Of a stretch of 64,000 nucleotides of DNA, positions 1 through 64,000 are shown in pieces. The stretch's first letter is position 1. Every line of letters begins with the position of its first letter. Origin of the DNA: a bacterium. Its GTDB lineage: Bacteria > UBA8248. The position numbers and the translations under genes are program-made. Below the pieces are notes generated by a model, which was not told where the DNA came from, ran no database searches, and saw only the letters and a list, made by a program, of their open reading frames with translations. The stretch lies in NCBI GenBank assembly GCA_965204535.1, contig CBDBEV010000001.1:1984001-2048000 (forward strand). The letters run 5' to 3'.

Positions 1-1470
1 CAGCGGCGGGAGCGCTTCGTGGTGCGTCGTTGCTCTTTCGAACGCCGCCGCCGCTTGAAGAATCGTTTTTTCGGCAAATGGTTTCCCGACCAGTTGAAGC
101 CCTATCGGCAGTCCTCTTGAAGTGAATCCACAGGGCTGGCTGATGCCGGGAAGGCCGGCCAGGTTACACGGTATGGTCAGAATATCGGAGAGATACATGC
201 TGATGGGGTCGTCGAGGCGCTCACCGATCTCGAAAGCGGGAGTCGGCGCCGTGGCCGACAGCACCACGTCGACCTCCTCGAACGCGGTCTTGAAATCCTG
301 AGAAATCAGTGTGCGGACCCTTTGCGCTTTCGTATAAAAGGCGTCGTAATACCCGGAAGACAGCGCATAGGTACCCAGCATGATTCGGCGTTTCACTTCA
401 TCGCCGAAGCCGGTTTTTCGGCTGGCCGCATACATGCCGAACAAGGAACCGAATGTGGAATCCCCTTCCTTGCGCACGCCGTAGCGCACCCCGTCGTAAC
501 GCGCCAGATTGCTGCTCGCCTCCGCGGGGGCGAGGATGTAATAGACAGGCAGGGCGTATTCGGTATGAGGGAGAGAAATTTCGAGAATTTCCGCTCCTTG
601 TCTCTCGAAGACGGCAATCGCATCCTGAACCGCCGCCTCGACCTCGGGGTCCATCCCCTCGATAAAGTATTCTTCGGGAATACCTATCTTCAGACCCTGA
701 ACCCCGGCTTCGAGATTTTCCGTGTAATCGGGGACCGGCTCATCGGCCGAAGTGGAATCACGGGAGTCGTGACCGCTGACGGCGCCCAGCAAGACGGCGG
801 CGTCCCGGACATTTTTCGCAAACGGGCCGATCTGGTCGAGAGAACTGGCGAAGGCGATGAGCCCATAACGTGAGATGCGTCCGTAGGTGGGCTTCATGCC
901 CACGACGCCGCAGCAGGCGGCCGGCTGGCGTATGGAGCCCCCGGTATCCGAACCCAGCGAGACGACGCAGGAGCGCGCCGCGACGGCGGCGGCGGACCCG
1001 CCGCTGCTGCCTCCCGGAATGGTTTTCAGGTTCCATGGATTATGGGTCGGCCCGAACGCGCTTTGCTCGCACGACGAACCCATGGCGAATTCGTCCATGT
1101 TCAATTTGCCGAGGATGACCGCGCCCGCGTCCTTGAGCCGGGCCACGGCGGTGGCGTCGTACGGGGCTTCGAAATTCTCCAGGAACCGGGAAGCGCAAGT
1201 GGTCCTGGTACCCTTCATGCAGAGAAGGTCCTTGACAGCCACGGGGACTCCAAGGAGGGGAGAGTCATCGTCGCCGGCGCCGATTTTCTGATCGGCGGCG
1301 CGGGCGGCGCTTATGGCCTCGTCTTCGAGAACGCTCAAATAGGCATGCACCCTCGCTTCGGTTTCGTCGATGCGTTCGAGATAGGCCCTGGCCAGTTCCT
1401 CTGCGCTGAATTCCCTTGCTCTCAGGTTTTCTGCGATTTCCGCGACGCTCAGATAAAGCAACTCGTTCAT
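1..1470 (-). CDS. gatA: Asp/Glu-tRNA amidotransferase subunit A (3' end runs off the window edge)
   Basis: Manual translation from ATG at 1470 (RBS AGGAG): [12 protein letters not shown]...[13 protein letters not shown]...PGGSSGGS...[12 protein letters not shown] amidase signature. Missing from the ORF track because the stop lies outside the window. Confidence 0.95.
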
Positions 1471-1658
1471 TCGCACTCCTCGTCGATGTGTCCGTCAATA
1501 CGCATTGCTTCGAGAGAAAACACCAAGGGCGGACGGCTCGTCAAACCCGGCCCCACGTAATTTTCATCGGGGCATCGGCAAAAAGCCGCTCCCGGCACAG
1601 GAGGCCCGATATCCGATGCGGCTCTTTGCCCGCCTGGACCCGGGCTTCCTTTTTTTCT

Positions 1659-2411
1659 TCATCGGCACCGGAGCAGAAAAGTGGCGTAGCCGAGAAACTG
1701 CCTTCCACCGCCGTCGTGGTATATCTCGAGGTCTCGTTGCCATCTGTCGAGCGTATCCTGGGCTTCGAGCGAGTCCGCATATTCGAGCCGGTTCTCGATA
1801 ATGGCGCGGGCTTGCGGGGCAAGAAAGGTTTCCCAGGCGTTCTCCGATTCGTGTTCCACGAATTCGACGCCGTATCCCTGTTCCATAAAGTGGCCCCGGA
1901 ATTCCTCCACGTCAATCGGTTCGCAGGGAAGGTAGGCGTCGAGCCATCTCGCCAGCCGTTCGGAGTCGCCGTCTTCATCTTCGGGTTTCCAGACCAGGCC
2001 GGAGAAGGCGATCCATCCCCCGGGCTTCACTATCCGGGTCAAGCTCCTCAGCTTGCCCGTGCCGTTCGAGGGGTAAGCGGGTCCGCACAAAAGCGCCAGA
2101 TCGAAATAATCGTCATCGAAGGGAAAATCATCGCTCGAATGCGTCAGCAAGTCGATGAGATGGGACAGATCTTCGAACAGAATTCGCCGTCTTCCATCCT
2201 CCACGAACTCGGGGCGATCATCGAGGCCGATTGCCGAACATCCGAACATTCGCGCGAGCGAAATGACGCTCCCGCCCTTGCCGCACGATGCGTCGAAAAC
2301 CTGAAAATCCGCTGACAAGCCGATATGCTCGCCAATCTTTTTGAGCGTGCTTACCGAGATGGGAACGAGGAAATGATTGTGCTTGAAACGCTCGAACAGG
2401 TCGGGTTGCAT
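1659..2411 (-). CDS. Class I SAM-dependent methyltransferase
   Basis: VFDASCGKGG SAM-binding motif, FDDDYFDL, VKPGGWI. Start MQPDLF is probable; the ORF extends to 2555. Confidence 0.8.
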   Translation of the reverse strand: MQPDLFERFKHNHFLVPISVSTLKKIGEHIGLSADFQVFDASCGKGGSVISLARMFGCSAIGLDDRPEFVEDGRRRILFEDLSHLIDLLTHSSDDFPFDDDYFDLALLCGPAYPSNGTGKLRSLTRIVKPGGWIAFSGLVWKPEDEDGDSERLARWLDAYLPCEPIDVEEFRGHFMEQGYGVEFVEHESENAWETFLAPQARAIIENRLEYADSLEAQDTLDRWQRDLEIYHDGGGRQFLGYATFLLRCR

Positions 2412-2570
2412 GAAGCGGGCTTGAAAGAGAGCTAAAAAATCGAGAGGCCGATTAAATCGAGCATCAGGATAATCGTGCTCAAGCCCAGGATTCCACCAAT
2501 GATGAGGGCGAACAACCCGAAGAGTTTTCCGTATACCATGACTGCTTTCTCCCAACGATTAGAACAACGG

Positions 2571-3494
2571 CTATTTCTTTTTGCCTTTCCCCTTCGCGGA
2601 CGTCCCGGCAGGCTGCGACTTGCTGATCTGCATGAACACCTTGCCGTCCTTCAATACGGTAACACTTCCCGTCGACTCGCTGATAGCGAACGATATGGCC
2701 GTGCTCACTTCCGTTATACCCGCTCCGGCCATATGACGCGAACCCAGACCGGGGGGCAAATCATTCTCGGGCGCCGCGTTCAGGTGTCTCCCGGCGGCTT
2801 CGATGATCCCGTCTCCGCGAATGACGAATGCGCCGTCGATGGCGCTGAATTCCTTGATGGTCTCGCGCAGGGCCGGGTCCATGATGTTTCTCTGCTCTTC
2901 CGGGTATCCATGAAAGGGGTTGATGACGAGTTGGCGTGAATACTGCAGCACCAGATCATGGTCTCCCAGAACGAAAAGCGCGCCGCGGGGCTTTCCCTCC
3001 CGCCCTTCGGCGCCGAGTTCGAGAGCGAGCGACAAGACCGTCTCGAACACCTTCGGGTCTACGCCTTCAACGGCGCTTTGCGTTTCCGACGTCTGGAGCA
3101 TTTCTTTTTCGCGATCCAGATGAAAGACCATGAGCGTGTCGATTTCTTCGTTCTCGGGCAAGCCCGAAAGGCAAACCACGGTGTCGTTCTGGGTGATGGA
3201 GCCTTCGCTCAAGGCGATCACGACGCCCATCTTGATGATGTCGATCCGGTTCAGGGACAAGGCGGGCAATTGCATGACCTTGCAACCCCGCTTTTCCAGT
3301 TCCTCGTAGAGGTCGGGGGAGCAGGTGGTGGTGAAATGCTCCACGCCGACGGGGAGGTCCATCAAGGCGTCCAGATCCTTCATCGCGTCCGCATGAATGA
3401 AAACGGCCTTGGCTTCGAGTTCGTTGCAGATTTGCGAAGCCGCGGCGATGATGCTTTCGCTGAGGCCGGCTTGTTTTTCGGCCGCTTCTCTCAC
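2571..3494 (-). CDS. Diadenylate cyclase (DAC/DisA_N domain) with pyruvate-kinase-C-like N-terminus, DacZ-like
   Basis: EGREGKPRGALF, IDGAF (DGA motif), GLGSRH, AISESTG. Confidence 0.85.
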   Translation of the reverse strand: MREAAEKQAGLSESIIAAASQICNELEAKAVFIHADAMKDLDALMDLPVGVEHFTTTCSPDLYEELEKRGCKVMQLPALSLNRIDIIKMGVVIALSEGSITQNDTVVCLSGLPENEEIDTLMVFHLDREKEMLQTSETQSAVEGVDPKVFETVLSLALELGAEGREGKPRGALFVLGDHDLVLQYSRQLVINPFHGYPEEQRNIMDPALRETIKEFSAIDGAFVIRGDGIIEAAGRHLNAAPENDLPPGLGSRHMAGAGITEVSTAISFAISESTGSVTVLKDGKVFMQISKSQPAGTSAKGKGKKK

Positions 3495-3496
3495 CC

Positions 3497-4969
3497 TTAT
3501 CCCTTTCCTTCCAGCGCCACGTAGAACGTCGTGCCCCGCCGCTCGACCACCAGCAGATTTCCCTTGTTTTTTCCTTTTTTCAACGCTTCCCGCAACTGTT
3601 CCGTATCGGCGATCGCCTTGCGGTTGGCCTCGATGATGACGTCGCCCCGGCGCAGACCGGCCAGGGCCGCGGGGCTGTCGGGCATTACGTTGGTGATGAC
3701 GACGCCCTTCTTCGCTTTCGCCCCGACTTGCTTTTTGACCTCGGGCGTCAGTTTTTGCCCCTCGATGCCCAGATCCTTCTGGAGCGTGGGTTTCGTCGCT
3801 TTCGCCATTTCTTCTTTCGAACCGGGCAGCCTGGCGACTTTCAGCTTGACCTCGCGTTTTGCGCCGTCCCGAATGATGCCGACTTCGGCGGTGGAGCCCG
3901 GCTTCAAGTCGGCTGCGGTCATGGAGAGTTGACGGGGAGTTTTGATTTTTTTCTCGTTGATGCTTACGATCACGTCGCCTCTTTTGATGCCGGCTTTTTC
4001 CGCGGGCGCGTTTTCAATCACATTGGAGACCAAAGCGCCGTGCGTATCCTTCAGGCCCAATCCCTTCGCCAGACTCTCGTTGACGGGTTGAATGGACACG
4101 CCCAGGAATCCGCGGGTCACCACGCCCGTGCGAAGCTGGGGGAGCAGCTTCTTGGCCATGTTGATCGGTATGGCGAAACCGATGCCGATATTTCCGCCGC
4201 TTCTGCTGAAAATGGCGGTGTTGATGCCCACGACGTTTCCGTTCAAATCGAAGAGGGGCCCGCCGCTGTTTCCCGGATTGATGGAGGCGTCGGTTTGAAT
4301 GAAGTCGTCGAACCGGCCCGATCCGATGACGCGCCCCTTGGCGCTCACGATCCCGGCCGTCACCGTGTGGGATAATCCGAACGGATTTCCGATGGCCATC
4401 ACCCAGTCCCCCACGCGAAGTTTTTCGCTGTCCCCGAGCTTGAGCGCGGTGAACGTATCTCCGGGTTTCGTTTCTATCTGGAGCAGCGCGATGTCGGTTT
4501 GGGAATCTCGGCCCACGACTTTCGCTTTTCGCTTCTTCTGATCCTGGAAGCGGATCGTGATTCGGGACGCTTTTTCGACGACGTGGTTGTTGGTGAGGAT
4601 CAGGCCCTTCTCGCTCACGATAAAGCCCGACCCCTGGCTCTGCTGTCTGGGCCGCGGCCGCGAACGGCCGCGAGGCCCGGGGCCGAAGGGGCCTTCATGG
4701 AAACGCCGGAAAAATTCGTTCCACATATCGCCGGGAAATCCCGGGAACTGGCTTCCCGAACTCGCTTCCACCCTCGTTTCCGTGCTGATGTTCACCACCG
4801 AGGGGCTGAGTTTTTCGACCAGTCCGGCCAGGGACGGTAGTTTCCCTGCACTGACTGCGGATTGGGCGTTCATCGGCGCGAAAAACAGGGCCAGACCCAG
4901 GAACGTCGCGACGAGAACGCAGGTGGAACGCACCGATTTGAATTTTGGAAGATAAAGAGTATTCCGCAT
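3497..4969 (-). CDS. degP: DegP/HtrA serine protease with two PDZ domains
   Basis: TNNHVV, TDIAL, IQTDASINPGNSGGPL; signal peptide after MRNTLY. Confidence 0.92.
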   Translation of the reverse strand: MRNTLYLPKFKSVRSTCVLVATFLGLALFFAPMNAQSAVSAGKLPSLAGLVEKLSPSVVNISTETRVEASSGSQFPGFPGDMWNEFFRRFHEGPFGPGPRGRSRPRPRQQSQGSGFIVSEKGLILTNNHVVEKASRITIRFQDQKKRKAKVVGRDSQTDIALLQIETKPGDTFTALKLGDSEKLRVGDWVMAIGNPFGLSHTVTAGIVSAKGRVIGSGRFDDFIQTDASINPGNSGGPLFDLNGNVVGINTAIFSRSGGNIGIGFAIPINMAKKLLPQLRTGVVTRGFLGVSIQPVNESLAKGLGLKDTHGALVSNVIENAPAEKAGIKRGDVIVSINEKKIKTPRQLSMTAADLKPGSTAEVGIIRDGAKREVKLKVARLPGSKEEMAKATKPTLQKDLGIEGQKLTPEVKKQVGAKAKKGVVITNVMPDSPAALAGLRRGDVIIEANRKAIADTEQLREALKKGKNKGNLLVVERRGTTFYVALEGKG

Positions 4970-5234
4970 TTTTCCCCTTCTCCATACATCAAATGCGACG
5001 GCGGCGACAAACACCACATCACTGGTTTTAGATATACCAAAGTTCCATCCATGTGAAAATCGACAAATAGCTGAAAAAAGCTTGATTATCGCTTTCATCC
5101 TGGTTGGTGCGGATGAAAAGGAGCGATTCCCCGCTGTTCGCATCGACGCGGGGCGGGTGGAGGGATATTCTCCCCATGGCCTGAACGAATCCGCCGAAGC
5201 TCCGCCATGGCGACTTTCTTGAAACGATGAGCGT

Positions 5235-6110
5235 ATGAGTCTTGAATCCCAAACCATTTTACTCGCCATTTCGGCGGCTTTCGTGAGCGCGGCGACGAAC
5301 ATCACCTTCGCGCCCGCCTTGCGGCAGATGGGTTCGTTCGCGCTCGCCCAGTTCAACAACCTGGGCAACACCCTCATGCTGGGGGCCATCGGTTTCTGGC
5401 TCTACGAGCCGGGCAGTTTCCGCTGGGAGGCGTTCGCCTGGTTCGGCGTTCTGGGCGTGATGAACTACAGCATCAACCGCTGGGTCTTCTACACCGGCAT
5501 GAACATCGTCGGCCCCGCGCGCCACATCACCATCACGAGCATGGTCCCGCTTCCCAGCCTGATTCTGGCCGTCGTCTTCCTGGGAGAAGAACCCGGCCGG
5601 TGGGTGGTGCTCGGCACGGTTCTCGTCGTCTTCGGCATCGCCGCCGTGAGCTATGAGCCCTCGGGCGGCAGATGGTTCCGCGCAGGCATCGGCTGGTCGC
5701 TCATGAGCATGCTCATGCTGGTCGCAAGCGCCTTCATGCGCAAGCAGGGCATGTCGTACATGGCGGCGCCCGCCCTGCTGACCGCGTGGTCGGCCATGGT
5801 CGCCATCCCGACTTCCGAGGCCTTCCGGCATTTTCTCCCGAAGCGGTATTTCGAGTGGGGGTCGAAGCGCTATCTTCCGCTGCTGGTTTTCGGAACGATC
5901 ATCAACGGGCTGATGCAGATACTCATCAACCTCTCGCTCAAGGGAAAGCTCTCGCTGGCGGTTCCCATCCTGAGCAGCACGCCGATTTTCGCCCTGTGCC
6001 TCTCGGCCTTGTTTCTGCGAAACATCGAACGCCTGAACGCGCGCGTGGTGTTCGGCGTACTCATCGCCGTGTTGGGCATCGTGGCGGTGAGCATCGGCCG
6101 GCACGGCTGA
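5235..6110 (+). CDS. DMT/EamA family transporter
   Basis: About 10 TM helices in two EamA repeats (FLGEEPG). Confidence 0.85.
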   Translation: MSLESQTILLAISAAFVSAATNITFAPALRQMGSFALAQFNNLGNTLMLGAIGFWLYEPGSFRWEAFAWFGVLGVMNYSINRWVFYTGMNIVGPARHITITSMVPLPSLILAVVFLGEEPGRWVVLGTVLVVFGIAAVSYEPSGGRWFRAGIGWSLMSMLMLVASAFMRKQGMSYMAAPALLTAWSAMVAIPTSEAFRHFLPKRYFEWGSKRYLPLLVFGTIINGLMQILINLSLKGKLSLAVPILSSTPIFALCLSALFLRNIERLNARVVFGVLIAVLGIVAVSIGRHG

Positions 6111-6117
6111 TCCGGCC

Positions 6118-6987
6118 ATGGACAACACGATGGGAATCCTCTGGGCGCTGGCCGCGGCGATCATGGCGGCGTTCACGGGCGTTCTCGCCGCGCGGCCCTT
6201 GCGGCACATGGGCCTGATGTCCGCGACCCTGCTCACCAACGTCTTCAACATGCTCGTTCTGGCCCTTTTCGGCTGGTGGGAATACGACCCCGCCGACGTG
6301 ACGGTGGAGGGCATGCTCTGGTTCGCCCTGTTGGGCGTCACCGCCTACAGCTACGGGCGGCTGGTGTATTACAAGGCGATTGACTCCATCGGCCCGCCCC
6401 GGCTGATGACGCTCATGAGCACGTCCCCGCTGCTCAGCCTGTCCCTGGCCGTCCTGTTCCTGGGCGAGCAACCCGGCCCGGCCGTTCTGGCGGGCACGGG
6501 CCTCGTGGTGGCGGGCGTCATTCTGGTGAGCTACGAACCCGCCAGGGGGCGCTGGTTCCAGCCGGCGATTCTCTGGGGTTTCGCGAGCGCTATATCGCTC
6601 GGCGTGAGCGTGTTCATCCGCAAGAAGGGCCTGGACGCCATGCCGAACGTCGCCCTCACGGTGGCGTGGTCGAACATGGTGAGCATCCCCATCATCTACA
6701 GCTTGAGATACATCTCCCCGCCCGCGCTGTTCGACTGGGGCCCGCGCTGGGCGGTGGTGACGATCATCGCGGTCGGCGTGCTGAACTCGGGCAACCAGCT
6801 CCTCTACAACCTCGCCATCATCAACGCCGAGGTCAGCGTCGTCGGCCCCATCATCGCCTCCATGCCGATCTTCTCCGTGGTTTTCACCGTCCTCATGCTG
6901 CGCGACATGACGCGCGTGCGGCCCCGCCTCGTCGCGGGCGTATGCGTCACCGTGGCGGGCATGATCGCCGTCGCGCTGGGGCGTTGA
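6118..6987 (+). CDS. DMT/EamA family transporter (tandem paralog)
   Basis: Same architecture; shares SYEP..GRWF with the upstream gene. Confidence 0.85.
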   Translation: MDNTMGILWALAAAIMAAFTGVLAARPLRHMGLMSATLLTNVFNMLVLALFGWWEYDPADVTVEGMLWFALLGVTAYSYGRLVYYKAIDSIGPPRLMTLMSTSPLLSLSLAVLFLGEQPGPAVLAGTGLVVAGVILVSYEPARGRWFQPAILWGFASAISLGVSVFIRKKGLDAMPNVALTVAWSNMVSIPIIYSLRYISPPALFDWGPRWAVVTIIAVGVLNSGNQLLYNLAIINAEVSVVGPIIASMPIFSVVFTVLMLRDMTRVRPRLVAGVCVTVAGMIAVALGR

Positions 6988-7010
6988 GGGGTGGAACTCT
7001 CAGCGCGCGT

Positions 7011-10148
<3,138 letters not shown>

Positions 10149-10463
10149 TGGGTCCTCTGGGCATGGAACCGGGGCCGCCTCGCGTATCAGCCCCTCCGTT
10201 CTCTACAATCTTACCGGACGCCTGGGTTCCTCGTGGCGTTCATTCCCAAGCGCCGAACGTATGACTCAACCGGAGATGAAGCATGAGGGATTCGCGTCTT
10301 TCTTGCAATCAGCGGGTGATGTTCGTTTGAAATTTCTCGAAAGTCTGCTTCGCTGTTTCGCGCACAGCATGTCAAGACCGGTTTCCGGGGCCATATCCGA
10401 CGCGCTTGCCGATGCTTTCGGGCTGGGCGACGGCCGATTCGACCTTGGATTCATAGAAGGCTT

Positions 10464-11465
10464 TTATGGGGAGACGCGAAAGACTTTCAGCTCATGGTTT
10501 TCTACTTCCACCATTTCGAGGTTTTCTCTTTGGAAGAAGTCAGATAAGGCTTGAAAAAACTCATCCATGTTTTCTAAACCAACGATACCTGACAATTCAC
10601 GGCCGGAGCGAGTCAGAGCAACCCCCGTCAGCCTCAATTCTTGATTTAGATCACGCTCGCTGGTAGGGGGCAAAATCCAGTATCGGCCCTGAAAGCGGAA
10701 AGGCATGCGCATCAACTGAGGTGGCTTGCCAAATTCAAGTCCTATGCTCATCTTATAATTATACCAAGAATTGTAATCAGATATTATTAGCCCATGTTCG
10801 TTGAGACGGTTAAGTGCGTCGAAATTCAGGCCATACGTGTCCAGAGAGTTAGTTGCTGCGTTACCGCCAAGAGAAGGCACTCTGGCATCCACAAGTGTCT
10901 TTCCATCTGGGCTGAAGAACACACAGGCTGAGCAGAATCTTCTGAATAGGTGTGCGGTAGCCTGGTCAAGGTTCTTCAAGATGCCCAGCGTGCGAATGGA
11001 TGTGCTTTCCTTCCGCTCAACTTCGCCGGCGAGGATTTTCGCCCACAAAGATTGCATCTCTTCCGACGACACGTCCTGCACATCGCTGAAAAAACGGGCC
11101 GTCCAATCGTGATCTGGCTCCGTATCCGGAACGCTTTTTTCGCCGAGTTGCTCGGCCGCTTTTTCCACTACAGACTTGATATTCAATTGTCTTTTTTGTT
11201 CTTGAAACAAGATCCTCTGGTTTACAGATTCCGCAATGTTCAATTCACCAGCGAAGTTCTTATCCTCGGATACTAGAATTTCTCGTGCTTTCGTCTGAGC
11301 CTCGGCTTGAATTAGCAGGACATTGGCATCTCCATGAGCGGCTATCTCTTTTGCTTTAGCTTCTCGCCGGGCCATCCAAGGCGCTAACATCGAACCCGCG
11401 ACACTACCTATACCGCTAGCAACATAGTCCAACAGTTTTTCAAGCGCCTTAACATTCAGATCCAA
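10464..11465 (-). CDS. DUF2806-like protein
   Basis: DWTARFFSDVQDVSSEEMQSLWAKILAGEV...SIRTL motif; TTG start after GGAGG; lower GC than its neighbours. Confidence 0.7.
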   Translation of the reverse strand: MDLNVKALEKLLDYVASGIGSVAGSMLAPWMARREAKAKEIAAHGDANVLLIQAEAQTKAREILVSEDKNFAGELNIAESVNQRILFQEQKRQLNIKSVVEKAAEQLGEKSVPDTEPDHDWTARFFSDVQDVSSEEMQSLWAKILAGEVERKESTSIRTLGILKNLDQATAHLFRRFCSACVFFSPDGKTLVDARVPSLGGNAATNSLDTYGLNFDALNRLNEHGLIISDYNSWYNYKMSIGLEFGKPPQLMRMPFRFQGRYWILPPTSERDLNQELRLTGVALTRSGRELSGIVGLENMDEFFQALSDFFQRENLEMVEVENHELKVFRVSP

Positions 11466-11469
11466 AGTT

Positions 11470-13056
11470 TTAACCTCCCTCTCGGCTTCTAATACGCAAC
11501 TCCCCCGACACCAGCTTCGGAAGCAGTGCATCCCGCAGAGCGACGAGGGCGCGAGATTCTGCGGTATTGGCTCTGATTCTCTTATCTAGCGGCGAAGCGT
11601 ATGAATCGAATGCACCAACAACGTTAGGTTTTGATTCAATTGTTTGTAAGGCTTCAAACTGACCTTTGTTGATAGCGCCGAATACTGTCCCGGTATGCTC
11701 ATAATCTTGAAGTAACCCCTGAAGCATATTTGCAGAATAATAGCTTAATGATTTTGAGCCTGATTTATGTCTAAGTGCCGCCACCCCTCGACCGATGCAA
11801 CATTTCTCCCAAGCCAAGTTGATGTCCCCTACGGGTGCGCGCACGCTGACGAGAGTATCTCCAGGCTGCGCGATACGGGTCGGAGCAGTGCAAAACTTTC
11901 GATTTTCAGGATAACGGAATCCAAAATCAGTCCGGCCTTGGAAGAAAGGCAAGCCGTCACCATCTTCATTGTAAGTGCTACCTGGCGGAGATTGCCCCAT
12001 CGTAAGGTTGAAGCACTCTCCAAGTGCCTTCACCTCCCACCCCTCCGGTATCTCTCCCAATTCAGATTCCACCAGCCGGTCGGGGAAGAGGTCGGCGATG
12101 TGTTCGGGTAGGCCGGTGTCGCGGCCTTCCATCTTGGCGCGGACGGGGTCGAAATCGACGAACCATGACTTGAACAGCGCGCGGGCCATCGCCTCCAGCG
12201 TCTCGTTCATGCGTCGGTTCAGTTCGATCTTGTCGTCCAGCGTTCCGAGGATGTGCGCGATAGCGCGTTGTTCGTTTTTGTTCTTCGGAGCTCTCAAAGG
12301 CGCGGCCGTCATCGTGGAGGCGCTTGCGTTCGGCTGAGCGGATTTGTCCCCAAGGACACCGCGAATGTATTCCCAAAAATCATTAGACTTCAGGAAATAT
12401 GCGAGGAACCGCGCATCATAGTCAGGTTTTGCCTGTAACCTCACCAAGTAAGATGCGAACAAGGCAAGGGGAGGGTTCTTCACGTACATACTTGCCCCGG
12501 TTGATGCGCCTGTTCGCGCTATAACAATATCACCCTCATGAAGTTGATATTTCGATACAAGTTCATCATCAACTACGACATGGGGTACTTTTTGCCAGTC
12601 GATGTGTCCGGAAACAATATCCGTGATTCGAAGAAAGCGAGGTCCGGTTTCTCCGTTGGAAGCAGAGGCGGTAAGTCCATAATCAATTGAGCTACAGGCA
12701 TCAGCGAGTGTGCATTCAATCCACCCATCCACCTCACCCCGCTCTTCCTTCTCCACCAACACCACATGCTCTGCTTCGATCCGCTCGCGGAACTGCTCGG
12801 GTATGCCGTCCCAGACAAACAGGTCCACCCGAAAGGGCAGGCTGCTTTCCTCGAAGGCATCCCTGAGATCGGAAACCCGGCGTTCCTGCGCAGGCGTCGT
12901 GAAGACTACCAGGTCGAGGTCGGATTCCGGGCGCGCCGTCCACTTGACGCGGGAGCCGTAGACCCAGGCTGTAGTTCCGGGCAGGTCTCGTTCGAGCAGC
13001 GCCAATAAGGTTTTGCGCTGCTCCGTGGTAATGTCGATGGGTCGGTCTAGTCCCAT
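11470..13056 (-). CDS. hsdS: Type I R-M specificity subunit with N-terminal MNT nucleotidyltransferase domain
   Basis: First ~100 aa contain GSRVKWTARPESDLD (GSX10DXD); then two TRDs with conserved spacers EQRAIAHILGTLDDKIELNRRMNETLEAMARALFKSWF and LRDALLPKLVSGE. Confidence 0.92.
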   Translation of the reverse strand: MGLDRPIDITTEQRKTLLALLERDLPGTTAWVYGSRVKWTARPESDLDLVVFTTPAQERRVSDLRDAFEESSLPFRVDLFVWDGIPEQFRERIEAEHVVLVEKEERGEVDGWIECTLADACSSIDYGLTASASNGETGPRFLRITDIVSGHIDWQKVPHVVVDDELVSKYQLHEGDIVIARTGASTGASMYVKNPPLALFASYLVRLQAKPDYDARFLAYFLKSNDFWEYIRGVLGDKSAQPNASASTMTAAPLRAPKNKNEQRAIAHILGTLDDKIELNRRMNETLEAMARALFKSWFVDFDPVRAKMEGRDTGLPEHIADLFPDRLVESELGEIPEGWEVKALGECFNLTMGQSPPGSTYNEDGDGLPFFQGRTDFGFRYPENRKFCTAPTRIAQPGDTLVSVRAPVGDINLAWEKCCIGRGVAALRHKSGSKSLSYYSANMLQGLLQDYEHTGTVFGAINKGQFEALQTIESKPNVVGAFDSYASPLDKRIRANTAESRALVALRDALLPKLVSGELRIRSREGG

Positions 13057-13463
13057 GTTTCCTCGCTCATCGTCTGGTAGAGGTCGATGGCGTCGTCGAT
13101 GAAGCCGCCCATGAGTTTCAGGCAGGCTTGCGCCTTCTCACCGCTGTAGTCGTGTGACGTACTGATCCGGGCATCGGCGTAGCGTATCCATTCCTCCATC
13201 GGCGCGGCGAACAGGCCGTTCTGATGAGCGAATCTGAAAACGCCTTTGGGGCTGTTGGGGGTATCCGCGATGCCCAGCGCCTCGATCAGGTATCGTCTCA
13301 AGACCTTCCACAGGCAGTCATAACAGGTCTCGAAACGTTGTATGACCGATTCGGCGATAGCCTCCTGGGTCAGAGCGGGCAGGGAATCGTCGAGTTCTCG
13401 ATAATTTCCGTATTGTTCCTCTAGCCGCTTGAGCGACATCTGGAATTTGTCGTATTCGATCAT
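13047..13463 (-). CDS. HEPN protein, HI0074/nucleotidyltransferase substrate-binding family (HepT-like toxin)
   Basis: IQRFETCYD..WK, SPKGVFR, RISTSHDY (RX4HXY); overlaps the MNT-hsdS start. Confidence 0.85.
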   Translation of the reverse strand: MIEYDKFQMSLKRLEEQYGNYRELDDSLPALTQEAIAESVIQRFETCYDCLWKVLRRYLIEALGIADTPNSPKGVFRFAHQNGLFAAPMEEWIRYADARISTSHDYSGEKAQACLKLMGGFIDDAIDLYQTMSEETWD

Positions 13464-13485
13464 GCTCCCCCTCCGGTTGGGACCA

Positions 13486-13731
13486 TCAATTCGACGTGCG
13501 GCGGAGAACCAACGCCTCAACCATTTCGGCCCTGTCCAGCTTCTTTTTCTCCAGAAAACGGGGGTCTCCGTGCCGCCCCTCCCAGACATGCTTCCCCGTG
13601 TTCAGGCTGATCTTCGTTACGGATAGCTGTTGCGGAGAGAGGTCGTCGTAGCCCTCTTCGTAGCCGTTCACCACGACGCGCAGTCCGGCGGGATATTCCT
13701 GAAGCAGTCCGATCAACTCGTTGACCGTCAT
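13486..13731 (-). CDS. Small hypothetical protein
   Basis: 81 aa (MTVNELIGLLQEYP...), RBS AGGAG, same strand and tightly spaced between hsdM and the HEPN gene. Confidence 0.65.
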   Translation of the reverse strand: MTVNELIGLLQEYPAGLRVVVNGYEEGYDDLSPQQLSVTKISLNTGKHVWEGRHGDPRFLEKKKLDRAEMVEALVLRRTSN

Positions 13732-13742
13732 CTACGCTCTCC

Positions 13743-15308
13743 TCACATCGGGAATCCCAGCGTCTTCAGGTTCCCGGCGATGGCGGCGTCGAGTTCCTCG
13801 CCCTTTTCCTGCTGCTCCCGAAGCTCCTTGACGAGGCGCTTCATCTTCTCCTCGAACGGCTCGCTATCCTCTTCCTGCGCCTCCGCGCCCACGTAGCGGC
13901 CGGGCGTCAGTACATAGCCATGCTTTTGCACCTCACCCATGCTCGCGCTCTTGCAGAAGCCGGGAACGTCGTCGTATTCCCCGGCATCCTCGCCGCCGCG
14001 CCAGGCGTGGTAGGTATCGGCGATCCGCGCGATGTCCTCGTCCGTCAATTCGCGGTGGGTGCGGTCGACCATGCGGCCCAGCCTGCGGGCGTCGATGAAG
14101 AGGATTTCTCCGCCGCGCTTCCTCTCCCGCGCCAGGAACCAGAGGCAAGCGGGAATCGGTGCCGTATAAAAAAGCTGCCCCGGCAGGGAGACCATGCAGT
14201 CCATGAGTTCCGCCTCGATCAGGTTCTTGCGAATCCCGCCCTCGCCCGACTGGTTCGAGGACATCGAACCGTTGGCCAAGACGAAACCCGCAGCACCGCC
14301 CGGCGCCAGGTGATGAACCATGTGCTGTATCCAGGCGAAGTTGGCGTTGCCTTTGGGCGGGACGCCGTATCGCCAGCGCGCATCGTCCGTGAGCCGCTCG
14401 CCGCCCCAGTTGGAGACGTTGAAGGGGGGATTGGCGAGTATGTAATCCGCCTTGAGGTCCGGATGTCGGTCGTTATGGAAGCTGTCCCCATGGGCGATCT
14501 GCCCTTCGATGCCGCGGATGGCGAGGTTCATCTTCGAGAGCCGCCACGTCGTGTAGTTCGACTCCTGGCCGTAGATGCTGATGTCGCCGCGCGCCCTTCC
14601 GCCGTTGCCGTTGCCGCTTGTGTGCGCGTCGATGAACTCGACCGACTGCACGAACATGCCCGAGGAGCCGCAGCATGGGTCGTATACGCGGCCCCGGTAG
14701 GGCTCCAGCATCTCGACCAGGAGCTTGACGACGCAGCGCGGGGTGTAGAATTCCCCGCCCTTCTTGCCCTCGGCGCTCGCGAACTGCGAGAGGAAATACT
14801 CGTAGACGCGGCCGAGAACGTCCTTCGAGCGGGCGTCCGCGTCGCCCACCCGGATGTTGCTGATGAGGTTGATCAACTGGCCGAGGCGCTCCTTGTCGAG
14901 CGCGGGGCGGGCGTAGTCCTTCGGCAGCACGTCCTTGACCGCCGGGTTCTCGCGCTCGATGGCCGTCATGGCGTCGTCGACGGTTTGGCCGATGGCGGGC
15001 TGCGGCGCTTGGTTCTTTAGATTCGCCCAGCGCGCCTCGCGCGGCACCCAGAAGATGTTCTCGGCGCGGTATTCGTCCGGGTCTTCGGGGTCCGCGCCTT
15101 CTGCCCGCTCGGCTTCCAGCCTGGCGCGCCTTTCCTCGAAGGCGTCCGAGATGTATTTCAGGAAGATGAGGCCCAGGACGACGTGCTTGTACTCCGCCGC
15201 ATCCATCGAGCCGCGCAAGGCGTTGGCCATTTCCCAAAGCTCGCGTTCATAGCCCGTCGTGGCTCCGTCCCCGGCTTCCTGGTTCTTATTCGACCCTGTC
15301 CGCGCCAT
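13743..15308 (-). CDS. hsdM: Type I R-M methyltransferase subunit M
   Basis: [20 protein letters not shown]. Confidence 0.96.
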
Positions 15309-15497
15309 GGTTCCTTTATCCCATCTGTCAGGCGTCATCGGTGGATATGTCATTCGCCGCCGGGCAGTTTACAAACCGGGGCGGCCCTTGTCATCCGGGA
15401 AACCCGGTGGGCCGGTTCCTTCTCCGGGAAGTTCTCGTTCGTCGTTCCGGCGAACCCTCATTCATCAATCGGGTTCGACCTCCTCGCCCTGAAAACC

Positions 15498-15549
15498 AAC
15501 CCCCCTACCCCCCCTTGATAAGGGGGTAAAAAAGAAGCCCCCCCTGCAA
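15498..15549. repeat. C/G-rich palindromic repeat pair; right arm interrupted by a MITE
   Basis: Left arm AAC-(C)n-TA-(C)n-TTGATAA-(G)n; same family as the pair at 40923-40952 and 41070-42620. Confidence 0.7.
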
Positions 15550-15735
15550 GGGGTTGTTGAAAAACCCTGCAATGACGGCAACGAGATTCCGGCCTGCCGA
15601 AGGGAGTGTAGGGGCCGCATATATGCGGCCCGTCGTTGGAAGGCAAAAAGGCCGGGTCGCATGTATGTCGGACATATATGTCCGACATACACACAAACAA
15701 ATTTTCCCTCGGCGAGGGGCTTTTTCAACAGACCC
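15550..15735 (+). mobile_element. MITE (~186 bp) with IS1182-like terminal inverted repeats and internal REP palindromes
   Basis: Ends GGGGTTGTTGAAAAACCC and GGGGCTTTTTCAACAGACCC match the IR of the IS at 41082-42597; contains GTAGGGGCCGCATATATGCGGCCC. Confidence 0.8.
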
Positions 15736-15783
15736 GACATGGGGAGTTGGAGGGTTCGGGGCGGCGGACGACCTGCGGGGCGG

Positions 15784-16203
15784 CTACGGCGCGTCCCAGG
15801 GGTTCACGACGTCGACCTCGAGGCCGTCGAAATCGCGGACGTTTCTCGTCGCAATCGAAAGCGCATGCGCCACCGCCGTGCCCGCGATGAGCGCGTCCCC
15901 CATATCCAGAACGCGGCCCGCGCGATGCGCCCGCGCCCTCAGGGCCGCGGCCCGTGCGGCTTCGGGCCGGCCTACCGGCAGCACCCTGTCCGCGTATTCA
16001 GAGACGAACGCGAAGAGTACCACCCGGATTCCCTCGCGGCGGCGTCCGGGCGGGAGCAGTTCGACGCCGAAGTCCAGCTCGTGCAGGACGACGGTGGAGA
16101 GCCACAGATCCTCAACGTCGGCGAGGAACTCCGTCACCCCCGAATGCGGCGCGTCCTTCGTCAACTCCGAGATGACGTTCGTGTCGAGCAGGAACCCGCT
16201 CAT
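15784..16203 (-). CDS. vapC: VapC-type PIN-domain toxin
   Basis: MSGFLLDTNVISE...DALIAGTA...ATRNVRDF...NPW. Confidence 0.9.
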   Translation of the reverse strand: MSGFLLDTNVISELTKDAPHSGVTEFLADVEDLWLSTVVLHELDFGVELLPPGRRREGIRVVLFAFVSEYADRVLPVGRPEAARAAALRARAHRAGRVLDMGDALIAGTAVAHALSIATRNVRDFDGLEVDVVNPWDAP

Positions 16204-16484
16204 TCGGCATCGCCGCCCGCGAAGGGTATCTCTCTCCGGGAGCCTCTCGCCCCCGGAATCTCCAGGTTCGCGCCGCGCGGCATGTTCTCGACGAGCCACC
16301 GCCCCATGGGCTTGCGGGGCGACTCCTTCGCGTACCACTTCCCGGCGGGCACGACCACGAAGGGCCGCCTCGCGCCGATATGCTGCGGCCCCTCCTCCTC
16401 GGCGAGGCGCAACACCTCGGACAGGCGCGCCTTGGCCTCGGCGACGGTCCAGACTCGGCGGGGTTTGGGATGTCGTTCGGTCAT
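16200..16484 (-). CDS. Phd/YefM family antitoxin
   Basis: WTVAEAKARLSEVLRLAEEEGPQHI; overlaps the vapC start. Confidence 0.85.
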   Translation of the reverse strand: MTERHPKPRRVWTVAEAKARLSEVLRLAEEEGPQHIGARRPFVVVPAGKWYAKESPRKPMGRWLVENMPRGANLEIPGARGSRREIPFAGGDAE

Positions 16485-16501
16485 GGCTCCCTCAAGCGAA
16501 A

Positions 16502-16526
16502 AATATAGTCCAATATAGACTATATT
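16502..16526. promoter_or_regulatory. Probable toxin-antitoxin autoregulatory operator
   Basis: Inverted repeat AATATAGTC-N7-GACTATATT just upstream of the antitoxin start. Confidence 0.6.
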
Positions 16527-16565
16527 ACTGGTCGGCGTCAAGGGGAGGAAAACCACGTGTGGGGA

Positions 16566-16898
16566 CCGCATTTCCCCGCATTTGCGGCGAAGCGCTCATC
16601 GCTTCCTCCCGGCAACCGGAGGAAATTCTCTGCATCCCGTTCGAAACGACCCGCATTTGCCCGCAATTGCCGTCGCGCTGCCCGGGGCGCGAGCGCGTAT
16701 GATGGCGAAGCCGGGCGCTTCGTTCTCAAGTGATATGGAATTTCCGTAAATTCCTGAAAAATCCCGAAAAATCCGATAAATTAACGGGGTATTTCTGAAA
16801 ATTAAATTCTTGGGAAATGACGCCGCGGAATCCGGGCGCAGGAGGATTCTGCCACGGTCGGCCGGCCTCGCCATGACGGCAAATGCGGGGAAATGCGG
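16566..16898. repeat. Non-coding element bounded by perfect 20-bp inverted repeats, with an AT-rich core
   Basis: CCGCATTTCCCCGCATTTGC (16566-16585) and GCAAATGCGGGGAAATGCGG (16879-16898). Confidence 0.65.
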
Positions 16899-17361
16899 CG
16901 TGTTGCGGATTTCAGGGCGCGATTGCCGCGTTCGGGCTTTCCGCTTCAGGAGGAATCGACCGAAGCCGCCCGAGCCAACAAGGCGGACAATCGGCCGTAA
17001 TCCGGGTGCGCATCCGCGCGACTGGAGCGCGCTCCCGTTTCCGGGGCGGGAAGATACTTGTGCGGGGCCGCTGACCCCCGCGCGGCGTATCCGGCCCGCC
17101 GACGCCTCGTCCATGAGAGCGAAGCAGTTCGGCGTCCCCCGCCGGATTCGCCCGTCACCTCTCCAAACATCCGTCGAGGCTGCTCAAACGGCTTGAATGG
17201 TATCAGCGAAGGCGGCGGTGGGTAAAGATTTTGCAAAGGTTTCCGCTCCGGGCGCCCTTCGGGAATTGCCGGACGGGAGCGGCGGGGGTGGAATCCTGGG
17301 TTTCCCGGCCGGGATGAAACTGAAAATGCAAACGGTTCATTTTTATGGTGTTATATCGATT

Positions 17362-18645
17362 TCAGGTGGATATGGAAGCGGTTCCGCCCATGTAGGGGCG
17401 CAAGGCCTCGGGTATCGCCACGGAGCCGTCCGCGCGCTGGAAGTTCTCGAGAATCGCCACCAGCGTGCGGCCTACGGCGAGGCCCGAGCCGTTCAGGGTA
17501 TGGACGAATTCGGGCTTCGCACCCGCTCCGGGGCGGTAGCGGATGCCCGCGCGCCGGGCCTGGAAGTCCTCGAAATTGCTGCACGAGGAGATCTCGCGGT
17601 AGGTGTTCTGAGACGGCACCCAGACCTCGATGTCGTACGTCTTGGCGGCGGAAAAACCCAGGTCTCCCGCGCACAGCGTGACGACGCGGTAGTGGAGTCC
17701 CAGGCGCTTCAGGATTTCTTCCGCGTCTGAGGTGAGGGTCTCCAATTCCTCGTAGCTCGTCTCGGGGCGGCTGAACATCACGAGTTCGACCTTGTTGAAC
17801 TGGTGCTGGCGGATGAGGCCGCGCGTGTCCTGGCCGTAGGAGCCGGCCTCGCTCCTGAAGCAGGGCGTATAGGCCGTGTACCTGAGGGGAAGGTCCTCGT
17901 CGCTCAGGATTTCGTCGCGGTGGATGTTCGTGACGGGCACCTCGGCGGTGGGGATGAGGTAGTATTTTCCGTCGTTTACGCGGAAGAGGTCTTCCTCGAA
18001 TTTGGGCAGCTGGCCCGTGCCCGTCATGGCCTCGGGGTTCACCATGAACGGCGGCAGCCACTCGGTGTAGCCGTGCTCGTTCGTGTGCAGGTCGAGCATG
18101 AAGTTGATGAGGACGCGCTCCAAACGCGCGCCCGCCCCCCGGTAGAGCGCAAACCGCGCGCCGGCGATCTTGGCGGCGCGTTTCATATCAAGTATTTCCA
18201 GGGCTTCGCCCAGCTCATCGTGCGCCCTGGGTTCGAAGTCGAAAACGGGTTTCTCGCCCCAGACCCGCACGAGGGCGTTGTCCTCGGCACTCCGGCCTTC
18301 GGGCGTGGTCTCATGCGGCGCGTTGGGGAGTTCCAGGAGGATATCGTTTTGTTTTTGTTCGAGTTCCCTCAGTTCTCCCTCCATGGACTTGGCCTCGGCC
18401 GTCAAGCGCTGGTTCTCGGCCAGAAACGCCTCGACCTCCTCATCGGACGCCTTGTTCCTTTTGAGTTCGCCGATTTGCTTGCTGCGCTTTCTCACGTCGG
18501 CCACCCGGCTTTCGACCTGGTGGGTCAAATCCCGCCTCCGGGCGTCGATTTCCAGCAAGCCCGGGAGGTCCCAATCGCCGCCCCTTCGCGCGAGGGCGCG
18601 CGCCACCGCGTCGGGGTCTTGTCTGATGAGGCGAATGTCGAACAA
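17362..18645 (-). CDS. serS: Serine--tRNA ligase
   Basis: [43 protein letters not shown]. Confidence 0.97.
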
Positions 18646-18810
18646 TTTGCCGCTCCTCCATGATGTTCCCTTATGGGGTAGTGAACATAAAACGGGAGGT
18701 TGCGCGCGTCAACGGAAACATCTCCCGGAGGTGAAATAACCGCGCTGGATTTTGGTTTCGCAAATGGGTATTCTCGATGGATCGGATGCGTTTTCCGGCA
18801 ACGACAGGGG

Positions 18811-19296
18811 ATGGAGACGAACATGTTCGGCATCATGCGGTTGATAGTGCGTTCAGGGGGCGCCGTGGCCGTCTGTCTGGGGATCGTGGCCCTGGCGTTC
18901 TACGGCATCGCGCAGACGAGCGTGATGATAGTGGATGAGCCCGCCCGGGGGTTCAAGGTGCTGGGCGTCTTTTTCGCTCTCTCCGTCGTGTTTTGCCTGA
19001 TGCTGAAATGGGTCTTGCGACAGGCTATTGCGCAGGCCCTCCGCCCCATCGGCGCGGCGAAAGAGGCGACCTCGCGCCTCGTTTCCATCGGCGAGGAAGG
19101 CGGCAAGAAAGCGTTTCGCTCGCTCGGCAAAAGAACGCGAAACGCGGGCAGCACGCTCACGTGGGCGGTGGGCGGAGCGGCCAGAACCCTGTGGCGCGTG
19201 CGGTTTGTCTGGCCCTCTTCCTGGCGCGGCCGCCGGGATGACGCGCAAAAGCCTGCGGATGTCATTCCCCTCAAGAGGAATCAGGAGGGCTCCTGA
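18811..19296 (+). CDS. Hypothetical membrane protein with two TM helices
   Basis: Two hydrophobic helices and a basic C-terminal tail; start uncertain. Confidence 0.55.
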   Translation: METNMFGIMRLIVRSGGAVAVCLGIVALAFYGIAQTSVMIVDEPARGFKVLGVFFALSVVFCLMLKWVLRQAIAQALRPIGAAKEATSRLVSIGEEGGKKAFRSLGKRTRNAGSTLTWAVGGAARTLWRVRFVWPSSWRGRRDDAQKPADVIPLKRNQEGS

Positions 19297-19335
19297 CCTT
19301 TTGGATTGAGAGAGGCGGTTCTTCGGTCTTTTCGG

Positions 19336-19791
19336 CTACTCCTCCATTTGCTCGAAAATCAGATAGTGGCTTTCCTCCATGTTCAGATTCTTGTAAACCG
19401 CCTGGGCTGCCGCGTTTTGCGCGTCAACGTATAGCTGGAGGCCGCAGGCGCCCGCTTGTTCGGCGAGATTTTTAATGTGGTGGTGCAATGCCCTGTAAAT
19501 GCCCTGTTTTCTCTCAGACGGAACGACATACACGTTCTGAATCCACCAGTATTGGCCGTTGTTCCAGTCGCTCCACTCCAGTGTGACCCGGATTTGCCCC
19601 AGAATCTCGTCGCCCCGGTGCGCGAGGTAATATTGTCCCAGCGAAGGGTCGGCGAGGGATTTTTCCACGCCCCGGCGGACTTTCTCGGGTTCCAGACGAA
19701 GGTTTTCACTCTCCAAGGCCATCTCGATGTTGAATTGGACAATAGTTTCCGTGTCCTCGATAGTGGCCGGACGTATCTCGAAATTCATCAT
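19336..19791 (-). CDS. GNAT family N-acetyltransferase
   Basis: WWIQNVYV...RKQGIY...LYVDAQNAAAQAVY. Confidence 0.88.
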   Translation of the reverse strand: MMNFEIRPATIEDTETIVQFNIEMALESENLRLEPEKVRRGVEKSLADPSLGQYYLAHRGDEILGQIRVTLEWSDWNNGQYWWIQNVYVVPSERKQGIYRALHHHIKNLAEQAGACGLQLYVDAQNAAAQAVYKNLNMEESHYLIFEQMEE

Positions 19792-20029
19792 GCCTCCGAA
19801 TTGTCGGGTCTGGTTCGATTGTTCTGACAGACCCTATCCAATTCGATTCAGCAAGTAAAACCTATGCCGGGTGATATCGTTTCCCAGGGTTTCAGCCATG
19901 AACTTTGTGTGGAAATGCGCCTGTTGAGAAAAAAAGGGCTTTCAGCCCACAATAGATTCGGGCGTGGGGCAGCACTACGATTTCTCAGGTTTTTTCAGAA
20001 ACTTGCCCACACGAGTGTCGTTGGGTGAA

Positions 20030-21355
20030 ATGAAACTGGCCAAGCAGGCGGGCCGCCGTAACAGGAAGCATGGAATGCGCTTGAAACTCGGGATCTGTAT
20101 CGTTTCCGTTGTTTTTCTCACTCTCCCGGCGTTTTCCCGGAAGATATCAAAAAGCTTCATCTTTCCGTCCGTTCAAGCTTCGGAAAAAAAGGGGATTCCC
20201 GGCAAATGGAAGCGCTGGCAGGATTTCGTGAACGATCACTTCCGCTATCCGTTGCCTCCCATGGGCGAGGCGCCGGAATCATACAGAGGTGCTGAACGCT
20301 CTCTTTCGCCGGAGCATTGCGGCAGTTGTCATCCCGAGCAGCACAAACAGTGGAGAACCACGCTTCACGCCAAGGCGATGAGTCCGGGCATATACGGACA
20401 ACTCGTCGATATGTGGAAGACGAATCCCAAGCAAGCGCAAAGCTGCAACGAGTGCCACGCGCCCTTGGCGGAACAGCAAAAACGCGCGAAGCAGAGCGCG
20501 GACCCTCTGGCGAGATGGCGGAAAAACCCGGTCTACGACCGAAAGCTGGAGATGAGTGGACTGGCCTGCGCTGCATGCCATGTGCGCGATTGGCGCGTGC
20601 ATGGTCCCCAGAAGAAAGAGACCCCCGAAGGTGTAGACGATACGACAGGCAAAGGCCCGCACGCCGGTGTGGAGCGCACGCCATTTTTCAGCCGCTCTGA
20701 ATTTTGCATGAGTTGTCACCAGCACACGTTTCCCGGACCGAACGGGAAATCGATTCAGAATACCTACAACGAATGGAAAAACTCGCTTTGGGGCAAGGAG
20801 GGCGTCGCCTGCCAGAGTTGTCACATGCCCGACCGGGCGCATCTTTGGCGGGGCATACATGACAAGGATATGACGCAAAGCGCCGTGCAAATCGACGTTT
20901 CGCTGGGAGCGGAAGCGTCCGAAGAAATCGTGACGGCCGAGATCAAGCTCACGAACTCGGGCGCCGGCCATTATTTTCCCACCTACATCACGCCCTCGGT
21001 GGACGTGATCACCGAACTTGAGGACAAGAACGGGCGAAGAATACCGGGCTCAAGGCAAATCAACGTGATAGAGCGGAAACTCTCGTCCGATTTCAGCCGT
21101 GAAATCCATGACACGCGCATTCCCCCTCAAGAATCCATCACGTTTCGATACAGGAGAGGACGAAGAGAGGATGCCGCGAGGTTCAGGGTGCGCGTTCACG
21201 TGCGGCCCGATGCCTTTTATCACAATTTCTTCATTGAATTTCTCAAAAATCCCGACATCTCGAACTTGTCACGTAAGCTCATCATGGAGGCCCGAGACAT
21301 CGCGGCGTCATCGGGCTTTGACATTTATGATGAGAAACTCGAATTGAAAAACTAA
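20030..21355 (+). CDS. Multiheme c-type cytochrome (5 CxxCH)
   Basis: CGSCH, CNECH, CAACH, CMSCH, CQSCH; N-terminal hydrophobic segment; start uncertain. Confidence 0.85.
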   Translation: MKLAKQAGRRNRKHGMRLKLGICIVSVVFLTLPAFSRKISKSFIFPSVQASEKKGIPGKWKRWQDFVNDHFRYPLPPMGEAPESYRGAERSLSPEHCGSCHPEQHKQWRTTLHAKAMSPGIYGQLVDMWKTNPKQAQSCNECHAPLAEQQKRAKQSADPLARWRKNPVYDRKLEMSGLACAACHVRDWRVHGPQKKETPEGVDDTTGKGPHAGVERTPFFSRSEFCMSCHQHTFPGPNGKSIQNTYNEWKNSLWGKEGVACQSCHMPDRAHLWRGIHDKDMTQSAVQIDVSLGAEASEEIVTAEIKLTNSGAGHYFPTYITPSVDVITELEDKNGRRIPGSRQINVIERKLSSDFSREIHDTRIPPQESITFRYRRGRREDAARFRVRVHVRPDAFYHNFFIEFLKNPDISNLSRKLIMEARDIAASSGFDIYDEKLELKN

Positions 21356-23679
21356 TCAACCGATACGGCGGCGTTTCTTTCGCGAACCGCGCGAACGACG
21401 TCCTCCGGCGCAATCGGCAACGTGTTGAGGTTCGGGTTGGCCGGGTCCCCGATAGCGTCTGCTATCGCGTTCGCTATCGCGGGCGCTGCCGGAATGAGCG
21501 GCATCTCTCCCGCTCCCTTGGCCCCGTAGGGGCCTTCCACGTCGGGTGATTCCACGATCACGCTTTCGATTTCCGAGACGTCCAGACTGGTGGGATTGAG
21601 TTGGCTCTCGAAATCCGCATGCTCGATGATGCCCTCTTCGTGGTGGATCTGCTCGGCGAGGGCCCAGCCCAGCCCCTGTGCGATGCCGCCCTCTATCTGT
21701 CCGTTCAGGGTGAGGGGGTTCATGGCGAAGCCCACATCCTGCGCGCTGGTGATTCTCAGCACCCTGGTTTCTCCTGTTTCGGTGTCGACTTCTACTTCGG
21801 CGATTTGGGTGGCGAATTCTGGCCCGGGCCTCGAGGGTTCGGGGTGGCCGCGCACGTTGTCCGTCCGGTGGGGGGGATTCTCTCCGCGGTAGGATCCGCG
21901 CCCGGTCACGGGGCCGTCGCCTTTCCATACGGCCGAAAACGCCACATCGGCGAACGCGATGGCGCGTGAGGGTGCGGCGCGCACGAATATGTTTCCCTCG
22001 CCTATCTCCAAGTCTTCCGGGGAGGATTCGAGCATGCGCGCCGCCTGGCGAAGCATTTGCTCGCGGGCGTCTTCCGCCGCCATTCGCACGGCGTGCGCCA
22101 TGTTGAACGTGGTCCGGCTGCCTGCGCTGATGGCGTCGAAGGGCGTGGTTTCGGTGTCGGCGATGCGGACGCTCACCTTTTGCACCTCGGCTCCAAGAAT
22201 CTCCGCCGCCACCTGCGCCATCACGGTAGCCGCGCCCGTACCCAGATCGGCGCATCCGGCCAGCACGGCCAGGCCCCCGTCCTCGTTCACCTTCACGACG
22301 GCGCCCGACGCCCCTCCACCGGTGGGATAGCGCGCGCAGCCGATGCCCATTCCCCGCCTGATTCTGCTATTCTGATTTTCCTTTTTCTGCTTCCCCCAGC
22401 CCGCCTTTTTTCCCGCGCGCTCGAGCGTTTCCTTGATGCTTACGCTTTGTAGAATCGTGCCTGCGGGATCCTCGTCGTTTTCATCCATCCCGTTGAGGAT
22501 TCGAAAGGCGAGCGGGTCCATTTCCAGTTCCGAGGCGATGCGATCGGTATGGCGCTCGCAGGCGAAAGCGACCTGCGCCACGCCCAATCCCCGATAGGAG
22601 CCGCTGGGCGGAAGGTTTGTATACACGAGCAGACCATCGACCCTGACGTTTGGAATCTTGTATGGCCCCGCGCTGGTGTAGCAGGATTTGCCCAGCACCA
22701 TCGGTCCCGTCATGCAATAGGCGCCGTTGTTTGAGGTGATTTGTACGTGGCGCGCAATGATTTTCCCTTCCCGCGTCACGCCCGTGCGATAGCGCATACG
22801 GTATGCGTGCCTCGGGTTTCCGGTGATGGTTTCCTCTTCGCGATTGAGAGTCAACTGAACGGGCCGGTTCGACTTTCTGCTCAACAAAACGGCCAGGGCT
22901 TCCATCAGATGTTGGGATTTACCGCCGAACGCGCCGCCCACATGGGTGCTCACGACGCGCAGTTTGTTCATGGGGAGTTCGAGTATTTCCGAGGCGATGG
23001 CGCGCACCACGAAAGCCCCTTGGGTGGGCGAATAGACTATCGTGCTGTCCTCGGGTCCGGGCTCTGCGAGCATGGCGCGGGGCTCGAGATAGTTCTGGTG
23101 AACGCGGGGCGTTTCGTATTCGTCCTCGAATACGAAATCCGCGCGCACGAGCGCATCTTCGATGGGATCGCCCGAGCGTATGAGGATATCGGCGGCCACG
23201 TTTCCATAGCGCATGATACCCGGAAACGATTCGTAATCATCCAGCGTGTCATGCAGAAGCGGGGCGTCTTCCTTCATGGCGTCGGCCGTCGTGAACACGG
23301 CGGGGAGCACCTTGTAATCGACATGAATTTTCTCGAGCGCGGCTTGCGCGGCTTCGGGGGTTTCGGCGGCCACAGCGGCCACGCGTTCGCCAACGTAAAG
23401 CACCTTATCGATGGCGAGAAGCGGTTCATCGCGCACGAGCCTGCCGTGGCGGATGCCGGAAAAATCATCCGCCGTGACGATGGCGTGTACGCCGGGAACC
23501 TTCAAGGCATTGGTGGTGTCGATTTTCTTGATCTCGGCGTGTGGGTGCGGACTCAGGAGCAATTTCGCGGTGAGGCAGCCGGGCCTTCTCAAATCATCGC
23601 CGAAATCGGCGTATCCGGAGACCTTCTCTGCGGAGTCGAGTCTCGGTATGGATTTGCCCAGAACCTGATATTCGGGCAT
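21352..23679 (-). CDS. Xanthine dehydrogenase-family molybdopterin-binding large subunit
   Basis: HQNYLEP, VGGAFGGK, SYRGLG, GQIEGG..QGLG, GAKGAGE. Confidence 0.9.
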   Translation of the reverse strand: MPEYQVLGKSIPRLDSAEKVSGYADFGDDLRRPGCLTAKLLLSPHPHAEIKKIDTTNALKVPGVHAIVTADDFSGIRHGRLVRDEPLLAIDKVLYVGERVAAVAAETPEAAQAALEKIHVDYKVLPAVFTTADAMKEDAPLLHDTLDDYESFPGIMRYGNVAADILIRSGDPIEDALVRADFVFEDEYETPRVHQNYLEPRAMLAEPGPEDSTIVYSPTQGAFVVRAIASEILELPMNKLRVVSTHVGGAFGGKSQHLMEALAVLLSRKSNRPVQLTLNREEETITGNPRHAYRMRYRTGVTREGKIIARHVQITSNNGAYCMTGPMVLGKSCYTSAGPYKIPNVRVDGLLVYTNLPPSGSYRGLGVAQVAFACERHTDRIASELEMDPLAFRILNGMDENDEDPAGTILQSVSIKETLERAGKKAGWGKQKKENQNSRIRRGMGIGCARYPTGGGASGAVVKVNEDGGLAVLAGCADLGTGAATVMAQVAAEILGAEVQKVSVRIADTETTPFDAISAGSRTTFNMAHAVRMAAEDAREQMLRQAARMLESSPEDLEIGEGNIFVRAAPSRAIAFADVAFSAVWKGDGPVTGRGSYRGENPPHRTDNVRGHPEPSRPGPEFATQIAEVEVDTETGETRVLRITSAQDVGFAMNPLTLNGQIEGGIAQGLGWALAEQIHHEEGIIEHADFESQLNPTSLDVSEIESVIVESPDVEGPYGAKGAGEMPLIPAAPAIANAIADAIGDPANPNLNTLPIAPEDVVRAVRERNAAVSVD

Positions 23680-23751
23680 GTCACCCCTCATCACCTTGTG
23701 CAAGGCATCGTCTCATGGTGAATCCCGTCGGTGAATATTAGACACCAGAGT

Positions 23752-24495
23752 CTATCTTACTTTCAATTTCTCGAAAAATCCGCGAATTCGCCTGGCGTTC
23801 GCACCAATATCGCCGACGCCGACGCGGGATTTCGAGCGGATGTCGAGGCGCGTCGTTCCGCTGCTCGACGTGATCCGTATGACGATATCGTCAACGAACC
23901 CGTACCAGAAAGTCGTGTCATAGGCCTCGATGCGTCCTTGATCCGGTTTTGATGACACCACATGCCAGCCCATGGCGTGCGCGGCGTCCTGAGCGCGCTT
24001 GAAAACTTCTTCTTTTGAAGTTTGGAAAATAAGTGGTTTGATATCCGGATACGCTTTTTTCTGCAGCCGCGCGATGCGCGTCCCCTCGTAGGCGGGCGGG
24101 TTCTTCGCCCCTGTCCTGAGCGTGAGAACGGCTTGAAAGACGGGCGGATTCCGGGTGTCCGTCGTGATGTCGTGAATCTTGGGCACCCGTCTCGCGATCT
24201 GCATGTGCGCGTGAAGAAAGCCCGCAACGATGAAGCCGAGTGCGATGCCGAGCGCGGCGGCCAACGTCTTGACCCTGGAGGCGTCGCGCAAAGCGAACAA
24301 GCCACCCGCCATGGAGACGGCGACTGAGATGAGAGCGATAACGGATGCGGACTTGAAAATCTGGAACCCCGTGCTGAAATGCCACAGTTCCCAGCGATGG
24401 CCCAGACCCGACGCCACGGCGGCCAGCGCGCAAGCACCCGATATGAACAGACCCACATACGATATGGATGAGAGGGATTGTGATTTGTCAGCCAC
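23752..24495 (-). CDS. DUF1499 membrane protein
   Basis: IHDITTD, FWYGFVDDIVIRI, DIRSKSRVGVGDIGANARRI. Confidence 0.85.
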   Translation of the reverse strand: MADKSQSLSSISYVGLFISGACALAAVASGLGHRWELWHFSTGFQIFKSASVIALISVAVSMAGGLFALRDASRVKTLAAALGIALGFIVAGFLHAHMQIARRVPKIHDITTDTRNPPVFQAVLTLRTGAKNPPAYEGTRIARLQKKAYPDIKPLIFQTSKEEVFKRAQDAAHAMGWHVVSSKPDQGRIEAYDTTFWYGFVDDIVIRITSSSGTTRLDIRSKSRVGVGDIGANARRIRGFFEKLKVR

Positions 24496-25087
24496 GTATT
24501 TTCTTTTTCAACCTCTCGATGGCATCCTGCAATTCTTTCGGTCCTTCGGGATTTTGCTTCACGTGCCCGAAGGCGTAGTTGATCGAGTTGGCGAAGTTTC
24601 TGTAGGAGACGGCCGCGATAATGTCCACGATGTTCTCCTCGCTGAAGCCGGCGGCCCTCAGACTTTCGATGTCCGTTTTTTGCATCGAGTGAGGCGTGTG
24701 GGTGAACTTCTCCGCATAGGCGAGCATGGCACGGTCCGCCGGGTCGAGGATTCCCGCGCGCTTCGGGTCGTCCAGCACCTCGGCTACTTCGGCGATGGAG
24801 GCGTCATCGCATTCGTCACGGAACAACTGCCCGTGGTTCATCGCTCAGCCGTATCACCCCCCATGGGCCGCCACGTAGAAGGCGAGCAACTCCGCCCGCC
24901 TCGTTCCGAGGCTCGAGCCTCCATGAACGGCGTGGCGGAGCGTTTCACGCCCGGCCAGAATATCGGGCCTCCTGCCCATCTCGAGAAACATCCTGGGAAT
25001 CGGTTTTCTCGCCTTGCGCAGGTCTTCGATAATTTCTTTTGTGGCTCCCTCCGCTACATACGGAGAAATGGGTTGAATCCAACTCAT
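24488..25087 (-). CDS. AhpD/CMD-like peroxidase-related protein, predicted selenoprotein with UxxU (199 aa by readthrough)
   Basis: ORFs 24854-25087 and 24488-24841 are in frame, joined by GGG-TGA-TAC-GGC-TGA-GCG-ATG-AAC-CAC at the CxxC...H position; SECIS-like hairpin follows. Confidence 0.8.
24817..24835 (-). promoter_or_regulatory. Putative bacterial SECIS hairpin
   Basis: CACGGGC-AGTT-GTTCCGTG; GU-containing loop 16 nt after the second UGA and 25 nt after the first. Confidence 0.55.
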
Positions 25088-25278
25088 GATGCTCCCCTTT
25101 AATGATAGGGAAAGAGGTTCTCAAGCATAGGAGAAATACGCAAGAGATACGTTCCACGTCATTGCTTTTTTTCTCTTGCTGCTGATCGCATTCTTCAGCA
25201 TAGATTGTCTTGCTTGTCATGGTAGTCGTGTTTCATTATCAACGTGTTAGATTTGTTTTTGCCTTGTCGGAGGACGCC

Positions 25279-25923
25279 ATGAATTTCGACCCGTCGCTGG
25301 TCGTCATCACCGACCGGGAGATATTGGCCCAGGCTTCCGGGTGGAAATTGAGGGATGCAGTTCGGGCAGCGGCGATGAGCGGGGCCGGCATGATCCAGCT
25401 TAGAGAGAAAAACTTGAGCGGCGTGGAGATGATTCGCCTGGCGGATGAAATGCGAGAGGTTCTGGAGGGAACCGGCTGCGCTTTTACGGTGAACGATCGG
25501 GTGGACGTCGCCATGGCCTGTGGCGCGGACGGGGTGCATCTGGGGCAGGAGGATTTTCCGGTTTCGAGGGCCAGGGAGATGGCGGGAGATACGTTGTTTT
25601 ATGGCGTTACAGCCGGAAAATCCGAATGGGCGTCGCGGGCCGCCGCCGAGGATGCGGATTATATCGGCGTAGGCCCTGTATATGCGACGGGGAGCAAGGC
25701 CGATGCGAGAGCGCCGATCGGGCCGGAAGGATTCCGGCGGATTATCGAACACGCCCCCGGCTTGCCCGCCGTCGCCATCGGGGGAATCGGTATCGAGAAC
25801 GTGGAGCCCGTCATCGAAGCCGGCGCCTCCGGCGTCGCTGTTATCGGTGCTGTGATGGGGGCGTCCGACCCGGGAGCCGCGACCCGGGAGTTGCGCAATC
25901 GCATCGAGAGGGCGAGAGGGTGA
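25279..25923 (+). CDS. thiE: Thiamine-phosphate synthase
   Basis: IQLREK, VNDRVDVA, ADGVHLGQED, AIGGI. Confidence 0.93.
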   Translation: MNFDPSLVVITDREILAQASGWKLRDAVRAAAMSGAGMIQLREKNLSGVEMIRLADEMREVLEGTGCAFTVNDRVDVAMACGADGVHLGQEDFPVSRAREMAGDTLFYGVTAGKSEWASRAAAEDADYIGVGPVYATGSKADARAPIGPEGFRRIIEHAPGLPAVAIGGIGIENVEPVIEAGASGVAVIGAVMGASDPGAATRELRNRIERARG

Positions 25924-26948
25924 ACGGCGAAGCAGCGAGAGAGATTAGCGAGTTTGCCCTGATAGAACGCCTGAGAAACAAACTCGGCTCGGTGGGGAAC
26001 AGCGAGGACGTCATCGTCGGCAACGGGGATGATGCGGCCGTCATCAGGGCGGGGGATGGGAAATGCTGGGTCGTGACGTGCGATGCGCAGGTGAGCGGCG
26101 TGCATTTCCCGTCCACGGGGGATGTTTCCGGTTTCGCCGCGGGTTACAAGTCGCTGGCGGTGAACGTGAGCGATGTGGCGGCCATGGGGGGCAGGCCTCG
26201 CTTTGCGCTCATCTCGCTGGGCATACCCGAAAAGACGCCTGTTTCGTTTCTGGATGACGTGTATGGCGGGGTTCGCGCGCTCTCGGAGCAGTACGACATT
26301 TTGGTTCTTGGTGGAAACGTCACGCGGACGAGTGGTCCTTTGTTCGTCGACGTGTTCCTCGTCGGCGAGGTGATGGAGGAGCAGGTGCTTCGCCGAAGCG
26401 GCGCCCACGCGGGGGACCGGATTCTGGTGACGGGATATTTGGGAGATGCCGCAGCGGGACTGCATTTATTATCCGGGTCTCAAACACGAGTCCGGGAAGA
26501 CTTGTATGCCTCGCTCACCCGCGCGCAGCTGGAACCGCAGCCCCGGGTTGCGGAGGGGGTAGTTATCGCGGAATCGGGGTTTGCGACCTCCATGGTGGAC
26601 ATCAGCGATGGTCTGGCGGGCGATATCCGCCACCTGTGTGAGGCGAGCGGGGTAGGCGCGCTCCTCTGGGAATCCGAACTGCCCGTCTCCGGCGAACTGC
26701 TTGAAGCAGCCTCTGTCACCGCGAAAAAGCCCATGGAGTGGGCGCTGCACGGTGGAGAGGACTACGAACTTCTCGTCACGACGCCCCCTGAATTCGTTGG
26801 TGCGCTTCAGGAAGCCCTCCGGCGGGCGGGTGGGGCGCCGCTTACGCCCGTCGGAGAAATCCTGCCGGCCTCACAGGGAATTTCTCTCAAACGCGCAAAC
26901 GGGATTTTTGCGCTGGAAAACTTCGCCTGGGAGCATTTTTCCGCCTGA
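25920..26948 (+). CDS. thiL: Thiamine-monophosphate kinase
   Basis: EFALIE, GDDAA, NVSDVAAMGG, DISDGL, GGEDYEL; GTG start overlaps the thiE stop. Confidence 0.93.
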   Translation: MNGEAAREISEFALIERLRNKLGSVGNSEDVIVGNGDDAAVIRAGDGKCWVVTCDAQVSGVHFPSTGDVSGFAAGYKSLAVNVSDVAAMGGRPRFALISLGIPEKTPVSFLDDVYGGVRALSEQYDILVLGGNVTRTSGPLFVDVFLVGEVMEEQVLRRSGAHAGDRILVTGYLGDAAAGLHLLSGSQTRVREDLYASLTRAQLEPQPRVAEGVVIAESGFATSMVDISDGLAGDIRHLCEASGVGALLWESELPVSGELLEAASVTAKKPMEWALHGGEDYELLVTTPPEFVGALQEALRRAGGAPLTPVGEILPASQGISLKRANGIFALENFAWEHFSA

Positions 26949-27209
26949 AAGTTTTCGTCGTGAATGGGTGGCGCACCGCATGAGCCAAGCGTTCCCATTT
27001 TGAGAACTGATCCCCCGCGAGAGCGGGGCCTTGGAGTTTGCCCTTCGCATCGGCCACGTCTGGGAGAACTCGCGAAGACGTTTTTTACTATCATCCCGAT
27101 GCCGGGAAGAGCGCGTAGAATTTCATCAAGATTCCTTGACAGACAGCCCCGCGCCTTTGCACATTCTATACATTCGCAAAAATCTTCTTGGCTTTTACTC
27201 AGGATGGGG

Positions 27210-28454
27210 ATGATGAACGCACAGGGACCATTGAAGGGAATTCGCGTGTTGGACTTGTCCCGAATTCTCGCCGGGCCTTTTTGCACCACGATGCTCTCCG
27301 ATCTGGGTGCGGAAATCTTCAAGCTTGAATCTCCCGGAAACGGCGATGAAACCCGCACCTGGGGTCCTCCGTTCAAGAAAGGAGAAAGTGCCTATTTTTT
27401 GGGTGTGAACCACGGCAAGAAGAGTATCGTGGTCGACCTCAAAAAAAGCGAAGGCCTCGAGGTCGCCCGCGCCATTGCAAAAAAGGTGGACGTGTTTGTC
27501 GAGAATTTTCGCCCCGGCGTCGTGGATCGCCTGGGCGTCGGGTATGAGGCGCTGTCCGCCTTGAACCCCCGACTGATATACGTTTCCGTCTCCGGTTTCG
27601 GGCAGACGGGCCCGTATCGGGAACGCTCGGGTTTTGACATCGTCGGCCAGGCGATGAGCGGCATCATGAGCGCAACGGGCGAACCGGACGGCGGACCTTG
27701 CAAGGCCGGGGTTCCGCTCAGCGACCTCACGGCGGGCATGTGGGCGGCTTACAGCGTAAGCAGCGCATTGTTCGCCAGGGAGAAGACGGGCAGGGGGCAA
27801 TACATCGATCTGTCCCTTCTCGACAGCAGCGTGTCGCTGCTCACGAACCTGAGCGGCTGCTATTTCATGGATGGCAGCATGAGCGAGCGGTGGGGTTCGG
27901 CCCATTTTCAAATCGTCCCCTATCAGGCGCTCAAGGCCAAGGATAAGGAAATCATCATCGGCGTGACGAGTGATCGGTTCTGGGGTTATTTCTGTGACAT
28001 CATCGAGGCTCCTGAGCTGACGAATGACCCGAGGTTCGTCGACATTCCCAACCGCGCGAAAAATCGCGCTCAGCTCATCCCCATATTGGAGCGGTATCTC
28101 TGCAGGCGAAACGGAAATGAATGGCTGAAATTACTGGAGGAAAAAGGGATTCCCTGCGGCCCGGTTTATGATGTCGGCGAAGCGCTCGAGGATGAGCAGG
28201 TTCGCCACAGAGAGATGGTGGTGGAAACGGAACATTCGCTTCTGGGTAAAATGAACACCACCGGTGTTCCCCCAAAATTTTCCGAGCAGCCGGGGAAGGT
28301 GCAAGGGCCGGCTCCTTTGCACGGGGAACATACCCGGGAGATATTGTCGGAACTTCTCCAGTGGAGTGATGAAAGAATAGAAGAGTTGATTCGAGATAAT
28401 GTGGTTTCAGATCCGAAGCCCAGATCGGAGATTGGAATTCCCTTGGAAAATTGA
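27210..28454 (+). CDS. CaiB/BaiF family III CoA-transferase
   Basis: PLKGIRVLDLSRILAGP, ENFRPG, GFGQTGPY, GFD. Confidence 0.92.
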   Translation: MMNAQGPLKGIRVLDLSRILAGPFCTTMLSDLGAEIFKLESPGNGDETRTWGPPFKKGESAYFLGVNHGKKSIVVDLKKSEGLEVARAIAKKVDVFVENFRPGVVDRLGVGYEALSALNPRLIYVSVSGFGQTGPYRERSGFDIVGQAMSGIMSATGEPDGGPCKAGVPLSDLTAGMWAAYSVSSALFAREKTGRGQYIDLSLLDSSVSLLTNLSGCYFMDGSMSERWGSAHFQIVPYQALKAKDKEIIIGVTSDRFWGYFCDIIEAPELTNDPRFVDIPNRAKNRAQLIPILERYLCRRNGNEWLKLLEEKGIPCGPVYDVGEALEDEQVRHREMVVETEHSLLGKMNTTGVPPKFSEQPGKVQGPAPLHGEHTREILSELLQWSDERIEELIRDNVVSDPKPRSEIGIPLEN

Positions 28455-28472
28455 GGACTCTCGATGAGCGCC

Positions 28473-29630
28473 TCATTTTGCAGACAGCCTTTCTATCAAT
28501 CCCCCGAGCAGCGCGCCTCTTGGCGCGAGCGAATCGAGTTCCAGGTATTCCTCGGCAGTATGCAAATTTCCACCTACGGGTCCCAGGCCGTCGAGAACGG
28601 CAACTCCAAGCGGGGAGAGGTAATTTCCGTCGGAGCCCCCACCGGTGGGGCCGTGCTTGAATTCGACGCCCGCATCCAGGGCGATTTCTGCCGCGATAGA
28701 GAGGAGTTTTTCCGTCCCATGGTTGAATTCCATGGCGGGTCTTCCGCTGATTTTTTGGAATATCGAGCGTGTCCCGTCGATGTGCGATTCGGAAATAATG
28801 CGATGCAGTTCATCCGTCATGGAATCGAGAGTCGCTTGTTGGTCTGCGCGCACTTCAATGTGGCAGGAAGCCTCGTCCGCCACGATGTGCGGCCTGTGCC
28901 CACCCGAAAGACCGGTGATGTTGATGGTCCCGTCTCTCCGTTCCAGGTTTTGGATGGCCACCATTTGGTGGGCGAGTTCGTGCACGGCGCTTCTGCCTTT
29001 TTGAGGTTCTACCCCTGCATGGGCCGAGACGCCGCTGACGAGCAATTTCCCGTAGCAGCTCCCTTTTCTCGAGGATACGATGGAGCCGTTTGCACGGCCG
29101 GACTCGATGATCAATGCCGCGGCGGCGTCTTTGCCGATTCGCTCTATCACTTCCCTCGAAGAGGGATTCCCGCGTTCTTCATCGGTGTCGTATAAGATAC
29201 TGATTTTCCCGAATTCCTCGAATCCTTCGGCCAGTAGCGCCTCCATCGCGAATTGACAAACCACGAGACATCCCTTCATGTCGGCCACCCCGGGGCCGCA
29301 GGCAATCCCGTCTTTTATGGTGAACGGTCTTTGCGCGGCGGTGCCCTCGGAGAAAACGGTGTCGCAATGGCCGATGAGGAATATATGAGGGCCGTCTTTT
29401 CTTACGCCGTGAAACGTCGCCAGAAGGTGGTCCCCCGTTTCATGCGTGCCGGGAATCATCTCTACGTCAGCTCCCATGGCGCGATATTTTTCAGCGAAAT
29501 GGGAGGAGACGGCGTTCGTTCCCTTGCTGGGAAACGTCGGGGAATCGATGCTCACCACGTGGGCGATTTGCTCGATGATTTCCTCTTGTCTGGCTTCAAG
29601 CGCTTTTCTGATGGCGGCCGCGCCGATCAT
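28473..29630 (-). CDS. M20 family metallopeptidase (carboxypeptidase G2-like)
   Basis: GHCDTV, GVADMKG, DEERG, GGGSDGN, HTAEE. Confidence 0.88.
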   Translation of the reverse strand: MIGAAAIRKALEARQEEIIEQIAHVVSIDSPTFPSKGTNAVSSHFAEKYRAMGADVEMIPGTHETGDHLLATFHGVRKDGPHIFLIGHCDTVFSEGTAAQRPFTIKDGIACGPGVADMKGCLVVCQFAMEALLAEGFEEFGKISILYDTDEERGNPSSREVIERIGKDAAAALIIESGRANGSIVSSRKGSCYGKLLVSGVSAHAGVEPQKGRSAVHELAHQMVAIQNLERRDGTINITGLSGGHRPHIVADEASCHIEVRADQQATLDSMTDELHRIISESHIDGTRSIFQKISGRPAMEFNHGTEKLLSIAAEIALDAGVEFKHGPTGGGSDGNYLSPLGVAVLDGLGPVGGNLHTAEEYLELDSLAPRGALLGGLIERLSAK

Positions 29631-30412
29631 TCGTTTCGCCCCTTGCTGTAAAAATTTCCCGCAACAGAATCTCCCGTGAGCAGGTAATCGTAAATGCCGT
29701 CGGGTACGGCCTCAAATATCGTCTGAGCTTCCTGAAGGGCTTCTTGGGAGGTGCAATGGCTCAGGTAGAGTATCCGCTTTGCGCCTTTGGGAAACCGATT
29801 CGGGTAGCTCTCCGGATGACTCGCCAATCTCGCCAGATGATGTGCGCCGATAACTTCCCCGGCTTCTAAGCCTGCGATGGTGCGAACTTTTTCCATGCGA
29901 TGGACGATTCGCTCATCCGCTCTTCGCCCGATTGCGGCGAGTCCCAGCACGAGTACGCAATGAGTCGCTCCTTGGGGTATGACCGGCTCATCTGGCCCCG
30001 GGGCCTTGATGAGTCGTTTTCTGGCGCCATCGGTTTTCACGACCATCACGCCGTGAAAGCCCGAGGCGCGCAGGGCCTCCACTTGGTTCGCCTCGAGGCC
30101 GCGAAACATGTTCTGGGGCAGTTTTTTCTCTACCCAGACGACGGCGCCGCGCCCCGACCAATCACGGGCGACGGATTGCAGTTCAGCGTGACCCTCCTCG
30201 CTCAACAGCACTGGCGGCGCGTCTTCGCCGCCCAGGGCGTGGAGGTTCGTCGTGCTGGTGATAATGACGGGAAACGGCTCATCCAGCATCTCCCGGATGA
30301 GCCGCTTCATGAGCGTGGCCTTGCCGCCGGCGCCCATGACGCAGACCATGTCTCCGGGGGCGATGTCCATCAGCGGGCGCAGCTTTTGCGAAGAAAATGG
30401 TTCCATGGGCAT
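29627..30412 (-). CDS. yqeC: Selenium cofactor biosynthesis protein YqeC-like
   Basis: MGAGGKATL...ITSTT...KTDGARKRLIKAP..EPVIP. Confidence 0.75.
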   Translation of the reverse strand: MPMEPFSSQKLRPLMDIAPGDMVCVMGAGGKATLMKRLIREMLDEPFPVIITSTTNLHALGGEDAPPVLLSEEGHAELQSVARDWSGRGAVVWVEKKLPQNMFRGLEANQVEALRASGFHGVMVVKTDGARKRLIKAPGPDEPVIPQGATHCVLVLGLAAIGRRADERIVHRMEKVRTIAGLEAGEVIGAHHLARLASHPESYPNRFPKGAKRILYLSHCTSQEALQEAQTIFEAVPDGIYDYLLTGDSVAGNFYSKGRNE

Positions 30413-30414
30413 CT

Positions 30415-31563
30415 TCAAGCCGCGGCACGATAGATTCTCTCGATGTCCTCGAGCGAGAGCTCTTTGGGATTGCAGCTTAAAAGACGCTCTAGCTTGAAGG
30501 CGGCTTCGGCCAGCTCCGGGATGGCGTGTGCGGGGACGTCCACTTCGCCGAGCCGGGTAGGCACCCCGCAATCGCGACAAAGTTTCTCGACCGCGCTGAC
30601 GGAAAGCCCGGCGGCTTCAGCCGTGGACATGTCATCGATGGATTCGCCCAGGATCCGGGCGATGCGGGCGAACTTCTCAGGCGCAGCGGCGTGGTTTTCC
30701 TTCATGACGTGGGAGAACATCAGAGAATTGCTGACCCCGTGGGGAATATGAAACCGCGAGCCGAGCGGATACGCCAGTGCATGGATGGCGCCCGCCCCGG
30801 CTCCTGCGAGCGCGACGCCGCCATAGTATGAACCCAGGGCCATGTTGGTTCTGGCCTCGATGTCGCTTCCGTCGTCACATACGCGCCTCAATGAGCGGGC
30901 GATGAGTTTCATGCCCTCCAGGCTGTACATCTCGCTCAAGGGCGTGGCGTTTCTGGCCACGTAGGTTTCCAGGCAATGCGTGAAGGCGTCCACACCGGCG
31001 GCGGAGGTGACTTTCGGCGGTGCGGAAAGCGTGAGATTCGGGTCGACGATGGCGGCGAACGGGATGACGTGCGTACTCACGATGGCCAGTTTCACCTGTT
31101 CTTCCGGCACAGAGAAGATGGCGTTGGGTGTGGCCTCGGCGCCCGTTCCACTCGTGGTGGGCGCCAGAATGGTGGAGCGGCCCGGTTTCGGCACGAGTTC
31201 TATGCCCAGATAATCCCTGGGCGCGCCGTCGTTTCCCAGCAGAACGCCGATGGATTTCGCCATGTCCATCGAACTGCCGCCCCCGACCCCGACGACGAGG
31301 TCGAAAGCGCTGTTTTTGAATTCATTATATGCATTTTCGAGATCGCCGATGGCGGGCTCTGGCGGGCACTCATCGTATATCGTTACTTCGACGCCGGCCT
31401 CCTTGAGAGGAGCCAGCGCCATGTCCGCCACGCCTGCGCCTCTCACACCCTTGTCCGTGAAGAAAAGCGCGTTGCGGGCGCCTAAAAACGCCGCTTCATC
31501 CTTGATTTTCGCTATGGTTCCGAGGCCGAACCAGGTTCGTTTCGGGTGGCGTATGCTGTACAT
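30415..31563 (-). CDS. Iron-containing alcohol dehydrogenase
   Basis: GGGSSMD, PTTSGTGAE, DAFTH, HALAY, PHG. Confidence 0.92.
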   Translation of the reverse strand: MYSIRHPKRTWFGLGTIAKIKDEAAFLGARNALFFTDKGVRGAGVADMALAPLKEAGVEVTIYDECPPEPAIGDLENAYNEFKNSAFDLVVGVGGGSSMDMAKSIGVLLGNDGAPRDYLGIELVPKPGRSTILAPTTSGTGAEATPNAIFSVPEEQVKLAIVSTHVIPFAAIVDPNLTLSAPPKVTSAAGVDAFTHCLETYVARNATPLSEMYSLEGMKLIARSLRRVCDDGSDIEARTNMALGSYYGGVALAGAGAGAIHALAYPLGSRFHIPHGVSNSLMFSHVMKENHAAAPEKFARIARILGESIDDMSTAEAAGLSVSAVEKLCRDCGVPTRLGEVDVPAHAIPELAEAAFKLERLLSCNPKELSLEDIERIYRAAA

Positions 31564-31690
31564 GAGGCGAACTCCTTGCTCGTAAGCTGCTTTATCGGGA
31601 AATCGCTGCTCGGGATGTTTTGAACCCCATGGGTCGGCATTATCCCCATGCGCACGACCGGATGCAACGGATTCGGGGGAATTTCGTGAA

Positions 31691-32740
31691 TCAAGGCTTC
31701 CAGCGGCGGTTCATCAGAAGCCGCCATGCGTTCCGGTAGGCGATGAGCTTTCCGGCGGGCGGGCTGATGTTTCCAAGCACGTTTTCACGGAAAAAGAGCG
31801 TTCTTCCCGCATAGGTCCCCGGATTGGCTGGGGAGGAATCGTTCCCGGCGGTGAAATGCCCCACGCGCGCTTCGAGCAACGCCCGCCATTCGCGGGAGAA
31901 TGTTCCTCCCGGGTCGTAGAGATGATTCTTCCGTGGAATGGTTGCATCGGAGGCAGGCGGATCCTGGGTCAGGGTGAAGAGGAGGCCCGCGTGCCTCAGG
32001 CTCAGCGCCCGCAGGAGGCCGTGCCCGTAGCCGGGTAAAGCGTTCGGATTCAATATCCTGCCGGCTTGCGTCCAGACGATTCTCGCCTCGGGCGCCGCCC
32101 TCATTAGCCGCTCGAGTTGCTCAAGGCCACCGTCATCGGGCGGCATGTCGAGAACGAGAAAGCTTTGTTTCGCGGCTGCCAGACGCATCATCGCCCCCAA
32201 AGCCTCTCCGGCCCGTTTCATTCGTGTTTTATCGGAGGATTCCGGCCGCCACGCGATCTTCCCGATCCCGAACGCGCCGCTCGCAAGTTGCCGTTTGATG
32301 CCGGCAAGATAACCGCTACCGGTCCGCATCCAGTCACCCTGGGAAGCCGAGGTGGTGAGCGGTATCAATCGTCCGGGGTATTGCGCTACCACCTTTTTGA
32401 TGGCCTCCTCGCGCGCCGAGGTGACCGCGCCCAGGGCGACGCCCGCGCGGTTCATGCCCTCGATGAGCCCTGCCGCGCTCTTCCAGCGGTCGAGCGAGAT
32501 TTCAAGATCGATCAGGGGATAGGGGCCAGATGCGAGATGTTTCCTGAGAGTGCGTTCATACAGCTTGACCCGCGCCTCGCGGTTTTGCTTCGCCTTCGAT
32601 TTCAGCGCGTTGGGCGGTTTCGCGGCGTCTGCAAGCCCGGCGGTGAAGCACGCCCCGATGAGGCATGAGAACGAGAAGACGATGAGGCGTATCGCCCGTC
32701 TTCGCACCCGCTCGGCTCCGCTGCGGCCCGTCGAAGCCAC
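31691..32740 (-). CDS. Exported hypothetical protein, possibly a degenerate amidohydrolase fold
   Basis: Signal peptide; PLIDLEIS, GIGKI, IVWTQAG, C-terminal IAYRNAWRL. Confidence 0.5.
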   Translation of the reverse strand: MASTGRSGAERVRRRAIRLIVFSFSCLIGACFTAGLADAAKPPNALKSKAKQNREARVKLYERTLRKHLASGPYPLIDLEISLDRWKSAAGLIEGMNRAGVALGAVTSAREEAIKKVVAQYPGRLIPLTTSASQGDWMRTGSGYLAGIKRQLASGAFGIGKIAWRPESSDKTRMKRAGEALGAMMRLAAAKQSFLVLDMPPDDGGLEQLERLMRAAPEARIVWTQAGRILNPNALPGYGHGLLRALSLRHAGLLFTLTQDPPASDATIPRKNHLYDPGGTFSREWRALLEARVGHFTAGNDSSPANPGTYAGRTLFFRENVLGNISPPAGKLIAYRNAWRLLMNRRWKP

Positions 32741-32746
32741 TTTCGT

Positions 32747-33466
32747 CTACTCGTTCACGATGGCGACGGCGCGGATGTGCGTCCCCGTGGCGCCTTGCCA
32801 GTGAAGCGGCAGGACGCTCGCCGTGAACCCGTGCGCAGCGGGAATGGCGCCTAGGTTGCAGAGGTTCTCGATGTGCCAGTATTCGCGCGTCTGGAAGAGG
32901 CGGTGGCACGGCCAGGGGTCGCGCCGCTCCAGCATCTCCTTGATGGGCAAGTCGAAGCCCGGCGCGTCGATGCCCATCACGCTCACGCCCTGGTCGATGA
33001 GCCACTCGGCGCTCTCGCCCACCATGCCGGGGTGGTCCGTCAGGTAGCGCGGCTCGTCGTTGTAGGCGGCCGCCCCCGTCCAGAGGAAGACGATCTCACC
33101 GCCCCGGAGCGTGTAGTCCTCCCTGGCGAGCGCATCTTCCAAGTCTTTGATTTCGATGGCCTCGCCCGGTTTCTTGCCCCGCATGTCGAGCCGCAGGCCC
33201 GGCCCGTAGCATTTCTCCAGCGGGATGTCCTCCGACCACGAATCGTTCCGGCCGCCGTGGCTTCTCGCGTCGATGTGGGTGCCGCAATGCTCGCTGAAGA
33301 TGCACACGCTGTGGGCGAACAGCTCGGGGAAGCCCATCTTGTCGGTGCCGATGCGCTCGGCGGACTCATATGTCGTCTCTATCATCTGGATGACGGGCTG
33401 CGGCGTGCCCGGGTAGCGCTCCATCCACATGTGGACGGGCATGGACAGGTCGATAATTTCAGGCAT
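32747..33466 (-). CDS. Cyclase family (kynurenine formamidase-like) metal hydrolase
   Basis: HCGTHIDA, GIDAPG, HIENL. Confidence 0.88.
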   Translation of the reverse strand: MPEIIDLSMPVHMWMERYPGTPQPVIQMIETTYESAERIGTDKMGFPELFAHSVCIFSEHCGTHIDARSHGGRNDSWSEDIPLEKCYGPGLRLDMRGKKPGEAIEIKDLEDALAREDYTLRGGEIVFLWTGAAAYNDEPRYLTDHPGMVGESAEWLIDQGVSVMGIDAPGFDLPIKEMLERRDPWPCHRLFQTREYWHIENLCNLGAIPAAHGFTASVLPLHWQGATGTHIRAVAIVNE

Positions 33467-33584
33467 TTCCTCGCATCTCCCCTCGTTTCGTCGCATTTCC
33501 CGGTTTCATGCGGGCGGCGATGCGCCTAATATACATCATCGCGCGCAGGGGAGAACCCCCCGGCCCGCCCCGGTTTTCCACCGG

Positions 33585-33652
33585 TTTTATTTTCAGAAAA
33601 ACGTCGTGAATTTATCTTATTTTATCGGATTTTTTAGAATTTTTCAGAAATT
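33585..33652 (-). repeat. AT-rich dispersed element similar to 16748-16806
   Basis: Reverse complement AATTTCTGAAAAATTCTAAAAAATCCGATAAA...TTTCTGAAAAT versus AATTCCTGAAAAATCCCGAAAAATCCGATAAA...TTTCTGAAAAT. Confidence 0.6.
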
Positions 33653-33670
33653 CAAGGTGGGTTCTGCGCC

Positions 33671-34024
33671 CTAGTGCTCGTACGCCTTGGTGGCGCTCAC
33701 GGGAATCATGCAGACGAACTCCATCGTCTCGTCCGAATCGTTGTGGAAGGTGTGGTTCTCGCCCGGTGCGACGAATATGGCCGAGCCCGGCGCGATGGCC
33801 TTGGTCTCGCCCTCGACTATCACCCGGCCCTCGCCCTTCAGCATGAACACCTGGTGCTCCCAGGAGTGGGAATGGTCGGGCGTCTGCCCGCCCGCCTCTA
33901 TCTCGATGACCCGCATCGCCATTTCGGTTTCGCCGTCGCGCTCGCTGAGCAGCCAGCGGATGCCCGCGCCCTTGGCCGCCTTCTCCGCTTTCAGTTCCGC
34001 GTCCTTGTAGTTCATCACCTTCAT
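33671..34024 (-). CDS. Cupin domain protein
   Basis: TPDHSHSWEH...PGENHTF. Confidence 0.88.
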   Translation of the reverse strand: MKVMNYKDAELKAEKAAKGAGIRWLLSERDGETEMAMRVIEIEAGGQTPDHSHSWEHQVFMLKGEGRVIVEGETKAIAPGSAIFVAPGENHTFHNDSDETMEFVCMIPVSATKAYEH

Positions 34025-34222
34025 GGCGTCACCCCTCCTTTGGTTGGATTCGCGCCCTTCGCCTTTATCCCGGAACGCGGCGGATCATACCACACCCCGC
34101 GGCGTGAGTGTCAAAACCGCCGACGGGTGATGAGGGGAGATTGTTCCGACCGGAAAGGGAATTTCCGTAGGGGTGTCGGTTTTCCCCGAGGAGGGGGAGA
34201 CAGAACGAGCCGCCCGCTTTTC

Positions 34223-35257
34223 TCATGGAGTATCTGCGATTTTCAGGAGATGTTTTCCAATTTGTTTCGCAAGCCTGACCGGAACGGCGTTTCCTATGTG
34301 CTTGGCGATGTGAGTTTTATACCCGAAAAACTCGTATCCGTCTGGAAAAGATTGCAAAGCGGCGGCTTCACGCAGCGATATCGCACGGTCCTGTTCTGGA
34401 TGTCCGTATCTGCCGTTGGATATGCTGTGGCATCGCCCCGTGAGGGCGGGTGCCGGGCTATCCCAGTGCATTCGTCCGTAAACGTCTGTATGACCTTTAT
34501 AGTCCCCTTTGTGACATTCCAGTCTCAGGTGGTCCGGCCATGATCTTCGGTCCCCACCATCATGCGGCGTAGCTCGTAATCGTTTTAGGTTTAATTCTGC
34601 AATGGGAGCGGCGAAATGGTTCAAGATTTCAGGGTGGTGTTCTCCGGCGGCGATTTCAGGAAAATGAGAAATGGCTTGCCGTACTGTCCTGAACGGACGA
34701 TTTTGATTGCCGTATGTCGCATCGGGTAACGAAGATTGTCTATGTCTCGTGGCCAGTAATACAAGACGCCTTCTGTTCTGCGGGACTCCGTAGTGTTTCG
34801 CATCGAGGACATAATAATCGTATCCATAGTCTTTCGCGGTAAGCATCTTGAGAAACCGGCGAAAAGTGCTAAAGCCGCGTACACTCGCAATGCCGGGGAC
34901 ATTTTCTATCAATACAAATCCCGGTAATACTTCTTCAACGAGTCGTGCAAATTTTCCCAGCAGTGTTGCATCATTTCTTTTTGCAGCCCCTTTACGTTGC
35001 GGACTGAATGGTTGACATGGGGCACATCCGGCAAAAAGAACATCGTCATAAGATTCCGATTGGCACTTCAGGTCTAGATCTTTTGGTTTAATCTTTCTAA
35101 TGTCAGCCTCGACAAAACGGACTCCAGGATTGTTGTGTTCATAGGTGTCTTTGCAATGTTTGTCATTGTCAAATCCGGCGATGACCTCAATCCCTGCGTC
35201 GAGCAAACCCCTGGTCAGGCCTCCTGCCCCACAAAAGAAATCGTAGGCTTTAATCAT
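34223..35257 (-). CDS. dcm: DNA (cytosine-5)-methyltransferase
   Basis: DFFCGAGG, PCQPFS, ENV, QNRRR, LQSFP, GNAVP. Confidence 0.93.
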   Translation of the reverse strand: MIKAYDFFCGAGGLTRGLLDAGIEVIAGFDNDKHCKDTYEHNNPGVRFVEADIRKIKPKDLDLKCQSESYDDVLFAGCAPCQPFSPQRKGAAKRNDATLLGKFARLVEEVLPGFVLIENVPGIASVRGFSTFRRFLKMLTAKDYGYDYYVLDAKHYGVPQNRRRLVLLATRHRQSSLPDATYGNQNRPFRTVRQAISHFPEIAAGEHHPEILNHFAAPIAELNLKRLRATPHDGGDRRSWPDHLRLECHKGDYKGHTDVYGRMHWDSPAPALTGRCHSISNGRYGHPEQDRAISLREAAALQSFPDGYEFFGYKTHIAKHIGNAVPVRLAKQIGKHLLKIADTP

Positions 35258-36359
35258 TATTTTTACTGCGTTCATTTTTGACATTTTCGATAATCTCGTC
35301 ACGCCATGCATCAATATCTCGGTCCGGCAGACCCGGTCGACCAGCGGTTTGTAAATATGCCCACGCAATCAATTCACGGAATGGGCTGTCGAGAGAAGCG
35401 ATTCGAGAAAATTCAGTTTTGATTTTTTCGATGGGAATCAGTTCCAAATCTCTTAGATTAGCTGCCATCGGTGGAATTCGATTCTTCAGACCTGGAAAAG
35501 GGACGATAGTCTCAAAATAACCCTGGGCGAGAGTGCCTGATAAATTGCTTTTTAGTTTATCAATCCTTATGTTTTTCCAGCTAGAGAGTTGCAGGCTATC
35601 ATTGATTGAATGACATCTTGCAACCAGAACGTCGCGGACTTTTGCACTACGACCACAGGAAGATACGAGATCGCATGACGGGGTTAGAACCACTCGAAAT
35701 GCAGCAGGATCTTCATTTGCTCCACCTTCTTGTTTGAAAATGTCGCCCAACCGAATGTCCCTGCTTATTGGTGGATACAGGTACTGTTCCAAACCGGCAA
35801 GATTGGTTCCGTCTGCGGAAATCTCATCCATCTGAGCGGCGAGTCGGCGTCTTCCAGATCGTTTAATCATATCATTGCGTTGTTCAGAATCATCCAAAAC
35901 TTCGAAGGCGTAAGGAGCAACATCCCGCATCGCGCAGGAAAAAGAATGCCTGATATCGTTTTCTGCATTTTTTAGCGCGTTGACATGAGGCAGGAATTCG
36001 TTAATCGCTTTCAAAACCTTTTGCGGGCTCTTTGCTCCCTTCTTGATACTTTTCTCAAATGGATGCGGGTCACACTCATAATCATAAATTTCTTTCACAC
36101 CAGAATATATTATGATTGGGCAGAAATGTTGATTCCAAATAAAGTTGCGAGTTTTTAAGCCTTCGGTTTCTTCGTCTGGAGAAGCGCCCTCGAGCAGGAG
36201 ATCAAGTACTACGATGTCTGGATGGAACGATATAATCTTTTCTTCAGCATTCTTGAATTCCGATACCATGTAGCATACGTTTTTTATTTTCGCTTTAATG
36301 AATCTTAATACAGGTTCTATAGCTTTCTGATCATCTTCTATAAATAGCAACTTTAGCAT
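35250..36359 (-). CDS. Response-regulator receiver protein with unknown C-terminal domain
   Basis: LFIEDD, IVVLDLLL, IIYSG; C-terminal GDIF...VVLTPSCDL. Confidence 0.75.
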   Translation of the reverse strand: MLKLLFIEDDQKAIEPVLRFIKAKIKNVCYMVSEFKNAEEKIISFHPDIVVLDLLLEGASPDEETEGLKTRNFIWNQHFCPIIIYSGVKEIYDYECDPHPFEKSIKKGAKSPQKVLKAINEFLPHVNALKNAENDIRHSFSCAMRDVAPYAFEVLDDSEQRNDMIKRSGRRRLAAQMDEISADGTNLAGLEQYLYPPISRDIRLGDIFKQEGGANEDPAAFRVVLTPSCDLVSSCGRSAKVRDVLVARCHSINDSLQLSSWKNIRIDKLKSNLSGTLAQGYFETIVPFPGLKNRIPPMAANLRDLELIPIEKIKTEFSRIASLDSPFRELIAWAYLQTAGRPGLPDRDIDAWRDEIIENVKNERSKNND

Positions 36360-36383
36360 GTAACACTCTCTTGTAATTTGCGT

Positions 36384-38543
36384 TCAGCGTTTTTTGCTTA
36401 AAGGCAAATCGAATGCGAATGATGCGCCCCTCTTTGTGTTTCCGTATTCGATCGCCATACGGCCCCCATATGCAGCCACCAATTCCGAAGCTACTGTGAG
36501 TCCCATTCCAATTCCGCCCGGCTTTCTTGTCACACCAGGCCAGAATATTTTCTCTATGTCTTCTTTGTTAATTCCCGGCCCTGTATCGTGAACTGACACA
36601 CGTACGCGTTCCCCGTTGTTTATGGTTGTGAGGCGAAACTCAAGTTTTCTGTTTTTGTCAGGAACATCGCCTAACCAATACACTGCATTTGTCACCAGGT
36701 TCAGGATAATCGCATCGAGTTCTCCTGGGTCAGCAGCCACAGTGGTTTTTGAGTCAGGTACTCGGCATTGAACGTTTTTTCTCTTGATTTCACCCCGGTG
36801 AAGCATCAAACAATTTTTGATTTGATCTTCTAAAACAGAATAACGCCTCCGTCGTCTGAAATTACGGCTTGCCAGGGGTGCGAAGGTGTCCGCAAGGCGC
36901 TCCAATGCATCTACTGCATTTTCAGCGGAGCGGAACTCTTCCTCCAAAAGTTTTTCTTTGAATGGACCAAATCTGTCTTGAATGCATCTCAAAAAACTTC
37001 CGAAGGATATCGTGCGATTCCGAATTTCGTGCACTAGCATTTGAGCGATTGTTCCAATAGTAGCCAGACGACTGTAGTATACAAATCGCTCCTGAATAGC
37101 CTTGCGCGCTGAGTTTAGTGAATTACTGAAAGTGCGGAGCGAGGGAATCACATCTGATGCCTCGGCACCCTCCTCGGAAAGGGCCATGACTTCTTCAGTG
37201 AACTCTTCCGCAGACAATTGTTCGAATAGATCCTCCATCGGTTTTTCGCGATCAGGCTTTATCCGATCTTCATCTCGTTCATTTTCGAGAAGAGCAACGA
37301 CAGATTTCAGAATTTCCTCGAACTCCGCCACTTGAAGGCTCGTAGCCAGACGTTCACGGTCGCTGGTGTCCGCGATTTGTGGATTGTTTTCAGCCGATAT
37401 CGAAACGTAGCCGACAAGTTGGCTCGTACTCAGCCGTGTTCCAACCTTGCTGACGCGCCTGAGATCGAGTCCCAACCAGTCACGTGCATTATCAGATTTG
37501 GGAAGTGTCAGAACACCGTCTCTATAAACGGAGATGCCTTTATGAGCACGAATGGTTTTTCTCACTTGGCTCTTTTGAAACTCGAATCGTTCTGCGATTT
37601 CCTGAGTATCATCGGGAGCAATGTCCCAAGCCCGGATTTCGAAAGTGAACGGTCCACAACTCGTCATTTCCGAAGAAAAATGAAAGCGAGTGCGATCCTG
37701 AATAGCTTCGTAAGTCCGCCTCCAAGGAAGCTTCAATTTTCTGTTTCTTGGGGAACCTCCCGTTATAGGAGTAAATTGATATGTTGCGTTTACATTACCT
37801 ACATTGTCGACATTCCCTTTGATACTGTATTTTGGATTCGACAAAAACTCTGGAGATTCTATTTCTACTTCCTCGGTCAAATTCTCACCGAAACCTGACA
37901 GGAAGATTTTGAAATCGCCAACGGCTGAAAATGGTGATATCAACCGCGCGAGATTTTCTTTCAGGTCGAATACGCGATTCTTATCCCATTGCTCTTTAAG
38001 GCCAAAAATGCCGAGTCGGGTTCCGGATTTTTTGAACGGAGACTTCTCGGGATACTCCCTGCATCCGACGAAGCTATCCGACAGCTCGTTTCCTCCTGAA
38101 ATATCGGACCAGTTCACGTTGACTTCCCAGCAAGGAGCCCTGGGGGCTTTTGTGAGCATGTGAAGGCGCTCCCCGAGACGTGCAACGGAAAGACGCCCGA
38201 GCCCTTTTTCACCGGCAACGCGGCGTTTTTTCTTTCCGCTCTTCACAAATGGGTTTTGTTCTTTGTGAGGAGTTGCAACGAGACACCAAACGTTCTCGAT
38301 AATTTCTTTGGTCATACCATGACCGTCATCTTCGATTTCCAGAAACGTACCTTGAGACGGATCGTCACGGAATCGAAGCCAGACATTTTCCGCAAATGCA
38401 TCGTATGAATTCTTGACAAGTTCGATAACGGCTACAACATCATTTGTTACAAGATCTGCACCCAGAGCCGCGAAGACCCTCGGATGCATCCGAAACGATA
38501 TTTGCTCGAAACCGTTATTTTGTTTAGTCATTTTATTTGCCAT
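36384..38543 (-). CDS. GHKL (MORC-like) ATPase fused to a histidine kinase
   Basis: N-terminal ELVKNSYDA, EDDGHGM, GEKGLGR; C-terminal HEIRN H-box, NLVTNA, DTGPGI, GIGMGL. Confidence 0.85.
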   Translation of the reverse strand: MANKMTKQNNGFEQISFRMHPRVFAALGADLVTNDVVAVIELVKNSYDAFAENVWLRFRDDPSQGTFLEIEDDGHGMTKEIIENVWCLVATPHKEQNPFVKSGKKKRRVAGEKGLGRLSVARLGERLHMLTKAPRAPCWEVNVNWSDISGGNELSDSFVGCREYPEKSPFKKSGTRLGIFGLKEQWDKNRVFDLKENLARLISPFSAVGDFKIFLSGFGENLTEEVEIESPEFLSNPKYSIKGNVDNVGNVNATYQFTPITGGSPRNRKLKLPWRRTYEAIQDRTRFHFSSEMTSCGPFTFEIRAWDIAPDDTQEIAERFEFQKSQVRKTIRAHKGISVYRDGVLTLPKSDNARDWLGLDLRRVSKVGTRLSTSQLVGYVSISAENNPQIADTSDRERLATSLQVAEFEEILKSVVALLENERDEDRIKPDREKPMEDLFEQLSAEEFTEEVMALSEEGAEASDVIPSLRTFSNSLNSARKAIQERFVYYSRLATIGTIAQMLVHEIRNRTISFGSFLRCIQDRFGPFKEKLLEEEFRSAENAVDALERLADTFAPLASRNFRRRRRYSVLEDQIKNCLMLHRGEIKRKNVQCRVPDSKTTVAADPGELDAIILNLVTNAVYWLGDVPDKNRKLEFRLTTINNGERVRVSVHDTGPGINKEDIEKIFWPGVTRKPGGIGMGLTVASELVAAYGGRMAIEYGNTKRGASFAFDLPLSKKR

Positions 38544-39045
38544 GCAGGTTGACGCTCTCTGTTTCTTTTGTCCTACGAGGACCTTTTAATAGAGGAATTT
38601 GCAGTAGTTCTTGATTCGAGTTCAGAAAATCCGCTGCTTGTCTGGCAATGTATTCTAATGCTTCCGTGCGGTTTGTCCCCGGCCTTCGAAATCCGCATTC
38701 CCAGATAGTCAGAACTCGCCAACCAAGTTTCTGCAACTCGGATACGGCTATTGAATCACGCCTTGCGGTATCTTCGAGTTTTGTTTTCCACCATGCTCTA
38801 CGTGTTCCAGGAATAGAAGAAAGATGACAACCATGATAATGCCAGAAACACCCGTGTATGAATATAACGGAGCGGTATTTTTGGAAAACCATATCGGGTG
38901 TCCCGGGGAGGTCATTACGATGCAGGCGATACCGAAATCCCATAGCGAAGAGACGACGGCGTATCTCTAACTCCACTTTGGTGTTCTTGGCCCGGACCGA
39001 AGACATCATTCGGCTGCGGGTTTCTTTGTTTACGGTATCTACCAT
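38533..39045 (-). CDS. vsr: Very short patch repair endonuclease
   Basis: RSRMMS, LPGTPD, FIHGCFWH, TIWEC. Confidence 0.93.
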   Translation of the reverse strand: MVDTVNKETRSRMMSSVRAKNTKVELEIRRRLFAMGFRYRLHRNDLPGTPDMVFQKYRSVIFIHGCFWHYHGCHLSSIPGTRRAWWKTKLEDTARRDSIAVSELQKLGWRVLTIWECGFRRPGTNRTEALEYIARQAADFLNSNQELLQIPLLKGPRRTKETESVNLHGK

Positions 39046-39155
39046 TAGATAGGCTCAACCAGGGCAGATGCTAAAGCCGCCTTGCGTTTCGAGTAATTTC
39101 ACCCCCCAAAATACCTTCTCATCATCCCCCTGTCATCTGGCTAGCTTTACCCCCC

Positions 39156-39833
39156 TCACGAATAAAACCGCCTCACGATCTCCTCCAGACTGAAATCCTC
39201 CGCGCGGATGGCGTCGAGGAGGTCGGCTTCTTTGGCGAGCACGCGCCCGGCGGCGTCGGGAACGTCCGCCGCGATGTCCTTCGGCACCACGAGCGCGCCG
39301 CCCCCGTCCGCGTGGATGAGGTCGCCCGGAACCACGGCCATCCCGCCGACCGATACCGGCGTGTTGACGGCCACCACGCGCACGTCGCCGCGCGAGACCG
39401 TGGTGCCCGCGCACCAGGTCTTGAAGCCCGCCTTGCGCATCTCTTCGATATCGCGCACCACCCCGTCCGTCACCACGCCCTCGGCTCCCAGGCGCGAGAA
39501 GAGGTTCGACATGATCTCCCCCCAGAGGCACGCCGAGCGCGGCCGGGGGCCGACGTCCTGCTGCACGAGGACGCAGGGCTTGGGCGCCGCGGCCACGGCT
39601 TCGTAGAGCGCGATGCGCGATGCGTGCGCCCGCTCCTCGCCCGGGGCGTATTCGCCGGTCGTGAACGTCACGGCGTAGCCGAGCGCCACGCCCATATCGG
39701 GGAACATGCACTCGATACTCGCGTCGGTGTGGCCGAGCGTCCTCGGGCGCACGCCGAAGGATTCCACGGCGTTCGAAACCGTGGGCGTGTCGATCGCTCT
39801 CAGCTTCGCGAGCGTTTCTTCGGATAGCGTCAT
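39156..39833 (-). CDS. RraA/HMG aldolase family protein
   Basis: DTPTVSNA, WGEIM, DGVVRD, PGDLIHAD. Confidence 0.85.
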   Translation of the reverse strand: MTLSEETLAKLRAIDTPTVSNAVESFGVRPRTLGHTDASIECMFPDMGVALGYAVTFTTGEYAPGEERAHASRIALYEAVAAAPKPCVLVQQDVGPRPRSACLWGEIMSNLFSRLGAEGVVTDGVVRDIEEMRKAGFKTWCAGTTVSRGDVRVVAVNTPVSVGGMAVVPGDLIHADGGGALVVPKDIAADVPDAAGRVLAKEADLLDAIRAEDFSLEEIVRRFYS

Positions 39834-40071
39834 CTATCGTCTCCTTATCTGATAAGAGGCCGCGCCGCGCGCGCCTCCCGTGAACCGAAAAGGTCGTAAC
39901 GGATGGCCCGATTATATGATCGGGAGCGCGAGGAGAGTAGGGGTAGGGGAAGTGTGCCTGAATCTTCGCATAAAGCGGATCGAGCTTGATGGGTATAACA
40001 ATAATGTTATATATTGTATAGTGCTCCAAATCGGTGTCCTTGGCTCACCGGACGAAAATGGCCTAAAAAGG

Positions 40072-40241
40072 CGTCATTCCGGCGAAAGCCGGAATCCATT
40101 TTGGTTTTTGCCTCGTCGCCTGCGGTCTTTCTCGCTGCCCACATCCAGCCTTTTTGTTCTTGCCGCCTACGATCTCGTCCGCCGTATGCACGGTCTTTTC
40201 GGGGGGAAAGAGAATGGATTCCGGCTTTCGCCGGAATGACG
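40072..40241. repeat. CGTC-type REP inverted pair (REPIN-like)
   Basis: CGTCATTCCGGCGAAAGCCGGAATCC and its exact reverse complement GGATTCCGGCTTTCGCCGGAATGACG. Confidence 0.85.
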
Positions 40242-40249
40242 ATCAAAGT

Positions 40250-40428
40250 CGAAGGACAATTACGACCGAGACGCATATCGAGCCGTCTACACTGTGAAAT
40301 TTGAAGATGCCGTATATGTTCTCCACGTCTTCCAAAAGAAATCGAAAAGGGGAATTCGGACGCCACGGCGGGATATGGAGATCATCAAGGCCAATTTCAA
40401 GCGATTGATTGAGCGAATGAAAAGGTAG
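40250..40428 (+). pseudogene. 5'-truncated RelE/Gp49-like toxin
   Basis: Frame reads DNYDRDAYRAVYTVKFEDAVYVLHVFQKKSKRGIRTP...*; no N-terminal half, abuts the REP pair. Confidence 0.75.
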
Positions 40429-40457
40429 AGAAAACACCAGAAAACGAGGAGAGCGGA

Positions 40458-40793
40458 ATGGATCAAAAAATCATCACGGAAGGAGTAATGAACGTATTCG
40501 AGGATTTGGGGCTTCCCGATGCCGATGAACTGATCCTCAAGGCGGAACTTCTCTCGGAGATTATGGATACCATCGAATCGAGAGGGCTCAAGCAAAAGGA
40601 CCTCATGAAGCATCTCGGCATCAAGCAACCCGAGGCGTCCTATCTCATGAACGGGAAGCTCTCGCGCTTCTCCCGCGAGCGGCTGATCGACTACATGGTC
40701 AAGCTCGGCATGACGGTGGAGTTGCGGGTGAAGAAGCCGAAGAAAGGCGCCCCCCTGAAACCCGGCGCGCTGATATACGCGGGAGCGTCGTAA
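40458..40793 (+). CDS. XRE/HTH antitoxin (HigA-like)
   Basis: NVFEDLGLPDA...KAEL...GLKQ...LGIKQP..S.LMNGKLSRFS. Confidence 0.85.
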   Translation: MDQKIITEGVMNVFEDLGLPDADELILKAELLSEIMDTIESRGLKQKDLMKHLGIKQPEASYLMNGKLSRFSRERLIDYMVKLGMTVELRVKKPKKGAPLKPGALIYAGAS

Positions 40794-40922
40794 GGAATGA
40801 GGGTCCGTAGGCGGGAGTGGTTCCTCTCTCCTCGGGGCTGTTGAAAAAGTCCCCGTCGGGGGATATTGCCTTTAGAGGGAAGGCCGCTTTCGCGCGAACC
40901 CCCGACCTCCCTCTTTGAAAGC

Positions 40923-40952
40923 AACCCCCCCTACCCCCCCTTGTCAGGGGGG
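40923..40952. repeat. Left arm of a C/G-rich palindromic pair; right arm (41070-41081 plus 42603-42620) split by the IS
   Basis: AACCCCCCCTACCCCCCCTTGTCAGGGGGG is the reverse complement of the reconstructed right arm. Confidence 0.8.
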
Positions 40953-41081
40953 CAAGAAAAAGCAAAAGCCCCTCTACCGGCGGCGGGCGTCGCCTTTTCA
41001 TACCCCCTCGCCGGGGGAAAGAAGAAGCAAACCCCCCTCAACCCGGCGGGGGCGTATCGCCTTTTTATACCCCCCTGACAA

Positions 41082-42597
41082 GGGGCTGTTGAAAAACCCT
41101 GTTTTGAAGCAGGGGGTATGGCGGCTCACGCGGCTTGGGATAGGAAGCCCAATCGGCGCGTGAGGCCGCGAGGAACGCGCAGACGGCGTCTCCGGGCGGC
41201 GCAGGCCCTCCACAGAGCGAATATATCCGCCGCAACAGCGGCGGCGAGCCGCTTGAGGTTCACCGCAGTCGCCGTCAGGTAGGCCTGGATCCTCATGTTC
41301 GCAAGGCCCCGGCGCACCGCCCGCCCCAGTCCGTGCCGACTCTTCGCTTCGCCGTGGTAGCCCTCCGAACGCGACATGTGGCGGCGCCACAGCCGGCCCT
41401 CCTCCTCCCCCCGGCGCGCGCGGCGACGGCGCGCGCGCAACAGCGCCGGATACTCGTGCGGAATCAGCACCGTCCTGCTCGTGTGCGACTTGGGCAGACA
41501 ATCCGACCTCAGCGCGCAGCCCGCGCAATCGCGCGTCCTCGAACCATAGTAGCGCCCCCGCTCCGTCTCCTTCCGGGGACGCAGCGTCTTGCCGCCCGGA
41601 CACTTCACCACCTTGCGCCGCTCGTCGTAGCGGAACAACTGCAGCGGAACACGGCTCTGGGAAGGCTCCTTCTTCGCCGGTATCAGCGCGGCGACGCCAC
41701 GCCGCTCCAATGCGCCGTACACCTTCGAGTACGCATAGCCCGAATCCGCCGTCACCACCGCGGGCGCGCGACCCGTGAGCTCGCAAACCGCATCCAACTG
41801 CGGCTCCATCATCTCCCGCTCGTTCAACGTCCCCGCCGTCACCTCTACGTCGAGGACAACGCCCCGCTCGTCGTCCACCACCGCGTGGTGCTTGTAGCTC
41901 GGCTCGAACCCCGCCCGAGCGCTCTTGCGCGCCAGGCGCGCGTCGGGGTCCGTTCGGCTCACCGGACCCGAACCCCCGCCACCGCCCTTCTTCCCCGTCT
42001 CATCCTCCGAGTCGTTCTCCCGCACCACCTTCTCCGCGTGGCGCTCCGCCAGACTCTCCCAGCTCACGTCCGCGCGTATCAAAGACGCGTCCATGTGAAC
42101 CACTTCTCCCTTCGCCACCTTCGCCTCCACGCAAGACTGAACCGTGCGCCGAAATATCTCCTTGAATCGCGCCTCCCCCCACCGCTGACGGATACGCGTC
42201 AGGCTCGAATGATCCGGCAACTCCTCGTCCAGCTCGTAACCGATGAACCACCGGATCGCCAGGTTCACCTGCGCCTCGCGAAGCAGATGCCGGTCGTGAA
42301 CGTGGCCCAGCAGAAGACCCGCCAGCATCAACCGCACCACCACTTCCGGGTCGATCCCCGGTCGACCGTTGTCCGCGCAATAGCACTCCGCCACCTCCTC
42401 GCGAAGCCAACTCAAATCCAGTACGCGGTTCACCCGGAACAATATGTAATCTTCGGGAATCAACTGCTCCAGCGAACCGGCCACGAACAATTCCATCTGC
42501 CCGCGCCTCTTGCGGTCCAACATCGGGGAATCTCCCATCTCGGGCGAGGGGGGATAACTCCATACGATCACAAAACCAGGGGTTTTTCAACAGCCCC
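41082..42597 (-). mobile_element. IS1182-family insertion sequence, 1516 bp, 5-bp target duplication GACAA
   Basis: IR GGGGCTGTTGAAAAACCC at both ends; GACAA at 41077-41081 and 42598-42602. Confidence 0.9.
41126..42571 (-). CDS. IS1182-family DDE transposase
   Basis: GRPGIDP, LPDHSSL, MDAS, TDPDA, ADSGY, Cys cluster, EGYHGEAK. Confidence 0.9.
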   Translation of the reverse strand: MIVWSYPPSPEMGDSPMLDRKRRGQMELFVAGSLEQLIPEDYILFRVNRVLDLSWLREEVAECYCADNGRPGIDPEVVVRLMLAGLLLGHVHDRHLLREAQVNLAIRWFIGYELDEELPDHSSLTRIRQRWGEARFKEIFRRTVQSCVEAKVAKGEVVHMDASLIRADVSWESLAERHAEKVVRENDSEDETGKKGGGGGSGPVSRTDPDARLARKSARAGFEPSYKHHAVVDDERGVVLDVEVTAGTLNEREMMEPQLDAVCELTGRAPAVVTADSGYAYSKVYGALERRGVAALIPAKKEPSQSRVPLQLFRYDERRKVVKCPGGKTLRPRKETERGRYYGSRTRDCAGCALRSDCLPKSHTSRTVLIPHEYPALLRARRRRARRGEEEGRLWRRHMSRSEGYHGEAKSRHGLGRAVRRGLANMRIQAYLTATAVNLKRLAAAVAADIFALWRACAARRRRLRVPRGLTRRLGFLSQAA

Positions 42598-42743
42598 GAC
42601 AAGGGGGGGTAGGGGGGGTTGATTTAATGGGGTTTCCCTTTCAGGGGGGTTGCCATTACCTTCTCAGGGGCTTTTTCATCGGGCATTCCCCTCGGGATGC
42701 CCGACCCCTCAAGGGAAGAGTATTTATTGCAACTCATTTGCAT

Positions 42744-42798
42744 GGACAACCATAGGGGGTTGTCCCTTTGAAGGACAGGCGCGGGGGCCTGTCCCTAC
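42744..42798 (-). repeat. GTAG-type REP hairpins overlapping the NUDIX stop codon
   Basis: Minus strand GTAGGGACAGGCCCCCGCGCCTGTCC plus GGGACAACCCCCTATGGTTGTCC. Confidence 0.65.
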
Positions 42799-43343
42799 CC
42801 ACCCATCCTCTCTTGCCAGTCGCGCATGGCGGCGCGGGTGGTGTCGAAGGCGAGCTCGTCGAAGTCGATCGCATCGGGCGATACGAGCTTGACCTCGGTG
42901 GTCTCGGAAAGCGCGCGGGGGGCGCCCCCCGTCACGGCGCCCGTGTAGACGATGAGCACGGTGGCGTTTCCCTCGAAGGAATACACCCCCAGGAGCGAAT
43001 CCACCGCCACCTCGATCCCCGCTTCTTCTTTCGCCTCGCGCGCGGCGGCTTCCGCGACCACCTCGCCCCGGTTCACGAAGCCGCCCGGGAACGTCCAGAG
43101 CCCCTTGCCGGGGTTGTGGGCGCGCCGCACGAGCACGGCCTCCCCGTCGACCGTCGCGACGACGCCCGCCGCGACTTTCGGGTCCAGGAAGTGGACGTGG
43201 TTGCAGGACGCCGCGCTGCAGCAAAGCTGGGCGGTGCCGTCCCCCTCCGTCCAGGGGCGGTAGACGAGCGGACTCCCGCAGGCGACGCAGAACTTCACCC
43301 CGCCGCCGAGATGGGGGTGGGCCTGCGGGGCGTCGGCGTTCAA
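42795..43343 (-). CDS. NUDIX hydrolase with N-terminal Zn ribbon
   Basis: FCVACG; PGGFVNRGEVVAEAAAREAKEEAG Nudix box. Confidence 0.9.
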   Translation of the reverse strand: MNADAPQAHPHLGGGVKFCVACGSPLVYRPWTEGDGTAQLCCSAASCNHVHFLDPKVAAGVVATVDGEAVLVRRAHNPGKGLWTFPGGFVNRGEVVAEAAAREAKEEAGIEVAVDSLLGVYSFEGNATVLIVYTGAVTGGAPRALSETTEVKLVSPDAIDFDELAFDTTRAAMRDWQERMGG

Positions 43344-44002
43344 GTCAGAAATTGTTCGGCTCCGGGCCGGCAGAAGGGGTTGGTGGCTTTCTCGTGGCCG
43401 ATGGTGGTCTCAGGACCGTGGCCCGGATGCACGATAGTATCGTCAGGCAATGTGAGCAGTTGCGTCCGGATGCTGTTCAACAATACGCCGCCGTCGCCCA
43501 TGTAGAGGTCGGTCCGCCCGACCGAACCCGCGAAGAGCGCGTCGCCCACGATGGCGTGCCCCGGCTCGTCCCCGTCCCCCGGCCGGTAGAGGGTGACGTT
43601 GCCCGGCGCGTGCCCGTCGGTGAGCCTGATCTCGAATTCGAGGTTTCCCACCGGGATCGTCTCGCCGGGCGTGAGGTAAGCGTCCACCTCGGGGACGGGC
43701 GGTTCGGGGAACCCGTAGCCGCGCGCCGCGTTCGGGATGTTGCGCAGGTTGAAGAGTTCCGCCTCGTGGAGCCAGTAGGGGATACCGAGCTTTTCCTTCG
43801 CCTCCGCGACGCCCTCGGCGTGGTCGAGATGGGCGTGGGTGCCGATGATCCTGGTGAGGGTGAGGCCGTGCCCGCGGGCTACCGCGATGACGCGCTCCAC
43901 CTCCGCGCCCGGATCGACGTAGGCGCCCTCTTTCGTCTCTTCGCAGCCCACGACGTAGCTGTTCATCTGGAAGGGCCCGACGGGTATCCGCTCGAGGATC
44001 AA
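43340..44002 (-). CDS. MBL-fold metallo-hydrolase (glyoxalase II-like)
   Basis: THAHLDH, GHAPG, GDALF, PGHG; TTG start after AGAAAGGA. Confidence 0.9.
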   Translation of the reverse strand: MILERIPVGPFQMNSYVVGCEETKEGAYVDPGAEVERVIAVARGHGLTLTRIIGTHAHLDHAEGVAEAKEKLGIPYWLHEAELFNLRNIPNAARGYGFPEPPVPEVDAYLTPGETIPVGNLEFEIRLTDGHAPGNVTLYRPGDGDEPGHAIVGDALFAGSVGRTDLYMGDGGVLLNSIRTQLLTLPDDTIVHPGHGPETTIGHEKATNPFCRPGAEQFLT

Positions 44003-44049
44003 GAAGGTGTCCTTTCTCTGAACGCGGTGCGGGGGCGCCCGCCCGCTAG

Positions 44050-44234
44050 GGAACTGTTGAAAAGCCCTCTTCGCACGGAATTGACCACCGCCGTCATTGT
44101 CGCTTCTGTTGTAGGGGCCGCATATATGCGGCCCTCCCCGTTCGTGGCATGCGGGTCGCATGTATGCGACCCCTACACTGATGTGGTATCCCGTCGCCGT
44201 CATACCGGCATTGCGGGGGTTTTTCAACAGCCCC
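44050..44234 (-). mobile_element. MITE (~185 bp) with IS1182-like IRs carrying an inverted GTAG REP pair
   Basis: Ends GGAACTGTTGAAAAG and TTTTTCAACAGCCCC; internal GTAGGGGCCGCATATATGCGGCCC and GGGTCGCATGTATGCGACCCCTAC; end sequences inverted relative to the 15550 copy. Confidence 0.8.
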
Positions 44235-44235
44235 C

Positions 44236-45135
44236 TTAGGAATCGGGGGGGAAGATGACGATTTCGATCCTGCGGTTCGTCCGCCGGCCCTCGCGCGTGT
44301 TGTTGTCGGCGATCGGGCGGAACTCGCCCATCCCCGCTCCCGAGACCCGGCGCGGGTCGAGGTTGCCCACCTCGACGAAATAGCGCAGCACCCGCGTGGC
44401 GCGCGCGGCGGAGAGCTCCCAGTTCGTCTCCCAGCGCTCCGCGAGGCGATCGGATATCTGCACGTTGTCGGTGTGGCCCTGCACCTGCACCTCGCGGTTC
44501 GAGTAGCGGCGCAGAAGGCTCGAGAACTTCACGAGCAGGGCCTTGCTCTCGGAACGGACTTTGGCGCTTCCCGACTTGAAGAGGATGGCGCTCGCGATGC
44601 TGATGATCACCCGGTCGCCGGCGCGCCGCACCTCCACGGTTCCGCGGCGTCGTTCTCTCGAGAACTGCGCCTTCATGTCCTTTTCGAGCTGGATCTGGAA
44701 GCGAATCCTGTCCTCGAAGCGCAGGAGTTTTTTTTGCGTGGCGACGAGGTTTTTCTGAAGCTCCCGGACCCGCGCACGCGAGTTCTCGTAAGCGCGCTCG
44801 AAGCGCCCGGCCTTCTTGGCGCTCTCGGTCTGCTGCGACTGCTGGGCGGTCAACTGCGCGCGCAGGTCGGCCACGCGCGTCTCCGTCTGCTGGCTGTGGC
44901 GCCTGGCCATGGTGAGGGACTGGCTGAGTTCCTGGGTTTCCAGGTCTTTTTGCTTGATCCGTCCTTCGAGTTCCTCGACGTTCCGGCGAAGCCCGTCGAT
45001 CCGGCTCTGTTGATCCGAAAGCTCCTTCCTGAGGCCGGCGGCTTCATCCGTCTTTCGCTCGTAGTCTTCGATGCCCACGCATCCGGTGGACAGGGCGGCG
45101 GCGAGGAATAAAATTACGGGGCGATGCGTCTGCAT
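44236..45135 (-). CDS. OmpA/MotB-family lipoprotein with coiled coil
   Basis: Lipobox LSTGC; GHTDN, NWELSAARA, NRRIEI. Confidence 0.88.
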   Translation of the reverse strand: MQTHRPVILFLAAALSTGCVGIEDYERKTDEAAGLRKELSDQQSRIDGLRRNVEELEGRIKQKDLETQELSQSLTMARRHSQQTETRVADLRAQLTAQQSQQTESAKKAGRFERAYENSRARVRELQKNLVATQKKLLRFEDRIRFQIQLEKDMKAQFSRERRRGTVEVRRAGDRVIISIASAILFKSGSAKVRSESKALLVKFSSLLRRYSNREVQVQGHTDNVQISDRLAERWETNWELSAARATRVLRYFVEVGNLDPRRVSGAGMGEFRPIADNNTREGRRTNRRIEIVIFPPDS

Positions 45136-46176
45136 TCAGTTTCCTCCTCCGGACATGAAGCGGTTGGCGTCGGCGACGTCGCGCTTGCTGCCGACGATGA
45201 AGGGAATGCGCTGGTGCAGTTTTTCGGGCTGGATCTCCATCACCCTGCGGCGGCCGTCGCTCGCGGCACCCCCCGCCTGTTCCGCGATGAAGGACATCGG
45301 GTTGCACTCGTAGAGAAGGCGCAGCTTGCCGGCCGGGTTTTTCCTGTCGCCCGGATAGAGGAAGATGCCGCCCTTGAGCAGGTTTCTGTGGAAATCGGCC
45401 ACCAGCGAGCCGATGTAGCGGCCCGAATAGGGGCGTCCCGAATCGGCGTCCTCGTCTTTCAAATACGCGACGTAGCGGGAGGTGGATTCGTCCCACTTCG
45501 AGGAGTTGCCCTCGTTGATGCTGTATATCTTCCCGCGCTCGGGAATACGGATGTCGGGATGGGAGAGGAAGAACTCGCCCACCGAGGGGTCGAGGGTGAA
45601 GCCGTCGACGCCGTTGCCCGTGGTGTAGACCAGCATGGTGGAGGAGCCGTAGATGACGTAGCCCGCGCAGACCTGCTCGATGCCCGGCTGGAGGAAGTCG
45701 TCGAGTTCCGTGGGGCCGCTCTCCCCCCTGCGGCGCAGGATGGAGAAGATCGAGCCGATGCTCACGTTCACGTCGATGTTCGAGGAGCCGTCCAGCGGGT
45801 CGTAGAGCACCACGTATTCGCCGCCCTCCACGTATTTGCCGGGGACGACATAGACTTCCTCCATCTCCTCGCTCGCCAGGGCGGCCACCGAACCCGTGTG
45901 GTCGAGGGCCCTTCGCATCACGTCGTTCGCGTATTCATCGAGCTTCTGGACTTCCTCGCCCTGCACGTTCATCTCGCCGGTCAGCCCGAGGATGTCCACG
46001 AGGCCCGCCTTGTTGACCTCGGCGTTGATGATCTTGGCGGCCAGGGTGATCTGCGTGACGAGGCGGGTGAAGAGCCCCCGCGCGCCCGGGTGGTTTCGCT
46101 CCTCCTCGCGGATGTGGCGCTCGAGCGTCATTCCCTTGAAGCTTGTGCTGGCGACGGTAGCGGCTTCCTGCTGCAT
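45136..46176 (-). CDS. fbp: Fructose-1,6-bisphosphatase class 1
   Basis: GEEVQKLD, DPLDGSSN, RYIGSLVAD, GKLRLLYE. Confidence 0.95.
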   Translation of the reverse strand: MQQEAATVASTSFKGMTLERHIREEERNHPGARGLFTRLVTQITLAAKIINAEVNKAGLVDILGLTGEMNVQGEEVQKLDEYANDVMRRALDHTGSVAALASEEMEEVYVVPGKYVEGGEYVVLYDPLDGSSNIDVNVSIGSIFSILRRRGESGPTELDDFLQPGIEQVCAGYVIYGSSTMLVYTTGNGVDGFTLDPSVGEFFLSHPDIRIPERGKIYSINEGNSSKWDESTSRYVAYLKDEDADSGRPYSGRYIGSLVADFHRNLLKGGIFLYPGDRKNPAGKLRLLYECNPMSFIAEQAGGAASDGRRRVMEIQPEKLHQRIPFIVGSKRDVADANRFMSGGGN

Positions 46177-46213
46177 CCTCTCTCCTGTCCTTCGCGGGCG
46201 GTCGCTCCTCCGG

Positions 46214-47242
46214 CTACGCGGCGGCGACTTCTCCTTCCATCGCGTCCTCATACGCTCCGGTTCGCGCGGCGCCGTTGCACTTGCACCGGTGGAGGAAGAG
46301 CCTCTGGGCGAGGGGTACGTTCGCCGCATCGCCGCCCCAGCCCTTGAGCGCCGGCGCCTGTAGCGCGCGGCCGTAGGAGAAGCTGAGTTCCCAGGGGTGG
46401 GGGCCCATCGCGTTCATCGCATTCAGGTGCGCGGTGGCGACGGCGTCGCTCTGCCCGCCCGAGAGGAAGCAGATGCCGGGCACGGCGGCGGGCACGTTTC
46501 TCGTGAGAGAGCGCACCGTGGCCTCGGCCACTTCTCCCACGCCCGCCTGGACCGGGCATCCCTTGCCCGAGATCACCATGTTGGGTTTGAGGATCATGCC
46601 CTCGAGCGAGACGCGGTGTTGGTGCAGGGCACCGAAGACGCTCTCGAGCGTCTCGTTCGTCACTTGCTCGCAGACCTCGATGGTGTTGTCCGCGTCCATG
46701 AGCACCTCGGGCTCCACGATGGGCACGAGGCCCGCTTCTTGGGAGAGCGCGGCGTAGCGCGCGAGGCCGTGCGCGTTGGCCTCGATGCAGTACGCCGAGG
46801 GGATCCCCTCGCCGATGGTGATGACGGCGCGCCACTTGGTGAACGTGGCCCCGAGCGTGACGTATTCCGCCAGCCGCTCGCGCAGGCCGTCGAGACCCTC
46901 GGTGACCTTCTCGCCCGGTGCGAAGGCCAGGTCCTTGGCTCCCTTGTCGACCTTGATGCCGGGGAGGATGCCGCGCGAGTCGAGCAGCGCGCCGAAGTTC
47001 GTTCCGTCCGAAGCGCTCTGGCGCAGCGTCTCGTCGAAGAGGATGACGCCGCTGATGTATTCCTCGATTCCCTCCGTCGTGAAGAGAAGCTCGCGGTAGG
47101 CGCGCCGGTTCTCCTCGGTGGATTCGACGCCGATGCTGTCGAGGCGCTTTTGGATCGTGCCCGAACTCTCGTCCGCCGCGAGGATGCCCTTGCCGGGCGC
47201 CACCATCTGCTCGGCGATTTTCGCCAGGTCGTTCGTGCTCAT
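46214..47242 (-). CDS. Fructose-bisphosphate aldolase class I (animal/plant type)
   Basis: GKGILAADES, GIKVDKG, KWRAV, PIVEPEV, LKPNM, SYGRALQ. Confidence 0.93.
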   Translation of the reverse strand: MSTNDLAKIAEQMVAPGKGILAADESSGTIQKRLDSIGVESTEENRRAYRELLFTTEGIEEYISGVILFDETLRQSASDGTNFGALLDSRGILPGIKVDKGAKDLAFAPGEKVTEGLDGLRERLAEYVTLGATFTKWRAVITIGEGIPSAYCIEANAHGLARYAALSQEAGLVPIVEPEVLMDADNTIEVCEQVTNETLESVFGALHQHRVSLEGMILKPNMVISGKGCPVQAGVGEVAEATVRSLTRNVPAAVPGICFLSGGQSDAVATAHLNAMNAMGPHPWELSFSYGRALQAPALKGWGGDAANVPLAQRLFLHRCKCNGAARTGAYEDAMEGEVAAA

Positions 47243-47586
47243 GATTTTGCTCCTGCTGGAATTGCCATGAGGTGAAGAAGTTATATGAAATTCCCCCATC
47301 CGGGGGAGTTACCCGCGATTCGCCGGTTTTGGATTCGCCGCTGCGGCCCTTGAATCCGGGCTGCTGAACGGCCCGCACGGCGTTCGATCTGTTGGTTTGG
47401 AACGAAACAACCCATCGCGCGTGGAGGATAACAAAACCATGCCGAAGAAGAAACCGCCGCGCGGGTGGAAATCATTTTCACATCGTGGTCGAATGGGTTT
47501 TCCCGCCCGGGTGGAGAGGTTCCAGTTGCCCCGTATTCCATGTGTGCGCTTAGTGGATTTCATCTCAGTAGATTAGAGAGTTTACG

Positions 47587-48126
47587 TTGACTAATGAGTT
47601 TGAATGGCAAGAGGACCTACCGGTTGAGGCTCAGCAAAATCGAGAGATGTTCGCTCGCTTCGGGTTGGCGGTATATCGCGCGCAGTGTTTGGAACGCCAA
47701 ATCAAATTGATGCTTGGATCTATGTACAATCAAGGTTTTTTACGAGGTTTGCCTGCGGATTGGGAACACTTCCTTGATGAAGAATCAATTAAGAAAACCT
47801 TAGGACAAATGGTAAATGAACTTAAGGGCAAGACAAGCTTGTCACCGACGCTTGAAGCCAGATTGGTTGAAGCAGTTACACTCCGAAACGGGCTTATCCA
47901 CGATTATTTTCGGGTACATGAGAGAGATATGCTTATCTTAGATGAACGGGAGAAAATGATTTCTGAACTTCAAAAGAAGGGAGATTTTTTACAAGAACTA
48001 GATAGGGAACTCATGGAAATATGGAAGAATTGGATGTGTAGTATGGGTGTATCAAGAGAAAAAATTGAATCGGAAATAGAAAATTATATCCGGGAAATAA
48101 TCTCCAGCAATAGAAAAGATGTATGA
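47587..48126 (+). CDS. Low-GC hypothetical protein, HEPN-like
   Basis: Helical; AQCLE, TLGQM, RNGLIHDY (RX4H). Confidence 0.6.
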   Translation: MTNEFEWQEDLPVEAQQNREMFARFGLAVYRAQCLERQIKLMLGSMYNQGFLRGLPADWEHFLDEESIKKTLGQMVNELKGKTSLSPTLEARLVEAVTLRNGLIHDYFRVHERDMLILDEREKMISELQKKGDFLQELDRELMEIWKNWMCSMGVSREKIESEIENYIREIISSNRKDV

Positions 48127-48234
48127 AAGGATGAATTGTTCTGACAATTCATTTTGGTCGTATCTTAAACGTGTTTCCGCTTATTTTGGGAATTCTCTTT
48201 TAGCAAACGTTTTGCAATGCCTGGGCAAGCACCC

Positions 48235-49389
48235 ATGAGCGCGCAGACCACAGGCGCTGTCCCCTTCTGGCGGATGCCCGCGTTTTATTTCCTGCATTTT
48301 TTCGCCGTCGGCGTCATGCTCCCGTTCCTGAACATCTTTTATCATTCCGTTGGCGTGGGCGGGTTCCAGCTCGGCCTGCTGAACGCGGCGCCGCGTCTGT
48401 CGAGCGCGGTAGCACCCCCGCTGTTCGGGGCGCTCGCGGACAAGTTCCGCCTGGGCAGAAGCGTGGCCTTCACGTGCGCCGTAGCGAGTTCTCTTTTAGC
48501 TCTTCTTCTTTGGGGGGCGAGCGGTTTTATCGCCCTGCTCATATTGATCACGCTCTTCTCCGCTTTGAGAGCCCCTCTCGTGCCGATAGCCGAGAACCTT
48601 TGCCTGCGCGAGATAGAGGCCACCGGCGCGCAGTACGGCCGGGTGCGCCTGTGGGGGTCGCTGGGTTTCATCGTCGCGGCGATGGGCGCGGGCCGCCTGG
48701 TCGAGACCACCGGGGTCGCCTCCATCTTTCCGTTCGTGGCGGGCGTAGGCCTTCTTCTCGTCTTCGTGATTTTTTTTCTACCGAGAGAGACGGGCCGCGC
48801 GCGCCCGCGCTTCCGGGCCGACCTGGGGTTGTTGCTCAAAAGCCGCCCGCTCGCCGTCTTCCTCCTCACCACGACGTTCGCCTCGATTTCCGCAGGGCCT
48901 TTCGGGATTTATTTCAGCATCAGGCTGAAGGAGCTTGGGCTATCGGCGGACCTGATCGCCCTCGCGTGGACGGTGGGCGTGGTGAGCGAAATCGTTTTTC
49001 TCATCTACGCGCAGGCCATCCAGAAAAGGTTCGGCCTCAAGTGGATGATCGCCGCCGGCATGATCGCCGCCGGGCTCCGTTGGGAGTTCGTCGCCCTCAC
49101 GACGGATGCGGTTTTGCTCATCCTCATCCAGCTTCTGCACGGCGTCGCCTTCGGCGTCTTTCACGCGGGCGCGATTCAGTACGTCGACCGCCTGAGCAGT
49201 GCGGCGACGAAGAACACAGCGCAATCCCTCTACAGCGCCGCCACCTGGGGGGTCGGCTCCACGCTCGGCGCGCTGCTGGCGGGCTGGCTGCTCCCGATAT
49301 GGGGGTTCGTGACCCTGCTCCACGTCGCCGCGGGAATAGCGCTTTGCGCGGGGCTGGCCTTCGCCGCCTTCGGCGAGAACGTGAAGTGA
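48235..49389 (+). CDS. MFS transporter (HcaT/MFS_1-like)
   Basis: About 12 TM helices; YGRVRLWGSLGF, QLLHG. Confidence 0.88.
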   Translation: MSAQTTGAVPFWRMPAFYFLHFFAVGVMLPFLNIFYHSVGVGGFQLGLLNAAPRLSSAVAPPLFGALADKFRLGRSVAFTCAVASSLLALLLWGASGFIALLILITLFSALRAPLVPIAENLCLREIEATGAQYGRVRLWGSLGFIVAAMGAGRLVETTGVASIFPFVAGVGLLLVFVIFFLPRETGRARPRFRADLGLLLKSRPLAVFLLTTTFASISAGPFGIYFSIRLKELGLSADLIALAWTVGVVSEIVFLIYAQAIQKRFGLKWMIAAGMIAAGLRWEFVALTTDAVLLILIQLLHGVAFGVFHAGAIQYVDRLSSAATKNTAQSLYSAATWGVGSTLGALLAGWLLPIWGFVTLLHVAAGIALCAGLAFAAFGENVK

Positions 49390-49533
49390 AGTCGCGCGAG
49401 AGGCAGGCATCGATGGATGCGCCGCTTCGGTGGTGCCGCGCTCGCGCTGGACGACCTCTCGCTTCGTGTGGGAGTATGGCGCGCTCCCTTATTGAAGGCG
49501 CGAGGTGAAACGAGGGAGACGAGGGATTAAAAA

Positions 49534-50013
49534 ATGACCGAAAAGACCCTGTATCTGGCGAGTCCGTACGGCTTTTCCCTGCAGCAGCGCGAGGGGCCCC
49601 TGAAGGAGCTCGTGGCGGCGCTCGAGGGTTTGGGCGCTGAGGTGTGGGAGCCGTTTACGCGCAACAACCAGCCCGAGATGCTCGCGCGCCCCGGCTGGGC
49701 GTACCGCGTCGGGCAGAACGACATGCGCGACGTGCGCGATGCGGCGGGCTTTTTCGGTGTGGTGAACGGCTGTCCGCCCGATGAGGGCGTGATGGTGGAA
49801 CTCGGCATGGCGGTCGCCTGGGGGAAACCCGTATTCCTGTTCCGCGATGATTTCAGGCGCTCCACCGATTGCGAAGCCTATCCGCTGAACCTCATGATAT
49901 TCACCGGCCTGCCCGAAGTCGGCTGGGAGGCCTACTTCTACACCTCGCTCGATGAGATCGCAGACCCCGAGAAGGCCCTCGCGCGGTGGCTGAGAGACGA
50001 GCCGTTGTTGTGA
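49534..50013 (+). CDS. Nucleoside 2-deoxyribosyltransferase family protein
   Basis: YLASPYGF, DEGVMVELGMA, NLM. Confidence 0.88.
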   Translation: MTEKTLYLASPYGFSLQQREGPLKELVAALEGLGAEVWEPFTRNNQPEMLARPGWAYRVGQNDMRDVRDAAGFFGVVNGCPPDEGVMVELGMAVAWGKPVFLFRDDFRRSTDCEAYPLNLMIFTGLPEVGWEAYFYTSLDEIADPEKALARWLRDEPLL

Positions 50014-50064
50014 GTGGAGGTTGGATGTGGAGTATGATAGATAATCCTTTGAGAGGGAATATCT

Positions 50065-50835
50065 ATGCACTCGCATCATCGTTACAAAAATCCACCCATA
50101 GAAGAAGCGCTTTGTGAATTCCATTTTCAATCGGAGCAAGATTGGGATCCCACGATTCCTGGCAAATTACACAGCAAAGTTGTTGATAAATATGCTGGCA
50201 AGCCTCGGCAGCAAAAGGTCGTCGATGTAGGATTACAAATCCAGAAAGACAAACCTCCCAATCTAAGTTATGGCGAAGGGCTAGCACGGGTTCAGCTTGT
50301 CACAGAGAATGGAAAGAGAATGGTTGGGGTTGGACAAAATGTACTTAGCATTCACATGCTACGTCCTTATCAAGACTCTCAACATCCCGAGCACAGTGGA
50401 TGGGACGAGTTTCAGTCTCGAATCAAGCAGGCACTCGACGCGTATTGGAAAGTAGCGGAACCAAGAGGGATATTACGAATCGGTATTCGATATATCAATA
50501 AGATAGTGATTCCACAGGCGAAGGTGGAGGTTAACGACTACCTGAAATGTGCTCCGCCGGATGTAATTGAATTGCCGGATAGAATGAGAAACTATGGTAG
50601 CCGCGTGGAATATGTTTACGATGATGGAGTGCGTTTAGTCCTATCCAATGGTTTGATCAACGCGCCAATGAACAATATCGGACTAGTACTCGATCTTGAT
50701 GTCATTTGGGAAAATGCTACTCCAGTTATGAAAGATAAAGCAATGACGAAAGTAGAAGATCTGCGTAATCGCGAAAGAACTGCATTTGAAGCTGTTATTA
50801 CTGATAAAGCCAGGAAACTCTTCGATGCTGAGTGA
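50065..50835 (+). CDS. TIGR04255-family protein
   Basis: YKNPPIEEALCEF, RIGIRYINKI, LDLDV, FEAVIT. Confidence 0.8.
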   Translation: MHSHHRYKNPPIEEALCEFHFQSEQDWDPTIPGKLHSKVVDKYAGKPRQQKVVDVGLQIQKDKPPNLSYGEGLARVQLVTENGKRMVGVGQNVLSIHMLRPYQDSQHPEHSGWDEFQSRIKQALDAYWKVAEPRGILRIGIRYINKIVIPQAKVEVNDYLKCAPPDVIELPDRMRNYGSRVEYVYDDGVRLVLSNGLINAPMNNIGLVLDLDVIWENATPVMKDKAMTKVEDLRNRERTAFEAVITDKARKLFDAE

Positions 50836-51550
50836 AACTTACGAGCCATTGTCTTCCAGCGCTTCCACTTTAGACAACGACATTTTCGCTAATCTCCATC
50901 AATCGGGCATGCCTGATGATGATTTACCCTGGCTGGCTCCCGGAAAAGAATCACTTGGGGTCTCTGAAGCGGCTGTGTTGTTGGGAAAAGGAGTGAACGC
51001 CCCTGTGCGTAGTTCGTACTTAAAGTGGCAAATTGCGGGTGTGGGAGGCATGTTATTGGATGAGCAACTTTTCCCTATGCTCTTGGATATAGCCTGTTTC
51101 GAGCCGGAAACGAAACCGCAGACACTTATCGAGGATCAAGAACAACTACGACTTGCCACTAAATTGCAAGTGAGCTTTGAAGCTGATCCTCTGGAAGATG
51201 GGATGAGTCACCCTGCTGAACAAATTATTGAGGAGGCGTTGCGCAGTACAGAAGAGCGAAAGGTACTCGATTGGTTAAGAGTCTTGTCGTTGGATACTGA
51301 GTATCCAGGATTCTCTGCATCTGTTCTGCGGTGCCTAGGACGTCAGGCGGGGCCGGGCACGAGTTCATGGCGCACCGAATTCGTGCGCGATGCGTTGGCA
51401 TCGGATGATGTAGAGATTAGAGACGCTGCAGCACAAGCAGCGGAGTTGTGGGGCGACTTGGGGTTGATAGAAGTTCTGCAGTCGCACTTAGAAACGGAAC
51501 CATGGCTTCGAGACTACATTCAGGACATCATCGATAATTTACAGGAGTAG
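50825..51550 (+). CDS. Hypothetical protein with HEAT-like C-terminus
   Basis: Start overlaps the upstream gene end; ALASDDVEIRDAAAQAAELWG. Confidence 0.65.
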   Translation: MLSETYEPLSSSASTLDNDIFANLHQSGMPDDDLPWLAPGKESLGVSEAAVLLGKGVNAPVRSSYLKWQIAGVGGMLLDEQLFPMLLDIACFEPETKPQTLIEDQEQLRLATKLQVSFEADPLEDGMSHPAEQIIEEALRSTEERKVLDWLRVLSLDTEYPGFSASVLRCLGRQAGPGTSSWRTEFVRDALASDDVEIRDAAAQAAELWGDLGLIEVLQSHLETEPWLRDYIQDIIDNLQE

Positions 51551-51553
51551 GTG

Positions 51554-52069
51554 ATGTTCCTGGCTCGCAAAATCTCCCGCGCAAAGTGGGGGCCTAAGAA
51601 AGGGTTGTCGAAAGACGAAATCCAGGCTGACGCGATAACCGGGGATATGCGGACAAAAGACAATGCGTTGTCCTTTTGGGAGTGCGGTGACGGAGCAGAA
51701 ACTGAAGTCGAAGAGGTAGCGTTAGTGCTCGCCGCCGCTAGCGAACGTATAGACAAGATTGACATCGTTTGGCTTTCCGATGATGAGCTAAGAGCTGATG
51801 GTCATTCTTTAAACCATACCAAAGGACGTACACCCGTCAAGGAATTGATTGAACGGCACGTCGATGTTTCCCGGCTTGACTATAGCCGTCTCGGGAAAGT
51901 TGCTTCTCGTGTGGTAAATGCAATCGAACAAAAACACTTCCGTCGTCTTGCGAAAGACCGTGTTAAAAATCTTCTTGTAGCGGCAGTCAAAGAAAACCGG
52001 GTCGAACTCGCCGACCTTGAGGAGCGTGTTCGAACAGAAGTGTGCGAATTACTCGAAACGAAGCAATAA
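51554..52069 (+). CDS. Hypothetical protein, possible ADP-ribosyltransferase-like toxin
   Basis: LARK...LSFW...HVDV pattern; RBS CAGGAG. Confidence 0.55.
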   Translation: MFLARKISRAKWGPKKGLSKDEIQADAITGDMRTKDNALSFWECGDGAETEVEEVALVLAAASERIDKIDIVWLSDDELRADGHSLNHTKGRTPVKELIERHVDVSRLDYSRLGKVASRVVNAIEQKHFRRLAKDRVKNLLVAAVKENRVELADLEERVRTEVCELLETKQ

Positions 52070-52238
52070 AATCTCTCTTAATGTTCAGCTTTGACTTCCA
52101 AATGTAGGTATTGAGCTAGTTTTATCCCAAATTGCGAATTCATTTCGGCAGCTCATATCTCTCCCATACCGCTTTGTTTGACACGCTATTTGGCAGGAAA
52201 TTAAAGACAGTCAGAAGGCTTGCCGAGAACCCAGAAGT

Positions 52239-52469
52239 TCACCTCTTCCTGATAACAACGCGCACGCGGCCCTCGTCATCCGGCGTTGCGCTCCGGATGG
52301 TGTGGCCCTCGGCGGCGGCGCTTCCGGAGACGCTGGTGGCGGCCTCGCCGGGGTCGAGCCATACTTCGAGCGTATCGCCCGGCGCCATCGCCTCGAGCGC
52401 GAGCTTGGTTCGCACCCAGTTCATGGGGCAGAGTTCGCCCGTGAGGTCGATGGTTTTGGCGCGGCTCAT
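52239..52469 (-). CDS. TusA/SirA family sulfur carrier
   Basis: IDLTGELCP, GDTLEVWLD. Confidence 0.85.
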   Translation of the reverse strand: MSRAKTIDLTGELCPMNWVRTKLALEAMAPGDTLEVWLDPGEAATSVSGSAAAEGHTIRSATPDDEGRVRVVIRKR

Positions 52470-52496
52470 TTTCAGGCTCCTCGTGAGGTTCGTCCG

Positions 52497-53231
52497 ATGT
52501 CCGATATTGCCATCTTTTTGACCGGAACGGGAACCGGCGTGGGAAAGACGGTGGCGGGCTGCGTCATCGCGGCCCGTTGGGCGGCTGATGAAAGAAGCCC
52601 CAGGATGATGAAGCCCGCCGAATCGGGCTGCTCCCGCGAGGGCGGGCGCCTCGTTCCCGCAGACGCCCTCGCCTTAAAGACGGCGTCGGGCGATCCGAGG
52701 CCGCTGGAGGAGATTTGCCCCTACAGATACGAAGTCCCACTCACGCCCGCTCATGCGGCGGAACGCGAGGGCGCGCCGCCGGATGCGGGGCGCATCGCCG
52801 CGCAGGTAGAGGCGCTCAAAAAAGAAGGCGGCCCCCTGCTCGTCGAGGGGGCGGGCGGTCTTCTCGCCCCTTTGGCCGAAGGCGTCTTGATGAGCGATCT
52901 GGCGCGCCGCGCGAATCTGGCCTTGGTGATAGTCGCCCCGCTGGGGCTGGGAACCATCAACCATACCCTTTTGAGCGTGCGGGAGGCGAAGAGGCAGGGT
53001 CTTGCGATTCTGGGCGTCATCCTCGCCGACACGACGGGAGAGGCCACGCCGGCGACGAAGCGAAATCCTGCCGCCATCGCCGAGCTTTGCGGGGCGGACG
53101 CCCCGCTGTTGGGTGTGATCCCCTATCTGGCGGATGTAGAAGAGATTATCGCGCGCGCCGCCCCGGGAACCGAGGCCGCAGGCAGGCTCCTGCGTCTGGC
53201 GGAGGGCTTGAGGCTGGAAGCGCTCGGCTAG
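52497..53231 (+). CDS. bioD: Dethiobiotin synthase
   Basis: TGTGTGVGKT, KPAESG, VEGAGG, LGTINHTLL. Confidence 0.93.
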   Translation: MSDIAIFLTGTGTGVGKTVAGCVIAARWAADERSPRMMKPAESGCSREGGRLVPADALALKTASGDPRPLEEICPYRYEVPLTPAHAAEREGAPPDAGRIAAQVEALKKEGGPLLVEGAGGLLAPLAEGVLMSDLARRANLALVIVAPLGLGTINHTLLSVREAKRQGLAILGVILADTTGEATPATKRNPAAIAELCGADAPLLGVIPYLADVEEIIARAAPGTEAAGRLLRLAEGLRLEALG

Positions 53232-53246
53232 CGGAGTGAATTCCTG

Positions 53247-54233
53247 CTACGCGTGAACGCGCCTGCGAAGGGATTCCACCTGCTCGGGCGTGCCCAGGGC
53301 ATAGAGGTGGTCGCCCGCCTGGATTTCAAAATCGGGCCCCGGGTTGAAGCGCATCTCCCCGCTGTTGTGGCGGATGGAGAGCAGGTACACGCCGGTCTCC
53401 TGGCTGATCTTCGATTCCCTGAGCGCCATGCCGACGAGGTCCGAGCCTTCGGGCACGGTCACTTCGTCGAAGTCCAGGTCCGTCGTCGCGTGGCCGATCA
53501 CCTCGTCGAGAAAGCCGGCGAGCTTGGGCCTCAGAACGGACTGCGCGATGCGCATGCCGCCCATGATGTAGGGCGAGACCACGTGGTTCGCGCCCGCCGC
53601 CTCCATCTTGCCGATGGAACTCTCGAGCGCCGCGCGGCTCAGGATGAAGAGATCGGGGTTCAGCGCCCGCGCCGAGAGGGTGACGAACACGTTTTCCGCG
53701 TCGGTGGCCAGGGCGCAGACGAGGCTCCTGGCCTTCTCCACGTGCGCCTCCATGAGGGTTTCATCCAGCGTGGCGTCGCCGAGGAGCACCAGGCGCCCCT
53801 CCTGATCGAGGTGCGCGGCGATGGACGCGTCGTTCTCGATGATGACGTGGGGCAGCGACTCTCTGGCGTATTCCGCCGCGACGGTGGAGCCGATGCGCCC
53901 GTACCCGCAGATGATGTGATGGTTTTCGAGTTTGTCGAGTTCTTTCACCAGTTTTCGCCTCCCGAAAATCTGACGCACCCTCTCTTCGAACCTCACCTCG
54001 GCGATGATGGCGATTCCGTAGAACACCAAGCCTACGCCCACGACGATGAGCGCCACGGTGAACATGCGCCCTGCCGTGCTCAGTTCACGCACCTCGTCGA
54101 AGCCTACGGTCGTGACGGTGATCATCGTCATATAGAATGACTCGACGAGAGACCATCCCTCAATCAGGGTATAGCCGGCTGTGCCAACGATGGTGATGCC
54201 GAGCAGGGATGCGGCAATGTAGCCTATACGCAA
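53247..54233 (-). CDS. Potassium channel with RCK (TrkA-N/C) domains
   Basis: TTVGFD selectivity filter, ICGYGRIG, GDAT. Confidence 0.9.
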   Translation of the reverse strand: MRIGYIAASLLGITIVGTAGYTLIEGWSLVESFYMTMITVTTVGFDEVRELSTAGRMFTVALIVVGVGLVFYGIAIIAEVRFEERVRQIFGRRKLVKELDKLENHHIICGYGRIGSTVAAEYARESLPHVIIENDASIAAHLDQEGRLVLLGDATLDETLMEAHVEKARSLVCALATDAENVFVTLSARALNPDLFILSRAALESSIGKMEAAGANHVVSPYIMGGMRIAQSVLRPKLAGFLDEVIGHATTDLDFDEVTVPEGSDLVGMALRESKISQETGVYLLSIRHNSGEMRFNPGPDFEIQAGDHLYALGTPEQVESLRRRVHA

Positions 54234-54345
54234 GGTTTTCCGCGCCTTCTATGAATCATCCGTTCTTCTTTCAATTTGTTCGGTCATGGATTTTAACCGC
54301 CGTGGGGTCGCGATGGCGAGGAGGGCCGAGGCGATCGGGATCGCC

Positions 54346-55272
54346 CTATTTCTTCATCGCCAAATCGAACAACGCGCTCCCGAGCCTCTCCCTGGCTTCG
54401 GCGCGGATGGGTTCCGTGGCCTCCGTGAACGCAGCACGCTCCGCATCCGTCAGATCCACGAAGGAAACGCCCTCTTCTTCGAGGCTCCGGCGAATGGCGA
54501 TCTCCCCCGCCTGGGCGGCCTCTCTTTGGTAATCGATGGCTTCTCGGATGCACGCGAGCGCCGCCTCTTGGACCTGCGCGGGCCAGGCATTGAAGCTCGC
54601 CTGGTGGGCGAGCAGGGCGCGCGCCCCATAGAAGTGCCCGCTCATCGTGATGCGCCTTTGGTGGTTCGTGACGCCGTAGGTCACGGTGTTGGAAAGCGGG
54701 TTTTCCTGCGCGTCCACCTCGCCCGATTCGATCATGGCGATTCCTTCCTTGAGCTCCACCGGCACGGGCTCGGCTCCCAGGAGTTCGAAGGTCCTGACGT
54801 GCGTCTCGTTGGGCTGCAGGCGGATTCTGAGACCCCGGCAGTCTTCGGGCCTCCTCACGTCGCGGACGCTGTTCGAGAGGTGGCGGAAGCCGTTGTCCCA
54901 AAAGCCGAGGTTCTTGTAGCCCGTCTGCGCCTCGATTCGCTCGCTCAGGTGCGCGCCGAGCGCGCCGTCGAGCGCGCCGTAGGCGTGGGCGGAATCCCCG
55001 AAGGTGAAGGGCAGGTCGACGATCTCGAGTTCGGGCACCCTGTCGGCGAGATAGCTCGTCGAGAAATAGCACATGCCGAGCATGCCGCATTCCACCATGG
55101 CGAGGAGGTCGGGCGCGCCGTAGCCGAAATCCATCACGTTCCAGAAAATGTCTATTTTGACTTCCTCCCCCAGCCGCTCGCTCATCTTCTCCCTGAAGAG
55201 GACCATCGCGCGGCTGTGGGAGGTGTCGGGCGGAGAATAGCCCCCGATGCGGATGTGGACGGGCCCTGCCAT
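54346..55272 (-). CDS. TRAP transporter substrate-binding protein DctP-like
   Basis: DLPF, DNGFR, GLRIR, VDAQENP. Confidence 0.85.
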   Translation of the reverse strand: MAGPVHIRIGGYSPPDTSHSRAMVLFREKMSERLGEEVKIDIFWNVMDFGYGAPDLLAMVECGMLGMCYFSTSYLADRVPELEIVDLPFTFGDSAHAYGALDGALGAHLSERIEAQTGYKNLGFWDNGFRHLSNSVRDVRRPEDCRGLRIRLQPNETHVRTFELLGAEPVPVELKEGIAMIESGEVDAQENPLSNTVTYGVTNHQRRITMSGHFYGARALLAHQASFNAWPAQVQEAALACIREAIDYQREAAQAGEIAIRRSLEEEGVSFVDLTDAERAAFTEATEPIRAEARERLGSALFDLAMKK

Positions 55273-55480
55273 CGGAAATCGCTCCTTATCAAAGATTGAA
55301 GGATGATGTGTGTTTGAAAAGCGCGACCATATCACATATATCCTCTCTCGCCGATGGAAGGGCGGATGCTTTTTTTATCGTCATACGGGTTCTCGAAACA
55401 CCGCCTCGGGTCTTGACGCATTCGTTCCGCTGGGGCATGTTCCATCCTCTGATTTGTCTTTGGAATCAAGGAGATTGAAA

Positions 55481-56086
55481 ATGTCTTCACTTCAAGCGCA
55501 GCTTTTCGTGGAAACCGCTTCCGTCACGCTGAACCGCTTAACGAAGGACTTGCAGAAAGAGTTCGAGCCCAAGAAGGGGGATCGGTTCAACGTCGAGGGC
55601 ATCACCTACGAGATCGGCCCGCCGAAATTCGTGGATTCGGACAAGGCGATTCGCTTCGAGATCAGCTCGAAGATACCCGGTGAAGAACTGCCTGCTTCCT
55701 ACGATCACGCCAAGTATTTCAAACAGATCGAGAAACGCAACAAATCGGCGAAAAAACCCGTTTCCGCCGACATGGAGAACATCGTCCGCGAGACGCGCGA
55801 CCAGGAGAGAAAAGAAAGGGATTACGTGAAGCTCACATATCAGTATGCGGAGAATGAGCTTTACGACAACCGGGAAATCCTCAAGGACATCGAGGCGGTT
55901 GCGAAAGGCTCAAGCAATGAGGAAATGCCGCCCAAAGTCCCGGGCGTCACCACACTGGCGGGCCGCCTGATACTCGAACGGGTGCAATCCTCCCTGTACG
56001 AGGTGGCGAAAGGGAACGTCGAGTCGCTCATCGACGCGAACGCGAAAGTGCGCGAGGAACTGAAAAAAAGCGCAAAGAAGAAGTAG
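55481..56086 (+). CDS. Hypothetical protein
   Basis: RBS AAGGAG; 201 aa, host-like GC-rich codons. Confidence 0.75.
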   Translation: MSSLQAQLFVETASVTLNRLTKDLQKEFEPKKGDRFNVEGITYEIGPPKFVDSDKAIRFEISSKIPGEELPASYDHAKYFKQIEKRNKSAKKPVSADMENIVRETRDQERKERDYVKLTYQYAENELYDNREILKDIEAVAKGSSNEEMPPKVPGVTTLAGRLILERVQSSLYEVAKGNVESLIDANAKVREELKKSAKKK

Positions 56087-56095
56087 GCCCGCGCT

Positions 56096-57313
56096 ATGGC
56101 CCTGCGCCTCGTGGGCGTGACGGCGCATACGCCGCTCGAGAGAATGGCGGACGCCCTCCTCGTTATCGAGGAGGGCGTTTTGTCGTATGTGGGGCCGCGC
56201 GGCGCGCTTCCCCCGGCCCCCGAAGACGAGACGCTCGACCTCGGGGGCGCGCTGGTGTGCCCCGGCTTCGTGGATCTTCAGGTGAACGGCCTGGGCGCGG
56301 ATGCGCTGCTCGCGGCGGACGCCGCCGGCGTGCGGCGCATCGCCCGGGAGTTGGCGAGGCGCGGAACGACCGCTTTTCTGCCCACACTCACCACGGCTTC
56401 CCGGGGCGAGTTGATCGACGCGGCCTGCGCGGTGAGCGAAGCGTGGGCCCTTCAGCAAGAAGAAGCCTGCGCCGAGGCGCGCATCCTGGGCGTTCACCTG
56501 GAGGGGCCGTATCTGGAGCCGGAGATGAGGGGGGCGCATCCGCGAGATCAGGTTCGCCCTCCCTCGGAAGAAGAGGTCGAGGCTATCGCGCGAGCCGCCG
56601 GGGGGTGGGGCGTGGGCGGCGCGCCTGGCTTGGCGATGGTCACGCTCTCCCCGGGCGTGGCGGGCGCGGCGGATTTCACGCGCTGGCTGGCCGAGAAGGG
56701 CGTCGTTCCCGCCATGGGCCACACCTGGGCTTCAGCCGCTTGCGTGGAGGCGTTTCTGGAGGCGGGCGGCGCGTTCGCGGTCCATGCGTTCAATCGCTAC
56801 GGCCAACCGGAGACGCCCGCGCACAGGAGCGCCTCGCCGATGGATTACGTGCAGAACGACGGGAGGCTTTTCGCCGGCCTGATTGCGGACGGCGTGCACG
56901 TGGCACAGCAATCGCTCGCGTCGTTCGTTCGCGCCAGGGGCTGGGAGCGCACGGTCCTGACCTCGGACCTGGTGGCCGACAGGGGCTTGAGGCCCCGAGC
57001 CGGCCAGGATAAGACGAGCGGCGAGACGCCGGGCGACGCGGTGATGCGCGAGGGCGTATTGACCGGCAGCCGCCTCGCGCTCTCGGGGATGCTCCCCCGG
57101 CTCAGGCATTGGTGCGGGCTCGACTCTGCCAGCGCCCTGGCGACGGCCACGCGAAACCCCGCGCGCGTGCTCGGCATGGAATCCGCATGGGGCCGTCTCG
57201 CCCCGGGTCTGTCCGCCGATATTTGCGTTCTCGAACCCGGTTCCCTGGAGCCGATCGCCGCGATGATAGGCGGGAAATGGGCGTCGGGCGCGCCGCCGAT
57301 TGCAGGCGAATGA
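56096..57313 (+). CDS. nagA: N-acetylglucosamine-6-phosphate deacetylase
   Basis: PGFVDLQVNG, HLEGP, GHT, HAFN, IADGVH, SD. Confidence 0.85.
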   Translation: MALRLVGVTAHTPLERMADALLVIEEGVLSYVGPRGALPPAPEDETLDLGGALVCPGFVDLQVNGLGADALLAADAAGVRRIARELARRGTTAFLPTLTTASRGELIDAACAVSEAWALQQEEACAEARILGVHLEGPYLEPEMRGAHPRDQVRPPSEEEVEAIARAAGGWGVGGAPGLAMVTLSPGVAGAADFTRWLAEKGVVPAMGHTWASAACVEAFLEAGGAFAVHAFNRYGQPETPAHRSASPMDYVQNDGRLFAGLIADGVHVAQQSLASFVRARGWERTVLTSDLVADRGLRPRAGQDKTSGETPGDAVMREGVLTGSRLALSGMLPRLRHWCGLDSASALATATRNPARVLGMESAWGRLAPGLSADICVLEPGSLEPIAAMIGGKWASGAPPIAGE

Positions 57314-57379
57314 AGATTCGCCCATAATTCGCTTTGCTGCTATGATCGACGGTCGAGCAGAATCCGCCTTGGGCAGTCC

Positions 57380-58990
57380 ATGATGTATGACGTCATATTT
57401 CACCATGCCATGATATTCGATGGTCTGGGCGACCTCCCGTATGAAGGCGCGCTCGCCGTTCGCGGAGACGCCATCGCGGAGGTCGGTCCCGAAGTGAGCG
57501 GCTCCGCCCGTCGAGAGATCGACGCGAGGGGCCTAGCCTTGAGTCCCGGGTTCGTCGACATTCACGGACATTCGGATTATTACCTCCTCATCAATCCCGA
57601 GGCGCACGCGAAGGTCCGCCAGGGGGTGACGACCGACGTGGGGGGCAACTGCGGTTACGCCGCCTCGCCGATTCACGGGGCCGAGGCCGAGGAGCGCAAG
57701 AAATGGTATCGGGAGCAATTCGACCTGGAACTCCCGTTTCAGAGCGTAGGCGGGCACCTCGACCATGTGGACGAGGTGGGCGTATCGATCAACTACGCCC
57801 ATCTGGTCGGCCACAACACGATTCGCGCGAGCGTGATGGGGGGCGAGGCGCGCCCGGCCCGCGCGGAGGAACTCGCCGCGATGGAAGGGATGCTCTCCGC
57901 GGGAATGGAGCAGGGGGCTTTCGGCCTCTCCACCGGATTGGTATACGCCCCGGCCTGTTTCGCGGATAAGGACGAACTCACGGCCCTTTGCCGGGTCTCG
58001 GCGCGGGGAGGGGGATTGCTGGCCACCCACATGCGCAGCGAGGGAGACGGTTTGCTCGAAGCGATGGACGAGGTGATAAGTGCTGCCGCATCGGCGGGGC
58101 TGCCGCTTCAGATCAGCCATTTGAAGACGGCGGGCGAGCGGAATTGGGAAAAGCTCGATGAGGCCTTCGAGCGCATCGAGCGCGCGCGCGCGAGGGGGGA
58201 GGACGTGACCTGCGATCGCTATCCATACACGGCCTCGAACACCCACCTGAGCGCATTGTTGCCGGATTGGGCGCATGACGGCGCTCTCGGTGAGAAGGTG
58301 GAGCGCCTCGCGAATCCGGACACCCGGGCGAAGATTCGGGACGAAATCGCACGAGCGCACCCCGAATCTTCCTATTGGGAGAACATCCTGATCAGCCGCG
58401 TCTTCACGGAGGCGAACCAGCCTTGCGAGGGTCTCACGCTCGCCCGCCTGGGCGATGCCCGGAATGCGGCCCCTGTGGATGCGATGCTCGATTTGCTGAT
58501 CGAGGAGAGCATGAACGTCGAGATTCTCATTTTCATGATGAGTCCCGAGAACATGCGCCGCATTCTCCAGAAACCCTACGTCATGGTGGGTTCGGACGCG
58601 GGCGCGCTCTCGCACGAGCCTCCCCTGGGCGCGGGACGGCCGCACCCAAGAAATTTCGGCACCTTTCCCTTCGTCCTGGGCGCGCTGGCGCGAGACGAGG
58701 GGCTCTTCCCGATGGCCGAGGCGATACGGAAGATGACCTCCGCTCCCTCAGCGCGGCTGGGCATGGCGGATCGGGGACGACTCTCGGTCGGAATGAAGGC
58801 CGACCTCGTTTTGTTCGACCCTGAGGAGATACGCGATGAGTGCACCTATGAACGCCCCATTGCATATCCCTCGGGAATCGAGATGGTTCTCGTGAACGGA
58901 GAGGTCGTCGTAGAGGGTGGAAGCCATACCGGGGCGCGCCCCGGCCGTGCCCTGCGCAAACTCTCGCGACGGGAGACGGCGAATGTTTGA
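57380..58990 (+). CDS. N-acyl-D-amino-acid deacylase
   Basis: PGFVDIHGHSD, GNCG, HMRSE, ISHLK, GSD, HPRNFGTF. Confidence 0.9.
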   Translation: MMYDVIFHHAMIFDGLGDLPYEGALAVRGDAIAEVGPEVSGSARREIDARGLALSPGFVDIHGHSDYYLLINPEAHAKVRQGVTTDVGGNCGYAASPIHGAEAEERKKWYREQFDLELPFQSVGGHLDHVDEVGVSINYAHLVGHNTIRASVMGGEARPARAEELAAMEGMLSAGMEQGAFGLSTGLVYAPACFADKDELTALCRVSARGGGLLATHMRSEGDGLLEAMDEVISAAASAGLPLQISHLKTAGERNWEKLDEAFERIERARARGEDVTCDRYPYTASNTHLSALLPDWAHDGALGEKVERLANPDTRAKIRDEIARAHPESSYWENILISRVFTEANQPCEGLTLARLGDARNAAPVDAMLDLLIEESMNVEILIFMMSPENMRRILQKPYVMVGSDAGALSHEPPLGAGRPHPRNFGTFPFVLGALARDEGLFPMAEAIRKMTSAPSARLGMADRGRLSVGMKADLVLFDPEEIRDECTYERPIAYPSGIEMVLVNGEVVVEGGSHTGARPGRALRKLSRRETANV

Positions 58991-61301
58991 AATGGCTACA
59001 TGGAAGACGGTGTTCGGCACCGTGGGAGTGCTCGCCCTTTTGAGCATTCCCGTCGTTATATGGACGCGCCGTCGCGCCCTGAGGCGCGCAAGAGATTCGG
59101 CGCCTGAATGGGGCGGCGTTTGGGAAGGCGGGTCCGGGGGCAGCGCGCCTGCGGGCTGGGAGGATGTTTCCTCGCGCTTCATCGACGATTTCATTCCGGA
59201 CGTCGATGAGGAACAACAAGAAGCGGCGCAGAGCGGAAGCGTCCGTGAGGCAGCCGGGGAATCCCCGGAATCTCTGGATGATGTAGAAGAAGGCATGCGG
59301 GTCATCGGGCAGGAAGGCCGCGAGGTGCTCGAAGAGGATGAGTTCCTCCCTCCGGAACCAGAAGGAGAGGCCCTTTCGGAAGATGACGAAAAGCCTGCGC
59401 TCCCCGTGGATGAAGAGTCCGCCTCGGAATCGGAGGCTCCCTGGTGGGAGGGATTGTCCGCTCCCCTCGATGCGGAATCCCCTCGCGAGGCGGATGAGTT
59501 GCCGGCGGGAGCCGAACCTCGACGCGAAACGCAATTCGAGGCTGAAAGCGCCCTCGCCGATGCGGGGGAGGTTCCAGAAGCTGTCGAAACGAGCGAAGGC
59601 GCGGACGCTCCGCTGCGCATGCGGATTCCCGCTGTGAGCGAGGTCCGCGACGACGCGGTTTCCGCCGCCGATGTGCCTGCTGATGATGAAGAGGAAGGCG
59701 CCCTCCGCCTCACGCATGAGGGCGAGGACGTGGCGGATGCTCCCGCAGATTCTGTGCGTGAGGAGCGAGAGGATGATAAGGTTTCGGAAGCCGCGGACGA
59801 ATCGCCGCCGGAACCACAACTCGAAGAGCAAGAAGATGAGCCGTCGTCTCAGCCTGAAGTTCTGCTTCTCGCGGAAGCTGGACCCGATGAGGTTTCTCCC
59901 GATCCACAAGCCCTTGAGTCCGAGGAGGCGCCTTCGGCCCCGGAGCCGGAAGAAGAAGCCGCGGCGGCTGTTGGCGAGGTAGATGTCATTTCCCTCATTC
60001 AGCGTGAACGCGTCGATGATGACGCTTTCTCGCAGGGCGCCGCCTTGGGCGAAGAACCCGAGGAACTTGATTTTCCTGCGGACGACGATGCGGGGCAATT
60101 CGCTCCCGGCGCGGCGTTGCCGCCCGCCGCCTCGCATGAGGCTCCGGCGAACACGCCCTCTGAATTGATAAGCGAACTCGTGGCGGATATTTATCCGGGA
60201 GATTTGCTGCTGGCGGAAAACGTGGAGCATGAGCTTCCCGCCTGGACCCCGGGCGTTGTGAACGCCGCCGGCATCGACCTCGGTCAACGCGAGAGAACCC
60301 GGCAGTCACCGGCTTCCGAAGAATATCTGCGTCTGGCCATTCTCGAGATGATTCTGGGGCGCGTTGAGGATGCGACGGAACACCTCAAGGAATCGCTGCG
60401 GCGCGCGAGTCGACTCGCGCCCGTTCTCAACGCGCTGGCCGTGGCTTCTTATCTGCGGGAAAAGGTGGAGCCTGCGATTTCCTATTCCCGCGAGGCATTC
60501 CGCGAGGCGGGTCGGGATATTTCGGTGCTGGCGGTAGTCTCCCGGAACATGGGGTATTTCTACCAGCGAAAGGGTGATGACGAGAAGGCGGCGGAATCCT
60601 ACGAGAAGGCGCTCGCCTATATCGGGCCGGAGGGAGGGCTTGAGCAACTATCCACCTTGCGCATGCGTGTCGGCCGGTTGTTCCGCCGTCTGGGGGACAA
60701 GGAGAAGGCCGGAGAGCATCTTTCCGAGGCGGCGCACCTGTTTCACAGGTCGGGAGACAGGCGCAACGAGGCGCGGGCGCACACCGCGCTCGCTTCCGTC
60801 TTGACGGAAACGGGCGAGTACGAGTCGGCGCAGGTGAGCCTTGATGATGCGCTGAACCTCTGCCGGAAAATCGAAGACAAGGCGGGTGAAGCGCTGGTGT
60901 ACTCTCAAATGGGGGTGTGCTTTGCGGCGCAGGAGCAATTCACGCGCGCGCTCCGGTATTACGAGAACGCCTTGCGGCTGAATCGCGGACTCGAGAACAG
61001 AAAAGGCGAGGCGGCGAACCTGAGCGGAATGGGGAACATTCACTACGCGCGGGGCGATTTACCCGAAGCGCGCGAGGCGTATGAGGCGGCCTTGGAGATC
61101 AACCGCGAACAAGGGAGCGCTCTCGCTCAGGGAGTAGCGCTCGGGAGCCTGGGCCGGGTGCATTTCGAGGGGCGCGAATGGGAAGCCTCGCGCGAATGTT
61201 TGACCGAGGCGCACCTCATCTTTCAGGAACTCGGCGCGGCGGAAGCGCTCGACAGCATCATGGAGATGCTCCGGGTGCTGGAGCAGCGCGCCGGTGAGTG
61301 A
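58983..61301 (+). CDS. Membrane-anchored TPR protein with long acidic linker
   Basis: N-terminal TM helix, about 400 aa D/E/P-rich region, C-terminal TPR repeats. Confidence 0.8.
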   Translation: MFEMATWKTVFGTVGVLALLSIPVVIWTRRRALRRARDSAPEWGGVWEGGSGGSAPAGWEDVSSRFIDDFIPDVDEEQQEAAQSGSVREAAGESPESLDDVEEGMRVIGQEGREVLEEDEFLPPEPEGEALSEDDEKPALPVDEESASESEAPWWEGLSAPLDAESPREADELPAGAEPRRETQFEAESALADAGEVPEAVETSEGADAPLRMRIPAVSEVRDDAVSAADVPADDEEEGALRLTHEGEDVADAPADSVREEREDDKVSEAADESPPEPQLEEQEDEPSSQPEVLLLAEAGPDEVSPDPQALESEEAPSAPEPEEEAAAAVGEVDVISLIQRERVDDDAFSQGAALGEEPEELDFPADDDAGQFAPGAALPPAASHEAPANTPSELISELVADIYPGDLLLAENVEHELPAWTPGVVNAAGIDLGQRERTRQSPASEEYLRLAILEMILGRVEDATEHLKESLRRASRLAPVLNALAVASYLREKVEPAISYSREAFREAGRDISVLAVVSRNMGYFYQRKGDDEKAAESYEKALAYIGPEGGLEQLSTLRMRVGRLFRRLGDKEKAGEHLSEAAHLFHRSGDRRNEARAHTALASVLTETGEYESAQVSLDDALNLCRKIEDKAGEALVYSQMGVCFAAQEQFTRALRYYENALRLNRGLENRKGEAANLSGMGNIHYARGDLPEAREAYEAALEINREQGSALAQGVALGSLGRVHFEGREWEASRECLTEAHLIFQELGAAEALDSIMEMLRVLEQRAGE

Positions 61302-61310
61302 TGCCGATAT

Positions 61311-62498
61311 TTACGGCGCGTTTTCATCCAGCGTGAATTTCTCGAGCAGCCTGCCGTAGACGCGCGCGGCTTTTTTCAGCGAATCGACTTCGATGAACTC
61401 GTCGGGCGTGTGGGCTTGTTCGATGTTTCCCGGCCCCAGGAGAAAGCAGTTTCGGCTCCCGGTTTGGGCCGCGGCCATGCCCGCGTCCGAATAATAGCTC
61501 ACCCCCGCAGGCTTGGGCGCTGCGCCCAGGACTTCTTCCAAGGTCTCGAAAATGAGTCTCGCGCCGGCGCTGTCGGTGTCCGCCGTCACGGGCGGACGGT
61601 CCGCAATGGTGGCGCGAAGCGAGAATTCGACCCCGCTCACCCGGGCGCAGGCCCGGGCGGCTTTCTCGTGAATGATCCCCTGGATGTCGGCTGTCCGCAG
61701 GGGAGGGACGAAACGCGAGTCTATCTGCATCGTGCACCTTTCTGAAACCACGTTGGTCTTGTGGCCTCCCTCGATGATGCTGGTGACCATGGTGCATCGT
61801 CCCAGCAGGGGATCCTCGTGGGGGATTTGCGCCACCGCTTCCTGAAGCGCCACCACGGCGTGGGATGCGGCGTGAATCGCGTCTGCGCCCATGTGGGGCG
61901 CTGCGGCGTGGGCGCTTTTTCCACTGAATATGAGTTCGAACCACATGGCGCCTTTTTGCGCCGTCACCAGGGTGAGTTCGGTCGGCTCGCAGGAAATCAC
62001 GATGTCGTCCGCATGGATGTGTCCGCTCGCGATGGCCGCCTCTGTGCCGGTCATGCGGCCGCTTTCCTCATCCACCACCATGCAGCAGCGAACCGTTCCT
62101 TTGGCCTTTGCGCCGCCGTCGATTCGTATTTTTAGGTTCTCCAACGCCGCGAGACTCGCAGCGATGCCGCCCTTCATGTCGCAGCTTCCCCGGCCCCAGA
62201 TTTTCCCGTCTTCTGCGGCGGCGAGAAACGGGTCGCGCGACCACCCCTCGCCTACCGGCACGGTATCCATATGATTGAGAAAGACGAGGGCGGGGCCGCC
62301 TCCCGAGCCGGTGATCTCCGCGGTCACGTTCTCGCGCCTCTCGGCGACGCGCTCGCGCTTCGCTTCGAGGCCGATGCCCCGGAAAAATGCCTCCATCCGG
62401 TCCGCCATGGCGAACTCATCGCCCGTGGGGTTTTCGCTGGGAATCGCGATCAGCTCCTTGGTGAGCGAGACGGCTTGCGCCTCGATGGCCGCATCCAC
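61311..62498 (-). CDS. M20 family ArgE/DapE-like deacylase
   Basis: HMDTV, GRGSCDMKGG, DEE, EPT, AHTPDE. Confidence 0.88.
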   Translation of the reverse strand: MDAAIEAQAVSLTKELIAIPSENPTGDEFAMADRMEAFFRGIGLEAKRERVAERRENVTAEITGSGGGPALVFLNHMDTVPVGEGWSRDPFLAAAEDGKIWGRGSCDMKGGIAASLAALENLKIRIDGGAKAKGTVRCCMVVDEESGRMTGTEAAIASGHIHADDIVISCEPTELTLVTAQKGAMWFELIFSGKSAHAAAPHMGADAIHAASHAVVALQEAVAQIPHEDPLLGRCTMVTSIIEGGHKTNVVSERCTMQIDSRFVPPLRTADIQGIIHEKAARACARVSGVEFSLRATIADRPPVTADTDSAGARLIFETLEEVLGAAPKPAGVSYYSDAGMAAAQTGSRNCFLLGPGNIEQAHTPDEFIEVDSLKKAARVYGRLLEKFTLDENAP

Positions 62499-62570
62499 GT
62501 TATTTCTCCTGAGATTTGAGAATCGAGAGGGAATGATGCCGCATCTTGAGTCGTTTGGGTATGCGCCGCC

Positions 62571-63785
62571 TCATTCGGAATTGTGAAACCTCCTCATCAG
62601 GGAAGCGAAATTCCGCCCCGGCGTGACGTTCCCGAGGCATACCGCCTTATTCGCCCCGGTGACGCTCGGCAGGTTGTTCGTCTGTCCGGTGAGCGTGCCC
62701 CACGCCAGCAAGGCGAAACAGACCGCCTCGACGGCATCGGGCGAGACGCCCCGCGCGTCGCTTTCGACGAGGGGAAGATCGCCCAGGGCGGCGCGCAGGC
62801 CGCGCATCAAGGTCTTGTTGTGGACGCCGCCGCCTGCGGCCATCACCTCGGCGAGCGGGGAGTCGGTTGGAAAAAAATCCCGAATCGCATCCGCGACGCA
62901 CGAAGCGGAAAAGGCGGTGAGGGTGGCGATGGCGTCTTTCAGGTCCCTTCCGCGCGAAGCCATGCGTTCTATGGTTTCATCCACGAACGCTTCCCCGAAC
63001 ATTTCCCTGCCCGTGCTTTTGGGCGGTTTTCGTTTGAGGTAGGAGTGCCGGCGGAGTTCGGCCAAGGTATCGGGGCATACGCGGCCGGCCGCCGCCAGAG
63101 CGCCGGCGGGGTCATGGGTTTTCTCGCCATTGGTGATCCGCCCCGCGAGAGCGTCGAGCGCCATGTTCGCCGGTCCGCAATCGAAACCGAAAACGCCTTC
63201 TGCTCCCACGGGAGGGAGATAGGTGACGTTCGAGATGCCGCCCAGGTTCAAGAAGGCGGAGGCGGTGTTTTCCCGGCTGAAGAGAATCCGGTGCGCCCAG
63301 GGGGTCAGGGGAGCACCCGCGCCGCCCGCTGCCACGTCGCGCGACCTGAAATCGCTGACGCAGGTAATTCCCGTGCGCTGGGCGATGAAGGCGGGGTCGC
63401 CAATCTGAAAGGTGGAGGGGAGCAGCGGCCCGCGCGCTCCCGCCATGCCTTCCGGCAGGTGGCGGACCGTCTGGCCGTGGCTGCCGATGAAGTCGATTTG
63501 TTCAAGCCGTGTGCCGGAGCGTGACGCGACTTCGAGCGCGGCCGAGGCGAAGGCTTCGCCCACCTCCCGGTGCAGGGAGCACACCTCGTCCGTCAGGGCG
63601 CCCGCTTCACCCCCGGCGAGCAAGAGCCGTTCTCTCAGATTCCCAGGGTAGGGAGCGGCGTGAAAGTCCAGGGTTTCGACTCGCGTCCGTGCACCGGGAA
63701 ATATCCGCACCAGGGCGGCGTCCACGCCATCGGCGGAGGTCCCCGACATGAGGCCGATGGCCAGGAGGGGGCGCGGGTCGTTCAT
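62571..63785 (-). CDS. anmK: Anhydro-N-acetylmuramic acid kinase
   Basis: GLMSGTSADGVD, GSHGQT, NLGGISN, FDCGPAN, PKSTGRE. Confidence 0.95.
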   Translation of the reverse strand: MNDPRPLLAIGLMSGTSADGVDAALVRIFPGARTRVETLDFHAAPYPGNLRERLLLAGGEAGALTDEVCSLHREVGEAFASAALEVASRSGTRLEQIDFIGSHGQTVRHLPEGMAGARGPLLPSTFQIGDPAFIAQRTGITCVSDFRSRDVAAGGAGAPLTPWAHRILFSRENTASAFLNLGGISNVTYLPPVGAEGVFGFDCGPANMALDALAGRITNGEKTHDPAGALAAAGRVCPDTLAELRRHSYLKRKPPKSTGREMFGEAFVDETIERMASRGRDLKDAIATLTAFSASCVADAIRDFFPTDSPLAEVMAAGGGVHNKTLMRGLRAALGDLPLVESDARGVSPDAVEAVCFALLAWGTLTGQTNNLPSVTGANKAVCLGNVTPGRNFASLMRRFHNSE

Positions 63786-64000
63786 GAGGGGGGCGTTCCC
63801 CCCTGTTTCGAGCGCTTCGTCTCCCCATATATCCTTTTATACTCGTGGTAATAGCCCAACACTCTTTTGACGTAGTTTTTCGTTTCCTGGTAGGGAATTT
63901 CCTCGATGAAAATTTCGATCGGCTTGTTGCGCCCGGCCGCCCACCATCTTTTGACGGGTCTGCGCCCCGCGTTGTAGCTCGCTATCGCGGGAACGAGCGC
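63782..64000 (-). CDS. Lytic transglycosylase (SLT domain), C-terminal part only
   Basis: Manual translation AIASYNAG...FIEEIPYQETKNYVKRV; stop TGA overlaps the anmK ATG. Confidence 0.85.
   Translation of the reverse strand, partial: ALVPAIASYNAGRRPVKRWWAAGRNKPIEIFIEEIPYQETKNYVKRVLGYYHEYKRIYGETKRSKQGGTPPS

Follow-up and report, generated by a model that had tools for sequence, protein, structure and literature searches.

Three plus-strand genes, designated A, B and C, follow one another between nucleotides 50065 and 52069 of the window, by which we mean the whole 64,000-nt stretch of DNA analyzed here. Gene A (50065-50835), identified by ORF calling and an NCBIfam match, encodes a TIGR04255-family protein of 256 amino acids. 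Gene B (50825-51550) encodes 241 amino acids when read from an ATG that overlaps the stop codon of A by 11 nt; the longest version returned by the ORF finder uses a TTG start at position 50786. Gene C begins directly after the stop codon of B, at an ATG at position 51554 or, alternatively, at a GTG at position 51551. Its product, 171 amino acids long when counted from the ATG (51554-52069), falls in family phrog_10743 and is a predicted ART-fold toxin. The GC content over the three genes is 0.45-0.53 vs. 0.63-0.70 in most of the flanking sequence (calculated in 500-nt windows). A preliminary description of this DNA had pointed to three overlapping or abutting genes of low GC; as judged from the ORF coordinates and GC values, they are real and coupled.

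Comparison with a related locus, L001, revealed purifying selection on all three genes, with approximate dN/dS values of 0.16 for A, 0.35 for the N-terminal tail of B, 0.17 for the core of B and 0.05 for residues 1-116 of C. A public contig, which may be the source itself, spans the A-B-C stretch with 0 differences. No promoter, operator or terminator scoring above chance was found at the cassette. A related fragment of A is present in one metatranscriptome, as contigs only. A single contig of related sequence from an RNA run joins position 50712 to position 51061; this weak observation corresponds to a join that would delete the last part of A together with most of the tail of B.

The three genes occupy a variable slot (50004..52176) flanked on one side by a nucleoside 2-deoxyribosyltransferase gene and on the other by a small gene resembling tusA. 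In congeners this slot, a toxin hotspot, carries different low-GC cassettes. Alignments with congeners end at 49992-50021 and resume at 52174-52246, and one contig joins 50003 to 52177 directly. The upstream host gene is present in 21 of 22 congeners and the C family in two; genome G006 carries the same A-B-C cassette in the slot. We read the contents of the slot in 18 congener loci, naming genes by eye. A Fic protein was found in 10 of the 18 and a partial Fic in an eleventh; two loci contain a DUF4258/MqsA-like pair and a third contains the antitoxin alone. A DarT-like gene, a leader-peptide-like gene, a near-empty site and a different three-gene cassette, whose last product is an R-S-H protein, were seen once each. 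The latter (L103, genome G008) encodes proteins of 88, 184 and 139 amino acids, the last being R-S-H ART-like; at 88 amino acids, its first gene product falls far short of TIGR04255 in length and might represent another kind of regulator. The DarT-like ORF (L102, G014; 228 amino acids, by eye) lacks an evident DarG partner there. At a different site in a congener (locus L088, G010), a short HEAT-like gene precedes a distant C, and the region upstream looks disrupted.

Two other parts of the window attracted attention. A lysine-rich ORF of ~200 amino acids at 55310-56086 (plus strand) has a lower GC content and no Pfam match. A second low-GC insert, at 47587-48126 (plus strand), contains a 179-amino-acid HEPN/HepT-like gene (NF047751, E 6e-5, below the cut-off); the corresponding slot is empty in most of the congener loci that cover it, with alignments jumping from ~47540 to 48229.

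Predicted Properties of the Three Proteins

The call of A as TIGR04255-like, made in the preliminary description, was borne out by a full-length match to the NCBIfam model with 122.8 bits, the curated cut-off being 30; Atlas clusters for an A homologue carry the same name. In the predicted structure of A (pLDDT 88), roughly nine strands form a curved, two-lobed beta-sheet that is backed by helices on one side. Residues E14, E18, R142, N145, D210 and E242 are the invariant polar positions, and no nucleotide-binding motif was found in the protein. Structural neighbours of the model include guanidino kinases, Rep, TBP and AdoMetDC, all with Z of 7.1 or lower; such neighbours represent a common arrangement, not a fold assignment. 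One unnamed 202-amino-acid entry of the viral structure library matched A (E 1e-6, TM 0.49/0.61).

We searched for similarity of A to SecB in several ways. There was no Pfam match, and profile-profile comparison with 23 SecB sequences gave a score of 9.7, within or below the 10.5-15.2 obtained with shuffled columns. Profile comparison of SecB with the two halves of A and with diverged first genes (see below) yielded nothing, and neither did a comparison of the halves with each other as internal repeats. SecB is also absent from the listed structural neighbours of A, which were retrieved with the whole two-lobed model as the query. Given that no similarity to SecB was detected and that no structural match points clearly to a relative (best Z 7.1), the term chaperone applies to A by analogy only. 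A chaperone role is suggested by the behaviour of the genes described below, and a DNA-binding or enzymatic role is conceivable. In the literature searched, which takes in few subscription papers, TIGR04255 is named in no main text and no description of the A-B-C architecture was found. In a supplementary table, TIGR04255 proteins appear among defence genes predicted by DefensePredictor (PMC13092281, supplement; two of eight rows, log-odds 9.3 and 7.4).

Protein B consists of a variable, S/T/P/G-rich N-terminal tail (approximately residues 1-105; 50825..51139, plus strand) and a conserved helical, HEAT-like core (51140..51550, plus strand), which is the proposed antitoxin domain. Serine, threonine, proline and glycine make up 27.7% of the tail vs. 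18.8% of the core. Judged by its low conservation and its composition, the N-terminal half is probably poorly structured, as proposed earlier. The HEAT-like C-terminal half proposed alongside it finds a sub-threshold HEAT_2 match (residues 179-239 of the 254-amino-acid reading, E 0.0011); PF13646 was recorded in 2 of 120 listed B homologues.

Protein C matches the phrog_10743 profile, which carries no functional annotation, over its full length (residues 2-168, E 1e-33), and its family comprises 2428 representatives at 50% identity (E up to 0.001). A model built from 144 diverse sequences has a pLDDT of 98. When this model was used in a VIA structural search, 48 of the top 50 rows were chains of the ART superfamily, as judged by entry titles and general knowledge of the entries. 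The best matches are Tpt1 (9ld3; Z 6.0, rmsd 3.3, 85 residues aligned) and the Vibrio toxin VPA0770 (8gug; Z 5.9, rmsd 3.7, 104 residues aligned), followed by DarT (7omv, Z 4.7) and MbcT, Xre-RES and Tse2 (Z 4.5). With Foldseek, no row reached E 0.001; the weak rows include five ART-fold entries (CC0527, NarE, TreX, PltA and TreTu). As no Z value reaches 8, the case for an ART fold is built on the uniformity of the match list, not on one match.

In the alignment of the 144 diverse sequences, S40, W42 and H102 are present in all, and R5 and D104 in 131 each; thus, the R...S-x-W...H-x-D spacing noticed in the preliminary description is a conserved property of the family. In the model, the strands that carry R5 (51566..51568), S40 (51671..51673) and H102 (51857..51859) follow the same order as the R-S-E positions of ARTs. 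From this strand order, we infer that R5, in the first strand (E2-7), corresponds to position 1 (NAD+-binding) in the ART core, that S40, in the second core strand (E38-43), corresponds to position 2, and that H102, with which strand E102-106 begins, takes the place of the catalytic glutamate of R-S-E ARTs. A histidine where glutamate is usual may point to another chemistry or to the absence of catalysis. The ART-fold reading (ART for ADP-ribosyltransferase) offered earlier is thus supported as a prediction, and we regard C as likely to be an NAD+-using ART-fold toxin. Its target might be nucleic acid or NAD+, a guess made from its best structural neighbours, the Tpt1, RES and DarT proteins. 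None of the 144 family members matched RES (PF08808), DarT or Tpt1 in Pfam, and C has no name in Pfam, NCBIfam or PADLOC. More generally, Pfam, PADLOC and PDB sequence searches gave no name for A, B or C beyond TIGR04255 and the weak HEAT match. Atlas places C in unnamed clusters, the nearest named one being DUF6098 at 0.90, which is a lead only.

Pairing of B with C and Variation at the First Gene

Relatives of C are encoded at 135 places in GTDB, of which we examined the best 80. Going by their titles, the 80 genomes belong to more than ten phyla. The core of B is encoded directly upstream of C in all 80, and C was never seen without it in this set. The set consists of the best 80 of 135 loci retrieved with C as the starting point, so copies that have lost B would be underrepresented in it only if they decay rapidly. 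We consider it probable that the helical core of B is the antitoxin, binding and neutralizing C.

Distant copies from Gammaproteobacteria, with C proteins of 27-29% identity, still have the three-gene layout. They were found on a 4.4-kb Klebsiella ColRNAI plasmid, where they are the main cargo, on a 7.5-kb Acinetobacter plasmid and downstream of the lysis gene in Acinetobacter temperate phages; the viral loci number 26. The second genes of the two plasmids match the B profile with E 1.6e-8 and 9e-4, and that of the phage matches weakly (E 0.06). A scan of viral contigs with close alignments found no close relatives. In broad samples, few genomes carry the C family (3 of 401 and 1 of 201, each count including the seed genome). 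We conclude that A-B-C is a real, horizontally mobile three-gene cassette. The co-occurrence of its genes is wide (a close A in 44 and the B core in all of the 80 loci), and its presence on plasmids, in a prophage and in a variable slot is the behaviour of a mobile toxin-antitoxin or defence cassette, in keeping with the toxin/defence module proposed from the sequence of the window.

Of the 44 loci with a close A upstream, one (L001) has a 5'-truncated A and another (L043) a split B. The distance from A to the B-core motif, measured in 40 of the 44, is 95-135 codons. The B profile match starts at residue 50 or earlier in 38 of the 44 A-bearing loci vs. 4 of the remaining 36, which we sorted by eye. 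Eight of these 36, all from Chloroflexota, have a long tail behind a diverged first gene of 224-228 amino acids; alignments of such genes with TIGR04255 are in register and not significant by sequence, and an iterative profile search missed those at the Dehalococcoidia, plasmid and phage loci and at the gammaproteobacterial locus L209. Three loci (L016, L037 and L051) keep a long tail without A. The other 25 have a short or replaced B N-terminus and no adjacent A, although L036, among the A-less loci, has an A 4 kb away. Overall, 52 of the 80 loci have both the tail and a first gene, 25 have neither and three have the tail only.

Nine of the 25 A-less loci encode a B core joined to the first residues of A itself, indicating that one deletion can remove A together with the tail. 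The covariation of A and the tail is therefore partly a matter of deletion geometry. The tail-less, A-less state requires 15 changes on a quick maximum-likelihood tree of C, at least five of them forced by well-supported branches, and purifying selection on the B core and C was found in all seven tail-less, A-less pairs compared, not all of which are independent. Joint loss is what one would expect if A were needed because of the tail, just as the ChAD element makes an antitoxin dependent on a SecB-type chaperone (bioRxiv 10.1101/2024.02.24.581848). In five A-less loci (L046, L056, L066, L076 and L077, all from Spirochaetia), an excisionase-like HTH domain, recognized by eye, stands in place of the tail and is fused to the B core; these fusions look like natural conversions to a conventional two-gene layout.

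To see what follows TIGR04255 genes elsewhere, we collected 55 further loci from the phylum of the window and from two samples, the class around a gammaproteobacterial genome and the phylum around a Synechococcus genome. In three samples, TIGR04255, a family without an assigned function, is present in 10 of 51, 36 of 251 and 16 of 151 genomes (the tally of 36 includes one unpublished genome, whose locus was left out). A coupled ORF follows the TIGR04255 gene in 52 of the 55 loci and precedes it in eight, and a third gene is present in 53, the exceptions being L172, where the contig ends, and L227, where only B is within reach. By reading, 18 of the third genes are R-S-H ART-like (13 aligned), 23 belong to a family with an S/T-Q-D/S/T-C-D motif, five encode PIN and three papain-like proteins, and HNH, HEPN, YhaV and DUF7689 proteins occur once each. 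Pfam confirmed PIN (three of three tested), YhaV and DUF7689; the HNH, HEPN, papain-like and ART-like names are motif calls. The cores of the second genes are mutually unrelated, and most have a low-complexity S/T/G-rich start (by eye). The YhaV toxin at L164 has a PrlF-like partner that bears an added N-terminal tail and whose match to the Pfam model is confined to that model's C-terminal half. The neighbourhood survey suggested in the preliminary description thus returned a nearly constant three-gene layout with variable effectors. Since TIGR04255 heads many different pairs of a toxin and a partner, it is likely to be the shared control or virus-sensing part of a large, undescribed class of toxin-antitoxin systems.

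The commonest third-gene family (loci L109, L144, L148, L151, L152, L154, L158, L160, L161, L163, L166-L169, L211-L215, L217, L218, L224 and L225) carries Q-G-D and S/T-Q-x-C-D motifs and had no Pfam or PADLOC match in the members tested. It is probably another undescribed toxin; its S/T-Q-D/S/T-C-D motif recalls MazF/PemK.

A Candidate Mechanism, Its Rivals and Related Systems

The following scheme can be proposed. A would hold the flexible N-terminal tail of B, thereby keeping the antitoxin stable, and the helical core of B would keep C inactive. A phage protein, which is the likely signal, or stress would occupy A and so free C, and the freed C would use NAD+ to modify nucleic acid or protein, arresting the cell. 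Binding of the tail by A, tail-driven instability of B and release of C upon infection are all modelled on SecB-dependent TAC systems. By this analogy, control of the antitoxin through A and the tail appears somewhat better than an even bet, and an anti-phage, abortive defence role of the cassette is one that we moderately favour. We give roughly even chances to the whole chain of an ART toxin, B as antitoxin, control through A and the tail and a phage trigger.

Alternatively, B and C could be a toxin-antitoxin pair with A as a nucleic-acid-binding regulator that uses a TBP-like saddle and, together with the tail of B, provides an autoregulation otherwise missing from these antitoxins, with no chaperone addiction. 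The HTH found in place of the tail at five A-less loci fits a regulatory role more than a chaperone one, the half-length Pfam match of the PrlF-like partner at L164 points the same way, and TBP and Rep are among the neighbours of A (1mp9, Z 6.4; 4cwc, Z 7.0). However, the TBP and Rep matches have rmsd above 5 and TM of ~0.3, many second proteins appear to have an HTH of their own (L148, L151, L152, L154, L158, L161, L167, L168, L211, L212 and L214), and the cassette offers no operator or promoter above chance. We consider regulation of this kind unlikely.

It is also unlikely, in our judgement, that the cassette stabilizes plasmids or islands as a selfish addiction module and plays no part against phages. 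Addiction would need no third component ahead of many unrelated toxins, one copy is in a prophage accessory position and there are the 26 viral loci; moreover, DS-42, which has a similar three-gene layout, is reported to be defensive (PMC13092281, supplement). These points have to be weighed against the cassette being the main cargo of small plasmids, its persistence after loss of A and a slot shared with ordinary toxin-antitoxin genes.

That A is a kinase- or ligase-like enzyme which switches the antitoxin by modifying the S/T-rich tail of B is improbable: the top VIA rows for A include guanidino kinases, McsB and glutamine synthetase/PafA folds (Z 4.8-7.1), and the invariant polar residues and Ser-rich tails would suit such an activity, but every Z is below 8, identities are 4-14% and a nucleotide-binding motif is lacking. 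Even less can be said for C as a non-toxic NAD+-dependent enzyme, of Tpt1-like RNA end repair or similar, acting with A and B in an accessory pathway, since Tpt1, although no single structural match scores higher, is level with a toxin of a toxin-antitoxin system (Z 5.9), PIN and YhaV toxins can stand in the third position instead, and C was never seen without the B core in the loci examined.

Returning to A as a controller of the antitoxin, the preliminary description had likened the layout to CmdTAC. The TAC analogy holds in that A and the tail are lost jointly and TIGR04255 heads many toxin pairs, but membership in the TAC group does not, since no SecB similarity was found by sequence profile and the gene order is mirrored. 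Like CmdTAC (PD-T4-9), HigBAC and MqsRAC, the cassette has three genes and a third component reused with unrelated toxin-antitoxin pairs, and the variable tail of its putative antitoxin tracks that component; with CmdTAC it would also share an ART-fold toxin, as predicted for C. In TAC systems, however, the third component is a SecB-family protein, here replaced by TIGR04255, and the order regulator-antitoxin-toxin of A-B-C is the mirror image of theirs. Their ChAD is C-terminal in the antitoxin, whereas in B the variable tail is N-terminal and the C-terminal half is the conserved core; B also differs from TAC antitoxins in having a folded HEAT-like core. The triad of CmdT is described as H-Y-[E,D,Q] (PMC11618068), and C, with its R-S-H residues, is therefore of a different family. 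RES/Xre, MbcTA, DarTG and Tpt1 provide structural neighbours of C but have different partner genes.

The cassette would build a TAC-like logic around a third component of unrelated origin and add a new ART-like effector, and it appears more general than first supposed. In its broadest form, which we advance tentatively and regard as somewhat less likely than not, TIGR04255 would be a second, SecB-unrelated antitoxin chaperone and phage sensor that binds the N-terminal tails of unrelated antitoxins. It would define a widespread regulator-antitoxin-toxin immune class with at least eight interchangeable effectors, including a new R-S-H ART paired with a HEAT-like antitoxin. If TIGR04255 is a shared control part of toxin-antitoxin cassettes, a large set of hypothetical three-gene operons is annotated at once, DS-42 and PDC-M32-like systems gain a candidate mechanism, and chaperone-gated toxin release would have arisen twice, in mirror-image form. 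The natural A-less, tail-less variants are ready-made controls, and C would add a predicted ART family with histidine at the usual catalytic position.

DS-42 (PRO1) is described as three coupled genes, encoding 238 amino acids, 190 amino acids and an effector, with defence replicated (PMC13092281, supplement). As far as that source describes it, its effector is an MBL-fold hydrolase, whereas C is ART-like and 171 amino acids long; its second gene looks unrelated to B, and its first gene has a motif likeness to TIGR04255 by eye only. DS-21, also from DefensePredictor, was checked and is unrelated, and a motif search of the DefensePredictor supplements returned one irrelevant row.

PADLOC gave no match with the proteins of the window or of the distant copies. 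Among other three-gene systems, Rst_3HP is found in prophages. PDC-M32 is a PADLOC candidate for which no experimental test was found in the literature searched. Its A and B models did not match the window proteins or the 144 C relatives; they did match second and third genes behind TIGR04255 at L175 (E 1.9e-11), L157 and L174. The third genes of these operons share the R-S-H pattern with C, and profile similarity between the C family and the other R-S-H ART-like group is weak (P 0.016).
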